Shown: positions 1-64,000, counted from the first letter of the stretch. The stretch is DNA of 64,000 nt from Candidatus Nanohaloarchaea archaeon (GCA_041640035.1 JBEQBC010000002.1:32001-96000), one strand, 5' to 3'. Numbers and translations are program-made. Notes: generated from the sequence alone by a model not told the origin.

Positions 1-1
1 C

Positions 2-442
2 AACGAAGTAACAAGGTTCGACAACTACGGCGGAACATTCAACCTGGAAGAAGCACTAACCACAACAGTCGGACAGATCAAGGAGAACACCGCATTATTC
101 ATAGTATCAGACTTCATCGATGTAGAAGGAGACTGGAAGGCAAAGATGCAGATCGCATCCGAAAAATTCCGGCATGTCATGTCAATCATGGTAAAAGACC
201 TAAGGGACTACAAACTGCCGGAAAACGGCAACATGCGGTTCGAATCTCCCAGCGGAGAACAACAGATGGTAGTCAACACATCAAAAGCAAAGGAAGAATA
301 CGAAAAAGAAGCTCAGAAGCAGGAGAGAGAAGTCAAATCTCGTATCGAAGGAGGGGGCAGCAGCTTCGTCAAAGTAGATACAAGAGACGAATTCTCCGCA
401 GCATTCGCCGAGTTCTTCGATCAAAGCGGAGGTGGCTGGTAA
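2..442 (+). CDS. DUF58 family protein (MoxR/vWA operon component), 5'-truncated at window edge
   Basis: Frame is open from position 2 (NEVTRFDNYGG...ALFIVSDF), upstream of the listed Met at 146; the hydrophobic-SDF motif and position directly before a vWA gene (TAA ATG junction) are typical of DUF58. Confidence 0.75.
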   Translation, partial: NEVTRFDNYGGTFNLEEALTTTVGQIKENTALFIVSDFIDVEGDWKAKMQIASEKFRHVMSIMVKDLRDYKLPENGNMRFESPSGEQQMVVNTSKAKEEYEKEAQKQEREVKSRIEGGGSSFVKVDTRDEFSAAFAEFFDQSGGGW

Positions 443-1390
443 ATGGAGATAGTTTTCGCCAACCAGTACGCAGGACTACTAGGACTCATACTCGGACTAC
501 TCATAGCAGTAACCATGTACTCCCGGCAGTCCAAAAGAGCCCGGGCAATGAAGTTCGGAAACTACGACACACTTCAAAAGGTGGCAGGCGGAAAATTCAT
601 CCGCTCAAGCAACATACTAACTATTCTTAAACTGGCAGCGGTAACACTTCTGATCGCCGGAGTTTCAACTCCTCAACTGGTAAATGAACAGAATGTAGCT
701 GACGCGAACTATGTGATAGCTATAGACTCCTCTTCTTCCATGTTCACCACCGATATCGAGCCAACCCGTTTCGACGCCGCACAGCAGGTCTCACAGAACA
801 TCATCAACGACATGACCAACGAAACCTCACTCGGAATAATATCGTACTCTGGAAGTGTGCAGACAGAGTCAGAGGTCTCAGGTAACCTGGAAAGGGAAAG
901 ACAGGCTATCGAGAACATCAGTATAGGTGAAAGCGCCGGAACAGCGATCGGAAACGCGATAATAAGCTCCGGAAGCCTTCTCAGCGGACTGAAAGGAGAG
1001 AAAAGAGTTATTCTGATGACCGACGGAGAGAACAATGTCGGAAGCTCCATCAACGAATCCATCAACTACGCTCAAAGACAGAACATTTCAATCTATACTA
1101 TCGGTTTCGGTACGACTGAAGATCAGGATGCTTACGGAATGGTTGAAGGTGTGAACGCGTCGAGAGCTGATTTCCCGAACCTGGATGTACTCGAACTGAA
1201 CCGTTTGGCGAACGAGACAGGTGGAGAAAGCATCATACTAACGGATAGCCAGGATATCGATCCGGAGTTCGTGGGTATTGAACGGGAGGAGGTCCGAACG
1301 AATCTTTCCAATTTCTTCATCATAGCAGGGTGTTTGCTTCTCTTGATTGAGTGGATTTTGAAGGGTACAGGAGTAGAGGTAATACCTTAA
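443..1390 (+). CDS. BatA-like membrane-anchored von Willebrand factor A domain protein
   Basis: Two N-terminal TM helices, MIDAS motif IDSSSSM, GTAIG, LMTDGENN, C-terminal TM with LLLIEW. Confidence 0.88.
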   Translation: MEIVFANQYAGLLGLILGLLIAVTMYSRQSKRARAMKFGNYDTLQKVAGGKFIRSSNILTILKLAAVTLLIAGVSTPQLVNEQNVADANYVIAIDSSSSMFTTDIEPTRFDAAQQVSQNIINDMTNETSLGIISYSGSVQTESEVSGNLERERQAIENISIGESAGTAIGNAIISSGSLLSGLKGEKRVILMTDGENNVGSSINESINYAQRQNISIYTIGFGTTEDQDAYGMVEGVNASRADFPNLDVLELNRLANETGGESIILTDSQDIDPEFVGIEREEVRTNLSNFFIIAGCLLLLIEWILKGTGVEVIP

Positions 1391-1416
1391 TACGGGAGGT
1401 GAGAAAATAATTAGAT

Positions 1417-2865
1417 ATGGCTGAGGAAAAACTAGGTATAGAGGACGCCGTAGCCGTACTAAGCAACGAGGCAGAGGGAGTAAAGAAGGAAATAGAAAAC
1501 AGAGAGCTTTCTAAAGAACAACTGGAAGAACTTTACTCGGCCGAAAAATCCGTCCAGAACCGTGAAGATGTAAAGAAAACCATAGAATCAGAGATCAAAC
1601 ATATAGAAGTATCAAAAGTACTCAGCACGGCCAGCGAAGACATCGAAGTACTTGAATCCGCACTGAAAAAAGTCAAAGACCTAGAAGGAATTGAAGGCGA
1701 GGAAAGAGGATTCGAAAACCTTGAAACAGATGAAATAATCAACCTGATGGCCGGCGACATCTCCCACATGAACGAATTCCTCAGAGAACACCGTCCGGAC
1801 GAAGAAAGCCTGGACAAACTTCTGGAAGCAGAGAAAAAAATCAATAATAGAGAAGAAGCAATCCAGCTCATACAGGAAACCAAGGAAAGAGAGAAACTCG
1901 AGAAAGAGATGGCCGACGCAGAACAGGACATCGAAAGCCTCGAAGAAAGCGTAGAAAGACTCAGAGAAACCAGCGACAATGTCAAACCAGAAAACGAAGA
2001 AAAAGAAGAAAATTCGGAAAATGAGGAACCTGAAGAAGCCGAAGAGGAACAGAAAAATGAAGGCGATAAGGAAACCAGGAAAGAGGAAAGTGAAGCGCAA
2101 GAACTGGAAGAAGATGAAGACAACGAGTCTGAGGAAGTAAGCCGGAAAGAAGAACTTATAGAAGAACTTGATCTGGAGCTCAGCGATGAGGAAAAAGAGG
2201 CTATAACTGTAGAACAATTAGAGAGTATCAAGGAAGAGAAGGAGCACCGTGAAGAAATGATTGAGGAGCTGGAAGAGAAAAAAGATATGAGCGAGGAAGA
2301 GCTGAGGAAAGCCAGCACCGACGATCTTGAAAGGATAGTCGAAGAGGTCGAGGAACAGGAAGAAGATCAAGAGGAAGAGGAAAGCTCTAAATCCAAAGAC
2401 GAGATGAGAGAAGAAGCCGAAGAAGACCTCCAGATGCTGATGGGTGCAGGAAACAATAATGAAGAGGAGGAAGAAGACTCGGGTCCTAGCAGAATCGAGA
2501 AGATCTCCCAGAAACTGGGTTCAAGGATAAACACTGAGGAAGAACAGGATGAAGATGAGACAGCAAATCTGGACAGGAAAAAACTCGATGAGATCCTGAA
2601 CAAGTACAGGGAACTACCACAGGACGAAGCCGTGGTAAAAACTGCTCATGTGATGAAGAGCTTCCTTGAAAGAACTCTAGAAATCGAAAGAGAGCTGACA
2701 TACAAAGAATTATCGGAAGAAATACCCGAAGATACCGAGAACCTGCAAGACCTGTCAGACATGTTTGAAGAACTGAACAGAGAACAGTACACACAGAATA
2801 TCAGTATTGATTCCTCGGAGTTTATCGAGACTTGCGAAGATTCTGTTGACGATTTAGAAAGGTAA
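1417..2865 (+). CDS. Highly acidic coiled-coil protein with duplicated AEK-x3-NRE helical module
   Basis: 482-aa ORF with SD GGAGGTGA upstream; internal repeat AEKSVQNREDV / AEKKINNREEA; follows the vWA gene. Confidence 0.7.
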   Translation: MAEEKLGIEDAVAVLSNEAEGVKKEIENRELSKEQLEELYSAEKSVQNREDVKKTIESEIKHIEVSKVLSTASEDIEVLESALKKVKDLEGIEGEERGFENLETDEIINLMAGDISHMNEFLREHRPDEESLDKLLEAEKKINNREEAIQLIQETKEREKLEKEMADAEQDIESLEESVERLRETSDNVKPENEEKEENSENEEPEEAEEEQKNEGDKETRKEESEAQELEEDEDNESEEVSRKEELIEELDLELSDEEKEAITVEQLESIKEEKEHREEMIEELEEKKDMSEEELRKASTDDLERIVEEVEEQEEDQEEEESSKSKDEMREEAEEDLQMLMGAGNNNEEEEEDSGPSRIEKISQKLGSRINTEEEQDEDETANLDRKKLDEILNKYRELPQDEAVVKTAHVMKSFLERTLEIERELTYKELSEEIPEDTENLQDLSDMFEELNREQYTQNISIDSSEFIETCEDSVDDLER

Positions 2866-5043
2866 GATTTCCGGCGGAATTATACTGTAGTACTCCGTCG
2901 CGATGTAAAGGAATATCACTGCTTCACCGATGATCAGAGCCAGGTAAGGAACTTTGAGTTGAAGCGAATCCAGTTCAAAACGAGTCATAGCCACCGAATA
3001 AAGGATTAAGAGAAGAGTCCATGCTGAAGCGAACACCGGGAAACGAAGCTCAGGAGGAACAACACCTTGATCAGGTACAATCTCAATTCTCATATCAGCG
3101 AACGAGTATGAACCCTGTTCCGTGGAAACAATCACGGTCGCATTACAGTCCCGAACCTCTGAAACCGCATCAATATTCAGGGAAAGAGACTGAGAAGCAT
3201 TCGGCTCGATTGTAGCAGAGTAGTTTCCAAGAGTCTGCCCACATCCCTCCAGATTCTGCACCGATATCGTAGAGTTCTCAATCGTGTCCTCACCTAGATT
3301 TTCTATAAGGAAAGGTATTGTCTGTGATTCTCCGCTTTCGATACGAACTACATCAGGTGCCTCAGAGATCCTCACACCTGTCTCAGTAATATTCTCGAAC
3401 ACTTCAAAATCTACTCTCTCCACATCCAGAAGCCGTTCACTGTTATCACCGAAGATACTGACCCTGTAAGTACCTGGCTGCACATCCTCACCAGGGTTAA
3501 GATAGACAGACCGGTTCAGCGTTTCGTTCGGCTCTAATTCAGTTACTGACGCAGACTGGCTATCCCATGTTCCAGGAAGATTCTCTGTTTCCGGCTCAAT
3601 CGTCAAGTTCCCTACAGTCTGATTAGCCAGGTTCTCAAGCCGGAGCCTGACCTCAGAGAAGCCTCCCCTAGGCGCTGAAACAGTTCCCTGATACGATTCA
3701 ATATTCAGGCTCAACGCAGGCACAGGATCAGGTTCAGGCACCGGCTCCGGTTCAGGTTCAGGTACAGGAGTCTGCCCGGGATTATCATTATCCCCCTCTA
3801 TAGTCTCATTAGACTCTTCACCCGTCTGATTTGCATCTCTAGGTCGTGGCTCTTCTACAGGATCTCCAGTACCTCCTGTCTCTCCTCCAGCAACAAGGAC
3901 TCTGAAGTTCTTGAAAGCAGTCAAATCAAAAGTCTCTGTACCGTATATCTGAGGATCCTGAGCTGCTCCATCTGTTATCAGGCACTCCGCCGTGACATTA
4001 AGCCTTGCCAAGTAGTAACCCGTCCTGTTCGTACCTGGAAAAGTCTTCACACGGGAAAATGACTGAGAAGGCAGTACATCAGTCTCATTAATTGTAGAAT
4101 AAGTCTTGTTGATGGAAGGTCCAATCTCCTCTCGCCCATCCTCAGGCTCCCATTCCGTCTCATTCTGGAATGTTACATTTAGGTCTGCCGTTACATTAGC
4201 CTGAGAGCTTGCGTTGTTCAGGAAACCGAATAGGAAAGATCCTTCTTTTTCAGTAGGGTGTATTCCTCCCCCAGGCGTCCTGAAACGGTTAACAGCTACC
4301 CCACATAGCGATGCTATACCCACATCGATCTCGGCTCTGTCAGCATCACGGTACTTGGGATAGACTTCGAAACTACCTGTCTCTGTATCAGTGGTTCCGT
4401 CTTCGCCCAGTAGATTGAACTCGTAACCGTACTCTCCTGCTGATAACCGGCCCAAGTTCAGTTCGTACTCTTTTATTGAAGTAGTTTGTTCAGCTATCTT
4501 CATAGGCAGATCTTCGCTAGTAGTATTGTTTGAAAGATCTTCTATTGTCAGATTAAACGCTTGAACGGATTCCTCAGGATTTGTTATCTCGGAAACAGCT
4601 TCTACATCGTCTTGAGTGTTTTTGAAGAAAGGTTGGAACTGAGAGTTCAGTATTCTTAATTCATCAGGTATTACCTGAAAAGAAGTGGTGTTTACCTGTG
4701 CTACATCGTTGAAGACTGTTGCCTGCCATTCTCCCACCCGGGCATCCTGACTTAAACTGTAATTGTTTCTGTAGAGATAGTAGGGATCTGTAGTATTGGT
4801 TTGATTCGCTGACTGGTTTACATTTGTCTCCACCATTTTCATCGGTTCATCCGACAGTATAAGATCATCCTGACTGTCAAGAAGTTCTAAAGTGTAATTA
4901 TTGTCTTCAGAGACATTCAGTTCAAAGGTTACCTTATCGCCTGCAGCTATCTCTGCTCCTCCGCTGCTCTGGTACACCGAGAAATCTGCCAGGCCTAGAG
5001 GCAGAATTGTAACGGCTATGAGAAGCAGAAATGTCTTCTTCAT
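2854..5043 (-). CDS. Large cell-surface glycoprotein with Ig-like/NEW3-type domains and C-terminal membrane anchor
   Basis: Signal peptide MKKTFLLLIAV from ATG 5043 (ATGA overlap with upstream gene), many N-x-S/T sequons, PEPEPEPVPEPDP linker, two C-terminal TM helices. Confidence 0.75.
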   Translation of the reverse strand: MKKTFLLLIAVTILPLGLADFSVYQSSGGAEIAAGDKVTFELNVSEDNNYTLELLDSQDDLILSDEPMKMVETNVNQSANQTNTTDPYYLYRNNYSLSQDARVGEWQATVFNDVAQVNTTSFQVIPDELRILNSQFQPFFKNTQDDVEAVSEITNPEESVQAFNLTIEDLSNNTTSEDLPMKIAEQTTSIKEYELNLGRLSAGEYGYEFNLLGEDGTTDTETGSFEVYPKYRDADRAEIDVGIASLCGVAVNRFRTPGGGIHPTEKEGSFLFGFLNNASSQANVTADLNVTFQNETEWEPEDGREEIGPSINKTYSTINETDVLPSQSFSRVKTFPGTNRTGYYLARLNVTAECLITDGAAQDPQIYGTETFDLTAFKNFRVLVAGGETGGTGDPVEEPRPRDANQTGEESNETIEGDNDNPGQTPVPEPEPEPVPEPDPVPALSLNIESYQGTVSAPRGGFSEVRLRLENLANQTVGNLTIEPETENLPGTWDSQSASVTELEPNETLNRSVYLNPGEDVQPGTYRVSIFGDNSERLLDVERVDFEVFENITETGVRISEAPDVVRIESGESQTIPFLIENLGEDTIENSTISVQNLEGCGQTLGNYSATIEPNASQSLSLNIDAVSEVRDCNATVIVSTEQGSYSFADMRIEIVPDQGVVPPELRFPVFASAWTLLLILYSVAMTRFELDSLQLKVPYLALIIGEAVIFLYIATEYYSIIPPEILPF

Positions 5044-5762
5044 GCAAACACCTCTTTCAGCAGCCATGCCATGGTAAGGATAACACCGAGTAAGAGTAAA
5101 ATAGTAATGCCGGTTACACCACCAGAATCTTCATCTTCCTGCTGTGAGTCTTCATTAGTCCTGTTCGATGACTGTTGAGAAGTACTGTTTACCTCCTCAA
5201 TATCGCTTTCTTCACTCGTATCAGTTGGTGCTTCGTCTTCATCTTCTTCCGGAGTAGTTTGATTTTTTTCATCGTTATTTCCGGAGCTGAAACCGGTCTG
5301 TATACGGTCAGAGGTTGAAAATATCTCAAAACTGAACTCCTGCACCGTCTCAACATTCGGCCGGTTCTCTTCCGTCTCGTAGACACGGCTGAAAAGCAGA
5401 TCGAAGCTATGTGACCTTGTATCTGTATCCAGAGGTATCTCTGCCCGAACATCGATGTAGTGTATCTCTGCATACTGATCATCTCCCAGGTAATACCACT
5501 CACGGCCCTTTGACGGAGTTTCAGTTATCTCCGACGGCTCCAAAGTTATGCTTTCCGGATTCTCGACAATGAGATCCGTTGAAACCGATTTAGATACAGT
5601 CAAGTTTATTTCCTCGCTGCCTGTATTGATTAATCCTATTCTATACTGTTTGTCAAGGTCGGATATGTCGCTATCTGTTTCAGGTTGTTCGATTAGTATG
5701 TTACCTGATGCCGAGGCTGCTAGAAGGATTACTAGAGCTGTTAAGAGGGTTTTCTTTCTCAT
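5040..5762 (-). CDS. Secreted membrane-anchored protein (Ig/PapD-like domain, acidic linker, C-terminal TM)
   Basis: Signal peptide MRKKTLL, beta-rich domain with LINTG motif, S/T/E/D linker, C-terminal hydrophobic helix. Confidence 0.7.
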   Translation of the reverse strand: MRKKTLLTALVILLAASASGNILIEQPETDSDISDLDKQYRIGLINTGSEEINLTVSKSVSTDLIVENPESITLEPSEITETPSKGREWYYLGDDQYAEIHYIDVRAEIPLDTDTRSHSFDLLFSRVYETEENRPNVETVQEFSFEIFSTSDRIQTGFSSGNNDEKNQTTPEEDEDEAPTDTSEESDIEEVNSTSQQSSNRTNEDSQQEDEDSGGVTGITILLLLGVILTMAWLLKEVFA

Positions 5763-5773
5763 TTATTGGGCAC

Positions 5774-7576
5774 CTAGGAAGTGGAGTTTGCTTTGAAGGT
5801 TATCGTACCGTTGTAGCCGCCTTCTGTCATCCCAAAGGGTACATCTATCCAGTAAAAAGTGGATATGATATCTCCAGGATCTATATTCGATTTTACATGC
5901 TGGTAACTGTTGCTCAGTCTATTCTCTGTACTGATATCGTTTTGAAGGCTGTAAGACATGTTTGAAGCTCCGATCACATAGCTTGGATCTACAGTAGAAA
6001 CCAGGTCTGTCGCGTTCACCCAGAGATTGTCTATCGGAGCGCTGTCCTCACTTACCGTGATATTATACTCCAGATCGTTGTTTCCTTCCGCAGACTTGTT
6101 TTCTACTCCTGGATTAAGTGCTCCGAAGTCTATCGTAGTCCAGTTCAGACTGAAATCTATCGGCACAGAGATCTCGACCTGGAAATCACGGGAATCGTTC
6201 TCCGGTATACCCGGATAAGAGTTGCTGGAGGCGTTAACATCCAGATCATGATAGGAATCCTGAGGACCTGTCGCGTTTACATCCCAGTCAATCTGGCATT
6301 CCTCACCTGAAACCAGGTTACATGACTCCCCTGGACCTTCCTGTAGAGCGAAAGGCTTCTCTCCCTGTCCTGGCAGTATCTGCTGTCCTCCCGTGCTGTT
6401 GTATCTTGGATTAGCCTCCACAGTTCCGCATTCTCCATCAGAACAGGTCAGGTTTGCGGTGAGAGCGAAAGTCTTGTTCTGTGTAACGATAGTGTTATTT
6501 GGAGGAGATATGAAATCTACATCTATTCTGCCGTACTTTATTGCCTCTAAAATGTGTTCATCTTCATCTGAAGCTGCTGTTGATGAATCGGAGACCAGGA
6601 ATCTTTGATCAAATGTTTCTGTATCGGTCAGCGAGGTTTGTGTTACATAGCTTGCGTTCATAGATGTACCGTTCTGAAGTACTGCATCATTTCCTGTATC
6701 CCATGTAACTCTGCCTGATGAGAAGGAGCCGCCTGTATACTCTGTATTGGCGTTGTAGAATATCTGATCTACCGTCCAGCCGGTGTCGATTCCGTCATGG
6801 TACAGTGTGTCGGCTGAGGCTAGATCCCAGTCCTCGCTTCCACTGTTTTTGACCTGGAAAGTGAACCTGAATGACGCTGCCTGATCCTTCTGCTCTGTCT
6901 GAAAGGTCTTGTTCAATCCCTGGTCGATAAGTTGGCCCTGGTACTTCTTCTCGGAGCTTGAGAGCCCTGTTACATTGTAGACTCTGATCTCCGTCACATT
7001 TAGTCTCGGAGCGGTATCCCCTGCGGTGTATGCTGAGAAACTTGATAGATTAAAGCTGAAGATACTAGTGTCCTGGGAGATACTGTAGTCGGTAGATGAA
7101 TTGATATTCCAGTCCGGACAGTCTGTAGAGCTGAAATCATAGCTGTTACATTTGAGAATGTTATCCGGCGCATTGCTTCTACCATAGCTAATCTCACTTT
7201 GATCAAAATTGATACCTGTGTTTTTGAATCCGTAGATTTTCTCTCCGTTTTCAAGATAAGGTGTTGATTCTTTTCGGTCCGTCAACCGTATATCCGGGTT
7301 GAAACCCTCTGTCAGGTTCAGTTCGTAGATTGTAACATTGATATCACCGGTTCCAAAGTCCTGAATAACCGTGTAATTATGGTTTGTAGCCAGATCTGCG
7401 GTAAGGGTATCCTGTGACTGTGCTACGATACCTGAACTGTTTTTCACTGTGTATTCCGCCGGTACTGTTTGGCCATCTTTGTTCAGTGTTTCGAGCTGGA
7501 GCTGTGACTGTGCTGCTGCTCCCGACAAGGTTATTATTAGTAGAAGGGTTATGAGCAGTGTTTTTCTGCTATACAT
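5774..7576 (-). CDS. Secreted multi-domain beta-sandwich surface protein
   Basis: Signal peptide, sequon-rich, Cys pairs, C-terminal IDFG...GGYNGTITFKA domain; no C-terminal TM. Confidence 0.72.
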   Translation of the reverse strand: MYSRKTLLITLLLIITLSGAAAQSQLQLETLNKDGQTVPAEYTVKNSSGIVAQSQDTLTADLATNHNYTVIQDFGTGDINVTIYELNLTEGFNPDIRLTDRKESTPYLENGEKIYGFKNTGINFDQSEISYGRSNAPDNILKCNSYDFSSTDCPDWNINSSTDYSISQDTSIFSFNLSSFSAYTAGDTAPRLNVTEIRVYNVTGLSSSEKKYQGQLIDQGLNKTFQTEQKDQAASFRFTFQVKNSGSEDWDLASADTLYHDGIDTGWTVDQIFYNANTEYTGGSFSSGRVTWDTGNDAVLQNGTSMNASYVTQTSLTDTETFDQRFLVSDSSTAASDEDEHILEAIKYGRIDVDFISPPNNTIVTQNKTFALTANLTCSDGECGTVEANPRYNSTGGQQILPGQGEKPFALQEGPGESCNLVSGEECQIDWDVNATGPQDSYHDLDVNASSNSYPGIPENDSRDFQVEISVPIDFSLNWTTIDFGALNPGVENKSAEGNNDLEYNITVSEDSAPIDNLWVNATDLVSTVDPSYVIGASNMSYSLQNDISTENRLSNSYQHVKSNIDPGDIISTFYWIDVPFGMTEGGYNGTITFKANSTS

Positions 7577-7988
7577 AGATTATTGAGACACCTGCTATGA
7601 TGCCGAGTATGCCGACAAGTATCAGCCACTGGTACCGTGTGTTGGTTGCCTCAAGGTTCTGGTAGATCTCTTCCTGGCCCTGAACTGTTACCTGCATTCC
7701 TCGGAATGTCTGTAATGCGTAGTCTATATCGTCTCCTACCGCGGTGGTTTGAAGGTCTTGCATCGCGGTCAGGCTCTGGTTGAACTGCTGGCTGTTTACG
7801 ACCTGGTCGAGCTGGTTCAGGTTCTCTTCTGTGGTTCTGGCTTCTTCTATGGCTGGCTGGATTACGAGTACGGTGTGAAGTGAGAACATTAGAAGTGTTG
7901 CTGAGGCTACTATCATTGTTTTGCCTAGCTCTGTTTCGTCCAAGGTGTAGTCGTACTCGATTTCTCTGATCGTTTCTTTGAGTCCCAT
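7569..7988 (-). CDS. Two-TM membrane protein, hypothetical
   Basis: Two hydrophobic helices flanking a helical loop; overlaps the start of the next gene. Confidence 0.65.
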   Translation of the reverse strand: MGLKETIREIEYDYTLDETELGKTMIVASATLLMFSLHTVLVIQPAIEEARTTEENLNQLDQVVNSQQFNQSLTAMQDLQTTAVGDDIDYALQTFRGMQVTVQGQEEIYQNLEATNTRYQWLILVGILGIIAGVSIIYV

Positions 7989-8021
7989 ATGGAATTTTTT
8001 ACCTTCGGCTCTAAGTTAGTT

Positions 8022-8399
8022 TTAGCAGCTTCTGAGGTTTATAGATTCCGGATAGTTTTGCTCCCATTCTCCGCAGCTGAAGCCCTGTACAGGTGTTTCC
8101 TTCCATTCATCTCCGGAGTATCTGGTTGAGTTGCAGAGTGTCTGTCTTGCGTTGGTGCATCTCTGTTTTATGTTTTCGAGTTCGCTGCACTGGCTGCTTG
8201 GCTGGAAATCGGTGGTTGATGTTTTGACTCCAATACATTGGTTCTGTAAAGGTACTCCGTGGCAGGATATTTTCTGTGTGTGGCAGGTTCCTTGTGCTTC
8301 GATGAATGTGATGCCTGAAGCCATGTACAGTAGAATTACTAGTGCTGAAGCTCCCAGGGAGATCAGTGCTTCTTTTCTTCCTATGTCCGGTTTCCTCAT
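8022..8399 (-). CDS. Membrane-anchored Cys-rich extracellular protein (paralogue of 18375-18824)
   Basis: N-terminal TM, eight Cys, SGDEW...GEW..N...INLRSC pattern shared with 18375-18824. Confidence 0.65.
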   Translation of the reverse strand: MRKPDIGRKEALISLGASALVILLYMASGITFIEAQGTCHTQKISCHGVPLQNQCIGVKTSTTDFQPSSQCSELENIKQRCTNARQTLCNSTRYSGDEWKETPVQGFSCGEWEQNYPESINLRSC

Positions 8400-8446
8400 G
8401 TTTATAACTGTTTCAGCTACAGCTTTAATTATAAGGTGTAACCGGT

Positions 8447-8851
8447 ATGGGAATTGAACTTTGGATGGTTTTTGAAGCGATCTCGAACAAGGAAGAGGCC
8501 GTAGAGGAATCTATGGACGATCATGTTGAAAGCCTCAAGGACGAAGACAATCTTGAAGTTACCGAGGCTAACTTTGACGAGGTCTCGGAGATGGATCAGC
8601 CTCATCCGGATATAGATCACGGTTATTCCCATGTTGTAGAGGTCAGAGTAGAGTGCGAGACATTTGAACGAGCTGTAAGAACTGTAGTTAATTATGGACC
8701 GACTTATGTGCAGGTTGAGGGACCTGACAGCTTTGAACTAGGTCTTAAGGACTCTCAGGACAGTCTTCAGTTCATGGCAAGCACCATGCAGAAGTATGCG
8801 GAGATGGGTGCTGGCGGAGTACTGGTCTCAAGATCTCAAGACGAGGAGTAA
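8447..8851 (+). CDS. Hypothetical acidic protein
   Basis: 134-aa ORF with genome-typical codon and amino-acid usage and an upstream TATA-like element. Confidence 0.65.
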   Translation: MGIELWMVFEAISNKEEAVEESMDDHVESLKDEDNLEVTEANFDEVSEMDQPHPDIDHGYSHVVEVRVECETFERAVRTVVNYGPTYVQVEGPDSFELGLKDSQDSLQFMASTMQKYAEMGAGGVLVSRSQDEE

Positions 8852-8896
8852 ATCGGAAAACATTATTTAACCATATAGAAGAAAATCTAAACTGTT

Positions 8897-9766
8897 ATGC
8901 GTCTCAAAATCATAGCAGTTGCATTCCTTCTAGTATTTGTTTCATCAGCCGCAGCTACCGATATAACAAGCGAATCAGTCACTATCGACCTGGAAGATAA
9001 CAGTGTAGTTCTTGAATCAGATATGCAGAGTATAAGCGGCTCCGAGTTCTCATATGTGACCAGCGTACCTGTAGAAAATGTCGAAGGAACACTGAACGGA
9101 GAACCTATCGAATGTAACGAGGAAGACTTCCAGATCGGATCCGAGATACAGTGTAACGCGCCTGTAAAAGAAGATATACTACTTAGACTTGAGTTCACCG
9201 CGTCAAACCTGGTGGAGGAGCGTAACGGCTTCAGACTTTTCGAATACACACACTCTGTCTACCGTCCAACAGAGACATACAACCTGACAGTTATACTCCC
9301 TGAAGATTCCGGAGTAGCTGAAAGCACAAACAGGTCTGAAGAAGCGGTTATTCCCGGCGCAGCATCTATAGAGGAGGTTGACGGCAGAACAGAGATTACG
9401 TGGAGTCAGAACCCGCGTGTAGGAGATGTGCTCTCATTCAGAGCAGTATACGAGACAGAAGAACAGGAGGAAAACACCGGACTGCCTCTATTACCAGTGG
9501 TTGCCGCAGTCTTGCTGGCACTAGTTATAGCTTATATCCTGACCCGTGGGGAACAGAAAGAAGTGATCGAGCTGGACGATGATGAACAGGAGGTTGTAGA
9601 TATAATTGAGGAGAATGATGGTGAGATGCTTCAGAAAGATGTAGTATCCGAATCCGAGTACTCCAAGGCGAAGATATCAGGGGTTGTAAGCTCGCTCGTC
9701 GATAAAGATGTAGTTTCCAAGGAAAAGGAAGGTCGTAGTAACAAGCTTGTTCTCAAGGACCGTTAA
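8897..9766 (+). CDS. Membrane-anchored protein with extracellular beta domain and C-terminal winged HTH (COG2512-like)
   Basis: Signal peptide, TM helix, C-terminal LDDDEQEVV...GEMLQKDVV..SEYSKAKISGVVSSLVDKDVV.KEKEGRSN. Confidence 0.8.
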   Translation: MRLKIIAVAFLLVFVSSAAATDITSESVTIDLEDNSVVLESDMQSISGSEFSYVTSVPVENVEGTLNGEPIECNEEDFQIGSEIQCNAPVKEDILLRLEFTASNLVEERNGFRLFEYTHSVYRPTETYNLTVILPEDSGVAESTNRSEEAVIPGAASIEEVDGRTEITWSQNPRVGDVLSFRAVYETEEQEENTGLPLLPVVAAVLLALVIAYILTRGEQKEVIELDDDEQEVVDIIEENDGEMLQKDVVSESEYSKAKISGVVSSLVDKDVVSKEKEGRSNKLVLKDR

Positions 9767-10093
9767 TTATCCTGTTGCAGCTCTTATTGGGAAGATAGTC
9801 AGTTCTCCGTCATTTATCCGTGTGCATGCGCACCTCAAATCGGTTTTGTTCTCCACTTCGTCACTCATGGAGGAGAGAGCCACCCATCCGGGTTCGTGGC
9901 ACATCACGGAGCTTGTGTTGTACTGGTTGGCCAGTTCCTGTTCAAGATTCTGGCAGTAATTTTGTTGGTCGCCTTGGTCCTCTGAGATTACCACCGTTGA
10001 AACGGCGTAGCCTGCTGCCAGACCTATCATAGACGCTAGAATAGCTACCAGAACTTTAGCTGCTTGGTTCTGAAAGATTTCGGGTATCTCCAT
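9767..10093 (-). CDS. Small membrane-anchored protein with Cys-containing ectodomain
   Basis: N-terminal TM followed by a four-Cys domain. Confidence 0.6.
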   Translation of the reverse strand: MEIPEIFQNQAAKVLVAILASMIGLAAGYAVSTVVISEDQGDQQNYCQNLEQELANQYNTSSVMCHEPGWVALSSMSDEVENKTDLRCACTRINDGELTIFPIRAATG

Positions 10094-10124
10094 AATTCCT
10101 TTATCGTTGTGTAATGCTTATTAT

Positions 10125-11213
10125 TTACTGGTTCCAGTTGTATCTGTTCTCGCCGATGAATGTGAGTATTGATGAAACGAAGATTGCTATGATGTTCGAT
10201 AGCAGGTAGTACATGTCGAAGTAATCGGTCAATAGGTACAGGATGCCTAGCTGTGCTACAATACCTACAGATCTGACAAGGTTGGATACTATCAAACCAT
10301 CTACTATCTGTCTTAGACCTTGCTTTACCGGTGAGAAAGTGAAATGGTTATTCAGGAAGAACATAGCTACGATTGCAGCCTCTATGGAAAGCGCGCCGCT
10401 CAGCATGTAATGTGTACCGGCTACATCGGTTAGAAGGTAGAGGAATACTGTGTTTATTATTGCTCCTGCTGCTCCTATGGTCGCGAACTTGCCGTACTTG
10501 TGTATCTGTTCGGCTCGGTCATCGAAGAATCTGTCCAGGCTCAGGAAGTAAATCTTGTTCATGAAGCTGAGGTATGTCCTGGCCGTTACTTCCGAGCCCT
10601 GTTTTGATCGCCATCTGACAGGTACTTCCTTGATCTTCATATCCTGTTTTCTGGCTTTGTAAAGAAGCTCTAAGTCCCATGGGAAGCCGCCGTCCTCCAG
10701 GGAAATCATCTCCTCTATTTTCTCTTTGTTGAATGCTTTGAAACCGCATTGATGGTCTCGGATTTCTGTTCCGAGTGCTTTGGATGTGAAAAGGTTGAAA
10801 GCCTTGCTTGGGATTTCTCTGTACTTCTTTCTTTTGGTATCGCTTTCTTCAAGATATCTTGAGCCTATTGCCAGGTCGAAGCCGTCTTCTACCGGTTCGA
10901 TAATTTTCTGGAGTTGGTCAGGGGTAGTTGCGTTATCTGCGTCCATGAAGACGACTTTGGAATACTTTGATTCTCTGATTCCTTCTTCTATCGCTCTCCC
11001 TTTTCCGTGTCGTTCATTCTTCTTCAGATGAACTATCTTGGAGTACTTTTCGGCTAGTTCTTCGGCTATATCCTCTGTTCTATCGCTGGAGGGATCTGTT
11101 ACAATTATTAGTTCTGAGTTCTCTCCGAGATACTCCAGTACCTCTTCCGCGGTATCCTGTAGAAATCTTTCCTCGTTCAGAGCCGGTATGATCACTGAGG
11201 TATCCGTTATCAT
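10125..11213 (-). CDS. Dolichol-phosphate glycosyltransferase (GT2) fused to GtrA-type flippase domain
   Basis: SVIIPALNE, GKGRA, FMDAD, IGSRY, DHQCGFKAF motifs; C-terminal four-TM KFATIGAAG domain. Confidence 0.88.
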   Translation of the reverse strand: MITDTSVIIPALNEERFLQDTAEEVLEYLGENSELIIVTDPSSDRTEDIAEELAEKYSKIVHLKKNERHGKGRAIEEGIRESKYSKVVFMDADNATTPDQLQKIIEPVEDGFDLAIGSRYLEESDTKRKKYREIPSKAFNLFTSKALGTEIRDHQCGFKAFNKEKIEEMISLEDGGFPWDLELLYKARKQDMKIKEVPVRWRSKQGSEVTARTYLSFMNKIYFLSLDRFFDDRAEQIHKYGKFATIGAAGAIINTVFLYLLTDVAGTHYMLSGALSIEAAIVAMFFLNNHFTFSPVKQGLRQIVDGLIVSNLVRSVGIVAQLGILYLLTDYFDMYYLLSNIIAIFVSSILTFIGENRYNWNQ

Positions 11214-11875
11214 TCTGTACTATTACCTGTATCTAGTTGGAGATACTCTGTGATATTACTTCTTGACTGAACTCCACGGACTGTTTCATTCTTGTTGATG
11301 ACCAGCGCAGGTGCTTCCTGGATATCGTACTGTTCCTCAAGCAGGTTGATCATGCTGTCGTCTATCCCTCTGTAGACTGAGAAAATCAGTACGTGATCAC
11401 CGTATATCCTCTTGATATCGGAAAGTGTCTGTCCTTGACGCTCACATGCATCACATTCCTCTTCCGTGAAGAACAGGATGGTGTTAGTATCATAGTTTTC
11501 ACATCCCGCTTCTATCTGTTCCGCGAACATCCAGTACTCTATACCTGAAAGAACATAGCTTCTGCGGATGTTGCGGAACTCAGATTCTTGGAAGAAGCTT
11601 CTGTCCTCATAGGACTGCACTCTTTCCAGCCTGTTGTTGTAACCCTCGATTATTTCTGTCAATCCTTGTTGACGCAGTTCACATGAATCTTTATCTTCAA
11701 GATACCTTAGAAGCAACTGTTTGCTCTGAAGATCTGTTGTATCCTCCTGCAGACTGTTCTGTAGTTCTGCCTGGCGCTTGTCATCTACCAGGTTGCTTCC
11801 AAGCACTCCAAGCATGAAGATAAGTGCTGTGAGTATAACTGCGAATAGGTAACGGTATTTCTTTATCTCGCTCAT
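11210..11875 (-). CDS. Membrane-anchored thioredoxin-fold protein
   Basis: N-terminal TM, helical region, FFTEEECDAC CxxC motif and cis-Pro loop EAPALVIN. Confidence 0.7.
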   Translation of the reverse strand: MSEIKKYRYLFAVILTALIFMLGVLGSNLVDDKRQAELQNSLQEDTTDLQSKQLLLRYLEDKDSCELRQQGLTEIIEGYNNRLERVQSYEDRSFFQESEFRNIRRSYVLSGIEYWMFAEQIEAGCENYDTNTILFFTEEECDACERQGQTLSDIKRIYGDHVLIFSVYRGIDDSMINLLEEQYDIQEAPALVINKNETVRGVQSRSNITEYLQLDTGNSTE

Positions 11876-13242
11876 CTCTGATCAACCCTGTATATCGTGT
11901 AATTACACATTGAGGTATTGTCTTTGTAAATAGTTTCGTAACTTGATATATTCTCATTAAATCTTTCGATCTCTTCACCTGCTTCACCGGTCGTATCATA
12001 CCACGCGCAGCTGTTTACACCGTAGTAATCGATTCCTCCCTGATTGTAGATACCGGCTAAGTATCCTTGTGGAAGCGCCTGATAATCGAAGTCGCTGTAC
12101 TGTATCGGACCAGGATTGTTTGTAGCAATTGTGCCGTTCAATCCCTCGAACGCCTGGTAGAACTCTTTCGCATCATCATTCTGGTAGGATGCAGCGGTGT
12201 AGATAGGTACCGCGGATACCAGCATTATCACAATTGCTGCAGCCACAAAAACCTCCTTCCTTAGTTCGAACCGCTCTTCTATCTCCTTCAATCCGTAACC
12301 AGCGGTTATAGCCAAGAAAGGCAGGAAAGCTAAGGCATATCTTACCTCTTTGTGATGGTAGGCCTCAAAGAAGATGAAGAATACTGCTAGAGCTGAAATA
12401 TAAGGATAGAATTCCTCTTCCCGTCTCCTGATTATCCAGTAAACTCCTGGTAGAGCAAGTAGTACGAGCGGGTTAGTTGCAAGTCTTGTCAGGTAGTATG
12501 TACCAAATATAGATGTTGCGTCAGAGGGCGGGACCGAAAGCCCTGAGGTTATCGGTTCCAGAGGATTTCCAAGGTAGAGGTAGTTCATCCCGAAGTAAAT
12601 TCCTAGTAAAGCAGCTACTGGTCCTGCGTAGATAGTCAGTTTCTTGATCATCAGTTTCCAGTTGTTTCTGCTGTTGTAGGCTTCATAAAATCCTATCGCA
12701 GGCGAAATCAGGATTGTTGGGAATCGGGTTAAGAATGCAAGGCCGGAAAGGGTTCCAGAAACCAGTTTCTGATCTTTTTTGTATTTGTTTAGAGATAGTG
12801 TGATTAGTAATGCGGATAGAATTCCTGTCAGTAGTTCTGTAGTATTTGATATGAATACTGGCGATGCTAGGAGAACTGATGAACTGTATAAGGCAGTTCT
12901 GTAGTCGAATATCTGTTTTATCTGCTGGTATATCAGTGCTGAACCTGCTACTGTGAGCAGCATGTGGAGCAGTCTTGAGAACGGTACTAGCGGCAGTCCT
13001 GATTTCCATATGAGACCTGTTATGATTGGTATAAGCGGTGGTCTGAATACTTCCCATAGGCCTACGGTTCCGAAGCTGAATAAATGTTTACCCATAGCAA
13101 CATAGATGGCCGAGTCCCAGACCATCGGTTTATCCCAGACTGAGGAGTATATTGCGAGCTGGATCAGTGTAAAGACTGTGAAGAGTGCTACTGCTTCTCT
13201 CTGCTCATTTACTTTTTCTCTCAGCTGGTTTACCATTCCCAT
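11872..13242 (-). CDS. GT-C fold glycosyltransferase (ArnT/PMT_2, GT39-like)
   Basis: WDSAIY, RPPL, LAFLTRF, KEVRY motifs in a polytopic membrane protein. Confidence 0.82.
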   Translation of the reverse strand: MGMVNQLREKVNEQREAVALFTVFTLIQLAIYSSVWDKPMVWDSAIYVAMGKHLFSFGTVGLWEVFRPPLIPIITGLIWKSGLPLVPFSRLLHMLLTVAGSALIYQQIKQIFDYRTALYSSSVLLASPVFISNTTELLTGILSALLITLSLNKYKKDQKLVSGTLSGLAFLTRFPTILISPAIGFYEAYNSRNNWKLMIKKLTIYAGPVAALLGIYFGMNYLYLGNPLEPITSGLSVPPSDATSIFGTYYLTRLATNPLVLLALPGVYWIIRRREEEFYPYISALAVFFIFFEAYHHKEVRYALAFLPFLAITAGYGLKEIEERFELRKEVFVAAAIVIMLVSAVPIYTAASYQNDDAKEFYQAFEGLNGTIATNNPGPIQYSDFDYQALPQGYLAGIYNQGGIDYYGVNSCAWYDTTGEAGEEIERFNENISSYETIYKDNTSMCNYTIYRVDQR

Positions 13243-14498
13243 TCTACTTCACCTTTCGTCAAGTGATCTTTAATAGAGTCTGTATAGACTATCAGCCAGA
13301 TAGCTCCGACAAACAGGAAGTACCAGAAGATGTAGATCACGATAGGCAATACTCCCTGCTCAAACATGTTCTCATCCGTATGCTGAACCGTCATGTAGTA
13401 CAGTATCAAGGTAAGTGTCAGTAGTGAGAGAAGCAGGAAGACTGAAACCACATCTATACTGATTAAGGACCAGTAAACCGTCTCTATAATATCTGAGACC
13501 GTAAGCATTTCTATCGCACGGATGTAAGCCTCTACACCGATTCTTCTGACCTGGTTAAAGAGGTCAAATATCGGCTTGATCAGATAGTATGATAGTATGA
13601 ATAGTGCTGTTACGGATAGTACGGACTGGGCTATCTTGGTTGGTATACTGAATGTTCCGAAGTCTCCATACTCCCTGTTCAGTATCATATGTTTGTACTT
13701 GACTATGTTCTGCAGAGAGCCTTTGTACCACCGGTATCGCTGGTTGTAGAACTCTTTCACGGTTGCCGGTGCTACAGTGAATACTTCTCCTCTACGGGAG
13801 TGCGATATATTCCAGTCAGCGTTCTGAAGCTTGAAACATATCTCCTGATCCTCTACAAGAGAATTAGGGTCGAACCCTCCTTCCTTCCTGACTGGTTGGG
13901 TTCTGTAGATGCTGAGCGGGCCTGGTGTAACATGTATGGAGTCGATGAAAGCCATGATGTTTCTGAGGAAAATTCCCATAAGGTACTCTGCCCACTGAAG
14001 CTTCTGCAGCAGGTTCTGCGGCTGGTATACTTTCATCGCGGATGCGATTCCGCCTGCGTCTTCTTCAAGTTCTGAAACTATGTATTTGAGAGAATCATCC
14101 TTCAAACGGGAGTCTGCGTCAACGCAACCGAATAGTTCGGTTTCGACCTGTTCAAGTCCGGTGTTGAGTGCTGCGCCTTTACCCTGGTTTTCCTGGTTGA
14201 TCAGTGTGAGTTGATCTGTGTAGGGTTCTACTTTTTCAGCTGTGTTGTCTTCGCTTCCGTCGTTGACTACTATGAGTTCTAGTTTGTCGTCTGGGTATTC
14301 GGCGTCCAGAATTGATTCTATGGTCATCTGGATTGTTTCTTCTTCGTTGTAGGCCGGTATTATCAGTGTGAGTCCTGGCCATTCGTCTCGGAACTCTACC
14401 TCTTTTTTGATGCCGCCGTGCTCTAAGAGTACTATCAGCAGGAAGAATGATATGAAGAGGACTGCTGCATATAGAGCCCAGACGATTAGGGTTAGCAT
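13230..14498 (-). CDS. Processive GT2 glycosyltransferase (cellulose/PNAG synthase-like)
   Basis: IIPAYNE, VNDGS, DAD, VED and QRYRW (D,D,D,QxxRW) motifs with flanking TM helices. Confidence 0.88.
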   Translation of the reverse strand: MLTLIVWALYAAVLFISFFLLIVLLEHGGIKKEVEFRDEWPGLTLIIPAYNEEETIQMTIESILDAEYPDDKLELIVVNDGSEDNTAEKVEPYTDQLTLINQENQGKGAALNTGLEQVETELFGCVDADSRLKDDSLKYIVSELEEDAGGIASAMKVYQPQNLLQKLQWAEYLMGIFLRNIMAFIDSIHVTPGPLSIYRTQPVRKEGGFDPNSLVEDQEICFKLQNADWNISHSRRGEVFTVAPATVKEFYNQRYRWYKGSLQNIVKYKHMILNREYGDFGTFSIPTKIAQSVLSVTALFILSYYLIKPIFDLFNQVRRIGVEAYIRAIEMLTVSDIIETVYWSLISIDVVSVFLLLSLLTLTLILYYMTVQHTDENMFEQGVLPIVIYIFWYFLFVGAIWLIVYTDSIKDHLTKGEVEWEW

Positions 14499-14533
14499 AG
14501 AAAAAGTATTGGAAGGAACAGCCTTTTTTGTTT

Positions 14534-15709
14534 TTATCTATTCTTCATTATCTCATCGAGGAAGACTGTCGCATAACTTCCTTTAGGCAGGTCAAAACGG
14601 ACAGTCATGGCGTTCTTCGTCATATTCAGATCGTCGTCACCTATATCCAGGATCTCGAAGTTCCTGAAATCAGCGAAGGCTCTCCTGTAGCTTCCCTCGC
14701 TCCGAAGCTCTGGGAAGTCTTGAAGCCTGAAATCTTCTTGTGAGATGCCTTCCTCCTCAATAATTTCTTGGATTATCTGTTCAGGCTTGTTGTCCTTCAG
14801 ATCTGTCTTGTAACCTACCAGCGGGATTTCATATTCTTCTTCGTACCAGTCTTCTTCGATGAGTCGGGATAGTGTGCGGTTGAATACCCATGACTGGTAT
14901 GCGTGGATGAATAGCATCTGTAGATCTTCCGGAAGTCTCTTGATAGCGCCTTTGTAGTCTTCCGGGTTCTTGTTCAGGTGGTAGAGAAGTGTTTTCTCGT
15001 ATCTGTAGGTTTCAGGGAATTTTTCGGCTTTGTCTTCCGGGTCACGGGTTTCCCAGAGTTCTTCCCTGACTTTTCGTATGCTTTTGTACTCATCGTCGTA
15101 TGGCTTTGCGATATAGGTCCATACTGCTTCCTCGAATTCTCCTCGTAGAATGTGGCGTCCAACTTGGTGTGTGATAGGTCGTGGGCTTCCGAATCTTTGT
15201 TCTCCGAAGTAGTTCGGGAACTTTGAGCCCAGTTGATCAACGGTTTTCAGGGTTCTATCCCTGATATCCTCGATCTGAAGGTTCAGATCCCTTAGCTTGA
15301 TCTCGAACCGGTTGGCCATCAGGTTGCCGAGCCCGATATACCCGTTCTTTCCGATTACCTCTAGATCGAATTCGTCCGTAAATATCTGGTTGATGTCCTC
15401 GGAGTCAACGCCTTGGATAGAAATATACTGTTCGGTTACTGCGCGTTTGTCTTTGTTACCTGCGTATCCAATCCGGTCTTTGGATATGTGTAGCATGTTG
15501 GAGAGCTTGTTCACAGCCTCCATGGTCGTCATATTCTGTTTTCTGAGTTTTACTATGAGATGTTCTCCTTCTTCGCCTGTATCATGTTTGGCGAGTTCTC
15601 TTACTACGAAATCGTTTACCTGTTCTTTTATACTGCCTTTTATACCTATATTATCGGTATAGTAGGTCCAGTCCATGTTCTTCATTTCAATAGATTCCAT
15701 TTCTTCCAT
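14534..15709 (-). CDS. truD: tRNA pseudouridine(13) synthase
   Basis: GYAGNKDKRAVTEQ, NYFGEQRFG, HAYQS, LPKGSYAT motifs. Confidence 0.95.
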   Translation of the reverse strand: MEEMESIEMKNMDWTYYTDNIGIKGSIKEQVNDFVVRELAKHDTGEEGEHLIVKLRKQNMTTMEAVNKLSNMLHISKDRIGYAGNKDKRAVTEQYISIQGVDSEDINQIFTDEFDLEVIGKNGYIGLGNLMANRFEIKLRDLNLQIEDIRDRTLKTVDQLGSKFPNYFGEQRFGSPRPITHQVGRHILRGEFEEAVWTYIAKPYDDEYKSIRKVREELWETRDPEDKAEKFPETYRYEKTLLYHLNKNPEDYKGAIKRLPEDLQMLFIHAYQSWVFNRTLSRLIEEDWYEEEYEIPLVGYKTDLKDNKPEQIIQEIIEEEGISQEDFRLQDFPELRSEGSYRRAFADFRNFEILDIGDDDLNMTKNAMTVRFDLPKGSYATVFLDEIMKNR

Positions 15710-15736
15710 TATTGATTATACACCTCGTTAAGTCGT

Positions 15737-16084
15737 TTATTTTAGCAACGGTAAGTCACTCGTGATTTTATCGAGTTTTTTCTCTTCTGCAGGTCCGATA
15801 CCCAGTGCGGTTACTGTTCCAGGCTTTACTTCGGTATGTCCTGCGTCTTTCACCTTGAAATAGGTGATGTTCATTTCTTCGGCCTTCTGCATTTTATTTT
15901 TCAGTTCTTCTTCTGAGGCCTCCAGCACTATTTTCTTCTGTCCCTGATTCACCCATGAGTCTTGCTCATCAGAATCTGATTGCTGGTATGCTCCTAGTGA
16001 AGCGTGGCTTCCCTGTGCTACGAGTTTTCCTGTCGACATTTCTAGGTCCTTTCTCAGTAGGATTGCCTGTTTGAAACGCTTCAT
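15737..16084 (-). CDS. pth2: Peptidyl-tRNA hydrolase Pth2
   Basis: KQAILLRKDLEMSTGKLVAQGSHA, DAGHTEV.PG..TALGIGP; start moved to ATG 16084. Confidence 0.95.
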   Translation of the reverse strand: MKRFKQAILLRKDLEMSTGKLVAQGSHASLGAYQQSDSDEQDSWVNQGQKKIVLEASEEELKNKMQKAEEMNITYFKVKDAGHTEVKPGTVTALGIGPAEEKKLDKITSDLPLLK

Positions 16085-16262
16085 ATATATCTTTGTGTCT
16101 CTACGGGTTTTAATCCCTTCCAACTATACAACCGGAAACCAATTTTAAGTACTTTTCGGTGACAACAGTATTGTCCTGAAATGAACTGGCGATAAAGTTC
16201 TCACCTGAGTCCAGTTACCGGTCGAATACCTTGCTGAAAGGGAGCTCAAATCTGATATTAAG

Positions 16263-16336
16263 TGGGTTCGCCCAGATTCGAACTGGGGATCTTCGCCTTG
16301 TAAGGGCGACGTCATAACCAACTAGACCACGAACCC
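16263..16336 (-). tRNA. tRNA-Val(TAC)
   Basis: Cloverleaf GGGTTCG/CGAACCC, anticodon arm TCGCC-CTTACAA-GGCGA, T-loop TTCGAAT; no intron, no encoded CCA. Confidence 0.97.
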
Positions 16337-16405
16337 CTCACTCGTCCGCCTGCGTAACAAATCTGTTGTATGTAAATTCTTAAAACAGGGACGGTACCCA
16401 CTGCT

Positions 16406-18265
16406 CTAGAGATGCTTACCCAGTATAGGGTCGTACACCTCTTCACCCTTCGAAAAGTAAGGGTACCTCACAAGCTTCACATCCGCATTACCTGTTTCTT
16501 CCAGGTCTTCAGGGCTGATATCTTTATCTATCAAGGCTTCCTCATCAACCTTCTTTTCAACCATCTTGTGATCTATAATGCTTTCATCCGCTTCATTATT
16601 CTCATCAACGAAATCTCTCTCCTTAAGTTCATCTATAATCGAGGCGATACGGGAGACCCCGATATCCATCTCATCAACAATCTCCTGCTTGGCTCTTCCG
16701 TCCTTCAGATGGTTGAAGACCAGTTCTTCCTTGCCTGATAGCTTCTCTCTTTCTGCCTTGACTTTGCCATTTACTCCATCAACAAGCTTGATTTCCTTGT
16801 CGGTTTCGACCCAGTAAATAGGATAGTAAGCCTCCTCATATTTCTCTCCCGTCTTGTTTCTGACATCCTGTATGTTCTCCTCCGGTTCAAAGACTTCTAT
16901 GTCTTCTTGAGGCGTGTATGTATCGTTTGTCTGTGTTTCTCCGCCGTGAAGTGATTTCCGGGTTCTTACATCTGTCATCACAGGATATTCATTTCCAAGC
17001 GTGAATGCGACGCCTGGCGGAAGCGAGGTTATCATGTCTTCGATCTCTGATGTGATGCCTTCGAAGCTTTTGGATATGGCTTTCAGGTCGTTGGGATTGG
17101 TCACTCTCAAGATGAACTGTGTATTGGCCTGACTGAGTACATTTTTGTCAATCCTTGCTGGTCTCTGACTTATTACTCCTATTCCTACACCGAATTTTCG
17201 TCCTTCGGATGCGATTTTCCGCATAATCGGGTTTGAAAGTGCCTGTCCGAATCCTTTCTCCGGCACATAGTTGTGTGCCTCTTCTAGTATCATTATGAAC
17301 GGCGGGATCTTGTTCTCCTTTCTCATGTTAAACAGCTTCTGTGCCAGCATGTATACAGTCATTTCAGATGCGTCTGGCTCCACAGCTTTAAGGTTGATGA
17401 CTGATGCCTCTCCAGGTTCAACTAAATCCTCTAGATCAATCGGATCCTGGCTGAAAAGGTTGGTTTCCTCCAGCTGTTCCAGATAATTAAGCAGGTTCCA
17501 TTTTGCGGTTGAATCTTCCTGTGTTACCGCATCTTCGATGTCTATCAGGCTGTAGTCTCCGTCATCTTTCTCTTTCAGTCTTTTGAGCGCGTTGTAAAGT
17601 ACCCCCATCTGTGAGTTGGTCAGAGAGTCCGGTATCAGTGTCTGAAGTTCTTTCTTATCCAGGTTAAGAGACGAGAACTTGAGAGGAATGGCTTCTGTGT
17701 TGATATCTGTGTTTGGAGAGTATTCGGTTACCGGGTAGCTTTCCGGATCGTCGCTGTCCGGGTTTTCCTTTCTGAGCGAGTGGTATTCCCCATGAGGGTC
17801 AACGATAAGTACGGGGAAGTCCTCTTCCAGTAGTTCCTCTATTATGACTCCGGTTAGGTAGCTTTTTCCGGCGCCTGTCTGCGCTAGGACTGCGAAGTGT
17901 TTGTAGAAGTCGTCTGCATTTACATGGATGTCGATCTCAGGATTGGTTTCCAGTGTCCCTATTCTTAGGCCGTCTTCATCCAGTCCAAGTGTGTCGGAGA
18001 TGAGTTCTTGGTCTGCTTGGTAGACGATACTGTCGGGTTCAATTACCTGTCTTGGTGCTTTGGTTAGTCCTTTTTCTCTGTATCCGATGATGTTAGCTTT
18101 AGCTATGGTTTCTCCGTCCGGGTGTTTGGTTACTTCATCGACCTGGCACAGTATCCAGTTATCATTGCTTTTTATCGATACAAAGTCGAATTTCTTTACC
18201 TCCTCAACTGCTCTAAATTCGAAATTAGAGGTGTTCACCTTTCCTTCTACTGTTCCTAGCTGCAT
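16406..18265 (-). CDS. HerA-family ATPase (HAS barrel + FtsK/HerA P-loop) with C-terminal extension containing a winged HTH
   Basis: HFAVLAQTGAGKSY, VDPHGEY, ILEEAHNYVP, SEGRKFGVG, SQRPA motifs. Confidence 0.88.
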   Translation of the reverse strand: MQLGTVEGKVNTSNFEFRAVEEVKKFDFVSIKSNDNWILCQVDEVTKHPDGETIAKANIIGYREKGLTKAPRQVIEPDSIVYQADQELISDTLGLDEDGLRIGTLETNPEIDIHVNADDFYKHFAVLAQTGAGKSYLTGVIIEELLEEDFPVLIVDPHGEYHSLRKENPDSDDPESYPVTEYSPNTDINTEAIPLKFSSLNLDKKELQTLIPDSLTNSQMGVLYNALKRLKEKDDGDYSLIDIEDAVTQEDSTAKWNLLNYLEQLEETNLFSQDPIDLEDLVEPGEASVINLKAVEPDASEMTVYMLAQKLFNMRKENKIPPFIMILEEAHNYVPEKGFGQALSNPIMRKIASEGRKFGVGIGVISQRPARIDKNVLSQANTQFILRVTNPNDLKAISKSFEGITSEIEDMITSLPPGVAFTLGNEYPVMTDVRTRKSLHGGETQTNDTYTPQEDIEVFEPEENIQDVRNKTGEKYEEAYYPIYWVETDKEIKLVDGVNGKVKAEREKLSGKEELVFNHLKDGRAKQEIVDEMDIGVSRIASIIDELKERDFVDENNEADESIIDHKMVEKKVDEEALIDKDISPEDLEETGNADVKLVRYPYFSKGEEVYDPILGKHL

Positions 18266-18374
18266 CTGTATACCTGTTTTGGAGAAGTGAGATTCATAAA
18301 ATAACTGACCTTCTATGAATTGAGGGATGATAGTGGTGTTGGTTTTTTGAAGATTCGCCGTGTATCTTGTTACT

Positions 18375-18824
18375 ATGATTGATCCTCGTGAACTTGAGGG
18401 ATTCGAGAAAGATGTTTTCTTCCTTGGAGTTTCCCTGCTTCTAGCAGTTTCGTTTGTTGCAGCACATAATACTACTGTTTCCGAGGATCAGCCAGAAGTC
18501 GGTCCGATCGAACTTCACTCCGAGTGCATAGGTTTTGATGCAGGTGTCTGCCTGGGAATCGAACATGTAACACATACAGTCGATAATTACTTTGATGAAA
18601 ACTATACTGATCCGGAGCCAGGTACAAGTGAATATTACCAGCGAGTTGAAGCGGAGTTGATGCTTCAGGGCTACGGTGTTTGTAGAGAGAATCAGGATAT
18701 GACTGGTATGGACTGGGTTTCTGAGACCAGTTATGATAACAAGACCGGTGATGAGTGGCTTGAGAACGAGAATATCCAGCTTCTTCCGTGTGAGGATACT
18801 TTCCGTTACACTTTGGAAGATTAA
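18375..18824 (+). CDS. Membrane-anchored Cys-containing extracellular protein (paralogue of 8022-8399)
   Basis: TM helix then CIG....CLG, TGMDW, DEWLEN, IQLLPC; start taken as ATG 18375. Confidence 0.65.
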   Translation: MIDPRELEGFEKDVFFLGVSLLLAVSFVAAHNTTVSEDQPEVGPIELHSECIGFDAGVCLGIEHVTHTVDNYFDENYTDPEPGTSEYYQRVEAELMLQGYGVCRENQDMTGMDWVSETSYDNKTGDEWLENENIQLLPCEDTFRYTLED

Positions 18825-18887
18825 CTGACTGACCGGTTTTAAAAGTTTTCAGAGTCTTCTGGTTAGTTAAGAGGTGCTTAAATTACT

Positions 18888-19370
18888 ATGAGTTATGTTG
18901 AAAGAACTTTTGTAGCTATCAAGCCTGACGCAGTTAAAAGAGGGCTTATCGGAAAAATTACAAGCCGGTTCGAGGAAGCCGGTTTCAAAATCATGGGTAT
19001 GAAGATGGTTCAGGCGACCGATCAGCTGCTTGAACAGCATTACGAAGAGCATGTTGACAAGCCGTTCTACGATGACCTTGCAGATTACATGAAGCAGGGA
19101 CCGGTAGTTGCCATGGTACTGGAAGGAGTACATGCAGCAGAAAACATCCGGAAGATCGTAGGAGATACAAGTGCTCGAGACGCACATCCATCAACAATCA
19201 GAGGTCAGTACGGACACATGTCGATGGATCACGCGGATGAAACAGACACCAAGTACAAGAACCTGGTTCACGCATCCGAACCTGGAGAAGCAGACAGAGA
19301 AATAGAGATCTGGTTTGAGGAAGACGAGCTTCACGACTACGAACACACAGACGAAGAACAGGTAAGATAA
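18888..19370 (+). CDS. ndk: Nucleoside diphosphate kinase
   Basis: ERTFVAIKPDAVKRGLIG, TIRG, NLVHAS catalytic His motif. Confidence 0.97.
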   Translation: MSYVERTFVAIKPDAVKRGLIGKITSRFEEAGFKIMGMKMVQATDQLLEQHYEEHVDKPFYDDLADYMKQGPVVAMVLEGVHAAENIRKIVGDTSARDAHPSTIRGQYGHMSMDHADETDTKYKNLVHASEPGEADREIEIWFEEDELHDYEHTDEEQVR

Positions 19371-19377
19371 CAACACT

Positions 19378-19569
19378 GTGACACGACTTTACCGTTCAGA
19401 ATCCGACAGAATCCTTGGCGGAGTATGTGGAGGGATCGCAGAGATCTATGATTTGGATCCGTCCCTAGTCCGTCTTGTAGCGGCTTTACTTGTCCTTGGA
19501 GCCGGTTCAGGGCTATTGATCTATCTACTGGCCTGGCTGATCATCCCTACCAAAAGCGAAGTTAAGTAA
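19378..19569 (+). CDS. pspC: PspC domain protein
   Basis: LYRS..DRILGGVCGGIAE...DP..VR and YLLAWLIIP signature. Confidence 0.9.
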   Translation: MTRLYRSESDRILGGVCGGIAEIYDLDPSLVRLVAALLVLGAGSGLLIYLLAWLIIPTKSEVK

Positions 19570-19590
19570 AAAGAAGAAGTAGTAGTTTTC

Positions 19591-19663
19591 GGGAGGTTCA
19601 GCACTTAATAGGACAAGCAAAGAGTCTCTGCTTGCGTTCCCGCAGGGCTCATCATCACCCCCC
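19591..19663 (-). ncRNA. Atypical box C/D guide RNA (predicted target tRNA-Leu)
   Basis: Minus strand: 7-bp terminal stem GGGGGGT/ACCTCCC, box C ATGATGA, box D CTGA, internal hairpin; G-U pairs work only on this strand; 13-nt guide antisense to tRNA-Leu 42125-42137. Confidence 0.75.
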
Positions 19664-19679
19664 TCTCTCAATTTTTCTA

Positions 19680-21311
19680 TTATTCGTAAAGTTTCTCTAC
19701 ATCCAGTTCAAGTCCGACAGCTTTCTGTTCAAGCTCCCAGTTATCAAGGACATCTTCATTGATCTCTCCCAGGTGTCCGATGGTTTCTCCATCTTTGATT
19801 ATTTCTGCTGCCCGGTCATGTGTGTAGTAAGGCATCTCGCTTTCATTTACTTTGAGATCGAATCCTGTGTCTCTTTCTATGACCTGTAGGACCTGTCGGA
19901 TATCTGTGAAGTCGACATCGGTACCTGAGATTACATAGGACATTTTCCGTACATTTCTGGCGCCGTTCTGTTCCGGATAGGCGACATCTTCGGCCTCGTA
20001 GAATCTCTGAGGATAGCTGTGCTGCCTGTTGTTCTTCAGGACCTCCATCATGGATGGAAGCATCTGGTTCCTGACAACTGTGTAGTCTTCTGTTAAAGCG
20101 TTGCTCATCTCGACTACATTCTGCTCAGCCGCGTTCATGTTGTGGAATAGTTTTTCTTTGCTGGATAGTGTGAATGTGTGTGCTTCCAGTGCTCCGGTTC
20201 CCTGTAGGATATCTCTGAGTTCTTCTGTATGCTCTTCTATACTTTTTTCATCTGCAGCCGTATCCAGTTCCGGCAGTTCCGGTTCTATATTGTGGTACCT
20301 GTGTGCGATGACGATGTCTTCGATCAGATCGTACTGATGCATTACATCTGTCCGATATGAAGGTATGCCGACCTTGATGCTGTTTTTCTTTTTCTTGGCT
20401 CTGAAACGCATCTGTTCCAGTCTTTCAGCGATCTCATCTTTAGATAAGTCGAGACCTGAGACTTCTCGGAAGTAATCTAGCTCCAGCTTCATCTCTTCTG
20501 GTTCCAGTAGAGGCATGTGATTGTTCTCGATCTCTACCGTTTCGATTCCTGCTCCTCTTTCGGCTAAAGCCGTGGTCAGGATGTTTACGACCTTGAGAAC
20601 TGTGTCTTTGTCCTTTCCTGTTACATCGATGAAGATATCTGTTGTTTCGGAGGTTACTTCTGTTAGCTGGTTGTTGATGATAGGTGGGAAGCTGAGGATC
20701 TGACCGTTGGAGTCCTCGATGATCGGGTACTGGTCTTCGTCTTCCAGTATCCAGGCGTATTCCTGTCCTTTGTCGTGTTCGTCTAGTATTTCCTCTAGAT
20801 GTACCTCTTCGCCGTATTCAAGAGGCGTAAAGCTTACCTGTTCTGGTGCTACTGCTTTGTAGGTGAAAGGCGGTTCTACTGAGTCCAGGTCGTGGAGTCC
20901 GATGGCTATCTTGTCTCTTCTCCTTCCTACTGTCTGATGTAGCTTTTCCTGTAGCTGGATCAGGCCGTTGATTATTCTTGGTGTTAGTTCGACATCTCTG
21001 ATTACTGCTCCGCCTATGTAAGGTCTTACAGTTTCTACTGATTCGTCTACATCCAGTCGGATGTTTCCTTTGGTGGTTTTGTAGTTTCTTACTCCTGTTT
21101 CAAGGTCGAAGAATCCTTTGTATGCTCTTGCCAATCCTTCAACACTTAGGAGGTCCGGGCGGTTGGGGTATGTTTCTACTTCCCATTTGTCGCCTTCTTC
21201 GTGGTTCCAGTGTGCTCCGAGGTATGATGCTTCTTCATGTAGTTTTTCTTCGCTGATTTCCTGTCCTAGTAGTTCTTCGAATTCTTTCTTGTTTATCTTT
21301 AGTGTCGGCAT
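19680..21311 (-). CDS. pheT: Phenylalanine--tRNA ligase beta subunit
   Basis: PNRPDLLSVEGLARA, QEKLH, SFPPIIN, YRTDVMHQYDLIED; ATG 21311 overlaps the pheS stop (TAATG). Confidence 0.96.
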   Translation of the reverse strand: MPTLKINKKEFEELLGQEISEEKLHEEASYLGAHWNHEEGDKWEVETYPNRPDLLSVEGLARAYKGFFDLETGVRNYKTTKGNIRLDVDESVETVRPYIGGAVIRDVELTPRIINGLIQLQEKLHQTVGRRRDKIAIGLHDLDSVEPPFTYKAVAPEQVSFTPLEYGEEVHLEEILDEHDKGQEYAWILEDEDQYPIIEDSNGQILSFPPIINNQLTEVTSETTDIFIDVTGKDKDTVLKVVNILTTALAERGAGIETVEIENNHMPLLEPEEMKLELDYFREVSGLDLSKDEIAERLEQMRFRAKKKKNSIKVGIPSYRTDVMHQYDLIEDIVIAHRYHNIEPELPELDTAADEKSIEEHTEELRDILQGTGALEAHTFTLSSKEKLFHNMNAAEQNVVEMSNALTEDYTVVRNQMLPSMMEVLKNNRQHSYPQRFYEAEDVAYPEQNGARNVRKMSYVISGTDVDFTDIRQVLQVIERDTGFDLKVNESEMPYYTHDRAAEIIKDGETIGHLGEINEDVLDNWELEQKAVGLELDVEKLYE

Positions 21312-22693
21312 TATTCTGGCCTCCATTTTGGTGTTGTTTCAAGGAGTTCTATGTCGTTTCTGTACAGTTCGCGGATATCCTCGATTCCTGCTGCTTTGGC
21401 TGCTATTCTTCCGACTCCTAGGCCCCAGGCGAGTACTCTGGCTTCGAATCCTAGCAGTGGTTTGACTACTTCTGGTCGGAACATTCCTGCTCCTCCGAGT
21501 CCTAGCCATTCCTCTTCTTCCTCATCGTATACCTGTACTTCTACGCTCATCTCAGTGTATGGGTAGTATGATGGTATTAGCCGGAATTCTTCGTATCCCA
21601 TTTTGTGGAAGAATTCGCTGATGTATCCTTTGAGGTTTGCGAAGCTGAGGTCTTTTCCTACTACGATTCCGTCGGTCTGGAAGAACTCTGGTAGGTGGAA
21701 CCGGTCTATCGTTTCATTTCGGAAGTTTCTGGATACTGTGAAGTATTTCTTTGGAAGGTCTTCTTCGTTTATTTCGGATAGTTTTCTTGCTGATACTGCT
21801 GTGGTATGTGTTCTGAGTACATTCTTGGCTGCTTCTTCTTCGCTCCAGTCGTAGCCCCATCCTGTGCTTCCTGTGGTCCAGCCGTCTTCATGTGTCTCTT
21901 TGATTCTCTGAGCTATCTTTTCTAAGTCGTTTAGGTCGGCTGTTTCAGGGTTTGAGAGGAAGAAGGTGTCATGCATTTCCCGCGCTGGGTGGTCCTGTGG
22001 CGTATATAGTGCGTCGAAGTTAAGCAGGCTGGAGACTACATATTCTCCCTGCATTTCCCGGAAGCCCATTTCCATCCAGTTTTTCCGGGCTTCGGTGATA
22101 ATTTCCTTGTAGAAGTGTTTTTTACCGGTTCTAGGTGTTTTGACTTCTGCTTCTACATTGAAGTCGACATCTACTTCTTCAGGATTTATTTCTTCTGTTT
22201 TTTCTGTCGGCTGTAGTGTTCTTATTATGTTTTCTACTGTCTCGATCAGGCCTCTTTCTTCGTGTTCTGAGGTGTAGTTTCCGTTTTCGAGTCTAAACTG
22301 TAGGTTGTCTTGGTCGGTGTTTTTGTGGCCTTCGTCGGTTATTGATACTTTTCCTGCACTTATTTCGATCCAGCCTTTTTCTCTGGCTTTTCCTAGTGCT
22401 ACATCCATTTCGTCGATATCTAGTTCTGAGACTTCGCTTGGTCCTTGTTCGACTTCTTCCAGTAATTGGTATTCAGGTGATCCCTGTTCAAGTACTTTCT
22501 CTCCTTTTTCTGTGAGTTCTTTGTGTATCTCTGTTTCTTCCTCAGTTTCCACTAGGTCTTTTTCTTCCAGTTCTATTGCTGCACGGTTGACCATGGACTG
22601 GTCGAATCCTTCTTTTTCCAGTTCTCTTACTGTGAGGTCTCCGTGTTTTTTCAGTTCCTTGAAGATATCCAGTGCCTGAGAGGTGAGTTTCAC
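21311..22693 (-). CDS. pheS: Phenylalanine--tRNA ligase alpha subunit
   Basis: NFDALYTPQDHPAREMHDTF, LRTHTT, FRNE, YYPYTE, GMFRPE, AWGLG motifs. Confidence 0.97.
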   Translation of the reverse strand: MKLTSQALDIFKELKKHGDLTVRELEKEGFDQSMVNRAAIELEEKDLVETEEETEIHKELTEKGEKVLEQGSPEYQLLEEVEQGPSEVSELDIDEMDVALGKAREKGWIEISAGKVSITDEGHKNTDQDNLQFRLENGNYTSEHEERGLIETVENIIRTLQPTEKTEEINPEEVDVDFNVEAEVKTPRTGKKHFYKEIITEARKNWMEMGFREMQGEYVVSSLLNFDALYTPQDHPAREMHDTFFLSNPETADLNDLEKIAQRIKETHEDGWTTGSTGWGYDWSEEEAAKNVLRTHTTAVSARKLSEINEEDLPKKYFTVSRNFRNETIDRFHLPEFFQTDGIVVGKDLSFANLKGYISEFFHKMGYEEFRLIPSYYPYTEMSVEVQVYDEEEEEWLGLGGAGMFRPEVVKPLLGFEARVLAWGLGVGRIAAKAAGIEDIRELYRNDIELLETTPKWRPE

Positions 22694-22806
22694 AAGTCAC
22701 TGTATGGGTCTAGAAATTTTTAAACATGAATAAGTCGGCTACGAAGGTTTACCGATTAAATTAACAGAAAGAGAAGGATATGTGCTTGATGAGAAATAAT
22801 GGGGTT

Positions 22807-23172
22807 CTAAAGTACTCTTTTGATCTTGTCTGTTGCTTTCTCCATTTCTACTTTGACTAGTCCCATGTTGACATCGTCGTCTGTCAGGATTGCGAGAATT
22901 CCTTCGTCTCCGGCTCCTGTAGCGACCAATTTACCATTTTCTGCCTCAATAGTAACTGCCTCAACATTACCCATTTCAAGTGAGTCACTAGCCGTTTCTC
23001 CGGAACCTACTGTGGAAGCTGTCATAGCTCCGACCTGATCGTCGTTGATGTCTGAACTTAGATTTGATGCTATGAGGAGTCCGTCTCTTCGGACCACTGC
23101 TGCTCCTTTTACGCTTTGTACATCGTCCAGATCGTCGAGCGGTTCCTGGAGTTTTTCTTCTTTACTTGCCAT
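22807..23172 (-). CDS. Roadblock/LC7 domain protein (MglB-like)
   Basis: VKGAAVVRRDGLLIAS, GAMTAS, NMGLV pattern; 121 aa. Confidence 0.9.
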   Translation of the reverse strand: MASKEEKLQEPLDDLDDVQSVKGAAVVRRDGLLIASNLSSDINDDQVGAMTASTVGSGETASDSLEMGNVEAVTIEAENGKLVATGAGDEGILAILTDDDVNMGLVKVEMEKATDKIKRVL

Positions 23173-23233
23173 CCTTATACACCATTATACCTCTTGAGTA
23201 TTTTTAAATTGTTTTGATTTACTCCCGCTTACC

Positions 23234-24397
23234 TTAAGCATAGTACCAGGAGTGTTGATCCATGATTTTGTTCATAAGTCTTTCAAGCGACTCATCCAGA
23301 TTATCACCGTTCTTGGCGTCGATTCCCATCGTCTCAATTCCTGTCTCCTCTTCAATTTCCTCAGGATCTAATGCCTCGTCCTTGTTCTGGAAGTTCGCAA
23401 GTATGATAAACGGAAGTTCCTCAGCAGTCAAGTCCTGCTTAAGTTCTTCGACTCTTTCGTAGTTAGGATCTCTTGAGTCGACTACTATGAAGCATCCGAA
23501 CATTGACTGTCCTAGGAAGTCCAGAGCCCAGTCAAACCGTTTCTGACCTGGTGTTCCAAACAGTTCAGCCTTCAATCCTTTCTTCTCTACCTGTCCATGG
23601 TCCAAGGCAACTGTTGTACCAAGCCTGTCGACCGAAACTGATTCCGCGGACATATTCTGTACGGTTGTTGACTTTCCTGCGTCGTAAGGTCCGGTTACCA
23701 GTAGTTTTGGTACATACATGACCAGTCCTCTCGGTGTGATGTCGAAAGGTACTCTGGTTTCCACATCCGGTTTCCTGATTTCGATGAATTTCAGGATGAT
23801 TCCGGATCTTTCTAGACCTTTTAGATGTATTACATAGTCAAATATTTCTTCAAGTTCTTCTAGTTCTTCCCCCTCATCTTCAAATCCGAGGTTTGGCAGT
23901 AGGAAGTAGTTTACTGTGCTGGTTCGTCCTGCTACAGGCCGCAGTGATTCTGCAAAGTCCTGCATCTCGCCCCACTGTCCTACGAATGCGTCCAGTGAGT
24001 CTAATACAAATGTTGATCCCCAGCTTTCCATTTCCTCCATTGCATCGATTGATACTTCCTTGGATTCTTCAATATAGTCTTTTCTATCTGCCTTGAGATT
24101 GGTATCGATATTAAACTTCTCGTTGGACTCCTTTCCTAGAGTGGATGAGAAGCCATCGATGATAGCAAAGTTATCGCTTTCTGGGTTGTCTACTCTTTCC
24201 TTAACATATTGAGGCATCTTGTTGTTGATGAAGTAGATTACATTATCTTCCTGCTCCATCCTGTAATTTACTAGCGCTGAAGCAAATTTTGACTTGTCTA
24301 CTGCTAGATCAGCGAGGAAAAGAACATTTGATCCGTCTTCTACTCCTCCATCTAATGCCTCATTCAATCGATCCAGAGGAAGTTCAATCTTGGACAT
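23234..24397 (-). CDS. Fusion of inactivated RecA/KaiC-like domain and MglA-like small GTPase
   Basis: N-terminal LNEALDGG...FVLDSL...FDYVIHL with degenerate Walker A; C-terminal GPYDAGKST, TTVALDHG, LFGTPGQKRF. Confidence 0.85.
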   Translation of the reverse strand: MSKIELPLDRLNEALDGGVEDGSNVLFLADLAVDKSKFASALVNYRMEQEDNVIYFINNKMPQYVKERVDNPESDNFAIIDGFSSTLGKESNEKFNIDTNLKADRKDYIEESKEVSIDAMEEMESWGSTFVLDSLDAFVGQWGEMQDFAESLRPVAGRTSTVNYFLLPNLGFEDEGEELEELEEIFDYVIHLKGLERSGIILKFIEIRKPDVETRVPFDITPRGLVMYVPKLLVTGPYDAGKSTTVQNMSAESVSVDRLGTTVALDHGQVEKKGLKAELFGTPGQKRFDWALDFLGQSMFGCFIVVDSRDPNYERVEELKQDLTAEELPFIILANFQNKDEALDPEEIEEETGIETMGIDAKNGDNLDESLERLMNKIMDQHSWYYA

Positions 24398-24513
24398 ATG
24401 AATGCTTATGTTTTACTTGTTTATAAAACTAGTTTGAGATGTTAAGGACCGGTAAATCTGGTTTTAGAGCTACTGCTAACCGATACAGATAAGAGAAAAA
24501 TATGCTGTTTGAT

Positions 24514-25212
24514 CTAGTCCTCTACTGATATCTTGCCTTCATCCTGGTCAACCTTCATTGTCTTCCAGTCCCTGGTGTGATCAGTCTTATCCATCCTTGA
24601 AACAGATAGCTTCTTGTCATCCCCATCAAGTTTCAGTTTGATAACTCCATCCGCTACATGGTTAATGGTTGAAAGTGTCTGTTCATCATGCGTACTTTGC
24701 TCGATAGTGATGAAGAGTGCTCCACCGGAAGATGAGCTCTTTGCTCCGATAACCTGGAGAAGCTTAACCGTTGATTGGGAATCTGTATACAGTAGAAGTG
24801 TTGAAGCAGAGTTAACAACCACTCTCTTCTTTTCATCACCTAAAGCATTCATAGCGTCAGTAAAGGTCATGTTCATCTGGTTCATATCGGATAGACCGTC
24901 AAGTGCGTACATTGAGTCCGATCCTCCTGCCTGCCAGGAATAGCCATCGATGAACACCAGTTGATCGTCCTTGTAGCCTTCGAAATCCCAGCCGTAGTAG
25001 TCAGCGTCATCTATGACTTCGTCTGGAGATCCGTCAAGTGTGAGGTATAATCCTTCTTCACCGTCGTCTAATCCCTGCTGCATTATTTTGTTTACGAGAG
25101 GGTCTTTACCTGTTCCTTTGTCCCCCATTATGATTACTGTGGAGTTTGCAGGTACTCCTCCTTCAAGCATATCGTCTAATTTGTCTATTCCGGTGCTTAA
25201 TCTATCTGGCAT
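24514..25212 (-). CDS. Single-domain KaiC/RAD55-like ATPase
   Basis: STGIDKLDDMLEGGVP, Walker A GDKGTGKD, Walker B position VVVNS, ADGVI. Confidence 0.88.
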   Translation of the reverse strand: MPDRLSTGIDKLDDMLEGGVPANSTVIIMGDKGTGKDPLVNKIMQQGLDDGEEGLYLTLDGSPDEVIDDADYYGWDFEGYKDDQLVFIDGYSWQAGGSDSMYALDGLSDMNQMNMTFTDAMNALGDEKKRVVVNSASTLLLYTDSQSTVKLLQVIGAKSSSSGGALFITIEQSTHDEQTLSTINHVADGVIKLKLDGDDKKLSVSRMDKTDHTRDWKTMKVDQDEGKISVED

Positions 25213-25375
25213 TAATCAATTAACCTCCTGTAAAGATTGGTACTGACCTGTATAATTATTGTTGAAGACATCTGTTTATAATATTCTCTCCAACCCCCCC
25301 CCAGTCCCGGCCTACTCAAAGGTACGGATTCTGATCCGGCTAACTTTAATAGTAGAAGTACCCTAATGATTAACT

Positions 25376-26101
25376 ATGCCAGAGGTTGAAAGAGCCAAGA
25401 CAGGAGTGAACGGACTGGACCAGCTTCTAAACGGCGGTATCCCAAGAGGACATATCGTACTTGTCAGCGGGACCTCTGGAAGCGGTAAAACAACTCTAAC
25501 AACAGAGTACCTTTACAACGGCGCCAAAGATAACGACGAAACCGGTGTCTACTTCTCTATATCAGAGCCTATCGAAGAGATTAAGGAGACAAGCAAGGTC
25601 TTCGGAATGGATTTCGATGACGACGAAATAAAGGACAATGTTCACTTCGAGGAGGTAAGCAACCTTATGAAATCAGGTTCAGGAGGAGAGGTATTCGAAC
25701 CAGAAAGATTCATGGAGAAACTGAAGAGAAAGGTAGAGGAAGTCGACGCCGACAGGCTTGTACTGGACTCTATCACAAAGTTTGCGATGGTGTTCGACAA
25801 CTCGCCGGTAAGAAGAGAATATGTTAACGAATTAGCGGATTTCCTCCGTGACCATGATGTCACCGCGTGCCTTCTCTCAGAAGTTCCATACAGTCAGCAA
25901 AGCCAGCAGGTCAGCCGTTATCAGATTATTGAGTTCGTGGTTGACGGAGTGATAATGCTGGGATATGAAAGAGTAGAGTCTTCAAGAACCCGTACTATCG
26001 AAGTTTTCAAGATGCGTAGAACAGACCACTCATCGGATATTCACCCGTTGCGTATCACGGATAACGGTATGATGACCTATCCGAACCAGACAGCTTTCTA
26101 G
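25376..26101 (+). CDS. Single-domain KaiC-like ATPase
   Basis: TGVNGLDQLLNGGIP, GTSGSGKT, RLVLDS, EFVVDGVI, KMRRT. Confidence 0.9.
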   Translation: MPEVERAKTGVNGLDQLLNGGIPRGHIVLVSGTSGSGKTTLTTEYLYNGAKDNDETGVYFSISEPIEEIKETSKVFGMDFDDDEIKDNVHFEEVSNLMKSGSGGEVFEPERFMEKLKRKVEEVDADRLVLDSITKFAMVFDNSPVRREYVNELADFLRDHDVTACLLSEVPYSQQSQQVSRYQIIEFVVDGVIMLGYERVESSRTRTIEVFKMRRTDHSSDIHPLRITDNGMMTYPNQTAF

Positions 26102-26883
26102 AGATCTCCAAGAGTGTAGAGCTTGTAGCCTATTACCCCGGTTACGAACAGACTTGCCAGAAACGCAAGCAGGTAACCTGTTTCGAGGAAAGCTCCGTTT
26201 ATCACCAGAGAAACTCCAAGTAACAGTAGAAGACCGTAGTCCTGCCATGTATCAAAGTCAAAATGTTCTCTATAAACTGCCGCGGAGACAAGTGAACCGG
26301 TTATACCAGCTAGGATAAACCCGGACATCTCCAGAGTCGCGTGAGGTATGTATAGAACTGGACTGACATACTCTTCTGTACCTTTCAGCGATATCAAGTG
26401 GGAGAAAAAGGCTCCAAGAACTGAAGCGTTCCATGTAAGTATGAAAGCACCTGCTGAACCAATCACAGCAGAAGCAATGAAGATTACAGCATATACACTC
26501 AGGTTATTGACCAATATCTCCGCGAAAAGGGAGTTCAGACTGATGAAGTTGCCTGTCACACCTATAATATTCATCTGTGCTGCAAAGCTTCCTTCAGTGG
26601 CCAAAGCCATTATTAGGAACGCTGAGGCCTGACCAGCGAAAAGAGAGAAATAGCTGAGTATCTCAGACCGATGTGGTCTGCTCTGATTTTCATCCTCCAG
26701 AAACTTCTGGGTCAAGGGATATACTAGAGGTATCGCAGCGAATACAACTGTCAAAACAGATATCCTTGATGGAAAAGCATAGCTTGCGACGATAAAGCCG
26801 GCGAACGCTGTTATTAAACCGGTTAGGTAGAGGAGATCGTATCTTCTGAGATTCTCCTCCTTGAGTATGAACTCCGGTAACAT
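26098..26883 (-). CDS. SpoIIM-like integral membrane protein
   Basis: ILVNNL..., WNASVLG, PHATLE motifs; multiple TM helices. Confidence 0.8.
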   Translation of the reverse strand: MLPEFILKEENLRRYDLLYLTGLITAFAGFIVASYAFPSRISVLTVVFAAIPLVYPLTQKFLEDENQSRPHRSEILSYFSLFAGQASAFLIMALATEGSFAAQMNIIGVTGNFISLNSLFAEILVNNLSVYAVIFIASAVIGSAGAFILTWNASVLGAFFSHLISLKGTEEYVSPVLYIPHATLEMSGFILAGITGSLVSAAVYREHFDFDTWQDYGLLLLLGVSLVINGAFLETGYLLAFLASLFVTGVIGYKLYTLGDL

Positions 26884-26932
26884 TACAGGAATTAAATGAA
26901 GAAAGATTGTTTAAACCGGTTTTCCACAGATC

Positions 26933-28087
26933 CTACCGCTTCAGATCCAGATCAATATTTCTCTCCCACATCTCCTCGGCGAGATCTCCATCGTACATCA
27001 TCTGCTGAACCAATTCATCTGCGTTCTCCTTCCGCTCCTGATGCTCCTGCAAGAACTCATTCAGCTCCTCAATCAGAATCTCTTTAATCTCTCCAGTCAT
27101 CATCTCCCCGGAAGAATAGTTTTCAGCGATCTCACGGATCCGTTCATCGTCCTCCATCAAAAGATTGCGGAGCCACTGGAACGAGGTATCCACGGAAAGA
27201 TCAGCTCCTTCCTCACGGTGCTCCTCCAGTGTATCACCGCCTCCGGAGTAAGCGTGCTTCTTCACCTTCTCCTCAACCTCTTCAGGACTGTCGTCCAGCA
27301 TGATTGCTGTCTTTGGCTTGCTTGAGCTCATCTTCCCTTCAGGTCCGGTGAGTGCCGGGATGAACTTGGAGTGGATGGCTGCCGTCTTCTTGTGACCGAA
27401 TTTTTCTGCTATATCTCTCTGAATCCTCCAGTACGGATCCTGGTCGATCGCGGCCGGGATGACGCATCTCTTGTTTTCGAAGAATGTTGGTATGTTCTGT
27501 ATTGCTGGCCAGAAGTTCATTCCGATGTTGGTTGAGCCTTCAAATCCGAACACGCTTTGTGCCTGTGAGTTGTTTATTTTTTCAGCGATCTTGACGATTC
27601 CGTCGTACATGTTACCCATGTATTCACGATTCCGGAAGATGAATGTCTTGTCCGGGTCGAAGCCTACTGCTGCGATCTCTCGTATATTGTCTTCTGCATA
27701 TTTGTCGATTTCTTCGTCTGTTACATCTCTGTCCCAGTATTTTTCGTCGTCTGTGACCTGTATGTATACATTTACATCGAACTTGTCCTGCAGCCATTTT
27801 GTAAAGTAGAATGAGATGATGTGGCCGATATGCATCTTTCCTGAGGGGCCGATACCTGTGTATAGGAAGAATCCGTCACCTTCCTCGTATTCGTCCAGTG
27901 CTTCGTCGAGGCCTCTGTGTGAGTAGACGAAATCTCTTTTTACATACAGATTCTGGTCGTCTGCCAGGTCGAACAGTCTCTGTTTGAGTTCTTCATCTAT
28001 TTCGCTGGTTCCGAACTTGTCTACCAGTCTATCGTAGTTTACTGTTCCTTCTACATCGAAGGGCGTTACATCGAATTCATCTGTCAT
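26933..28087 (-). CDS. trpS: Tryptophan--tRNA ligase
   Basis: LYTGIGPS..MHIGH, IDQDPYWR, KMSSS, AYSGG. Confidence 0.96.
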   Translation of the reverse strand: MTDEFDVTPFDVEGTVNYDRLVDKFGTSEIDEELKQRLFDLADDQNLYVKRDFVYSHRGLDEALDEYEEGDGFFLYTGIGPSGKMHIGHIISFYFTKWLQDKFDVNVYIQVTDDEKYWDRDVTDEEIDKYAEDNIREIAAVGFDPDKTFIFRNREYMGNMYDGIVKIAEKINNSQAQSVFGFEGSTNIGMNFWPAIQNIPTFFENKRCVIPAAIDQDPYWRIQRDIAEKFGHKKTAAIHSKFIPALTGPEGKMSSSKPKTAIMLDDSPEEVEEKVKKHAYSGGGDTLEEHREEGADLSVDTSFQWLRNLLMEDDERIREIAENYSSGEMMTGEIKEILIEELNEFLQEHQERKENADELVQQMMYDGDLAEEMWERNIDLDLKR

Positions 28088-29196
28088 TGTATTTTCGAGG
28101 CCTCTAAACAGGTTTTCTTCTCTGTAAATTTTTCAAGCTTCGCTCTATCCACCTCGGAATAAAGACCTGATCCACAAGGTACATCTATGGACCCGTCTTC
28201 CATAGTGATTTCATCCTGCAGAATACCTTGTTCAAAGTATCTCTGTGTCGGCGCCAAGTCGCTCACCATGTTGACCTGAGGCATCGATGCAGCAGCTAGT
28301 GCATAACTCATTCCTATGCCGGATTCCACCACGCTTCCAACCCATAGATCGAGACCCTGTTTTTCACAGATTTTAGCTATCTCTCGTGATTCTTTCAGAC
28401 CGCCAACCCTCTGAGGCTTCAGGTTTATGATTTCGCATGCACCAATTTCCACGGCTTTCCGGGCTTCCTCCGCGTTTCGGATTGACTCGTCTAGACAGAT
28501 CGGTGTCTCCAGTTTGTCTGCAAGTTTTGAGTGGTTGATAAGATCCCTGTGGTGTAGTGGCTGTTCTATCATCTTGATATCGAATCTGTCCAGTTTTTCC
28601 AGCCGATCGAAGTCTTCAATGCTGTATGCCGCGTTTGCGTCGGCAGAGATAACCAGGCCTGTGAATTCTTTTCTCAGGGCTTTAATGTACTCTAGGTCTT
28701 TACCTGGTTTTATCTTGACCTTGATCCTCTGGAAGCCCTGATTTACCCTATCTTCAGCTTCTTGGACTAGATTTCCTGGTGTTTCCTGTATACCTATACT
28801 TGCACCGCACTCAATACTCTGCTTTGAACCATCCACTAAGTCAGAAAGAGATCTATTTTCCATGAAAGATTTTCTGTGGTGTAGCAAGAACTCTCCGGCA
28901 GCTTTCGCCATCTCATTCCCTTTATATTTCTTCACCGCATCTCTGTAATCTTCTATAGTTTCAGATCGGGCTACCTCGGGAACTATAAACCTTTCTATGT
29001 TTCTGTAGGTGTTTTCTGTTGTTTCATGGCTGTAGAAAGGTGCGAACTGTGGGGAAGCCTCTCCGCAGAATCTTTTTCCGTCTTTCTGTGCTTCCAGTAT
29101 TACTAGGTTTCTGTTTTCCACGGTTCCCGAGCTGATTTCGAACGGTTCTTTCAGCGGGATCTTGATCTTGCGTATGGTGAAGGAGTCAAAATTCAT
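28084..29196 (-). CDS. menC: Enolase-superfamily o-succinylbenzoate synthase / N-succinylamino acid racemase (NSAR/OSBS)
   Basis: RIKVKIKPGKD, DANAAY, MIEQPL, ICLDESI, INLKPQRVGG, ESGIG. Confidence 0.85.
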   Translation of the reverse strand: MNFDSFTIRKIKIPLKEPFEISSGTVENRNLVILEAQKDGKRFCGEASPQFAPFYSHETTENTYRNIERFIVPEVARSETIEDYRDAVKKYKGNEMAKAAGEFLLHHRKSFMENRSLSDLVDGSKQSIECGASIGIQETPGNLVQEAEDRVNQGFQRIKVKIKPGKDLEYIKALRKEFTGLVISADANAAYSIEDFDRLEKLDRFDIKMIEQPLHHRDLINHSKLADKLETPICLDESIRNAEEARKAVEIGACEIINLKPQRVGGLKESREIAKICEKQGLDLWVGSVVESGIGMSYALAAASMPQVNMVSDLAPTQRYFEQGILQDEITMEDGSIDVPCGSGLYSEVDRAKLEKFTEKKTCLEASKIQ

Positions 29197-30257
29197 TCTG
29201 TTTCACTTCTGATGAACTCTTTCAGCGACTTAATGTAGGTGCTGAGTGTTTCCAGCTCTACATACTCGCTTTCACCGTGCAGATCGTATCCTTCAGGGCC
29301 GTAGCACACTGCAGGTATATCTTGAGATGTGAAGAACCTCATGTCGCTTGCGAAGTTCTCTTTCCTTTTCTGTGGTTTCTCGCCGCTTATCTCCTTTATG
29401 GATTGTCGTAGCCGTTCTATATGCTCTTCTCCTTCAGGGTTCTTCATCATGGGAGCTCTGGCAGTTATCTCGACATCTATTCCTTCGATTGATCTTATGT
29501 CTTTCAGGACTTCTTCAGCATGATACTGTTCAGAGTACCTTATGTCTAGTTGCATCTCTGCTTTTTCCGGTACCTTGTTGACTTCTTCCCCTGCTCTTAT
29601 CTTTCCGAGATTGACTGTGGTTGGGAAACTGCCGTCTTCGAATAGCCGGTCTATCTCTCTATATTTATCCATGAGTTTCTCCGCGGCGTTCACACCTTTG
29701 CCAGGTTTGGATCCGTGCGCCGGCTCTCCCTCTACCGTGATTCGTAGCTGGAGTACTCCTTTCTGTTCTGTGACTATGGAAGGGACGTTTCCAGAGTCGT
29801 CGGGTTCTGCAGAGATGACGAATCCGGGTTCAAGTCCTTCATCGATGAGATGCCCGGTTCCGTTGAAGCCTCCTATCTCTTCATCAGTTGTGAGTAGAAG
29901 GCCGATATCTGGTTTTTCTTCTTTCAGGTCCTGCATGGTTTTGATGAGGCAGGCTACTCCTGATTTCATGTCTGCTGTTCCACGGCCGTACAGCTTACCC
30001 TGTTCTTTCTTTGGTTCGAACTGGTTTTCTTCTGCGGTCACTACATCCAAGTGTCCGTGAAGAAGTATCTCCGGCTTCATGGTCTGCTTGAAGGTTACCA
30101 GCAGCGATTTCTTGCCTTCTTTCTCGAACCTCTGTAAAATGTACTCTTCCGATTGGAAGAACTTTTCTGCGTATTCCACTGCTTCTTCGAGCTGTTCTGG
30201 CCGGTGTTGTGTGGACTGTATCTTGACGAGTTCTCTTGTTATCTTTTCTGGTTTCAT
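29193..30257 (-). CDS. M20 family amidohydrolase (ArgE/DapE-like)
   Basis: HGHLDVV, GRGTADMKSG, DEEIGG, AHGS, SDMR, GP...LH. Confidence 0.9.
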   Translation of the reverse strand: MKPEKITRELVKIQSTQHRPEQLEEAVEYAEKFFQSEEYILQRFEKEGKKSLLVTFKQTMKPEILLHGHLDVVTAEENQFEPKKEQGKLYGRGTADMKSGVACLIKTMQDLKEEKPDIGLLLTTDEEIGGFNGTGHLIDEGLEPGFVISAEPDDSGNVPSIVTEQKGVLQLRITVEGEPAHGSKPGKGVNAAEKLMDKYREIDRLFEDGSFPTTVNLGKIRAGEEVNKVPEKAEMQLDIRYSEQYHAEEVLKDIRSIEGIDVEITARAPMMKNPEGEEHIERLRQSIKEISGEKPQKRKENFASDMRFFTSQDIPAVCYGPEGYDLHGESEYVELETLSTYIKSLKEFIRSETE

Positions 30258-30955
30258 CTGTGGTTCACCTCTCTGATGTTGGAGTGCTGTCCTATGTACT
30301 GGTTTACGGCCTGTTCCATTTCTTGTTCGGTTACCTGTCCTCCGACAACTACGGCGTCACCGTTCTCGTAATCCATTCCCCGAGATTCTAGGTACTCTCT
30401 TGTTTCTCCATCCGGTATTCCGTCATACATAGGTTCTGGATACACCGACTTCATGACATTGTCTTCCACTTCAGCATCGGGATCCAGGGCTTCCGCTACA
30501 TCCTCTAATGATTCATCTATCTCTTCGGGTGTTTCCTCCTCCGGACGAGGGTATGCGTTGAATACCTGGCGGCTGCAGTTGTACATCGCGGGGCTCTGTG
30601 TCCTGTAAGTTACTGTTTCCTCTTCTCCATCCATTTCCTGGAGTATGCTGAGTGAGAGCATGGCTTTTCCAAGCCCGTTTCTCTGTCGTTCTTCCTCCAC
30701 CGCGATTCCGTGCTCGTATACGGTATCTGCGACTCGGTCAGTTGATGAGAAGCCTACATACTCGTCTTTTTCATGGTCGTAGGCGAGTACCAGTGTTGAT
30801 ACAGGTAGTACATGTTCTACTGTGTCCTGTTCTGTTGGTACGCCGTCTGCTGAGAAAGCTGATTGAGCTGCGTCTACCAGTTGATCTGTGTATTCGGGAT
30901 TATCGTCTAGAAATTCTTGTGGATTTTGGATAACATCGATTCCAAAAGCGTTCAC
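30254..30955 (-). CDS. GNAT-fold acyltransferase
   Basis: YVGFSS and motif A GIAVEEERQRNGLGKAML; GTG start uncertain. Confidence 0.7.
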   Translation of the reverse strand: MNAFGIDVIQNPQEFLDDNPEYTDQLVDAAQSAFSADGVPTEQDTVEHVLPVSTLVLAYDHEKDEYVGFSSTDRVADTVYEHGIAVEEERQRNGLGKAMLSLSILQEMDGEEETVTYRTQSPAMYNCSRQVFNAYPRPEEETPEEIDESLEDVAEALDPDAEVEDNVMKSVYPEPMYDGIPDGETREYLESRGMDYENGDAVVVGGQVTEQEMEQAVNQYIGQHSNIREVNHR

Positions 30956-31028
30956 CTGAGGTTGATTGTGTGCTCATGGTCTTACCGATGCATTGTTGAG
31001 AAAGACTTAAATAGGTTAAGAATAGATT

Positions 31029-31086
31029 ACAGGTATTTTCGGATATATTTAGGTCTCTTTAAGTCTTCTAACAGGTTATTTCGGAT
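31029..31086. promoter_or_regulatory. Imperfect 16-bp direct repeat pair upstream of the GNAT operon promoter
   Basis: ACAGGTATTTTCGGAT (31029-31044) and ACAGGTTATTTCGGAT (31071-31086), 42 bp apart, upstream of a minus-strand TATA-like TATTTAAG near 31006-31013. Confidence 0.45.
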
Positions 31087-31256
31087 TTAATTGTAGTTAG
31101 AACTGCGGTTTGCCATGACTTGTTTTTCACTTCGGAGATAGTTAGGTAAGAAAGAGTTTTGCTATAGCCGGGGCTGTAGTTATTCAGAAAGTTAGTGTTG
31201 CCAAAAGTAGCCACCGGTGGTTGACATAGTAAATAGAATGAGGTGGAGATGTTAAA

Positions 31257-32429
31257 TTAGTTTTCATCTTCCAGTGCCTGGACTGCAGCCAACTGCTCTC
31301 CGCTCATGAATCGGACGAATGCTCCGCCTGCGATTGATACATGTGAGAAGTCGTCCAGGTCGTGGTCGAATCTGTGGACGAGCGAGGAGGTATGGCCTCC
31401 TCCTAGTACGGTGTATGCGTCTGTTTCTGCGATCGCTTCAACAACTGTCTTTGTTCCGTTTGGATAGTCTTCGAATGCTCCCATAGGTCCTTTCATGACG
31501 ACTGATTCGGCGTTTCTGATTTCTTCTGCGTATTTTTCGGCTGTTTTCTCTCCTATGTCCCAGGTCATCTCGTTATGAGGGATTTCTTCGATGCTGTGGT
31601 TTCCTGAGTCGGTTACCATGTCTTCAGGCAGAACAATCTTTTCTCCGTGGTTTTCCAATAGTCTTTGGAGGTCGTCTTTCTTGGAGTCGAATCCGTTTTC
31701 CTCTATCCAGCCGGATTTTTCTCCTATGTCCTTTCCTTGGATTTTGAGAGCTAGTTCTCCGGGTATTCCGCCTAGGAGTACTTTTTCTACATCTTCGATC
31801 ATCTCGTCCATTATTCCGATGAGGTCTGAGGGTTTTTCTCCTCCGAGAACCATTATGCCGTTTTCGAAGTTTTCTCTTACTTCTGAGCAGCTTTCGAGTT
31901 CTTTCTGCATGATAGGTCCTGCGTATGAATCGAGTGTTTCTGTGAAGCCGACCATGGAGCCGTGGCTTCTGTGTGCTGCGGAGAATGCGTCATCTACATA
32001 TAGGTCGAAGTACTGGCTGATTTTCTGTACGAAGAAATCATCTCCATGCATTTTGGGCGGTGCGTTCTGTAGTTCTTCGGATAGGAAACGGATGTTTTCC
32101 AGCATTGCGATATCGCCTTCACACATTCTTGCGACTTTTTCTCCCAGTTCGGGTCCGAAGAAGCTTGGTACGAACTCTACCTCCTCATCGATATGTTCTG
32201 ACAGTATTTCGGAGTGTTTTTCAAGTGATAGGAAGTCGTTTCTTGCCGGTCTTCCCTGGTGTGCTACTATTACTAGTTTGGCTCCTCTGTCGCTGAGTTC
32301 CTGTATTGTTTCTACATATCTTTCGAATCGGACGGTTTTCTGTGGTTCGCCGTCCTCTATTGGAAGGTTTAAGTCTGTTCTCAGAAGTACTCTCTCGCCT
32401 TCGACATCTGTTTCCTTAACCGATTTCAT
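31257..32429 (-). CDS. pgk: Phosphoglycerate kinase
   Basis: RTDLNLP, AHQGRP, LENIRF, DAFSAAHR, GPMGAFE, GGGH, SIAGGA. Confidence 0.96.
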   Translation of the reverse strand: MKSVKETDVEGERVLLRTDLNLPIEDGEPQKTVRFERYVETIQELSDRGAKLVIVAHQGRPARNDFLSLEKHSEILSEHIDEEVEFVPSFFGPELGEKVARMCEGDIAMLENIRFLSEELQNAPPKMHGDDFFVQKISQYFDLYVDDAFSAAHRSHGSMVGFTETLDSYAGPIMQKELESCSEVRENFENGIMVLGGEKPSDLIGIMDEMIEDVEKVLLGGIPGELALKIQGKDIGEKSGWIEENGFDSKKDDLQRLLENHGEKIVLPEDMVTDSGNHSIEEIPHNEMTWDIGEKTAEKYAEEIRNAESVVMKGPMGAFEDYPNGTKTVVEAIAETDAYTVLGGGHTSSLVHRFDHDLDDFSHVSIAGGAFVRFMSGEQLAAVQALEDEN

Positions 32430-32632
32430 CGTGCTATATTACGATGTAATACATTTACTGGTTTTTAATGGTTACAAGCAGATATTTAAAAATCGCCGGC
32501 TATACCTTTTTTGTACCAATGAAAGGTGAATGTTTTGGACTGCCTGAGATGGCAGTCAGACGGTAGAATTTACGCGTTTTCAAAATCTTCTAGAGCTTCT
32601 GCTATAAAAATTTCCAGTCAAGGTGTTTCTGC

Positions 32633-34345
32633 ATGAAAGACTTAAGCAGAAAACTGGCTGAGTTATCGAAGAGAAGAGGTTTCTTCTTCCAATCAAGCGA
32701 ATCTTACGGCGGCGCAGCAGGTTTCCAGACATTTGGTCCTGAAGGCGCAGAGATAAAGAGAAATATAGAGAACAGCTGGAGAGAAACATTCTCAGATAGC
32801 CTAGGCCACAGAGAAATAGAAGCACCCACAATAATGCCAGAAGCAGTCTTCGAGGCATCAGGCCACCTGGACACATTCGACGACATGATAATCGAATGCC
32901 CGGAATGCGGCACCAGCTCCAGAGCCGACCACATCGTGGAAGACAATACTGATATAGAAGAAGCGGAAAGCTTCTCCCACGAGAAAGTCGAAGAACTGAT
33001 CAAAGAACACAACCTGGAATGCCCAGAGTGCGGCGAGGATCTGTCAAATGTAGCCGTCGAGGACTTCAACCTGATGTTCAAGACCAGCATCGGCCCTGGC
33101 AGCGGACAGACAGGCTACCTCAGACCGGAGACAGCTCAGGGTATCTTCGTAGAGTTCCCAAGACTGAAAGACTACGCACGCAACCAGCTGCCTTTCGGCA
33201 TCACACAGATTGGCAAAGCATACAGAAACGAGATAAGCCCACGGAAAGGTCTTGTAAGAGTGCGTGAACTGACTCAGGCTGAGCTCGAGCACTTCATCGA
33301 TCCGGAGGAAGATGAGCCTCCGATCAAAGATGTTGAAGATGTAGAGCTGAAGCTGTATTCAAGAGAGCAGCAAAACGCTAAGGACGGTGAAGTCCAGAAG
33401 ATGACTGTGAAAGAGTCAGTTGAACAGGATGTAGTTGACTCCGAATGGATCGCTTACTATCTTGGTATCGCGAAGCAGTGGTATGAGTCTATCGGTGTTG
33501 ATATGGAGCGTTTCCGTTTCAGACAGCACCAGAACGATGAGCTCTCCCACTACGCAAGCGACTGCTGGGATGCAGAGAGCCAGGTCGACGGCGATTGGAT
33601 CGAGATCACAGGTTTCGCTTACAGAGGTTGCTACGACCTGAAGAAGCACGATCAGTACAGCCGAGACGACTATAAGGTCTTCAAGGAATACGACGAACCA
33701 CGGACTGTTGAGAAGAATACCGTTGATCCTGATATGGGTTTCCTGGGTCCTGAGTTCGGTGATAAAGCCGGTGAAATAGCTGACAGACTTGAGGAACTTG
33801 CTGAGGAAGAACCTGAGGCCTTCGAAGCCGACAAGGTATTCGTAGAGATCGACGGCGAAGAATACAGTATTCCTTCTGACAAGTGCAACTTCAGCGTTGA
33901 GGAAGTTACTGAGAACGGCGAGCACATTCTGCCTCATGTAGTTGAGCCGTCATTCGGTATCGACCGTATCGTATACACAGTACTCGCGCACAGCTACGAT
34001 GAGGACGAGGTTGACGATGAGGAAAGAACCGTTATGCGATTCAACGAGACAGTTGCTCCTACTGAAGTCGCTGTCTTTCCGTTGATGGATAAGGACGGTC
34101 TCAGCGAGAAGGCCAGTGAAGTTGCGGATATGCTGCGTGAAGAAGGCTTCTCGGTCAAGTACGACGATACCGGTAACATCGGTAAACGGTACAGAAGACA
34201 GGATGAAGTCGGTACACCGATCTGCGTGACCGTTGATTACGATACACTGGAAAAAGATCCAGAGACAGTAACGGTTAGAGACCGGGATTCGACTGAGCAA
34301 GAAAGGGTTGAGATAGATAAGTTATCCAGAGAGCTGAGAGAATAG
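32633..34345 (+). CDS. glyS: Glycine--tRNA ligase (archaeal/eukaryotic type)
   Basis: LRPETAQGIF, RNEISPR, FRQH, PHVVEPSFGIDR, IGKRYRRQDEVGTP. Confidence 0.97.
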   Translation: MKDLSRKLAELSKRRGFFFQSSESYGGAAGFQTFGPEGAEIKRNIENSWRETFSDSLGHREIEAPTIMPEAVFEASGHLDTFDDMIIECPECGTSSRADHIVEDNTDIEEAESFSHEKVEELIKEHNLECPECGEDLSNVAVEDFNLMFKTSIGPGSGQTGYLRPETAQGIFVEFPRLKDYARNQLPFGITQIGKAYRNEISPRKGLVRVRELTQAELEHFIDPEEDEPPIKDVEDVELKLYSREQQNAKDGEVQKMTVKESVEQDVVDSEWIAYYLGIAKQWYESIGVDMERFRFRQHQNDELSHYASDCWDAESQVDGDWIEITGFAYRGCYDLKKHDQYSRDDYKVFKEYDEPRTVEKNTVDPDMGFLGPEFGDKAGEIADRLEELAEEEPEAFEADKVFVEIDGEEYSIPSDKCNFSVEEVTENGEHILPHVVEPSFGIDRIVYTVLAHSYDEDEVDDEERTVMRFNETVAPTEVAVFPLMDKDGLSEKASEVADMLREEGFSVKYDDTGNIGKRYRRQDEVGTPICVTVDYDTLEKDPETVTVRDRDSTEQERVEIDKLSRELRE

Positions 34346-34362
34346 GCTATCTTCTTCCTTTT

Positions 34363-35622
34363 TTATTCTTCTTTTATCAGAAACCCTGAAACTGTGTTAT
34401 TATTCACTATACACATTTTGTCGCCGCCAATTTCGCCCATACCGTAGAAGCCTGCAATTTTTGCATTCATTCCTTCTCTCATTTTTTCTACTTCTTCTTC
34501 CAGCTCTTCGTCATTCATAACCAGGTTTCGACATGAACAATCAGTTACTATTCCAAATGCGGCATTGTGGACATCAAAAGCATTTTTTCCTGCCTCAATG
34601 ATATCTTTTTTATCTCCTTCAACTACTTTAACAGGTTGATTTTCATTTATATGAGTGGAAGCTAGTAATGCATGGTCTTCTGTCACATCATAGGATACTA
34701 TTGTTCTATATTTGTCGCCCCCTCTCTCTAGAGCAAGTGAGGACTCTAATGTGTACTCAAGGACTTTTTTAGGCAGTATCGTATCTTTTCCTCTCAATTT
34801 CATTCCTATAAAACGGGCTAGCCCTGCCATTTTTTCCTTTAAAGATGTGTCCATAGAGGCTTTTAACTCAGATACTTCTACTCCTATTGCTTCAGAATAC
34901 CATTCAGCTGCTGGTTTTCCACTTATTTTCTCTATCTTTTTACCTTCTGTATCAGTTATGACCCCAGTAGTGATTTCTTTGTTTAGACCGTGTTCCTGAC
35001 CGGTTATAACTTCATTATCAGAGTTCATTAACACCGTGACAAGTCCATCATCATAGGTTTCTCCGTTGTGGAACTGGTATGTCTTCCACAGGCGTATATC
35101 ATCACCTGTAGAACCTCCTACGAGAGGAACATCTGTTCCCAGCACATCAGTAATTCCTTCAAGGACTTCAAACTCTACGCCTTTCTTATCCATAGTTAGA
35201 CCTGAGATAAGAGTGAATATTGCGGTATTGTTATCCTCTTTCCTGTGTTCTTGAAGCTGTTCTGCAACATCACGGCCGGTTTCCTCCGGTGCATCGTGAA
35301 CATTTGCTTCAGAGATAGCATGGAAATCTATAGCGTCTGATTTAATGAGAATTAATACGGCGCCACCGGTTGTAGAACCTTCACTAGAGACTTCTCCAGC
35401 AGTGGTGCCTCCAACCCAGTCTGCCCCTATCTTATCCATTTCTTCATCTACTGAAGATGCAAGTTTGGAGACGCTGAACTCTACTGAGGCGAATAGAAAA
35501 CCGAAATCAGCCTCTTGCATTTCTCCGTCATCCAATGCTTCTTGAACAAGTTTCTTGCCTGCTTCTTTTGATGATGTATCAGCAGAGTTGACAAATGCTT
35601 CTCCGACAGAGACAGATTCCAT
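34363..35622 (-). CDS. Standalone FIST (FIST_N + FIST_C) sensory domain protein
   Basis: GGTTAGEV, PLVGGSTGD, GKPAAEWY, DCSCR, GFYGMGEIG...NNT motifs. Confidence 0.88.
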   Translation of the reverse strand: MESVSVGEAFVNSADTSSKEAGKKLVQEALDDGEMQEADFGFLFASVEFSVSKLASSVDEEMDKIGADWVGGTTAGEVSSEGSTTGGAVLILIKSDAIDFHAISEANVHDAPEETGRDVAEQLQEHRKEDNNTAIFTLISGLTMDKKGVEFEVLEGITDVLGTDVPLVGGSTGDDIRLWKTYQFHNGETYDDGLVTVLMNSDNEVITGQEHGLNKEITTGVITDTEGKKIEKISGKPAAEWYSEAIGVEVSELKASMDTSLKEKMAGLARFIGMKLRGKDTILPKKVLEYTLESSLALERGGDKYRTIVSYDVTEDHALLASTHINENQPVKVVEGDKKDIIEAGKNAFDVHNAAFGIVTDCSCRNLVMNDEELEEEVEKMREGMNAKIAGFYGMGEIGGDKMCIVNNNTVSGFLIKEE

Positions 35623-35693
35623 ACCTCTTTTATGTGGTTTCTTGCTAATAAGAGTGATGAAAAGTTAAATTCGGGAAAAGTTAATCGTAAGTT

Positions 35694-36749
35694 ATGAGCA
35701 CTGCTTCATCCCACCTACAGAAGATTATCAAACTTCATTTCGATGATGAAAACGGCGCACCCTACTGGATAGAGAAGAAAAAAGAGCTTTCCTTCAATCC
35801 TGAAGAAGATATCCAAACCCTTGAAGACCTACAATTATTTATAGAGGATGATAACTACGACGGATTCCCTTCTGAGAAGCTTAAAGAGAATCCTAAGGAC
35901 CTTATACCTCAGAAACTTGATAGCTCAGAATATGAGATTTATAGTTCCGGAGGCCGTACAGGCAAACCTAAATGGACTGCTTGGAAAACTGAAGGCGGAT
36001 GGAAACGGGTTATGGAAGTAGTAGAGAAACAGTTTGAAGACCATAACATCAGTTTAAACAGAGATATAGCTTACATCGGTCCTACAGGCCCTCACCCTTT
36101 CGGTTATGCACCAAAAAAACTTGCTAACAGGAACAATGTTGACTTCTTGACTATTGATCTAGATCCAAGATGGGTAAGAAAGACAAAGACAGATCCTGAA
36201 CTAAGAAAAAGAAACGCTGGCGACAAATACATAAGCCATCTGAAGGATCAAACACAGACTCTTCTACGGCAGTTTGGACCCGATATTGGAATTCTGATTT
36301 CAACCCCTACAATAATTCAAATGTTACACCAATCTGGAGCACTGGATAAAATGCGTCTTGACGGTATTGTATGGGCAGGTCAAGCCATGAAGCCGGAAAA
36401 CTTCCAGGCATTAAACGATGAACTCGACTGTCCTATAGTAGGATGGTATGGAAACACCCTGCTAGGAATATCACCTCATGTAGAGTTCGAAGAAGGAAAT
36501 ATAGTTTACCAGCCAAATCCAAGACTTGTCCAGTATCAGATTGTTGACGATGAGCTGAAACAGAAAGAATACAGCGAAAGGGGCAGAACCCTGACCCACA
36601 TCCTGAGAGAAGGATTGTTCGCACCGTACCATATGGAAGACGACGCCGGCACACGACTTCAGCCTAGAGAAGGTGAAGAGGTAGATGCAGTTGGAAATCC
36701 AGATGTACCTGAAGAAAGGCAGGAAGATATCGAGTCTGGAGTTTACTGA
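35694..36749 (+). CDS. GriC/EhpF-like truncated adenylating (AMP-binding) enzyme, aryl-carboxylate reductase component A
   Basis: HF...GAPYW, SSGGRTGKPK P-loop, GPTGPH, IDLDPRWV, YGNTL, EDD; 351 aa, lacking the usual ANL C-terminal domain. Confidence 0.75.
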   Translation: MSTASSHLQKIIKLHFDDENGAPYWIEKKKELSFNPEEDIQTLEDLQLFIEDDNYDGFPSEKLKENPKDLIPQKLDSSEYEIYSSGGRTGKPKWTAWKTEGGWKRVMEVVEKQFEDHNISLNRDIAYIGPTGPHPFGYAPKKLANRNNVDFLTIDLDPRWVRKTKTDPELRKRNAGDKYISHLKDQTQTLLRQFGPDIGILISTPTIIQMLHQSGALDKMRLDGIVWAGQAMKPENFQALNDELDCPIVGWYGNTLLGISPHVEFEEGNIVYQPNPRLVQYQIVDDELKQKEYSERGRTLTHILREGLFAPYHMEDDAGTRLQPREGEEVDAVGNPDVPEERQEDIESGVY

Positions 36750-38173
36750 TGGTCACGATTAAAGCCAATCTTGGCGGTGAGAAGAGCGAGCCCTATCGTA
36801 CAAAAAATATAGAAAGCTATAGGGGAGAAAAAATCGGGGAGATAGAGCGATTCCCAACTGTCAAGATTAATTCTGCTCTCAAAAAGAACAGAGAATCTAA
36901 GAAAAAACTTCAGGAGACCGACATAGATCAACTAATAGAGATAATGCAGGATGCGGGAGATATATTCAAATCTCGGTCTCTGGGGTCAGGAGAAACGAGT
37001 TTCGATCAGTACGCCGAACAAGTATCTGAATCAACGGGGCTTCCGATAAGAAATGTGTATCGATCTGCGGATATGATCCAAGATTCTTTCAAGCAGGTTA
37101 AATCCTCTCTGAGAGCTCAATCACCTATGGGAGATATCAGTTCACTTGATAAAGGATACTATGAAACATCGTCCGGACAGAAAGCTGGATATATAAGGAA
37201 AGGAGATAACCTCGGTATTTTAGCTCCTGGAAACCACCCTTCCGTTATTTCACTTGCCTTAATTTCCTATGCATCTAAGTATCCGATAGCTATATGTCCC
37301 TCAGATAAAGAACCTTTCACGCCTGCAAGAGTGGTTAATGCTCTTTACAAAGCCGATGCGCCAGAAGATACTCTTTACATGCTTCCAGGAGATCGTGAAG
37401 TAGGTTCAAAAATTGTAGAAGACTCAGACCGCTCTATAGGTTTCGGAGGAGACGCTTTGAAGAAGAAATATTCCGATAGGAACAATATCAAGATTCATGG
37501 CCCGGGCAATAGCAAGATATTTGTGGAGAAAGGTTTTGAAGAGGACGAAGCAGTTTACAGAATGATGGAAGAAGCTATGATGCGTGATGGAGGCAGAGGC
37601 TGTATAAACATGAGCCACATAATAACTAACGGAGACGCCGAGAAGATTGCGGAGAAAATGGCGTCAAGAGTAATCGGAAACGAGATAGTAAAGCCAACTT
37701 CCGAGGATGCTTTCATACCGGCTTCCCCAGACCCACAACGAGCAAAAAGCATCAACAGAATTATTCAGCAAGAAACTAACGGCAAAAATGCGGAAGACAT
37801 CACTCAGAAACTCCGAGACAATAAGAAGAGATTAGTAGAGAAGAAGGGAGCTACATTTTTGAGACCTACAGTTCTACTTTTGGAAGAAGATGTGGCTTCT
37901 AAGAACAGCAGACTTTTCAAGGAATATCCTTTCCAATACTGCACAGTGACAGAGATTTCTGAAGACAAAACTAAGGAGAAGTTATCCGACACCCTAACTC
38001 TTAGCATGTTTACAAACGATGAAGAAAAGATAAAATCTGCTCTCCGAGATCCTTCCATCGAAAAAGTATACGCCAGTCAAGACACTACCTGCGATATTGA
38101 TCTTAGAGAGCCTCACGAAGGCTATCTCCTAGACTTTCTGTTCAAAAAGAAGGCATTCCGACCGCCCAAGTAA
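36749..38173 (+). CDS. GriD/EhpG-like ALDH-fold acyl reductase, aryl-carboxylate reductase component B
   Basis: PGNHP, PS.KEPFTP, GFGG, HGPGNSKI, catalytic Cys in GRGCIN, LRPTV, EYPF, PHEGYL; TGATG overlap with upstream gene. Confidence 0.75.
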   Translation: MVTIKANLGGEKSEPYRTKNIESYRGEKIGEIERFPTVKINSALKKNRESKKKLQETDIDQLIEIMQDAGDIFKSRSLGSGETSFDQYAEQVSESTGLPIRNVYRSADMIQDSFKQVKSSLRAQSPMGDISSLDKGYYETSSGQKAGYIRKGDNLGILAPGNHPSVISLALISYASKYPIAICPSDKEPFTPARVVNALYKADAPEDTLYMLPGDREVGSKIVEDSDRSIGFGGDALKKKYSDRNNIKIHGPGNSKIFVEKGFEEDEAVYRMMEEAMMRDGGRGCINMSHIITNGDAEKIAEKMASRVIGNEIVKPTSEDAFIPASPDPQRAKSINRIIQQETNGKNAEDITQKLRDNKKRLVEKKGATFLRPTVLLLEEDVASKNSRLFKEYPFQYCTVTEISEDKTKEKLSDTLTLSMFTNDEEKIKSALRDPSIEKVYASQDTTCDIDLREPHEGYLLDFLFKKKAFRPPK

Positions 38174-38208
38174 GGAATGATAAAAGAATAGGATGTAACT
38201 CTAGAATT

Positions 38209-39150
38209 ATGGCAGCTTGTTCTGAATGCGGAAAAGAGTCAATGAGTTTCACCTGCAGTTACTGCGGGAAGAGCTTCTGCTCGGATCACCGGCTGCCTGA
38301 GAACCATGACTGCGATAAGCTTGAGGAAGAGCTCGAGAAAAAGCAGGAAGAGGATGGCAAATGGTTCGAGAACAAGGACAAGAAGAGCGAGGAAAAGAGA
38401 CGAGGTAGAAGAGAACCTCCTAAGAAACCAAGTCTCGCGGAAGACATACTAAATGTTTTCAAGGATAATATAAGCTATAGTATAATCGCAGTAACCGTGT
38501 TTTTCTTCGTTCTCCAGCCTTTCCTTCCTGGTGTAAGCCCTCCTATATCACAGGAAGCATTCCAGATGGTTCAGAACAACCCGTTCGAACTAAGTCCTTT
38601 GATACTTTATCCGTCTCTTGAATACCTGATGGAGAGGCCATGGACCTTGTTCACAGTGATGCTGATGCACGGAGGACTACTTCATATATTCGCGAACATA
38701 GTGACCTTCTACTTCTTCGGAAAACCGATAGAGAACATAATCGGCGGAAGAGAAACACTGAAACTGTACCTTGGCGCAGGCCTGATTTCCAGCCTAGCAA
38801 TTGTCGGATTCCAGAACCTGCTCAACATGATTCATGGAGTAGGAATGTCACCGATCGTAGGAGCTTCGGGTGCAGTTGTAGCCTTTATTGGTGCAGTCGC
38901 GATACTTTACCCTGATGCAGAAGTACTGCTTTACTTCGTCGTTCCTATGAAGATCAAGACTGCGGTTTACGCCTTTGGAGCGATCGAAGCTGTGAATATC
39001 GTCCTGAAGCTTTTCAACATCTACCTGCCTTTGATCGGAGGTTTTGCCAGTTCAGCACATCTTGCTGGCCTCCTGATTGGTATCTGGTACGGTAGAAAGA
39101 TTAAGGATGAGGCAGGTCGGATGAGCGTGTTCGATCCTATGCAGTTCTAG
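38209..39150 (+). CDS. Rhomboid protease with N-terminal AN1 zinc finger
   Basis: CSECG...CSYCG..FC..HRLPENHDC; HIFAN, GASG (Ser), AHLAG (His). Confidence 0.93.
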   Translation: MAACSECGKESMSFTCSYCGKSFCSDHRLPENHDCDKLEEELEKKQEEDGKWFENKDKKSEEKRRGRREPPKKPSLAEDILNVFKDNISYSIIAVTVFFFVLQPFLPGVSPPISQEAFQMVQNNPFELSPLILYPSLEYLMERPWTLFTVMLMHGGLLHIFANIVTFYFFGKPIENIIGGRETLKLYLGAGLISSLAIVGFQNLLNMIHGVGMSPIVGASGAVVAFIGAVAILYPDAEVLLYFVVPMKIKTAVYAFGAIEAVNIVLKLFNIYLPLIGGFASSAHLAGLLIGIWYGRKIKDEAGRMSVFDPMQF

Positions 39151-39680
39151 GGAGTAACTCTCTTGTTCTCGAAATATGTTACACCGCTCTCTGAGTCAAC
39201 TACTGCGTAAAGCATCTTGGCGCGTATGTTGTGAGCCAGTCTTACAGTTCTTGACATCTCCTCAAAGCCTTGTTTCTGGCTTTCGTTCACTGCCTGAACC
39301 ACCCACTTGGTATGTGCACGGTTACCTTCCTCATCTGCGTAAGGATTGGCTCCGCGCGGGTAGACCCTGAAATGTGTTCCAAACTTGAAGCCAGATTTAA
39401 CTATGAAGCCGCGCTCTCTGAGATCGTCGTAGACTGTGTATTTCTTCTTAAAGTCTTCGTCTAGTTCAGAAAACTTTGAGAACATTTCTTCTCTGCTCAG
39501 AGTTTCTCCATCTGATTCAACTTCGATTATGTCTCTGTCGTGGAGATGTGCGGCTTCTACTAGCGATAATTCCAGTTTTCCGTCGTTTTTCTTGCCGTAG
39601 TATTTATCTTTGTAGACTGTTTCGATGTCTTCTTCGTCCCAGATGACGGCTTTCTTGTTTACGAGTTCGGCAGTTATCAT
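39147..39680 (-). CDS. endA: tRNA-splicing endonuclease
   Basis: LSLVEAAHL, VYDDLRERG.IVKSGFKFGTHFRVY, AH, VRLAH. Confidence 0.92.
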   Translation of the reverse strand: MITAELVNKKAVIWDEEDIETVYKDKYYGKKNDGKLELSLVEAAHLHDRDIIEVESDGETLSREEMFSKFSELDEDFKKKYTVYDDLRERGFIVKSGFKFGTHFRVYPRGANPYADEEGNRAHTKWVVQAVNESQKQGFEEMSRTVRLAHNIRAKMLYAVVDSESGVTYFENKRVTP

Positions 39681-39707
39681 AATACTGTGTTAGTTCGGTT
39701 ACTGTTT

Positions 39708-40367
39708 TTAGAATTCGGATAATCCGCTCTGTGACTCCTCTTCTATTATCTTTTGAGATGAGCTCCATGACATCCGCGTATCTGAAGGTAGCTCACCGTT
39801 CTCAGAGAAGTACTGGCGCAGGAACTCTTTGACAGGCGGGTCATGCGGGTAGCCGGAGCCGAAGTCGTATCCGTACTTTTCGTGCAGTTCCTCTACATGT
39901 CGTTCTCGCCGTGTCTTGGCGACTATTGAGGCTGCTGATACGATCGGGTAGGTGTCGTCTGCTCCATGTTCGGCAATTATCTCGATATCCTGGAGAGATG
40001 TAGGGAGTTCGGCTTTGACTTTTTTGATGTATCTTTCTGCGTTGGGTTCAGGTAGGTCGAGTATTACTTTGTCTGGTTCTGTTCTTTCTATGACATCTGC
40101 GAATGCCTGTGTCTCTATCTCGTTCAGGCTCATGACTTCCCGTAGCTGGTCGATTTCTGAGGCTGTTATCTCTTTCAGGAATTTCTCTCCTTTTTCCTCT
40201 AACTGTTCTTCTATCCTGTCTCTTTTCTTGTCGGACAGTTTCTTTGAGTCCTTTACATCTAGGTCTTCCAGGAAGCTGTTCTTTTCTTCTTCCAGCATGT
40301 AGCCTCCTATGAACATGGAGCCGATTACCGGGCCTCTTCCTGCTTCATCAAGTCCGAGTACTTTCAT
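39708..40367 (-). CDS. rnhB: Ribonuclease HII
   Basis: GLDEAGRGPVIG, DSKKL, VSAASIVAK, GSGYP; start taken as ATG 40367. Confidence 0.96.
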   Translation of the reverse strand: MKVLGLDEAGRGPVIGSMFIGGYMLEEEKNSFLEDLDVKDSKKLSDKKRDRIEEQLEEKGEKFLKEITASEIDQLREVMSLNEIETQAFADVIERTEPDKVILDLPEPNAERYIKKVKAELPTSLQDIEIIAEHGADDTYPIVSAASIVAKTRRERHVEELHEKYGYDFGSGYPHDPPVKEFLRQYFSENGELPSDTRMSWSSSQKIIEEESQSGLSEF

Positions 40368-40515
40368 TTTGGATTCGGTCACATCATATGGTTTCATCCC
40401 GTAAGAATAAAACTTGAGTGACTGTCAGAACAGTTTTTGGTATCGGAGTGCAGATTCAGAGCAGAAACTCACACCATTTATAATATTCACTTGTCGATTC
40501 TTACTTACAACCCGT

Positions 40516-40590
40516 AGCGGGGTGGAGCAGCCAGGAGTGCTCGTCGGGCTCATAACCCGGAGGTCCGTGGTTCAAATCCACGCCCCGCTA
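40516..40590 (+). tRNA. Initiator tRNA-Met(CAT)
   Basis: A1-T72 pair (AGCGGGG/CCCCGCT), GGG/CCC anticodon stem, loop CTCATAA, TTCAAAT. Confidence 0.96.
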
Positions 40591-40596
40591 TTTTAA

Positions 40597-41136
40597 TCAT
40601 AGGTCGCGGAGTGTTTCTTGACGGCTTATATCATCAGGCAAGGAATCAGTATTATCAGTGGCCTGATTTTTCAGGAATTCTTCTATATCGTCTATCTCCT
40701 CAAAATAATGATTATTGGAGTCCTCCCTCTCTTGTTGTAGTTCTTCTTTGACTCCTAAAGATTCAAGATAGCTGCTTTCCTGTATGTAGAACCCTTCCAG
40801 TATCTGTGCAGTTTTCTCAACCCTTTCAAAATCTGACTGGAGTTCTTCACTTTCACTAGAGAGCTGTTCAAGAATGTTATGAGCTAGTTCATGGACTACT
40901 GTTCCTGCATTGCTGTATTCGTCTTTACTGAAGTCAACATAATGTTTCAGAAAAGGAAATTCATCAGTTGCTTCAACACCATAGACCCTAAGTAAACTCC
41001 GATCTTCAGTCCTAACAAATCTGGATTGGTAGCCTGAATCCGAGAGTTCGTTGTCAAGAAGTCCCAGCATCTCTGTATATACTTCCCATCTGAACTGATC
41101 AACAGACATATCCAGCGATTCATCAACCGGCATCAA
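40597..41136 (-). CDS. Hypothetical protein with HExxH motif
   Basis: VVHELAH motif with a downstream Glu (ILEG); converges on the tRNA-iMet 3' end. Confidence 0.55.
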   Translation of the reverse strand: MMPVDESLDMSVDQFRWEVYTEMLGLLDNELSDSGYQSRFVRTEDRSLLRVYGVEATDEFPFLKHYVDFSKDEYSNAGTVVHELAHNILEQLSSESEELQSDFERVEKTAQILEGFYIQESSYLESLGVKEELQQEREDSNNHYFEEIDDIEEFLKNQATDNTDSLPDDISRQETLRDL

Positions 41137-41176
41137 TCAAAAATTATTTGTCAAAATTTATCAGAATATTCTAGGT

Positions 41177-41509
41177 TTATTGACAGTACTGCCAGAAATC
41201 TGTGCATTTTCCGTTCTCGTTCAGCTTGATCAGATAGATTCCTTTCAGATGGTTTTTCTCTCCGTTTGATCTGTAGGATAGTTCCCACTGTACGGTGTGT
41301 TTGTTTTCACTGCTGGAGAATAGTTCGAGTTCGAGCTGGATATCTTCCTGTTCCTTGACTCCCTCCCATTCTTTTTCTAACTCCTCTGGCGCGAGTTTCT
41401 GATCAGGTGTTTCGTAGTAGGTTACATCGTCGGTGAAGAGGTCGAGTACTTTTTCTACATCCTTTTCTTTCCAGTTCTCCCTGAATTCTTGAAGCCATTC
41501 TTCGATCAT
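41177..41509 (-). CDS. NTF2/SnoaL-like protein
   Basis: W...DVEKVLDLFTDDVTY...P pattern and C-terminal GKC..F. Confidence 0.8.
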   Translation of the reverse strand: MIEEWLQEFRENWKEKDVEKVLDLFTDDVTYYETPDQKLAPEELEKEWEGVKEQEDIQLELELFSSSENKHTVQWELSYRSNGEKNHLKGIYLIKLNENGKCTDFWQYCQ

Positions 41510-41679
41510 CGTGTTACCCTCCTCTTTTTCTGGATCAACTATAGAGTTCGGTTACCGTCCATTAACTTAAATAAGAATATCTATATACTTTGACTATTGT
41601 GTAAGAGTGCATAATACACTCTGACACATAGGGGATTTTGGGGGAGTGATAAACGAAAAATGAGAGTGATTAATAGAAA

Positions 41680-42033
41680 ATGGATAAAGTCGGTAATGCA
41701 CTGATTAGTTTGATACAGGATCTCTCCAGTATTTCTACAAACGGTTACGCGAAGGTCGAGATAAACGAGAATCTCTGTGACCCGAGGCAGTTTGAACAGT
41801 TATTCGATTACTTCACCCAGGGAACTATCCTGGAAAGAATTGATCTAGATGTTGAATCAGCTCAAACCCAAGTGGACTGCGGATGCGGTTACAAGGAACC
41901 TGTAAACGGAGATCACTCCGGATACATGAGATGCCCGGACTGTGGAAAGTTCGCGGAAGTACAGGACCACGCATACAGCATCAAGAAGCCTGATCCTTCC
42001 AAGGTTGGGAAACGGCAGAGCATCAGGTTCTAG
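41680..42033 (+). CDS. HypA-like zinc-binding protein lacking the N-terminal MHE motif
   Basis: DP..F...F....GT.LE...L.VE followed by CGCG and CPDCG. Confidence 0.6.
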   Translation: MDKVGNALISLIQDLSSISTNGYAKVEINENLCDPRQFEQLFDYFTQGTILERIDLDVESAQTQVDCGCGYKEPVNGDHSGYMRCPDCGKFAEVQDHAYSIKKPDPSKVGKRQSIRF

Positions 42034-42083
42034 AGTATAACTACTAAAGATTCCGTTCTACGAATAACAATTATAGAGGTACT

Positions 42084-42166
42084 GCCGGGGTAGCCAAGTG
42101 GCCAAAGGCGACGGACTCAAGATCCGTTCCCGCAGGGGTTCCCGGGTTCAAATCCTGGCCCCGGCA
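42084..42166 (+). tRNA. tRNA-Leu(CAA)
   Basis: GCCGGGG/CCCCGGC acceptor, ACGGA-CTCAAGA-TCCGT anticodon arm, long variable arm CCCGCAGGG. Confidence 0.97.
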
Positions 42167-42189
42167 TCTAAGCCCATACTGAACAAGCT

Positions 42190-42960
42190 ATGAGAACGAA
42201 CAAACCTTCAGAAGCCGACCTGATAATCCAGAAACTTCCAAGCGACATGGGAATCCACCGCAACCCGCGAAAAGGCACCCTGAACGCACCAGGAAAAATC
42301 CTGGAAGAATACATTTCCGAAAACAATGTTCTGATAGACGAAGTTTTCCCCAACGAGTTCTCACTTCAGGAAACACATCATAAAATAGAAGAGAACACCG
42401 ATGAAGTCACTGAATACGGTAAACCTGTTCTTTCGCTGGGAGGCGATCACTCAGTAAGTTTCCCAGTCATCAAAGCCCTGAAGGAAGACAATCCAAGTAT
42501 GAAGCTGGTCTGGCTAGACGCACACCTTGACTTGAAGGAAAAAGTCGGCGATAACATATCACACGATGTAGTTGTACGGGAACTACTCGAAAACGGTTTT
42601 TCAGAGAGCGAAATCTACTTCGTAGGGATCACCGAAATTGATCACGATGAAGAAGAGTTTATACAGGGTAGAGACCTGAATATTTTCCGGTACGATGAAT
42701 TGGAAGAATTCAAAAGAGAGTTCCAAAACGATGAACAACCTGTGTATTTGAGCACAGACATCGATGTCTTGAAAGAAGAACTTGCTCCCGGAACAGGTTA
42801 CCCTGACGGAGAGTTAGAGCTGGAAGAAGTTCAGTCAGTGATTGAAAAGGTTGAGCCTGATCACGCAGATCTAGTTGAGGTCGCACCCCCATTGGACGAT
42901 GGAACAACTCTAGAAAACAGCAGGAAAGTTCTGAAATTTATAGAGAAAGAACTCACATAA
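42190..42960 (+). CDS. Arginase/agmatinase family ureohydrolase
   Basis: GGDHS, DAHLD, DIDVL...APGTG, DLVEV motifs. Confidence 0.9.
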   Translation: MRTNKPSEADLIIQKLPSDMGIHRNPRKGTLNAPGKILEEYISENNVLIDEVFPNEFSLQETHHKIEENTDEVTEYGKPVLSLGGDHSVSFPVIKALKEDNPSMKLVWLDAHLDLKEKVGDNISHDVVVRELLENGFSESEIYFVGITEIDHDEEEFIQGRDLNIFRYDELEEFKREFQNDEQPVYLSTDIDVLKEELAPGTGYPDGELELEEVQSVIEKVEPDHADLVEVAPPLDDGTTLENSRKVLKFIEKELT

Positions 42961-42969
42961 AATAGTAAT

Positions 42970-43410
42970 ATGAAGAACATCAAAACCTACGCCGCCATCA
43001 CACTGGTTCTCCTTATACCTCTAGCCGCTTTCCTGACCGTCAACAATGGAGATTGCGGCGAGATAACAGGTTTCGATGATATCGATTTGAGACCTGTGGA
43101 AGTCGGCTACAGCGAGGAAAACAGTTCTGTCCGTGTCGAACTAAGGAACTACGGTGAGAAAAATGTGACAGTTGAGGAGCTTGATATCAAGCTGGCGCAC
43201 AGTGACCGTGAAAGCGATGTCCTGATGAATAGCGAGGAGAAACATATCAGAAACGGTACAAAAGAAGTGGTATACCTGGACCAGCTGGCTGAAGTCGAAT
43301 CATCGGATCAGTGTAACCGTTTCGAGATGGAGGTAATGTACGATCAGGAGGTCAAAGTAGGTTTCAGCGACCGCGGTGAGGTGGAGCTGAAGGCCGAAAT
43401 CACCGGTTGA
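42970..43410 (+). CDS. Membrane-anchored extracellular beta-sandwich protein
   Basis: N-terminal TM, LRNYG motif, Cys pair, sequons. Confidence 0.6.
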   Translation: MKNIKTYAAITLVLLIPLAAFLTVNNGDCGEITGFDDIDLRPVEVGYSEENSSVRVELRNYGEKNVTVEELDIKLAHSDRESDVLMNSEEKHIRNGTKEVVYLDQLAEVESSDQCNRFEMEVMYDQEVKVGFSDRGEVELKAEITG

Positions 43411-43453
43411 GGCAGTCAAAATATTAAATCTGTCGTCCCCATTCTAAAACTGT

Positions 43454-45085
43454 ATGAAACAGGTCAAGAGCAAGCTGGCTTCCATACTATCAGAAAAACT
43501 CGATGCAGAAGTAAGTCCAGAGGACATCGAGAGACCGGAGCCAGAACACGGAGACTTCGCCTACCCGGTTATGAAAGCAGCTTCACAGAAGGACGAAAAT
43601 CCACGCCAGCTTGCAGAAACCGTTTCACAAGGTTTCGACGAAGAAATAATTAATTCAGTTTATGTGGCCGGACCAGGATACCTGAACTTCCATCTGGAAA
43701 GAGAAAAGTTCTCAGAACAGGTATTCCAGACACTCGGAAAAGATAATTACGGTTTTGAAGACAGGGATGAGAAAGTGCTAGTCGAGTTCTCCTGTCCCAA
43801 CCTGGCGAAACCTATGCATATCGGCCATGTACGGAACAACTGCATCGGCGACTCACTCCAGCGCATAATGCGCTTCGTGGGATACGATGTGACCTCAGAG
43901 AACTACATCGGCGACTGGGGAACCAAACACGGCCAGGTGATCTATGCATACAAACAGTGGGGTTCAAAGGAAGAGTTCGAGGAGAACCCTATGGAGCACA
44001 TGTACGATCTGTATGTGAAGCTTCACGACCAGGCTGATGAGGAAGATAAGGAGAAGGCCCGTGAATGGAGTAAGAAAATCGAAGAAGGTCATGACGAGGC
44101 CAGAGAACTATGGGAGATGTTCCGTGAAGCCACCATCGAGCACAACAAGAATGATTACCAGCGGATGGATATCAGTTTCGACAGATGGACCGGAGAATCA
44201 GTTGTAGCAGAAGAAGCCGAAGAAATAATTGAAGAAGGAATCGAGAAAGATATCTTCCATGAAGACGATGATGGAAGTGTCTATGTAGATTTCGAAGACG
44301 AAAAATATCCTTCAACGGTCGTCAAGAGAAGCGACGGATCAACACTGTACCTTTCAAGAGATGTAGCAAATATCAGAAAGCGTGAAAACGAAGGATTCGA
44401 CCTAAACCTGTATGTAGTGGCTAACGAGCAGGACCTTCATTTCCAGCAACTGTTCGAAATCGCTGAGGAGTTCGGTATCCAGCTTCCAAGCGAACATATC
44501 TCCTACGGAATGCTTCACCTAGAAGAAGGTTCTATGAGCAGCAGCAAAGGTAACATCATCACCCTGGACGAGGTAATCGACAAAGCAGTTGAGAAAGCCG
44601 AGGAAATCGAAGGAAGAGATGTCGGAAACTCTGAGGAAGTCGGCCTGGGCGCCATAAAGTACGCAAACTTGTCTGTATCCCGTCCGAAGGATATCGAGTT
44701 CAATTGGGACGAAGTACTGACCTTCGAAGGAGACTCAGGTCCATATCTCCAGTATACTAATGTCCGAGCGAAGAGTATACTCCGGGAGTCAGACCGTGAG
44801 GCAGAACTGACAGGAGAATTTACGGATGAGGAATATAGACTGGTTAAGAAGCTTTCAGAATTACCTGAGAAAATAGAAACAGCAGCAAATCAGAGAGAAC
44901 CTGCGAAGATCGCTAACTATCTTTCAGATCTTTGTGAGGATTTTAACAGCTTCTATCACAGCTGCCAGGTAACCGGAACAGCTGAAGAAGTTGAAAAACG
45001 AAGACTGAAGATTGTAGAAGGTTTTGTAGAGGCCACAGACACAGGGCTGGATCTTCTGGGTATTGAATCGCTGGAAGAAATGTAG
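43454..45085 (+). CDS. argS: Arginine--tRNA ligase
   Basis: HGDFA, GPGYLNF, PNLAKPMHIGH, GDWG, SMSSSKG, GDSGPYLQY. Confidence 0.97.
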   Translation: MKQVKSKLASILSEKLDAEVSPEDIERPEPEHGDFAYPVMKAASQKDENPRQLAETVSQGFDEEIINSVYVAGPGYLNFHLEREKFSEQVFQTLGKDNYGFEDRDEKVLVEFSCPNLAKPMHIGHVRNNCIGDSLQRIMRFVGYDVTSENYIGDWGTKHGQVIYAYKQWGSKEEFEENPMEHMYDLYVKLHDQADEEDKEKAREWSKKIEEGHDEARELWEMFREATIEHNKNDYQRMDISFDRWTGESVVAEEAEEIIEEGIEKDIFHEDDDGSVYVDFEDEKYPSTVVKRSDGSTLYLSRDVANIRKRENEGFDLNLYVVANEQDLHFQQLFEIAEEFGIQLPSEHISYGMLHLEEGSMSSSKGNIITLDEVIDKAVEKAEEIEGRDVGNSEEVGLGAIKYANLSVSRPKDIEFNWDEVLTFEGDSGPYLQYTNVRAKSILRESDREAELTGEFTDEEYRLVKKLSELPEKIETAANQREPAKIANYLSDLCEDFNSFYHSCQVTGTAEEVEKRRLKIVEGFVEATDTGLDLLGIESLEEM

Positions 45086-45086
45086 T

Positions 45087-45539
45087 TCAGTCGATTTCCT
45101 CTATAGGCACGCCACCTACCTTTTCATTCTCTTCTACATCACGGTTGATGAATGACTGAGCGCCAACAGTAGCGTCGTCACCTATATTGATTCCAGGCCT
45201 GTTTGCTGTGCCGTGTCCGATAAGCACATCGTCTCCTACATTTACTTCTCCTTTTATACAGGAGTCGTTATCGAATTCATGGGCTAAAACCTTAGCTCCC
45301 CAGCCTATCAAAGCATTTTCACCGATAGTGATTTCTTCCGGGAAGAATGGGTCGATCTGTACATGAGGTGCTATAACTGTTCCTTTACCGATTTCTGCAC
45401 CTATCATTCGGTACATCCAGTTCTTTACTTTGACAGGCATTATCTTGGCTAGCTCACATACCAGAAGGTTGAATACCAATCGGAACGGATTTCTCAACTT
45501 GTACCATTTCTGAGGTGGTACATCTACTTTTTCTGTCAT
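45087..45539 (-). CDS. Left-handed beta-helix (hexapeptide repeat) acyltransferase
   Basis: GAEIGKG, IGENALIG, VGDDVLIG, GGVP repeats. Confidence 0.85.
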   Translation of the reverse strand: MTEKVDVPPQKWYKLRNPFRLVFNLLVCELAKIMPVKVKNWMYRMIGAEIGKGTVIAPHVQIDPFFPEEITIGENALIGWGAKVLAHEFDNDSCIKGEVNVGDDVLIGHGTANRPGINIGDDATVGAQSFINRDVEENEKVGGVPIEEID

Positions 45540-45599
45540 ATCTACAGGAAGGGTTTTTCAGCCGTATTGAATAAAAGTGTCGATGTTGAAAACTGGAGT

Positions 45600-45806
45600 A
45601 TGGGGGAGGAAAACAACTTCTGGATAATCGAACTCTACAACGATGAAACCGCCAATGTATCAATCATGAGCAAGGAAGAAGCCGAAGCGATGAAGAAAGT
45701 GAACGACGACTTCGAGGAATGGCAGATGGAGCCATGCAGCGACTTCTCCGAGGATGACATGATTGAGAGAGCGGAAGACAAAGGATACGAACACGATCCC
45801 TGGTAA
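45600..45806 (+). CDS. Small acidic hypothetical protein
   Basis: 68 aa from ATG 45600 with genome-typical composition. Confidence 0.6.
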   Translation: MGEENNFWIIELYNDETANVSIMSKEEAEAMKKVNDDFEEWQMEPCSDFSEDDMIERAEDKGYEHDPW

Positions 45807-45812
45807 AATACA

Positions 45813-46154
45813 TCAGTTATCCAGGTCCTGAAGAATCTTCATGTACGCATCGTTATCTAAATGTACTCTATCAGTTAATTTTCCTGCTAGTTCTTCAAGA
45901 TCGGATTCTTTCATACCGAAGTACGACTCAGAACTTTTGTAGGAAGGCTTGATGCCGATAACATAATCAGATCTATTTCTCAAAGGATGAACTACATCTT
46001 CAAAACTCGGCGGATTCTCGTATATCTCAATCCTGCCAGAAGAACCTTCATAGAAGAGAAGCGGCTTACTATTTCTAGCTGTCCTGCTAAGTGTTTCCCG
46101 AGTTACTGACTGCAGATCTCTTTCGTCAACAGTTTCAAGGAAATGTGATATCAA
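45813..46154 (-). CDS. Hypothetical protein downstream of tRNA-Phe (start uncertain)
   Basis: Listed ORF begins inside the tRNA; first plausible start after it is TTG 46154. Confidence 0.4.
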   Translation of the reverse strand: MISHFLETVDERDLQSVTRETLSRTARNSKPLLFYEGSSGRIEIYENPPSFEDVVHPLRNRSDYVIGIKPSYKSSESYFGMKESDLEELAGKLTDRVHLDNDAYMKILQDLDN

Positions 46155-46163
46155 GGTTGGAAA

Positions 46164-46237
46164 TGGCCGAACCCGGATTTGAACCGGGGACAACGTGATC
46201 TTCAGTCACGCGCTCTCCCAGGCTGAGCTATTCGGCC
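46164..46237 (-). tRNA. tRNA-Phe(GAA)
   Basis: GGCCGAA/TTCGGCC acceptor, CGTGA-CTGAAGA-TCACG anticodon arm. Confidence 0.97.
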
Positions 46238-46310
46238 AGACTGCTTGATAGAGTACATTTGAAAGGTGAGTTTTAAGAAATAAAACCTTATCAGAAGTAT
46301 AACTGTTTCA

Positions 46311-46829
46311 GTGCCCTTCACTCCTTTCCACTTCGGACCAGCCATACTCATCGGATTACTGATGCTGAATTACCTTGACTTCCCGACCTTTATACTGGCG
46401 AACATCATAATTGACTGGCGTGCTGCACTCGCCTTCATCGGATTCTTGGACGGTCCTCTTCACGGCTGGGTGCATACTTACCTCGGAGCCCTTCTGATGG
46501 CTGCCTGTCTTTCAGCAGCGATGATCAAAATACGGCCATTGCTAGATGAATCTTTAGAAGAGATGAAGATTGTACAAGAGGTGAATCGCCGGAAAATCGT
46601 ATTGGCAGCGGTTTCAGGTGTTCTTCTTCATGTGACGATTGATGCCATGCATCATCCGTTTATGCAGCCTTTCGCACCTTTCAGTTTCAGGCCTTTGCTG
46701 GGAACTGCGTCGACCACTGAACTGAGAACGGTGCTCTTCGTAATGCTTCTCCTGAGTTATCCTGTATACCTGGCTCATGTGAGCGACCGGTTCGCATTAG
46801 ATCTGGGAGAGCTGTGGACAGATTCTTAA
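46311..46829 (+). CDS. Membrane-bound metal-dependent hydrolase-like protein (YdjM/DUF4184-like)
   Basis: MPFTPFH, IID, HGWVHT, LHVTID motifs with TM helices. Confidence 0.75.
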   Translation: MPFTPFHFGPAILIGLLMLNYLDFPTFILANIIIDWRAALAFIGFLDGPLHGWVHTYLGALLMAACLSAAMIKIRPLLDESLEEMKIVQEVNRRKIVLAAVSGVLLHVTIDAMHHPFMQPFAPFSFRPLLGTASTTELRTVLFVMLLLSYPVYLAHVSDRFALDLGELWTDS

Positions 46830-46854
46830 AAATCAAGTGAGTTACACATTAAAT

Positions 46855-47715
46855 ATGAAGCTTTCAGAAATCCTGTTGCTATCTGCTATTGTTTTAACGG
46901 CTGGTTGCACCGATCAAATAGTGAGAGAGTATGAAGAGAATACTCCACCAGATATAGATTTTGAAAGTGTTGAAATAAATGGAGAATATGAGATAGTTTC
47001 TGAAGATGAAACTGAGTGGATAGTCTACAGACATGAAGGCGAAAGATATTCCTCACCTCACTTCGCCGGTTTGGAGCCGGCAGCTGGCTGGATCGCCGAC
47101 AACACAGAGGATAATGAGACGGTCGCAAGCTGGTGGGATTATGGGCATGATATCAGAGCTCAGACCGGAAACAAGATGTACCTTGTTGAGCCTTCAGAGT
47201 ATGCCGCAGAAAAAACTGTTGAAGGACCGATTTTCGGGCTACGAGAGAATTACTCTTCACAGAGTAAAATTAACAAGATGTTAGATATATTTAATTCGCC
47301 TCCCGAAGAAGCTATTTCAGTTGCGAGAGAAGAAGGTATCGAATATATTCTCTTCTCCAGGTCTGACTTGTACAAGTTTAATGTGATACAGAAAGCTGGC
47401 AACAGTTCAGATTCTAACGGGAGAATAACTTCAGGAGGATGTGTTTCGAACTGTGCAGGGATTAACCGTACCTTCAGATTTGATAGAGAAACTAGAGTTC
47501 AAGTAAATATGGAGGAAAAAACTGTAGAAGGCGATCTATCCAGGTGTTCCGAGAGTGAAAGTGGTTCAAAATGTGTGGTTGTTGCCTTTGAAGAAGTTTA
47601 CATGGCTGACGAGGAGAGCAAGGACTCGTTTTTCGTGAAAGCTTTATCTGGCAGGACCCGGCTTGAAAAGGTTTACAGCGGGGATTACGCTGTTATTCTG
47701 AGAGTAGATGGCTGA
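46855..47715 (+). CDS. Lipoprotein containing an AglB/STT3 C-terminal-like domain
   Basis: Lipobox LTAGC, WI..NT.....VASWWDYGH, DLYK motif; no polytopic TM region. Confidence 0.72.
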   Translation: MKLSEILLLSAIVLTAGCTDQIVREYEENTPPDIDFESVEINGEYEIVSEDETEWIVYRHEGERYSSPHFAGLEPAAGWIADNTEDNETVASWWDYGHDIRAQTGNKMYLVEPSEYAAEKTVEGPIFGLRENYSSQSKINKMLDIFNSPPEEAISVAREEGIEYILFSRSDLYKFNVIQKAGNSSDSNGRITSGGCVSNCAGINRTFRFDRETRVQVNMEEKTVEGDLSRCSESESGSKCVVVAFEEVYMADEESKDSFFVKALSGRTRLEKVYSGDYAVILRVDG

Positions 47716-47754
47716 ACCTGAATTGTATTAAGAATTACCGGATAGTTGACCTGT

Positions 47755-48771
47755 ATGACTGACGAAAAAGATGCTTCTGACACCCGTGAACATGTGATAC
47801 CTGGTACGAAGAAAAAGTATACTGGAGAAGATGTAGAGGGATACGATTTCCGGGGAGACTTCGATCTCTCTGAGATGATTGAAAAGTACTCTACGACCGG
47901 TTTCCAGGCCACACACCTGAAGGAAGCTGTTGAACTGGTAAAGGAGATGAGAGACGAGGATGCGAAAATCTTCCTAACTTTCACCTCCAATATTATCAGC
48001 TCCGGGTTGAGAGAAGTAGTTGCATACCTTGCACGGCAGGACTTTGTTGATGTGATTATTACCTCTGCCGGAAGCCATACAGAGGATGTTATCAAGACTA
48101 ACGATGACTTCCAGATGGGAGAATGGGAGGCTGACGAAGCACAGCTTAGAGACGAAGGTATCAACCGGCTGGGCAATATCTATGTTGAGTCTGATCACTA
48201 TGTCTGGCTTGAGTCCTGGTTGAATGAGGACTTCTTCGATAGTTTCTTTGAAGATGAGAAAATCCGGACTCCGAGCGATCTGGCATACGAGTTGGGTGAA
48301 GCAGTAGGTGAAGATGAGGATCTGGATGAAGCTGATTCGTTCATCTACCATGCATACGATAATGATATCCGTGTTTACTGTCCGGCTATGATCGATGCGG
48401 AAATCGGAGATTTCATGTTTTATTACCGGCAGGAACAGGATGAGGACATCGGTATTGAGATCCTTGACGACTGGGACAGTCTGATCAACGAGGCGATCAG
48501 TGCTGAGAAGACTGGCATCATAGCGGTCGGCGACGGCGTGCCTAAGCACCAAGCAATCATGTCGAATCTGTTCAGAGGCGGCACCGATTACGCTGTATAC
48601 ATCTCCACAGGTATGGAAGGTGACGGAAGTCTGAGCGGGGCGCCACCAAAAGAGGCTGTTTCCTGGGGAAAGATCAAGGAAGAAACCAAAAACTACACAC
48701 AGGTTGAAGCTGAGGCTACATTGGTATTCCCGCTTCTAGTGGCTGAGGCGTTCAAAAAATACGATCCATAA
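47755..48771 (+). CDS. dys: Deoxyhypusine synthase
   Basis: GFQAT, TSNIISSGLR, GINRLGN, GVPKH, DGSLSGAPPKEAVSWGK. Confidence 0.95.
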   Translation: MTDEKDASDTREHVIPGTKKKYTGEDVEGYDFRGDFDLSEMIEKYSTTGFQATHLKEAVELVKEMRDEDAKIFLTFTSNIISSGLREVVAYLARQDFVDVIITSAGSHTEDVIKTNDDFQMGEWEADEAQLRDEGINRLGNIYVESDHYVWLESWLNEDFFDSFFEDEKIRTPSDLAYELGEAVGEDEDLDEADSFIYHAYDNDIRVYCPAMIDAEIGDFMFYYRQEQDEDIGIEILDDWDSLINEAISAEKTGIIAVGDGVPKHQAIMSNLFRGGTDYAVYISTGMEGDGSLSGAPPKEAVSWGKIKEETKNYTQVEAEATLVFPLLVAEAFKKYDP

Positions 48772-48779
48772 AGCAAAGG

Positions 48780-49283
48780 TTATTTGCTGTAGTAACTGCT
48801 TACAGCGGCTGATAGCTTAGGGTTATGTGATTCGTCTACAGGTACGCCGCGGTCCATCTTGTGCATTACTTCTATTGTTTCCGCGAATATGACTACGGGG
48901 TTATTCAGAGCTTTATTCGCGTTTTTACCGTAGTAATGTCTTATTCTTTCAGCTTTGAGTAGTTCTTCTCTGTTTTGTTCATCTCTCAGGAACTCGAGGT
49001 ATTTGTCGAAGTTTTCTGGTTTGCTCCATTTTTCGTGGCTTGATAGAAATGTTTTAACTTCTGTTTTGAAGGCTTGAGACTTTAGATTTGCTTTAAACCC
49101 GTTTTCAGAGCTTTTCATGATTCTTACCTGGACCAGGCGTTTTAGCTCTGCTTTGACTGTTGGACTGAGTACTTTTTCAGGTTCTTCTAGCTGCCAGTTG
49201 TCTGCTACTTCTTCCTGTGTCTTCGGGTATACGAATGAAGAAATGTATACCAGGTTTGCCCAGTTACCTTCTCTGAACTCCAC
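48780..49283 (-). CDS. Hypothetical protein
   Basis: 167-aa ORF with GTG start filling intergenic space. Confidence 0.55.
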   Translation of the reverse strand: MEFREGNWANLVYISSFVYPKTQEEVADNWQLEEPEKVLSPTVKAELKRLVQVRIMKSSENGFKANLKSQAFKTEVKTFLSSHEKWSKPENFDKYLEFLRDEQNREELLKAERIRHYYGKNANKALNNPVVIFAETIEVMHKMDRGVPVDESHNPKLSAAVSSYYSK

Positions 49284-49368
49284 TTTTCTAATTCACTTCC
49301 TCTTGAAACAGTTAATGTAGCTGATAAGTTAAAAATCGTGAACCTGTCCAAAAATATGATTTTCCGAG

Positions 49369-49674
49369 TTATTCAGCTCCTTCCTGTGAATCAAGGAGCC
49401 TTGAGATGAATATTCTCAGGGAGTCGATTCCTCCTACAGCTTCTATGAAGTCCTCGGAGACCTGCTCTGATTCTAGGAAAAGCTCTACCATGTCTTCGCT
49501 TACTTCTTCAGCTTCTCTTCCTTCACCATACTCTGGTTCGAATGAGGCCAGTTCCTGGTCGGAGTCAAATATCTTGATGCTTTCTTCGCGGTTTACCAGT
49601 TTGAACTTGCCTGTTTCCATTTCTTTGTCGAATTCGAAGCCGTTGTCGGTCTTGCTGTAGTAACTGTTGAGCAT
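49369..49674 (-). CDS. Hypothetical acidic protein
   Basis: 101-aa ORF with genome-typical composition. Confidence 0.6.
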   Translation of the reverse strand: MLNSYYSKTDNGFEFDKEMETGKFKLVNREESIKIFDSDQELASFEPEYGEGREAEEVSEDMVELFLESEQVSEDFIEAVGGIDSLRIFISRLLDSQEGAE

Positions 49675-49706
49675 TTTCTTACAAAAAGAGAATGTAAAAA
49701 TAAGTT

Positions 49707-50069
49707 TTAAAGTCTTTTAGCGACTTCCTCTGTCAGATCTGCCAGAGCAGGATGTAGTTCGATGGATGAAAGTCTGTGCATTTCTACCCATTCTCCTTGT
49801 TCTGGTTCTCCTTCGATATTTACCTTGTATGGCTGCATCGTGATTTCTTCGCTTTCGTCTTCGAAACTGTTTTTCAGTTTCTTCTTGTATCTCTCGACTT
49901 CAGATCCGCATCCGGTTACTTCAGAGGCTACTCTTTCTGCAGCGTCTGCTGAGAGTTCTCCTTCCTCTCCGTAACCCATCGGGATCTTGTAGTTTTCGCT
50001 TCCCTCCTTTTTCAGAAGCAAGATTTTCTGATCGCGAACAATTAAACTTCCAGAAACCTCATGAACCAT
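49707..50069 (-). CDS. NUDIX-fold protein with degenerate Nudix box
   Basis: KILLLK...IPMGYGEEGELSADAAERVASEVTG. Confidence 0.7.
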   Translation of the reverse strand: MVHEVSGSLIVRDQKILLLKKEGSENYKIPMGYGEEGELSADAAERVASEVTGCGSEVERYKKKLKNSFEDESEEITMQPYKVNIEGEPEQGEWVEMHRLSSIELHPALADLTEEVAKRL

Positions 50070-50099
50070 ATACTATAATTCGTAAGCTTTGCTTATAAA

Positions 50100-50459
50100 C
50101 TAATAGCGGAAATCACCAGAATCCTCCGCATACATACCTGATTCATTATAGAACTCAGCCTCAACATACAGCCCCTCTCCTTCATACTGTGAAAGACCTT
50201 CACATGGAACTATACCGCCCGAATTTCTTACAGGAGACTCTCCAGTACAGACAGATTCATCAGCACTGTTGAAGACTTGGATTTCAGCCTCGCAGCCGCT
50301 TCCCAAGATCCATAGTGGAAGCTTAGACTGGCCAAATCCTGTGATATCGCCCGAACAATTTACAGCTACTCCAGGGCTGGCTCCCAGAGCGTAAGAGAAT
50401 CCGAAAACCATTACAGCAGCACTCACCACCGTAATAAGTAGTGCCAGAAGTCTGATCAT
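50100..50459 (-). CDS. Small secreted or membrane-anchored protein
   Basis: Signal or TM segment, four Cys, SD GGAGG upstream. Confidence 0.6.
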   Translation of the reverse strand: MIRLLALLITVVSAAVMVFGFSYALGASPGVAVNCSGDITGFGQSKLPLWILGSGCEAEIQVFNSADESVCTGESPVRNSGGIVPCEGLSQYEGEGLYVEAEFYNESGMYAEDSGDFRY

Positions 50460-50568
50460 ATTTCTCTCCTCCTTAATTCTGTATTCTCAACTATATATTG
50501 TATAACTTCCTTCATCAATTGAGTTTTGATCTGATTCAATTAAAGTGTTGACTCAATAGAAAGGCTAG

Positions 50569-50641
<73 letters not shown>

Positions 50642-50754
50642 ATTCCGTGGTAAACAGATTCCCTGTCAATTTTTTAAACATAAAGTATGACCTCTCCCAG
50701 AAAACCGTGATGCGGTAAAAAGCAAAACCTATTTAATTCTGTTGTTACTAATTA

Positions 50755-51321
50755 GTGAATATGAATTCTGGAGATTATCTTGAAAGAGTTGACGGCGGTG
50801 AAACGGTCAGAGTAAATGACCTGTATCTATCAGGGGATTATGAGGCTCTGGTAGATATATTTGAGCATTCTACAGTGACCGGAGGAACTCTCGAAGTCGA
50901 CTCCAGTTATGCCAATGATGTAATGTATGATGACGAATTCGATCCCATTGAGAAAGTGGAAGACGGAGTGGCCAATCTCCTAGAGAACCAGTACGAAGAA
51001 GGTTTCAACAAGGCCAACGAGAAGATGAAAGAGCTCTACAACAGATTGAGCTGGAACGATGTAAGAGACAGAGCTCTGGACAAGGCCAGCAAGAACGAGA
51101 AGAAGGTTAAAGCAGCGACCGCAGGAATGGGTCTAGGCGCCTTAGGAATAGCAGGCGGAATCGGCCTAGAAAAGGTACACCTTCTGGGCGGAGGCGCAGC
51201 ACTTGAAGTGATATCCGCTAACAGAAGTGCAACATGGCAGGGAATGCGTGAAAGAGAACTGAGAGAAGCCGCAAAAGGCTTGAACCAGGGTTACGCCAAC
51301 CACGAGATCAACATAAGATAA
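50755..51321 (+). CDS. Hypothetical protein with Gly/Ala-rich hydrophobic hairpin (paralogue 1)
   Basis: AATAGMGLGALGIAGGIG...GGGAA hairpin; C-terminus aligns with 51334-51993. Confidence 0.65.
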   Translation: MNMNSGDYLERVDGGETVRVNDLYLSGDYEALVDIFEHSTVTGGTLEVDSSYANDVMYDDEFDPIEKVEDGVANLLENQYEEGFNKANEKMKELYNRLSWNDVRDRALDKASKNEKKVKAATAGMGLGALGIAGGIGLEKVHLLGGGAALEVISANRSATWQGMRERELREAAKGLNQGYANHEINIR

Positions 51322-51333
51322 CTGCCCGGAAAG

Positions 51334-51993
51334 ATGATAAGAGATAACCCGGATCAAGTTGACCTTCAGTACAGTGATTTACTGAGTGATTCACCTACAG
51401 AAGCAGTTCTCATGCTAGACGATCCGGAAGTAGAAATCGATAACTACAGTAAACAGATAGTCGTACCTGAAAGCTATGCTGACTCAGGTATTGATTCTTT
51501 CATAAATCAACCTTTGGGAACTGTAAAGAAAAATGTAGAGAACAATTTTCAGGACGCTTACAGGAAAATCAAAGATTCCAATCCTGTAGGAAGCCCTTTC
51601 TACCATTTTGGAAAGGAAAGAGAGGAAAGTGCAGAAGATACGGACAGCAAGGATTTCAGGCACAGAATCTGGGATGCCGAGGACGACCATAGAAAATCAG
51701 CTTACGCCACAACTACAGCATTTACCGGCTTCGGAGCTTCAGTCGCTTCACAGAAGGAAGAAGCCGCAGCAGCATTTGGAGCTGCTACTGCAGGTGTTGC
51801 CGCATTCAATAGTTACTCAAGAGGTAGAAGAGACGATATGCTTGAAGAAGCTGTATCAGGTCTTTCAGAAGCTTATGGCGAATACGATATAGAGTTTAAG
51901 GAAGATGATAGAAGAAGTGAGAGAATTAGAAAGGTGGGCGAAGGAATTAAGGAGAGAACAAACTGGGTTAGAGACACTCTAGAAGCACTTTAA
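51334..51993 (+). CDS. Hypothetical protein with Gly/Ala-rich hydrophobic hairpin (paralogue 2)
   Basis: RGRRDDMLEEAVSGLSEAYGEYDIEF aligns with QGMRERELREAAKGLNQGYANHEINI. Confidence 0.65.
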   Translation: MIRDNPDQVDLQYSDLLSDSPTEAVLMLDDPEVEIDNYSKQIVVPESYADSGIDSFINQPLGTVKKNVENNFQDAYRKIKDSNPVGSPFYHFGKEREESAEDTDSKDFRHRIWDAEDDHRKSAYATTTAFTGFGASVASQKEEAAAAFGAATAGVAAFNSYSRGRRDDMLEEAVSGLSEAYGEYDIEFKEDDRRSERIRKVGEGIKERTNWVRDTLEAL

Positions 51994-52059
51994 AATAGAG
52001 AATGCAGTTATTCATCGATCTTCGTTAATTTAAAAACGGATCAAGTTTTCTATAACATC

Positions 52060-53367
52060 ATGGATCGGGAACTGCTGACAGTTTTTCTTCTTGCTACTGC
52101 AGTTGTTGGTGGCGTGGTGTATGGATTTTCGGGTACTGATAACAGAAATATTGAGGATTCGAAGACGGTTTCATGTCTCTCAGAATATAATCAGTGCAAA
52201 GCTTTGGAGTTGAAGGAAAGAATTGAGAGTTGTGAATACTGGTATGTAGGAATGAATAGATCCGAACTAGACTGCGAGTATACGGATAAAAATACTGAAG
52301 AAGTAGGGCTCAGAACTGACCCTGCTAACTATGTTGAAGGTGATTTTTCAGATCTCAACTATACTAAAAGTGTTGTTTCCGATATTGGAGGTCTTCTATG
52401 GGATCTGGAGTTTCTCCGGAACGATTCTATGATTTTGACTATGAGAAACGGTACGGTAGTACATTTCGGGGAAGATAATACATCTTACTACAGTGTTGAT
52501 ACGATAGATAAGAATGAAGCGGGTTTAATGGGTGTAGCAGTCCATCCTAACTATTCTGAAAATCGGAAAATCTATCTTTACAGAACATATGAGCGTACGA
52601 ATGAAAGCTCTGGCAACAGCCAGATACTTAGAAGCAGAATATCATCCTTTGTCCTGGGAGAAAAACATTTGAAGAATGAAACTGTTTTGATTGACGATAT
52701 ACCGGCGACCAAGTATCATGCAGGCGGAAGAATTGAAATCGGACCTGATAAAAAGCTTTACGCGACTACAGGAGACGCAGAAAATCTTTCTGCTGCTCAA
52801 GATATCTCTAAACTTAACGGTAAGATTTTACGGATGAATCTTGACGGCTCAATACCAGAGAACAATCCATTTAACGATAGCAGGGTGTACTCCTATGGAC
52901 ATAGAAATCCTCAAGGATTGGCTTGGAACAGTAACGGTACTCTTTTCTCATCGGAACATGGCGACTGGAGATATGATGAAGTAAATAGAATCATCCCCGG
53001 AGAGAACTATGGATGGGGTATAAAGCAGTGCGACGAGTTCAGAGAAAAAGACGACTATAATAAAGATTTCAAAGACCCTGTTTCATGCTACAAGAACTTC
53101 ACATTAGCACCTAGCGGAATGACTTTCGTAAATGACAAGAATCATCCCTGGTACAACAATATGTTCCTCGCCAGTCTAAGAGGAGATCATATACGCAACT
53201 ACCAGTTCAAAGGCAATAAACTAGAGAAAGAATCCATATTCCACTACAGAAATCAAACAAAAGCTCCCTTCTATTCAAGAAGAATGAGAGATGTCGAATT
53301 CCAAAATGACTCGCTATTCATTATAGGAGATTTTGCCGGGATAATCCGGCTTAAACCTCAAAATTAA
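52060..53367 (+). CDS. Membrane-anchored PQQ-dependent sugar dehydrogenase (GSDH beta-propeller)
   Basis: GLMGVAVHP, HAGGRIEIGPD, GKILR, YGHRNPQGLAW, EHG..DEVN, APSG. Confidence 0.9.
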   Translation: MDRELLTVFLLATAVVGGVVYGFSGTDNRNIEDSKTVSCLSEYNQCKALELKERIESCEYWYVGMNRSELDCEYTDKNTEEVGLRTDPANYVEGDFSDLNYTKSVVSDIGGLLWDLEFLRNDSMILTMRNGTVVHFGEDNTSYYSVDTIDKNEAGLMGVAVHPNYSENRKIYLYRTYERTNESSGNSQILRSRISSFVLGEKHLKNETVLIDDIPATKYHAGGRIEIGPDKKLYATTGDAENLSAAQDISKLNGKILRMNLDGSIPENNPFNDSRVYSYGHRNPQGLAWNSNGTLFSSEHGDWRYDEVNRIIPGENYGWGIKQCDEFREKDDYNKDFKDPVSCYKNFTLAPSGMTFVNDKNHPWYNNMFLASLRGDHIRNYQFKGNKLEKESIFHYRNQTKAPFYSRRMRDVEFQNDSLFIIGDFAGIIRLKPQN

Positions 53368-53394
53368 AGGAGGAAAAAATGTTGGATAGAAGAA

Positions 53395-54525
53395 TTAGTC
53401 GAGGAATTCCTTGTTCTCGATCTTCTCTGGCAGGTATTCGTTGGCTACGAACTCTAGGCTGTTGGCTGCAAGTGCCTGCTGCTCAACTCTTACGCCTTTG
53501 TCAAGCATCTTCTGGAACTGTTTCTGCCAGTCGTCGTTCTGCATCCATTCGTAGTCCATGACATCGTGGATTCTTTTGTAGTCCTTTGTCGGTCCGCCAG
53601 CGTCTTCTGGCTTTCCTTTCAGGTCTTCTGTTACATGTTCTAGTCCGTATTCCTCGATGTCCTCCATTGTCATACCGATAAGCCTGGCTTCTGGAGTCGC
53701 TAAACGGTCTGACTGGAATGCCAAGGACATGGATCCACTTTTGAGGACGCTGTAGATGTAGTATCCCCATGGGTCGCCGTCAGTGAAGACATAGACCGGA
53801 AGTTCCAGTTCGTTGTGCATCATGTTGATGAGTCTTCTTGCTCCACGAGCTGGCTGTCCTCCTGTACCGATGATGATCGCGTCGTGTTCTTCATGGAAGT
53901 CTTCTTCGACCAGTCGGTTGACCATAGCACTTGTCTCGACTACAAGAACGAAATCAGCATTGTGCTCCTCGAACTCCAAGTGGTCAACGATTGACGGGAT
54001 TGCCATTCCGGCACTTCCCATACTCATACCGTCGATGATATCTCCCGAGTCGTTGATCTTGATCGGTCCGAACAGACGCCCTTTTGGCTCTGCGAATAGA
54101 TGTAGGTCTTCTCTGATCGCTCCTGTAGCCGTCTCGATATCGACTACTACATTGTTGGATTCGTCCTGATCCTCAAATGTGTTCTCGTCGAGTCCTGGTA
54201 CGCTGTGCTTCAATTGGTAGTATACTTCTCGGATGGAAGCTGTTCTACCGTTCTCTACTAACTCTTTGGCTTTGTTTGCGACCAATGTTGTCTGCATGAA
54301 CTTTCTTGCGTGGCTGATGTTCAGGAACTTTCTTGTGGAGTAGCTGTCGCCGAGTGATAGTCGGCCTTCTTCTTCATCGTACTCTACATTTGATTTGGAC
54401 CGTACCTGTGTATCAATTGTCAGGTTATCCTGCTCATCGCCGTCCAGTTGTTCTAAGAGCTGTCTTCCAAGCCTTGTCAGTCTTTCCAGTGTTGTCTGAT
54501 CGTTTTTCAGGTCTTTCTTTGGCAT
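53395..54525 (-). CDS. top6A: DNA topoisomerase VI subunit A
   Basis: SIREVYY catalytic Tyr region, F..QDES, LVVE, GQP, DGDPWG. Confidence 0.96.
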   Translation of the reverse strand: MPKKDLKNDQTTLERLTRLGRQLLEQLDGDEQDNLTIDTQVRSKSNVEYDEEEGRLSLGDSYSTRKFLNISHARKFMQTTLVANKAKELVENGRTASIREVYYQLKHSVPGLDENTFEDQDESNNVVVDIETATGAIREDLHLFAEPKGRLFGPIKINDSGDIIDGMSMGSAGMAIPSIVDHLEFEEHNADFVLVVETSAMVNRLVEEDFHEEHDAIIIGTGGQPARGARRLINMMHNELELPVYVFTDGDPWGYYIYSVLKSGSMSLAFQSDRLATPEARLIGMTMEDIEEYGLEHVTEDLKGKPEDAGGPTKDYKRIHDVMDYEWMQNDDWQKQFQKMLDKGVRVEQQALAANSLEFVANEYLPEKIENKEFLD

Positions 54526-54601
54526 TTATTTTTCACCTTGATTTTGTGTCATTTCTCTTTTTGTCGTAGTAATGGTTTCCCTCATTTTGGTTTCTCCTCG
54601 T

Positions 54602-56197
54602 CTAAAGCTGTTCAGGGTTGTAGTCCCTCTGGACCATTGCCTGGATTTGATCTTCGATTTCTTCTGGGTCGCCTTCTCCTGCTAGCTGGGCGATTGCTGG
54701 CCCCATCTCTTTGGCGTAGCTTGTAAGCTGTCTTTTCTTCTTCTCCTGGATTTCCTTTCTTTCTTTTCTTTTCAGGTATTTTCCAAGCTTTCTTCCTGCT
54801 TCCTGAAGCGCTAACTTCATCTCTTTCCGGATAGGATCGTAGTTGGCTACGGCTTCCTTTCCTTCTGAGGTGAAAGGTACCCAGACTGATACGATATGTA
54901 CTGAGATGTACAGAGGGCCTTGTGGCCGTCCGCCTGACTGACTAATGTTGTATCTGCTCCAGTCTACAGATTCTATTGCTTTTGTGGTTACGCAGCTGCT
55001 TTTCTTGTATAGTAGCGGTACCTTGTTTGCGTACCGTAGTTCGTTGAAGCTTCCTTCGTCTTCGATGTCTCCTCCCCATGCTAGTCCGACTTCTACCTGG
55101 AATGGATTACCTTGGTAGACTTTCGGTTTGCGTGTAACGGATTCTGTGAATTCTGGATTGAGCTCTTTCTTGAGTCCTTTGAGCATCAGGTCTTCTCCGA
55201 CAGGTGATAGGCAGTCGGTTGGAGGGCTCTGAAGATCTACTCTCTGTGCTGCTTTCAGTACTTGTTCTACCTCGTCTTTTTCGAGTGTGTTCGGTCTTCT
55301 TCCTTCGTCTATATCTGCTTCTTCACATATGGCTTCTGCACTGGTTCTCCCTACACGAGTGAACTCGTTCTGCAGGAAGCTGGAGATTGTGCGTGCTGAG
55401 CTGTTGTCGATCATTCTCAGCATGACTCCTAGTTCCACTCCATGTGGATGTGGTTTGATCTCCTTTGGCTTCTCTGGTAACTGTTTGGATACACGCGGGT
55501 ATTCTATTTTGTTGCCGTCTGGTTCCCGTAGTACGACTCTTGCGTACGGGTTCATGATCGCGGTATGTTTCAGGTAGTTCCTTACGCTGTGATGGCCGTG
55601 TGTGTATTTGGCCTCGATGTTCATTTCGATGGTTGTTCCGTGGTCGAAGTAGTAGTCTTTGTCTCCAGGGAATTCATCGCTGTCTGGGTCGACCTGTTCT
55701 TCTTCGATGATTTCTGGTTCGTTGGTTTCTGTGTCGATCCGTACTACGAACTTGTTGCAGGGTTCTCCTTCCTGTTTTGAGTATACTGTTACGGGTTCTC
55801 CTGTGGTTAGCTGTGCGTACATTGCAGATGCGGAGATTCCGATTCCCTGCTGTCCACGGCTTTGCTGTAGTTTGTGGAATTTGGATCCGTAAAGTAGTTT
55901 TCCGAATACTTTCGGTATTGTTTCTCGGTCTAGTCCAATTGCGTTGTCTCTTATTTCGACTCGGCATTTCTGGTCGTCGTATTCGTCGACTAGGACATGT
56001 ACTTCTGGCAGTATTTCGTCTTCTTCACATGCGTCTAGGCTGTTGTCAACTGCTTCTTTGACGACTGTTATTATTGATTTTTGTGCGTTTTCGAATCCGA
56101 GTAGGTGTTTGTTTTTCTCGAAGAATTCTGCTACCGATATTTCACGGTGTTCAGATTCTTCTGGTATTTCTTCTTCAATTCCGTTTCCGTTTGGCAT
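54602..56197 (-). CDS. top6B: DNA topoisomerase VI subunit B
   Basis: EISVAEFFEKN, KEAVDNSLDA, QSRGQQGIGIS, HPHG, RYANKVPL, VPFTSEGKE. Confidence 0.97.
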   Translation of the reverse strand: MPNGNGIEEEIPEESEHREISVAEFFEKNKHLLGFENAQKSIITVVKEAVDNSLDACEEDEILPEVHVLVDEYDDQKCRVEIRDNAIGLDRETIPKVFGKLLYGSKFHKLQQSRGQQGIGISASAMYAQLTTGEPVTVYSKQEGEPCNKFVVRIDTETNEPEIIEEEQVDPDSDEFPGDKDYYFDHGTTIEMNIEAKYTHGHHSVRNYLKHTAIMNPYARVVLREPDGNKIEYPRVSKQLPEKPKEIKPHPHGVELGVMLRMIDNSSARTISSFLQNEFTRVGRTSAEAICEEADIDEGRRPNTLEKDEVEQVLKAAQRVDLQSPPTDCLSPVGEDLMLKGLKKELNPEFTESVTRKPKVYQGNPFQVEVGLAWGGDIEDEGSFNELRYANKVPLLYKKSSCVTTKAIESVDWSRYNISQSGGRPQGPLYISVHIVSVWVPFTSEGKEAVANYDPIRKEMKLALQEAGRKLGKYLKRKERKEIQEKKKRQLTSYAKEMGPAIAQLAGEGDPEEIEDQIQAMVQRDYNPEQL

Positions 56198-56223
56198 GGT
56201 ATCTCCTCAGAAAGTTGTGGTAT

Positions 56224-56727
56224 CTACTTTTTGATTTTGTCTTGGTTTTTTTCAAGGTAGTTATAGGCTGTAGAGTGACTACTGCCCTTCAACAATATGT
56301 TGATGGCTTCGACTGCTACCTCGATGTTCTGTGCGTGTCCTATGACTCCTATGGTTTTTCCGTAGACTGAGATCTGCGTTTCGCTCATCTTTTCGATGTG
56401 TCTGCGTGCTTCGCCGTCTCTTCCGATTACTCTTCCTTTGAGCCTTTCCAGATCGTTGTTGGTGTCTGCGAAACGGTTGAGGTCGATAAGGTGTAGGACA
56501 TGTTGTTCCTGTATCAGGTTGAATGCTTTTTCCGGGTTGAATCCTCGGCCTATAGCTTTGACTATCTGCTGCGCTGTCATTTCGTCGAGCGGGTCGCCTT
56601 CTATCTTGACGGTGTTGCCTTTCAGGCTGATTTCACAGTCTGTTACATCCTGGAACTCTTCCTTGGTCTCTCCTCCGCTTCCGATTACTACCCCGACTCG
56701 TTCCTCCGGGATTCTTACCTGTTTCAT
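56224..56727 (-). CDS. KH-domain ribosome-biogenesis protein (Dim2/Pno1/Krr1 family)
   Basis: VIGSGG, KAIGRGF, GRVIGRDG, H..AY..L motifs; conserved position next to RIO1 and topo VI. Confidence 0.93.
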   Translation of the reverse strand: MKQVRIPEERVGVVIGSGGETKEEFQDVTDCEISLKGNTVKIEGDPLDEMTAQQIVKAIGRGFNPEKAFNLIQEQHVLHLIDLNRFADTNNDLERLKGRVIGRDGEARRHIEKMSETQISVYGKTIGVIGHAQNIEVAVEAINILLKGSSHSTAYNYLEKNQDKIKK

Positions 56728-56787
56728 GTGACTATATACATGGTTTCTCTGCCAATCTTTTTATACCTTGGACGGGTTGAAACCGTG

Positions 56788-57567
56788 TTATTCGGGCTGT
56801 AGAACGGTTTGAAGGGCTTCTTCGGTATCGATCTCTGCACCCTGTCTCCTGAAGAAGTTGGCCACATTTTCGATATCTCTTTCCAGAAGTGTTTCAGCTT
56901 CAGGATGTGTCTTGTGAAGACCTTGAGAGAAATCGATAAACACCAGTTCGGCCTCATCAGTTATCAGTATGTTATACTCCGAGAGATCACCGTGAACCAG
57001 CTTTTCCTGATCCCAGAGCCGTTTCATGTCTTTGAGAACTACATTGAACGCTTCTTCAGGGTTCTCTATCTCTACATCCTTCATCTTTGGGAAAGGCGAG
57101 AACTCTCGGCCTATGAACTCCATCACCAAAATGTTTTCTTGGAATGCTATCGGTTCCGGGCAGCGGAGTACATTTGATGCTTTTTTCAGGTTCTTGAACT
57201 CTTTTTTACACCATTCGTTGATTACTGATCTTCTGTCGTCCTTGAAGTTTCTGAACCGTTTATCTCCTCTGAGATACTGCTTCATGTTCCTGAAGTCGCC
57301 GGCATCCGTCATGTAGATCTTTACAATTACGCGTTCATCATCGTAGGTATCTGCGAGGAAGACCAGTGATTCTTTTCCCGACTCTATAGTCCCGTACATC
57401 TTCTTGATGACTTCTCGATCCTTGAGCTCGAGTAAGGCATCCATGGTGCTGTCGTCCAGCACATTTTCGAAGGTCTTCTTCGCCTCTGAACTATCGAACA
57501 TTCGCCGGGATTCTTCCTTCCAGCGTTCGTCAAAGTCTCTTGGATCTTCGTTCAAAGAGGTTTTCAC
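56788..57567 (-). CDS. rio1: RIO1 serine/threonine kinase
   Basis: SGKES.V, VKIY, KEFKNL, LVHGDLSEYNIL, IDFSQ. Confidence 0.94.
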   Translation of the reverse strand: MKTSLNEDPRDFDERWKEESRRMFDSSEAKKTFENVLDDSTMDALLELKDREVIKKMYGTIESGKESLVFLADTYDDERVIVKIYMTDAGDFRNMKQYLRGDKRFRNFKDDRRSVINEWCKKEFKNLKKASNVLRCPEPIAFQENILVMEFIGREFSPFPKMKDVEIENPEEAFNVVLKDMKRLWDQEKLVHGDLSEYNILITDEAELVFIDFSQGLHKTHPEAETLLERDIENVANFFRRQGAEIDTEEALQTVLQPE

Positions 57568-57998
57568 CTGTAGTTCCGGTAAATATAGACAGCGCCCGCT
57601 GAGATCGCTAGGGTCGGTATCCAGAAGCTTGCTGCCGCTACAGGGTTATATGTGATGTTATTCAAGAAAATTTCAGGTATCGTGAGACATGCGTCAGTTG
57701 AGGACGGAAGAGCATTCATTCCACCAGTCTCACCCATCGAGCCTGATAGGTCACAGAGTTTGCTGTATACGAATACCTTAGATATACCTGATATACCTAG
57801 ACCGGATAAAAGGAATGCTGTAAATGCTACTGCGGTTTCTTTCAATGTGAGGATGTTTCTGTAGATGTCGTATCCTAGTATGAATATGAGTGATAGCAGG
57901 AATGCCGTTCCTGAGGATCTTGATATCAGGCTTGATACTACCTGGAATAGAACTATGATCGCTACATGTACTGCGAGGTCTTTTTGTTTGGTTTCCAT
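57564..57998 (-). CDS. Integral membrane protein, hypothetical
   Basis: Four hydrophobic segments; GTGA overlap with rio1. Confidence 0.6.
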   Translation of the reverse strand: METKQKDLAVHVAIIVLFQVVSSLISRSSGTAFLLSLIFILGYDIYRNILTLKETAVAFTAFLLSGLGISGISKVFVYSKLCDLSGSMGETGGMNALPSSTDACLTIPEIFLNNITYNPVAAASFWIPTLAISAGAVYIYRNYR

Positions 57999-58031
57999 GC
58001 GTTAAACCAGTGAAAAGATATTCTCTGTTTT

Positions 58032-58343
58032 TTACAGGAATTCTTTGATTTCGTCTAGGTAGTCTTTGTCTTCGAGCAGTTCTGTTTCTGCGTTACTGTA
58101 GCTCTCTACGATGTCTCCTTTTTCGTCTCCCTGGATGTCCCATGGTTCTACGAGTACTACGCTGTCTCTTTTGACCCATAGACCTCTTTTCTTGCTTCCA
58201 GGTATTCTGCAGATTCTTTCTTCGCCGTCTGTGCAGTAGACACGGTATTTTCCTCCTCCTTCTTTTCTGAGGACAATTCCTAGTACTTCTCCGTCGCCCG
58301 GTCTGCGTACTCGGCGTGCTTCTTGTTCTTCGTCTTCTGCCAT
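58032..58343 (-). CDS. eif1a: Translation initiation factor aIF-1A
   Basis: V.C.DG.ERICRIPG, VLVEPW, KGDI OB-fold signature. Confidence 0.95.
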   Translation of the reverse strand: MAEDEEQEARRVRRPGDGEVLGIVLRKEGGGKYRVYCTDGEERICRIPGSKKRGLWVKRDSVVLVEPWDIQGDEKGDIVESYSNAETELLEDKDYLDEIKEFL

Positions 58344-58400
58344 TATATAAAGTATTTATATAGAGAACTCTTTTAAAAACCAGAGCATTTTTTCCGGATT

Positions 58401-59081
58401 TTATTCCATTCTTACTGATACGACATTCCTGTAGACTTCTTCCCCGTTTTCCTCTCCTATCAGTTCGTAGCTACGCTTGATATCCGGGTCGTAGCGGTCT
58501 CTCAGCATGGTCAGTATCTGCTTGTTCATGTCCTCTGTTGATAGGAAGAAGTTGTATCCGTGGTCTGTTTCCTCGATGTTCGATAGAAAGTTCTTCCTGT
58601 TCCGGTTTGTTAGTTCAGCTGCTTTGTCCGCGATAGTATCGGCTACCGAGTCGAGATCTTCATCTCCTCTAAGCTGGATTTTAACCTTGTAGAATCCGCC
58701 CTGGAAACGGGAGCAGTCGCTGCACTGGTCTTTGGTGAAGTTGACGCGTGTATCGTATTCATCAGTTATCTCTCCTTTCCGTGCGTGGACTTTGACATAC
58801 ATCTGGCTTTCTTCTTCCCAGTACTGAAGTTCGAAATGTACCTCTTCCTCTCCGAACTGCTGGAACTTCTCAAGAAGCTGCTCTTCTACAGAGTATGCTT
58901 CTATCCACTGGCCTTCGAATTTCATCCTGCCACAGACTGAGCAGATTTCGATCTCTATTTCATCTGGGATATCCAGTAAATCGTTTTTGTCCGGGAAGCA
59001 GTCGGCGCACAGCTTTTTCTCTTCGCCGTACAGCTGGTCTGTTTCCTTCCCGCATCTTGGACAGAATTTTGAAAGCTCCAT
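58401..59081 (-). CDS. NMD3 family protein
   Basis: FCPRCG, LCADC, CSVCG, CSDCSR..GG.Y...IQLR. Confidence 0.9.
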   Translation of the reverse strand: MELSKFCPRCGKETDQLYGEEKKLCADCFPDKNDLLDIPDEIEIEICSVCGRMKFEGQWIEAYSVEEQLLEKFQQFGEEEVHFELQYWEEESQMYVKVHARKGEITDEYDTRVNFTKDQCSDCSRFQGGFYKVKIQLRGDEDLDSVADTIADKAAELTNRNRKNFLSNIEETDHGYNFFLSTEDMNKQILTMLRDRYDPDIKRSYELIGEENGEEVYRNVVSVRME

Positions 59082-59124
59082 AGTTACAATTTGTGGCTGT
59101 GAATCTTATATTCCTCAAAGAATT

Positions 59125-59478
59125 TTAGGCGTCTTCTATCTCGATACTATCACCCTCTTTGAGGTTCAGTTCCTCGAAGGATTCCAGCAGGTAACTGTAA
59201 CTTTGTTCAGGTCTGTAGAGCTTCCAGGTCTTTGGGTTCCAGCCCCAAGGTTCAGCTTTCTGTACCTCTATCACTTCTTTCTCCTGATTCAGGAAGTACA
59301 GGTAGAGCGGCCTGGATAGAAGCATCATATCGACCTTGGTTCTTGTAGGATTGGAGAACTTGAACAGCATCTTACCCTCTTTTCGAAGGCTGAGACCCCA
59401 GGCTCTCTGTAGAAGGTTTTCCGCTACTTCTACAGCGTGATGTTTGTTTTTAAAACCTATTTTTATCTCTTTGTTCAT
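59125..59478 (-). CDS. DUF192 family protein
   Basis: VEVA.....RA.GL, MLF.F, PL..YFL, P.....YLLE. Confidence 0.8.
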   Translation of the reverse strand: MNKEIKIGFKNKHHAVEVAENLLQRAWGLSLRKEGKMLFKFSNPTRTKVDMMLLSRPLYLYFLNQEKEVIEVQKAEPWGWNPKTWKLYRPEQSYSYLLESFEELNLKEGDSIEIEDA

Positions 59479-59538
59479 TATTTCGATGAGAGATATCTCA
59501 ATTTTGATAATACAAATTTTTGTTGAAACATTGCTTCT

Positions 59539-60420
59539 TTAGAGTTTCGGTCCGAGCCAGCCCTCCTCTCTAAGACAGTCTTTAATCTTGAGCTCTTCGT
59601 AAACCCCTCTGAGATCTTCTTCGAGGTCATCCTCGGTACGGTATATTTCAGGTTCTTCAACCCAGCCCTTCTCTATGAATCTTTTCTCGTAGAACCGTTC
59701 CTTGTTCAGGGCTTCCAGTCCTTGCTGAGCCGGTTCAAATGAAACAACTTCTTTACCCCAGCGAAGGTTGTCCAGATCGTCGAGCATCATCATAGTCAGA
59801 ATCACCAACGGAGGCATCACGGACGCTAGTGCGTTGAAGAACAGAGAGCCGTCTCTAAGAAGAATTACACTGGAAGTTATTATGGTAGACAGAGAGGTGA
59901 GTACAATCCATTCTAGCCGCATCAAGCTTGATTTTCCCAGAGAAGCCAGTTTTCCTCTCGCATCTCCAGCCTGGCTTTCCGCATCCAGTATCTGTACATA
60001 TGTACTGCTATTCTTGTCGTTAACAGGATGGATCTTGTCCAGAGTGCTGCTGACGGCGTTAAAGTACTTGTCTTCTTCCTCCACACTGTCCCATGAGATC
60101 ATGGTGAACGCGATTAGGAAACGCTCCATACGGTCCTCAAATTCTTTCTTTACCCCTTCATTACCTTCAAGCCTATTCACATTGGTAATAAGTCCCTTTA
60201 TCGCCGAGTGAAGAACAGCACTCTCACTTCTAATTGACGAGAACTTGTTCCACATCTGAGTGATGAAAAAACCGATTAGAAGTCCGAACAGGATGCTAGT
60301 AACGCTTAAAGCCAAGCTCAACAGCTGCGTTGCTCCTTCATAAATAGGCAAGAAATATGCAAGGCCTGTAAATACAAGCACGCTTAAGATAAAGATTTCC
60401 CATGTTCTCTCGTTCTTCAC
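59539..60420 (-). CDS. Four-TM membrane protein (DUF4239/bestrophin-like)
   Basis: LFGLLIGFFI...W..F...R..E pattern and DLDN after the last TM; GTG start at 60420 lies outside the tRNA and has a TATA-like element about 25 nt upstream. Confidence 0.6.
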   Translation of the reverse strand: MKNERTWEIFILSVLVFTGLAYFLPIYEGATQLLSLALSVTSILFGLLIGFFITQMWNKFSSIRSESAVLHSAIKGLITNVNRLEGNEGVKKEFEDRMERFLIAFTMISWDSVEEEDKYFNAVSSTLDKIHPVNDKNSSTYVQILDAESQAGDARGKLASLGKSSLMRLEWIVLTSLSTIITSSVILLRDGSLFFNALASVMPPLVILTMMMLDDLDNLRWGKEVVSFEPAQQGLEALNKERFYEKRFIEKGWVEEPEIYRTEDDLEEDLRGVYEELKIKDCLREEGWLGPKL

Positions 60421-60476
60421 AAACAATTTTTGAGAAAACCGCGTTAAATAAGTTCCAGCCGAGAAATCTGTGTAAG

Positions 60477-60548
60477 CGCCCGCACAGGGATTTGAACCCT
60501 GGATCTGCACCTCCGCAAGGTGCCGTCTTTCCACTAGACCATGCGGGC
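60477..60548 (-). tRNA. tRNA-Arg(GCG)
   Basis: GCCCGCA/TGCGGGC acceptor, GCACC-TTGCGGA-GGTGC anticodon arm. Confidence 0.96.
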
Positions 60549-60905
60549 AGTATTCCTTATGTAGGAGTGACCCGTCTGATTCTTAAATAATGATTCAGAG
60601 AATAAAGTGATTTTGCAGCTTTTTTGTTCCAAACCAGATAGTATTCTCTAATGCCGAGTTTCAGAAAACGATTGACATAGCACAGTTGTATTGATGGCTA
60701 GTTAGATTACCTTGTTATCTCCATCTGGGAAGAGTTTTTAAGATAAAAACCGGTTTATGTTGTGATAGAGGTGTAGTGCTGTATGGAGCTGATTGAAAAA
60801 CTCAAAAACAAGTTGGATAGCCTGTTTTGAGAACCAGAAAGTACTTTCGCCCCCAATTTCTCTACTACTTATTTTTAAATCTTCATTTCCAGTTTACAGA
60901 TTATT

Positions 60906-61160
60906 ATGGGAAAGATTTCTTGTGTATACAAAGTTATGCCAGAAGATGCTGAAACCGATTTAGAAGAGATAAAGGACCAGATCAGAGACTTGATCGATGT
61001 CCAGGACATGGGCGAGGAAGAAGTCGCTTTCGGACTGAAAGCAGTCAAGGTTTCATGCATCACAACCGATGAAGAAGGCGGAACAGACGCAGTAGAAGAA
61101 GAACTCGGGAAGCTGGATAACATTCAGAGCATCGAGCTAGAGCACTTTGACAAGATGTAG
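60906..61160 (+). CDS. ef1b: Elongation factor aEF-1beta
   Basis: KVMPE....DL, EEVAFGLKA, DEEGGTD. Confidence 0.94.
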   Translation: MGKISCVYKVMPEDAETDLEEIKDQIRDLIDVQDMGEEEVAFGLKAVKVSCITTDEEGGTDAVEEELGKLDNIQSIELEHFDKM

Positions 61161-61206
61161 AAAACACCTTCTTTTTCCCTTCTACTTTCTAACTTTAGTT
61201 TTTTCC

Positions 61207-61338
61207 TTAGAATTTCCGCTCACCACCTTCACATACATCACAGCCATAATCTCTGTGGTGTTCCTGACAGATCATCGAACCGCACACCCCGCACTTGGTG
61301 ACAGCTTCCTGTTCCTGACAGTAGTCGCATAGAGCCAT
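61207..61338 (-). CDS. 43-aa zinc-finger microprotein (not in ORF track)
   Basis: MALCDYCQEQEAVTKCGVCGSMICQEHHRDYGCDVCEGGERKF*: CxxC, CxxC, CxxH, CxxC. Confidence 0.8.
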   Translation of the reverse strand: MALCDYCQEQEAVTKCGVCGSMICQEHHRDYGCDVCEGGERKF

Positions 61339-61377
61339 GGGTACTGTTTAAATCTTGAGACAGTTATTTCTTATTAC

Positions 61378-62400
61378 ATGGGCGTAGACCTGGGCGATCT
61401 AGTTGAAAGAGAAGAGATCGATTTTGCAGATCTCAACGATAAAGAGATCGCTGTAGACGCCATGAACACGCTCTACCAGTTTCTGTCGATTATCCGGCAG
61501 AGAGACGGAACACCTTTGAAGGACTCCTCAGGAAATGTTACTTCACACCTTTCAGGGTTGTTCTACCGGAACATCAACCTTTTGGAGAACAATATCAGAC
61601 CTGTGTATGTTTTTGACGGCAAAGCTCCCGAACTGAAGGAGAAAGAAACTACAAAGAGAAGAAAGAAACGAGAAGAAGCCAAGAAAGAGTGGAAAAAACT
61701 GAAAGAGGAAGGTAAGATATCTGAAGCATACTCAAAAGCCACTCAATCATCAAAAGTCACCGGAGACATGATCGAGGAATCAAAGGAACTTCTTGAAGCT
61801 ATGGGCCTCGCCTATGTACAGGCCCCGAGCGAAGGAGAAGCTCAGGCAGCTCAAATGGTTAAAAACGGAGAGGTTTATGCTGTTGGAAGCCAGGACTGGG
61901 ACTGCCTGCTCTTCGGAGCCGATAGAATGGTTAAAAACCTGACAACCCGTAAAAAGAGGAAGACCTCTTCCGGCGGCCAGAAAGAGATATCAACCGAGTT
62001 AATCACACTTGAAGATGTACTAGAGCAACTGGAGATCACACATGAAGAACTCATATGGATGGGCGTCCTGATGGGAACCGACTTCAACCCCGACGGAATT
62101 CACGGAATCGGCCCAAAAACAGCTTTGAAAATTGTAAAGCGGAATGATAGCTGGGAAGAGATTACTGAAGAGGATAAGTTTGAATGGGAGTCTGATAACA
62201 GTCCTGAAGCTATCATCGAGTTCCTGAAGAATCCACCTGTAGTCGATACAGAGTATAGTTTCAAAGATCCAGATACTGAAAAGATAAGAGAGATACTAGT
62301 CGATAAACACGAGTTCTCCGAGGACCGTGTAAACTCAGGTATAGAAAAACTTGAGAAAAGTTTGCAGAGCCGGCAATCCGGTTTAGACAGTTTCGTCTAG
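61378..62400 (+). CDS. fen: Flap endonuclease 1
   Basis: MGV, DAMN.LYQFL, VFDG, APSEGEAQAA, SQD.D, GTDFN, GIGPK, C-terminal PIP box QSGLDSF. Confidence 0.97.
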   Translation: MGVDLGDLVEREEIDFADLNDKEIAVDAMNTLYQFLSIIRQRDGTPLKDSSGNVTSHLSGLFYRNINLLENNIRPVYVFDGKAPELKEKETTKRRKKREEAKKEWKKLKEEGKISEAYSKATQSSKVTGDMIEESKELLEAMGLAYVQAPSEGEAQAAQMVKNGEVYAVGSQDWDCLLFGADRMVKNLTTRKKRKTSSGGQKEISTELITLEDVLEQLEITHEELIWMGVLMGTDFNPDGIHGIGPKTALKIVKRNDSWEEITEEDKFEWESDNSPEAIIEFLKNPPVVDTEYSFKDPDTEKIREILVDKHEFSEDRVNSGIEKLEKSLQSRQSGLDSFV

Positions 62401-63894
62401 CTGGCTTCCACGGGTCTCACGAAGCTCTTTCAGGATAAGCTGCATCATCTCGCTGTGCTCCTGGTATCCTTCACGCAGTTCATCAATCTGATCCTGCTGA
62501 TCCTCTAACTCATCAAGAAGAGCCTTTACATCGTTTTCATCTACTCCAGAGCTTTCTTCTTCATTATCTATCGCGTCAGCCAGGTTCTCATTCAGTACTT
62601 CAAGTTCCTGAGACATCTTGTTGACGAACTCTGCTACTTCTTCCTGCTCTCTTTCTACTTCATCGTCTTCTTTCTTTAGTTCTTTGTATTCTTCCTGTGT
62701 CAGCAGTTTGAGCTGCGCCAGGTCATCGAAGTCGTTGAACAGCCATTTGAAGTCAGATACCATGTCTTTCAAGGCCTGTACCTCTTTCTCCAGTTTGGAG
62801 ACATCCCGCTCTTCATCCTGTTCCTGCAGTTTCTCTACATTGTTCTGCAGGTTCTCGACATCGATAAGTAGATCATCGAATTTCCGTTTTTCAACTTCTT
62901 CTAAGCGTTCCTCAAGTTCTTCCTGCTGGTCTTCAAGAGATTGAACTTCCTCGCTGAGACTTTCTATACTATCAATTTTGTCTTCAAGCTGGTCAAGTCT
63001 TTCAGAATCTACATCAGACTCGATACTGTCAAGATCCTGATCGATATCCTCCCTGAGGTTTTCGATATCAGAGTTGAACTCTTCTTTCAGTTCCTCGATC
63101 TGTTCCTGAAGATCCTCAACATGATCATTAAGCTCCTGCTGATCAACTGTTTCTTGCTGTTCGACATCTTCTATTTTCTCTTCCAGCTCGTCTCTCTGCT
63201 CATCAGTTTTTTCTTTGAGGTCCTTCAGAAGGCTTGTTTTCTCGGCTAGTGTATCTTTGACTTTTTCAAGTTCGTTCTCCAGGTTCTTGAGCTTTTCCTG
63301 CTCCTCTACATCGTTTAGACGGCTTCTGATATCTTCGAACCGGTCCGTGAAGTCTTCCTCGATTCTGTCCAATTCCTGTTCAAGACCTTGATCCTCGGCA
63401 TCCATATTTTCGATCTCTTCTTCAAGCTCTTCGATTCTGTTGAGATCTTCTTTCAGAGTCTCTACTTCGTCTTCAAGTTCGTCTACGGATTCAGGTTCTT
63501 GATCAATCTCTTCCTTGATATCATCTATATCGTAGGATACCTCCTGTTCCGAGAATTTCTGTATCTCGTTTTCCAGGCTTTCGATCTTGGATTCAAGTTC
63601 TTCTATACGCTGATCTTTTTCTTCAGTCATTTCTTTGTCTTCTGTCTCTGTTTCTGGTTCTTCTGAACTGTCTTCAGATTCTTCTACTTCTTCTGTTTCT
63701 TCAGTATCGTTTTGCTGTGTTTCCTCCTTGGCTGCCGTTTCTTCGTCTTCTTGTTCGTCGTCTCCGGAGAAAAGTGTCTGGTTTTCGGGTTCATTACTTT
63801 GTTCTTCCTGTTCCTGTTCTTCTTGCTGTTGTCCAGTGTTTTGTTCTTCGTCTTCTTCGTCCTCGTCGCTTCCGAATATTACATTTTCAGCCAT
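62383..63894 (-). CDS. Extremely acidic long coiled-coil protein
   Basis: 503 aa; disordered D/E/Q N-terminus followed by a continuous heptad pattern; no TM or catalytic motif. Confidence 0.72.
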   Translation of the reverse strand: MAENVIFGSDEDEEDEEQNTGQQQEEQEQEEQSNEPENQTLFSGDDEQEDEETAAKEETQQNDTEETEEVEESEDSSEEPETETEDKEMTEEKDQRIEELESKIESLENEIQKFSEQEVSYDIDDIKEEIDQEPESVDELEDEVETLKEDLNRIEELEEEIENMDAEDQGLEQELDRIEEDFTDRFEDIRSRLNDVEEQEKLKNLENELEKVKDTLAEKTSLLKDLKEKTDEQRDELEEKIEDVEQQETVDQQELNDHVEDLQEQIEELKEEFNSDIENLREDIDQDLDSIESDVDSERLDQLEDKIDSIESLSEEVQSLEDQQEELEERLEEVEKRKFDDLLIDVENLQNNVEKLQEQDEERDVSKLEKEVQALKDMVSDFKWLFNDFDDLAQLKLLTQEEYKELKKEDDEVEREQEEVAEFVNKMSQELEVLNENLADAIDNEEESSGVDENDVKALLDELEDQQDQIDELREGYQEHSEMMQLILKELRETRGSQLDETV

Positions 63895-64000
63895 TTTTGG
63901 AGGTTCTCCTCGTGTTAAAGAATTACCGGTTAAGAGTTAAAAGTGTTTATTTACTTGACCGCAACAACACGCTTAGCGTTGACTTAACTGTGTTTTCAAG

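Follow-up and report, generated by a model that had tools for sequence, protein, structure and literature searches.

A conserved K-turn RNA next to pheT of Nanohaloarchaea as a probable guide for wobble methylation of tRNA-Leu

Layout and genomic position of the RNA

The window analysed here was a stretch of 64,000 nucleotides from a Candidatus Nanohaloarchaea archaeon. Its minus strand carried pheT (19680..21326), a 548-aa ORF for the beta chain of PheRS with the Pfam domains tRNA_synthFbeta, B5, B3_4 and PhetRS_B1, and the gene for the PheRS alpha chain, also recognised by Pfam, was located just upstream of it. A convergent plus-strand gene for a small membrane protein with a PspC domain (19378..19569; Pfam PspC, 84.3 bits) bounded the intergenic spacer behind pheT. 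This spacer contained an RNA of 73 nt on the minus strand (19591-19663, read from 19663 to 19591), with the pheT stop codon 17 nt upstream of it. The sequence upstream of the RNA was A/T-rich, and a run of five U at 19568..19572 of the minus strand, 19-23 nt past the terminal helix, may represent an archaeal oligo-U terminator, judging from its sequence. The proposed target, tRNA-Leu(CAA), was encoded on the plus strand at 42084..42168; ARAGORN placed its CAA anticodon at 42118-42120, with the wobble base C34 at 42118, and the proposed anchor site was at 42125-42137.

On the minus strand the RNA read GGGGGGU-G-AUGAUGA-GCCCUGCGGGAACG-[CAAGCAGAG-ACU-CUUUGCUUG]-UCCUAUUAAGUG-CUGA-ACCUCCC, which reproduced exactly the terminal stem, canonical C and D boxes and hairpin described in the original prediction. 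The terminal helix, which is the C-stem of the K-turn, was formed by GGGGGGU (19657..19663) and ACCUCCC (19591..19597). A linker G (19656) led to box C, AUGAUGA (19649..19655), and G19656, A19655 and U19654 made up the 3-nt bulge of the K-turn. Next came the 5' spacer GCCCUGCGGGAACG (14 nt, 19635..19648), antisense to nt 41-45 and the variable-arm hairpin of tRNA-Leu, and an internal hairpin with the arms CAAGCAGAG and CUUUGCUUG (19614..19634; 9 bp, 3-nt loop ACU, fold z -4.69). A tenth pair, G19635-U19613, was possible, so that this hairpin had 9-10 bp. The 3' spacer, or D guide, UCCUAUUAAGUG (12 nt, 19602..19613) faced the anticodon loop of tRNA-Leu, with A19606 as its fifth position upstream of box D (N+5), and was followed by box D, CUGA (19598..19601). 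The minimum free energy fold of the whole RNA retained both the terminal stem and the hairpin at -29.6 kcal/mol (z -2.68; 3 of 200 shuffles equalled it).

Between its two boxes the RNA of the window had no UGAUGA- or CUGA-like motif, and in all 26 aligned homologues a helix was found where an archaeal box C/D sRNA has its C'/D' motif (K-loop), in agreement with the predicted plain hairpin at this place. The closing helix was predicted in every homologue and had z < -2 in 24 of 26 (200 shuffles each), while the sequence in the middle was free and varied in size from 14 to 144 nt. From box to helix, the 5' spacer was most often 12 nt long (14 of 26; range 11-15), and from helix to box, the 3' spacer was most often 11 nt long (10 of 26; range 9-14). 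These values agreed with the spacer of about 12 nt of C/D sRNAs if the stem was counted as a platform. Spacers of about 12 and 11 nt suggest that the stem substitutes structurally for C'/D', and the internal helix is probably a second, K-turn-free platform for Nop5. The earlier description as a single-K-turn guide may therefore give the hairpin too little weight. We also considered whether GGGA(C) and UUGAG, where the hairpin starts, could form a cryptic C'/D' K-turn, and rejected this, since g1, the genus of the window's own genome, read AA instead of GA and the nucleotides in question lay in the tRNA duplexes described below. Antisense pairing of the internal domain with tRNA-Leu introns was likewise discarded, as it did not exceed shuffles for 9 of 11 introns.

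All 29 loci examined had the RNA in the spacer that adjoins the 3' end of pheT. In 21 of them it shared the strand of pheT, and its box C came 18-91 nt after the last aligned codon; in the remaining 8 it was inverted relative to pheT, and seven of these eight inverted copies were located 19-36 nt behind the convergent PspC-domain gene. The RNA was therefore always close behind a stop codon, although not always that of pheT. Co-transcription with pheS-pheT, as originally proposed, was not conserved across the loci. The position fits an sRNA derived from a 3' UTR, with no specific tie to pheS-pheT, and such an origin is a described biogenesis route of archaeal C/D sRNAs according to the part of PMC7994747 available to us.

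The genome encoded L7Ae, Nop5 and fibrillarin, each above its Pfam cut-off, as should be the case for a guide-type RNA and as the original prediction had proposed to confirm. The fibrillarin and Nop5 genes were adjacent on one contig (C5), and within the order 67 of the 70 genomes had fibrillarin. We also scanned the genome for other guides. A strict K-turn scan returned three candidates, among which only the pheT-adjacent RNA was compact; a scan for the canonical C-D'-C'-D order gave one doubtful match on contig C18, and a relaxed C/D scan gave 19 candidates that were mostly coding-like. Thus, these crude motif scans revealed no other convincing C/D RNA in the genome. Rfam at the gathering threshold recognised only tRNAs within the window, and at E<=10 the best sub-threshold models were SNORD124 (15.9 bits, threshold 40) and snoPyro_CD (13.2 bits, threshold 45).

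Conservation and covariation

A BLAST-type search of 41 relatives returned four homologues, all adjoining pheT. An 18-nt pattern made of box C and the first 11 spacer nt, with one mismatch allowed, had one match each in 26 of the 70 order genomes, all of which belonged to a single family (f1), and a reversed control pattern had no matches in the same 70 genomes. These 26 homologues were aligned (A2), and a covariance model (R1) was built from the alignment. At E<=0.01 the model detected the RNA in 32 of the 70 order genomes, one copy each: the window's own genome, 29 of 49 genomes in f1, 1 of 10 in family f3 and 1 of 8 in family f4. The f4 match was weak (22.7 bits). The phylum scope was the identical set of 70 genomes. 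The single f3 match (G039, 30 bits) had the boxes and a UUGAGUG spacer, but its 5' region differed, with no obvious match to the variable arm of its own tRNA-Leu. A separate 9-nt pattern, GACTYAAGA, searched over 30 genomes, was too short to inform.

We also scanned a collection of 185,579 species with the 18-nt pattern, which occurred in at least 119 places. By our own estimate this number was about that expected by chance. Among the 80 collection matches listed, R1 gave scores of 55-80 bits to nine. A further 67 stayed at or below 30.5 bits and were chance matches to the pattern, and the last four had no match at E<=0.01. Nanohaloarchaea or Nanohalobium stood in the titles of seven of the nine strong matches among those listed, one was titled "uncultured archaeon" and one, oddly, was titled as a bacterial MAG. 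Of seven sequencing runs considered, five covered part of the window, each of them a DNA run, and no RNA run covered the region. The one run that covered most of the region was labelled as a hypersaline-lake metagenome.

The terminal helix covaried strongly. In A2, 91.8% of its cells were paired compared to 59.4% in shuffles, and double changes occurred at all seven pairs. Its covariation score was 0.927 versus 0.271, none of 500 shuffles reached the observed score, and sliding the helix partner by 1-3 columns as a control gave scores of at most 0.31. In the register of A2 the helix abutted box D, and three unpaired nt preceded the GA of box C, as in the geometry of a K-turn. Thus, the covarying helix together with its register gave the flanking helix, the 3-nt bulge and the tandem G-A pairs of this motif. 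Box C (columns 10-16 of A2) was invariant except for position 1, which was G in one genome (G016), and position 5, which was U, C or A; position 5 was G in another genome (G059). Box D was CUGA in 22 of 26 homologues, CCGA in three and CUGG in one. Position 2 of box D was C only where position 5 of box C was C as well, in five elements from two neighbouring genera. This co-change fits the non-canonical pair that the two positions form, but it probably corresponds to just one or two events.

The two spacers were the most conserved parts of the RNA in A2. Taken together, the boxes, whose loss in relatives would have spoken against the earlier proposal, the stem and both spacers were kept in relatives by both A2 and R1, and from the sequence comparison we conclude that this is a real, conserved, K-turn-bearing RNA of the guide type, with conservation far beyond chance. 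It was by no means universal. R1 did not find the element in 20 of the 49 f1 genomes, which nevertheless keep fibrillarin, and this counts against its reading as a guide. Five complete or near-complete f1 non-carriers were examined at the pheT-pspC spacer, and the element was missing from it in all five.

Complementarity to tRNA-Leu

The 13-mer on the plus strand opposite the 5' spacer (19635-19647) was identical to nucleotides 42125-42137 of tRNA-Leu(CAA), exactly as originally noticed, giving 13 of 13 Watson-Crick pairs. With tRNA-Leu(UAA), the isoacceptor whose presence had been anticipated and which was encoded on contig C13, the same spacer formed 12 Watson-Crick pairs and one G:U. Within the spacer, CCCUGCGGGAC paired with G43-U44-C45 and with the whole CCC-GCA-GGG variable-arm hairpin. 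The two duplexes had energies of -28.7 (CAA) and -26.7 (UAA) kcal/mol, the two best totals among 36 tRNAs. Throughout the 0.98-Mb assembly, the other sites pairing at 12 or more of 13 positions were tRNA-Leu(UAA) on C13, one site in a coding region and one site with 11 pairs plus one.

The pairing of the 5' spacer was maintained among relatives. From 29 carrier genomes we retrieved tRNA-Leu(UAA) in 20 cases and tRNA-Leu(CAA) in 27; two gave neither. The spacer formed 9-13 contiguous pairs with tRNA-Leu(UAA) in all 20 genomes (11 or more in 18 of them) and 9-13 pairs with tRNA-Leu(CAA) in all 27 (10 in 22 of them). Moreover, the 3' end of the spacer tracked tRNA positions 41-44 in several lineages, which is the covariation between guide and tRNA-Leu that the original prediction had called for. 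Namely, the spacer end GGGAACG in g1 matched CGUUCCC of the tRNA, GGGAAU in G022 matched AUUCCC of its CAA tRNA, GGGACG in G005 matched CGUCCC, and GGGACA in G016, G017 and G046 matched UGUCCC.

The 3' spacer made a much shorter contact, and its register was nearly constant. The 7-mer beside box D was conserved as UUGAGUG, or as UUAAGUG in genus g1. Outside g1, 23 of 24 genomes had Watson-Crick pairs throughout between positions N+2 to N+7 and A31-A36 of tRNA-Leu(CAA); only G054, whose box D was degenerate as well, departed from this. With tRNA-Leu(UAA), the register outside g1 was unchanged, with a G:U pair at position 34 in 16 of 17 cases. All three g1 elements had A at N+5, a Watson-Crick partner for U34 of tRNA-Leu(UAA) that was mismatched (A:C) with C34 of tRNA-Leu(CAA). 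The RNA of the window also paired at N+2 to N+7 with A31-A36 of tRNA-Leu(UAA), with N+5 facing U34. Overall, N+5 was kept on nt 34 in 28 of 29 parsed elements, again with G054 as the exception. Both the placement of the fifth guide position on the wobble base and the better fit of the UAA isoacceptor at N+5 had been proposed from the window sequence, and both were borne out. Since position 34 was not Watson-Crick paired for one isoacceptor in each lineage, only one of the two isoacceptors would be a textbook substrate, which is a point against the reading as a guide.

Several features of this duplex were less favourable. N+8 faced G37, as a mismatch in g1 and as G:U elsewhere, which counts against the reading as a guide. 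The duplex of the 3' spacer had 6-8 bp with N+5 on nt 34, while the second duplex of 9-13 bp lay outside it. In the accessible part of a survey of Pyrobaculum sRNAs (PMC6009581), nine continuous Watson-Crick pairs were used as the prediction criterion, and a guide duplex of 6-8 bp falls below it, which is another point against a guide. Additionally, the 3' spacer in the window's genome was not selective, with -6.9 kcal/mol on tRNA-Leu versus -7.5 to -8.1 kcal/mol on other tRNAs. Discrimination among tRNAs came from the 5' spacer. In summed spacer-only duplex energies over 36 tRNAs, tRNA-Leu(UAA) was first at -33.6 and tRNA-Leu(CAA) second at -32.1 kcal/mol, with the next best at -25.4 and a median of -20.0 kcal/mol. 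Cofolding of the whole 73-nt RNA with the same 36 tRNAs gave a different order that stands against tRNA-Leu: tRNA-Arg(UCU), tRNA-His and tRNA-Met were at the top, tRNA-Leu(CAA) was sixth and tRNA-Leu(UAA) was outside the top eight. We considered this cofold uninformative because the nucleotides of the boxes and the stem, which would be bound by protein in the RNP, were free to pair and because the intact tRNA structure competed.

The two tRNA segments followed each other in the right antiparallel order and were 2-4 tRNA nt apart. With this order and spacing, the tRNA would form a three-way junction together with both spacers and the internal helix, and a tRNA-Leu intron at 37/38, where present, would emerge at this junction.

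Candidate function, alternatives and known systems

We consider it likely that the RNA, as a box C/D guide, directs the formation of Nm34 in tRNA-Leu(UAA/CAA), with a stem in place of C'/D' and the 5' spacer serving as an anchor. In the proposed mechanism, the expressed RNA would assemble into an RNP and guide the 2'-O-methyltransferase made of fibrillarin, Nop5 and L7Ae. Its ends would fold into a canonical K-turn, made of the terminal helix, a bulge of 3 nt and the paired boxes C and D. The 3' spacer would pair with the anticodon loop (nt 31-36, possibly up to 38) of the UUR-reading tRNA-Leu, and the wobble nucleotide 34, opposite N+5 of the guide, would receive the ribose methyl. The predicted product would be Um34 of tRNA-Leu(UAA) in genus g1 and Cm34 of tRNA-Leu(CAA) in most relatives, possibly with Um34 through the G:U pair. 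A second, strong duplex of 9-13 bp would come from the 5' spacer, which reaches across nt 41/43-45 and the entire variable-arm hairpin of that tRNA; this duplex may open the anticodon and variable arms and provide specificity. Because the guide duplex was limited to the 7-nt loop and A31 and was short and A/U-rich, the 5' spacer can be understood as an anchor or helix opener. Both duplexes would meet at the internal helix in the place of C'/D', at canonical spacer distances.

One alternative differs in the role of the 5' spacer. If the stem fully replaced D'/C', this spacer would itself be a catalytic guide; besides position 34, a cytidine where the variable arm begins, five positions upstream of the stem, would be methylated. 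Its canonical length, with the mode of 12 nt in 14 of 26 homologues, would suit such a function, and the tRNA-Trp intron that guides two sites would be a parallel. However, the register was not conserved, since the g1 spacer was 1-2 nt longer and shifted the partner of N+5. The duplex of 11-13 bp also exceeded what a spacer held at both ends can reportedly accommodate, namely 10 bp, as Yang et al. 2016 are said to have found. For P. furiosus, a database prediction quoted in PMC7668247 places a C/D-guided methylation of tRNA-Leu(UAA) at position 47, but a modification at this position was not detected among the tRNAs analysed there. On balance we regard methylation by both spacers as unlikely. 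A variant in which one K-turn and a plain helix, acting as an L7Ae-independent Nop5 platform, allow the RNP to clamp one tRNA-Leu across a three-way junction and to methylate both 34 and a variable-arm cytidine at a distance of five positions from the stem is doubtful, if somewhat easier to defend. If it were true, the RNA would be a natural counterpart of the engineered C/D-free guides described in the accessible text of PMC9670817.

Other explanations dispense with methylation or with tRNA-Leu altogether. The strongest pairing lay outside any N+5 site, and in many relatives the tRNA-Leu genes were interrupted at 37/38 by introns of 48-112 nt, which fall precisely between the sites of pairing; a K-turn RNP that binds tRNA-Leu as a chaperone of folding, splicing or stability of the often intron-bearing precursors, with or without fibrillarin activity, might therefore be imagined. 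In one genome (G064), the internal domain even had a 12-nt match to the tRNA-Leu(CAA) intron, and none of 200 shuffles gave one as long. Such a role is improbable given that N+5 was kept on 34 in 28 of 29 elements, that intron complementarity stayed within shuffles for 9 of 11 introns and that the tRNA-Leu genes of g1 were without introns and yet the element was retained. Still less probable is that the RNA acts as an L7Ae-binding K-turn or a terminator within a 3' UTR, regulating or ending the pheT or pspC mRNA, with the match to tRNA-Leu being incidental. The position, always about 6-80 nt behind a stop codon, and the U5 run after the RNA in the window would be expected from such an element, and L7Ae binds K-turns of mRNAs in archaea, as stated in the available part of PMC5539422. 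On the other hand, the spacers were the most conserved parts and co-varied with the tRNA, the element kept its own polarity when inverted to pheT, and five relatives had both genes together without it. That the D guide is truly directed at rRNA or another RNA rather than at tRNA-Leu is barely credible. A better rRNA target would have spoken for this according to the original prediction, and we found none that was conserved in the four relatives with rRNA that the search covered (the window genome's own rRNA was not assembled). In one of them (G021), the 3' spacer did pair at 9 of 10 positions at LSU 2838 and the 5' spacer with 10 pairs and one G:U out of 11 at LSU 1327, but these sites were about 1500 nt apart and fell below 9/10 in G020, G016 and G008. 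Moreover, only 7 nt of the 3' spacer were conserved, which fits a loop target and not an rRNA duplex of 10-12 nt.

With respect to known systems, the likely function as a wobble guide is not new as such, since C/D-guided wobble methylation is known and guides of this kind have been predicted for tRNA-Leu in Pyrococcus. Clouet-d'Orval et al. 2001, as cited in PMC7994747, predicted that C/D sRNAs of Pyrococcus act on the wobble base of both tRNA-Leu(CAA) and tRNA-Leu(UAA). They share the enzyme system, the tRNA species and position 34 with our candidate, as a functional analogy only. The source describes them as ordinary C/D sRNAs of hyperthermophiles, whereas the pheT-adjacent RNA had a helix for C'/D' and a second spacer on the same tRNA; snoPyro_CD of Rfam at 13.2 bits did not amount to a match. 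The tRNA-Trp intron and the haloarchaeal sR-tMet guide Cm34 (PMC4033218, PMC6313347). As described in the portions of these papers we could consult, they have C/D-guided ribose methylation of wobble 34 in common with our RNA, and the tRNA-Trp guide likewise addresses two nearby sites on one tRNA; they differ in acting on other tRNAs, and the tRNA-Trp guide sits inside the intron of its target. The bacterial TrmL and the eukaryotic Trm7-Trm734, presented as protein-only wobble methylases of tRNA-Leu in the same portion of PMC4033218, reach the same outcome (Cm34 or xm5Um34) on the pair of UUR-reading tRNA-Leu, but without a guide RNA.

The anchor has its nearest likeness in the "extra base-pairing" that stimulates yeast and human box C/D snoRNPs (van Nues et al. 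2011, PMC3116282). From the available text of that work, both cases involve a second conserved antisense element beside the methylation site together with a C'/D' that is divergent or unrecognisable. However, these snoRNAs are eukaryotic and have rRNA targets, while our RNA was archaeal, had a tRNA as its proposed target and formed an accessory duplex far stronger than the guide duplex.

Our searches returned no literature on C/D sRNAs or guide RNAs of Nanohaloarchaea, and the original Pyrococcus paper or the supplements of the Pyrobaculum survey may hold similar architectures. Within these bounds, no guide RNA appears to have been described before for these small-genome archaea of salt lakes. 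A conserved natural guide that keeps canonical spacer lengths but carries, instead of the internal C'/D' motif, a helix free to vary in sequence and size appears to be undescribed. The same seems to apply to archaeal accessory pairing in which a short, loop-directed guide duplex would be rescued by a stronger neighbouring duplex, with co-evolution of tRNA and guide in several lineages.

For the helix itself, the relevant precedent is the in vitro work of Wang, Yang & Ye 2022 (PMC9670817), in which archaeal Nop5 accepted stems instead of C/D motifs in the engineered guides BMG1, BMG2 and BMG3. These share with our RNA a plain helix for a C/D-type motif, spacers that link two platforms (12-13 nt in BMG) and a target five positions from the platform. 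In contrast, the BMG guides are artificial and, in the experiments reported, were used with Sulfolobus proteins only and at 70 deg C. It is the terminal motif that is absent from BMG1 and the internal one that was absent from the pheT-adjacent RNA, and the natural helix was variable in structure, at 14-144 nt. The same text reports that monopartite or stem-only guides were poor in vitro, which counts against the guide reading preferred here, and it asks whether natural archaeal C/D RNAs with a stem in place of a motif exist. The RNA behind pheT would be a compact and testable system for the related question of how much of the C/D architecture is needed in vivo.

The tRNA-Leu pair in the genus of the window

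In the genus to which the window belongs, the tRNA-Leu(UAA) gene (contig C13 of the window's own assembly, G000, positions 7486-7570, outside the window) was nearly identical to the tRNA-Leu(CAA) gene (window positions 42084-42168), from which it differed in the anticodon and at a few other positions. Genera other than this one had distinct anticodon stems in the two tRNAs, with CAGGA/UCCUG in one and ACGGA/UCCGU in the other. Comparison of the gene sequences suggested that in the genus of the window a copy of one tRNA-Leu gene took the place of the other, and that this occurred alongside the G-to-A change at N+5, the fifth guide position upstream of box D, which faces wobble nucleotide 34.

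Another leucine isoacceptor gene, tRNA-Leu(GAG), was present together with its adjoining coding stretch as two near-identical copies on contigs C11 and C21 of G000, and this near-identity suggested assembly redundancy. No SSU or LSU rRNA was found in the 24 contigs of this assembly, which was 89% complete.

Introns in the proposed target and candidate intron pairing

Many tRNA-Leu(CAA/UAA) genes from relatives were interrupted at position 37/38 by an intron of 48-112 nt (loci L009, L018, L105, L107, L116, L118-L121, L124 and L125). In one relative, G021 (L012), the tRNA-Leu(CAA) intron was located in the D-arm instead.

The element of the relative G064 (L050) had an unusually long internal domain, the conserved spacer cores lying 151 nt apart. 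Within this domain, a run of 12 nt was perfectly complementary to the tRNA-Leu(CAA) intron from the same genome (L107), and a complement as long was obtained in 0 of 200 shuffles. Nothing comparable was observed in the other nine introns tested, apart from an 8-nt intron-complementary run in G053 (3 of 200 shuffles).

Putative divergent copies and other candidate guides

Several loci carried sequences resembling partial or altered forms of the element. In G005 (L035 / L005), the 3' end of the RNA occurred a second time, as GUGCUGACGCCUUUU, roughly 90 nt further downstream; this copy comprised the spacer end, box D and the stem strand, as if the 3' part of the element had been partially duplicated. 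In G006 (L129), a genome without a match to the covariance model R1, AAAAUUGAACGCUGACGC was located on the opposite strand directly past the pheT stop and resembled a decayed spacer, box D and stem; no recognisable box C was found upstream of it. Family f3, from the same order as the main carrier family, provided a 30-bit relative (G039, L084) with the same boxes, a terminal stem and an AAUUGAGUG spacer. Its 5' region, with two hairpins, was unrelated to that of the element, and this RNA may be a sister guide without the anchor on the variable arm.

A full-length element of the type found in the window's genus (L198, 55.1 bits with R1) was encoded on a contig titled as a marine bacterium; the contig or bin was probably mislabelled.

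Elsewhere in G000, a tRNA-Met(CAU) gene (contig C3, positions 18293-18459, outside the window) had a 94-nt intron at position 37/38. The start of this intron was complementary to the anticodon stem-loop, and GAUGAGGA- and CCGAUGA-like motifs were present within it. The intron could be considered a possible candidate for an intron-borne guide.
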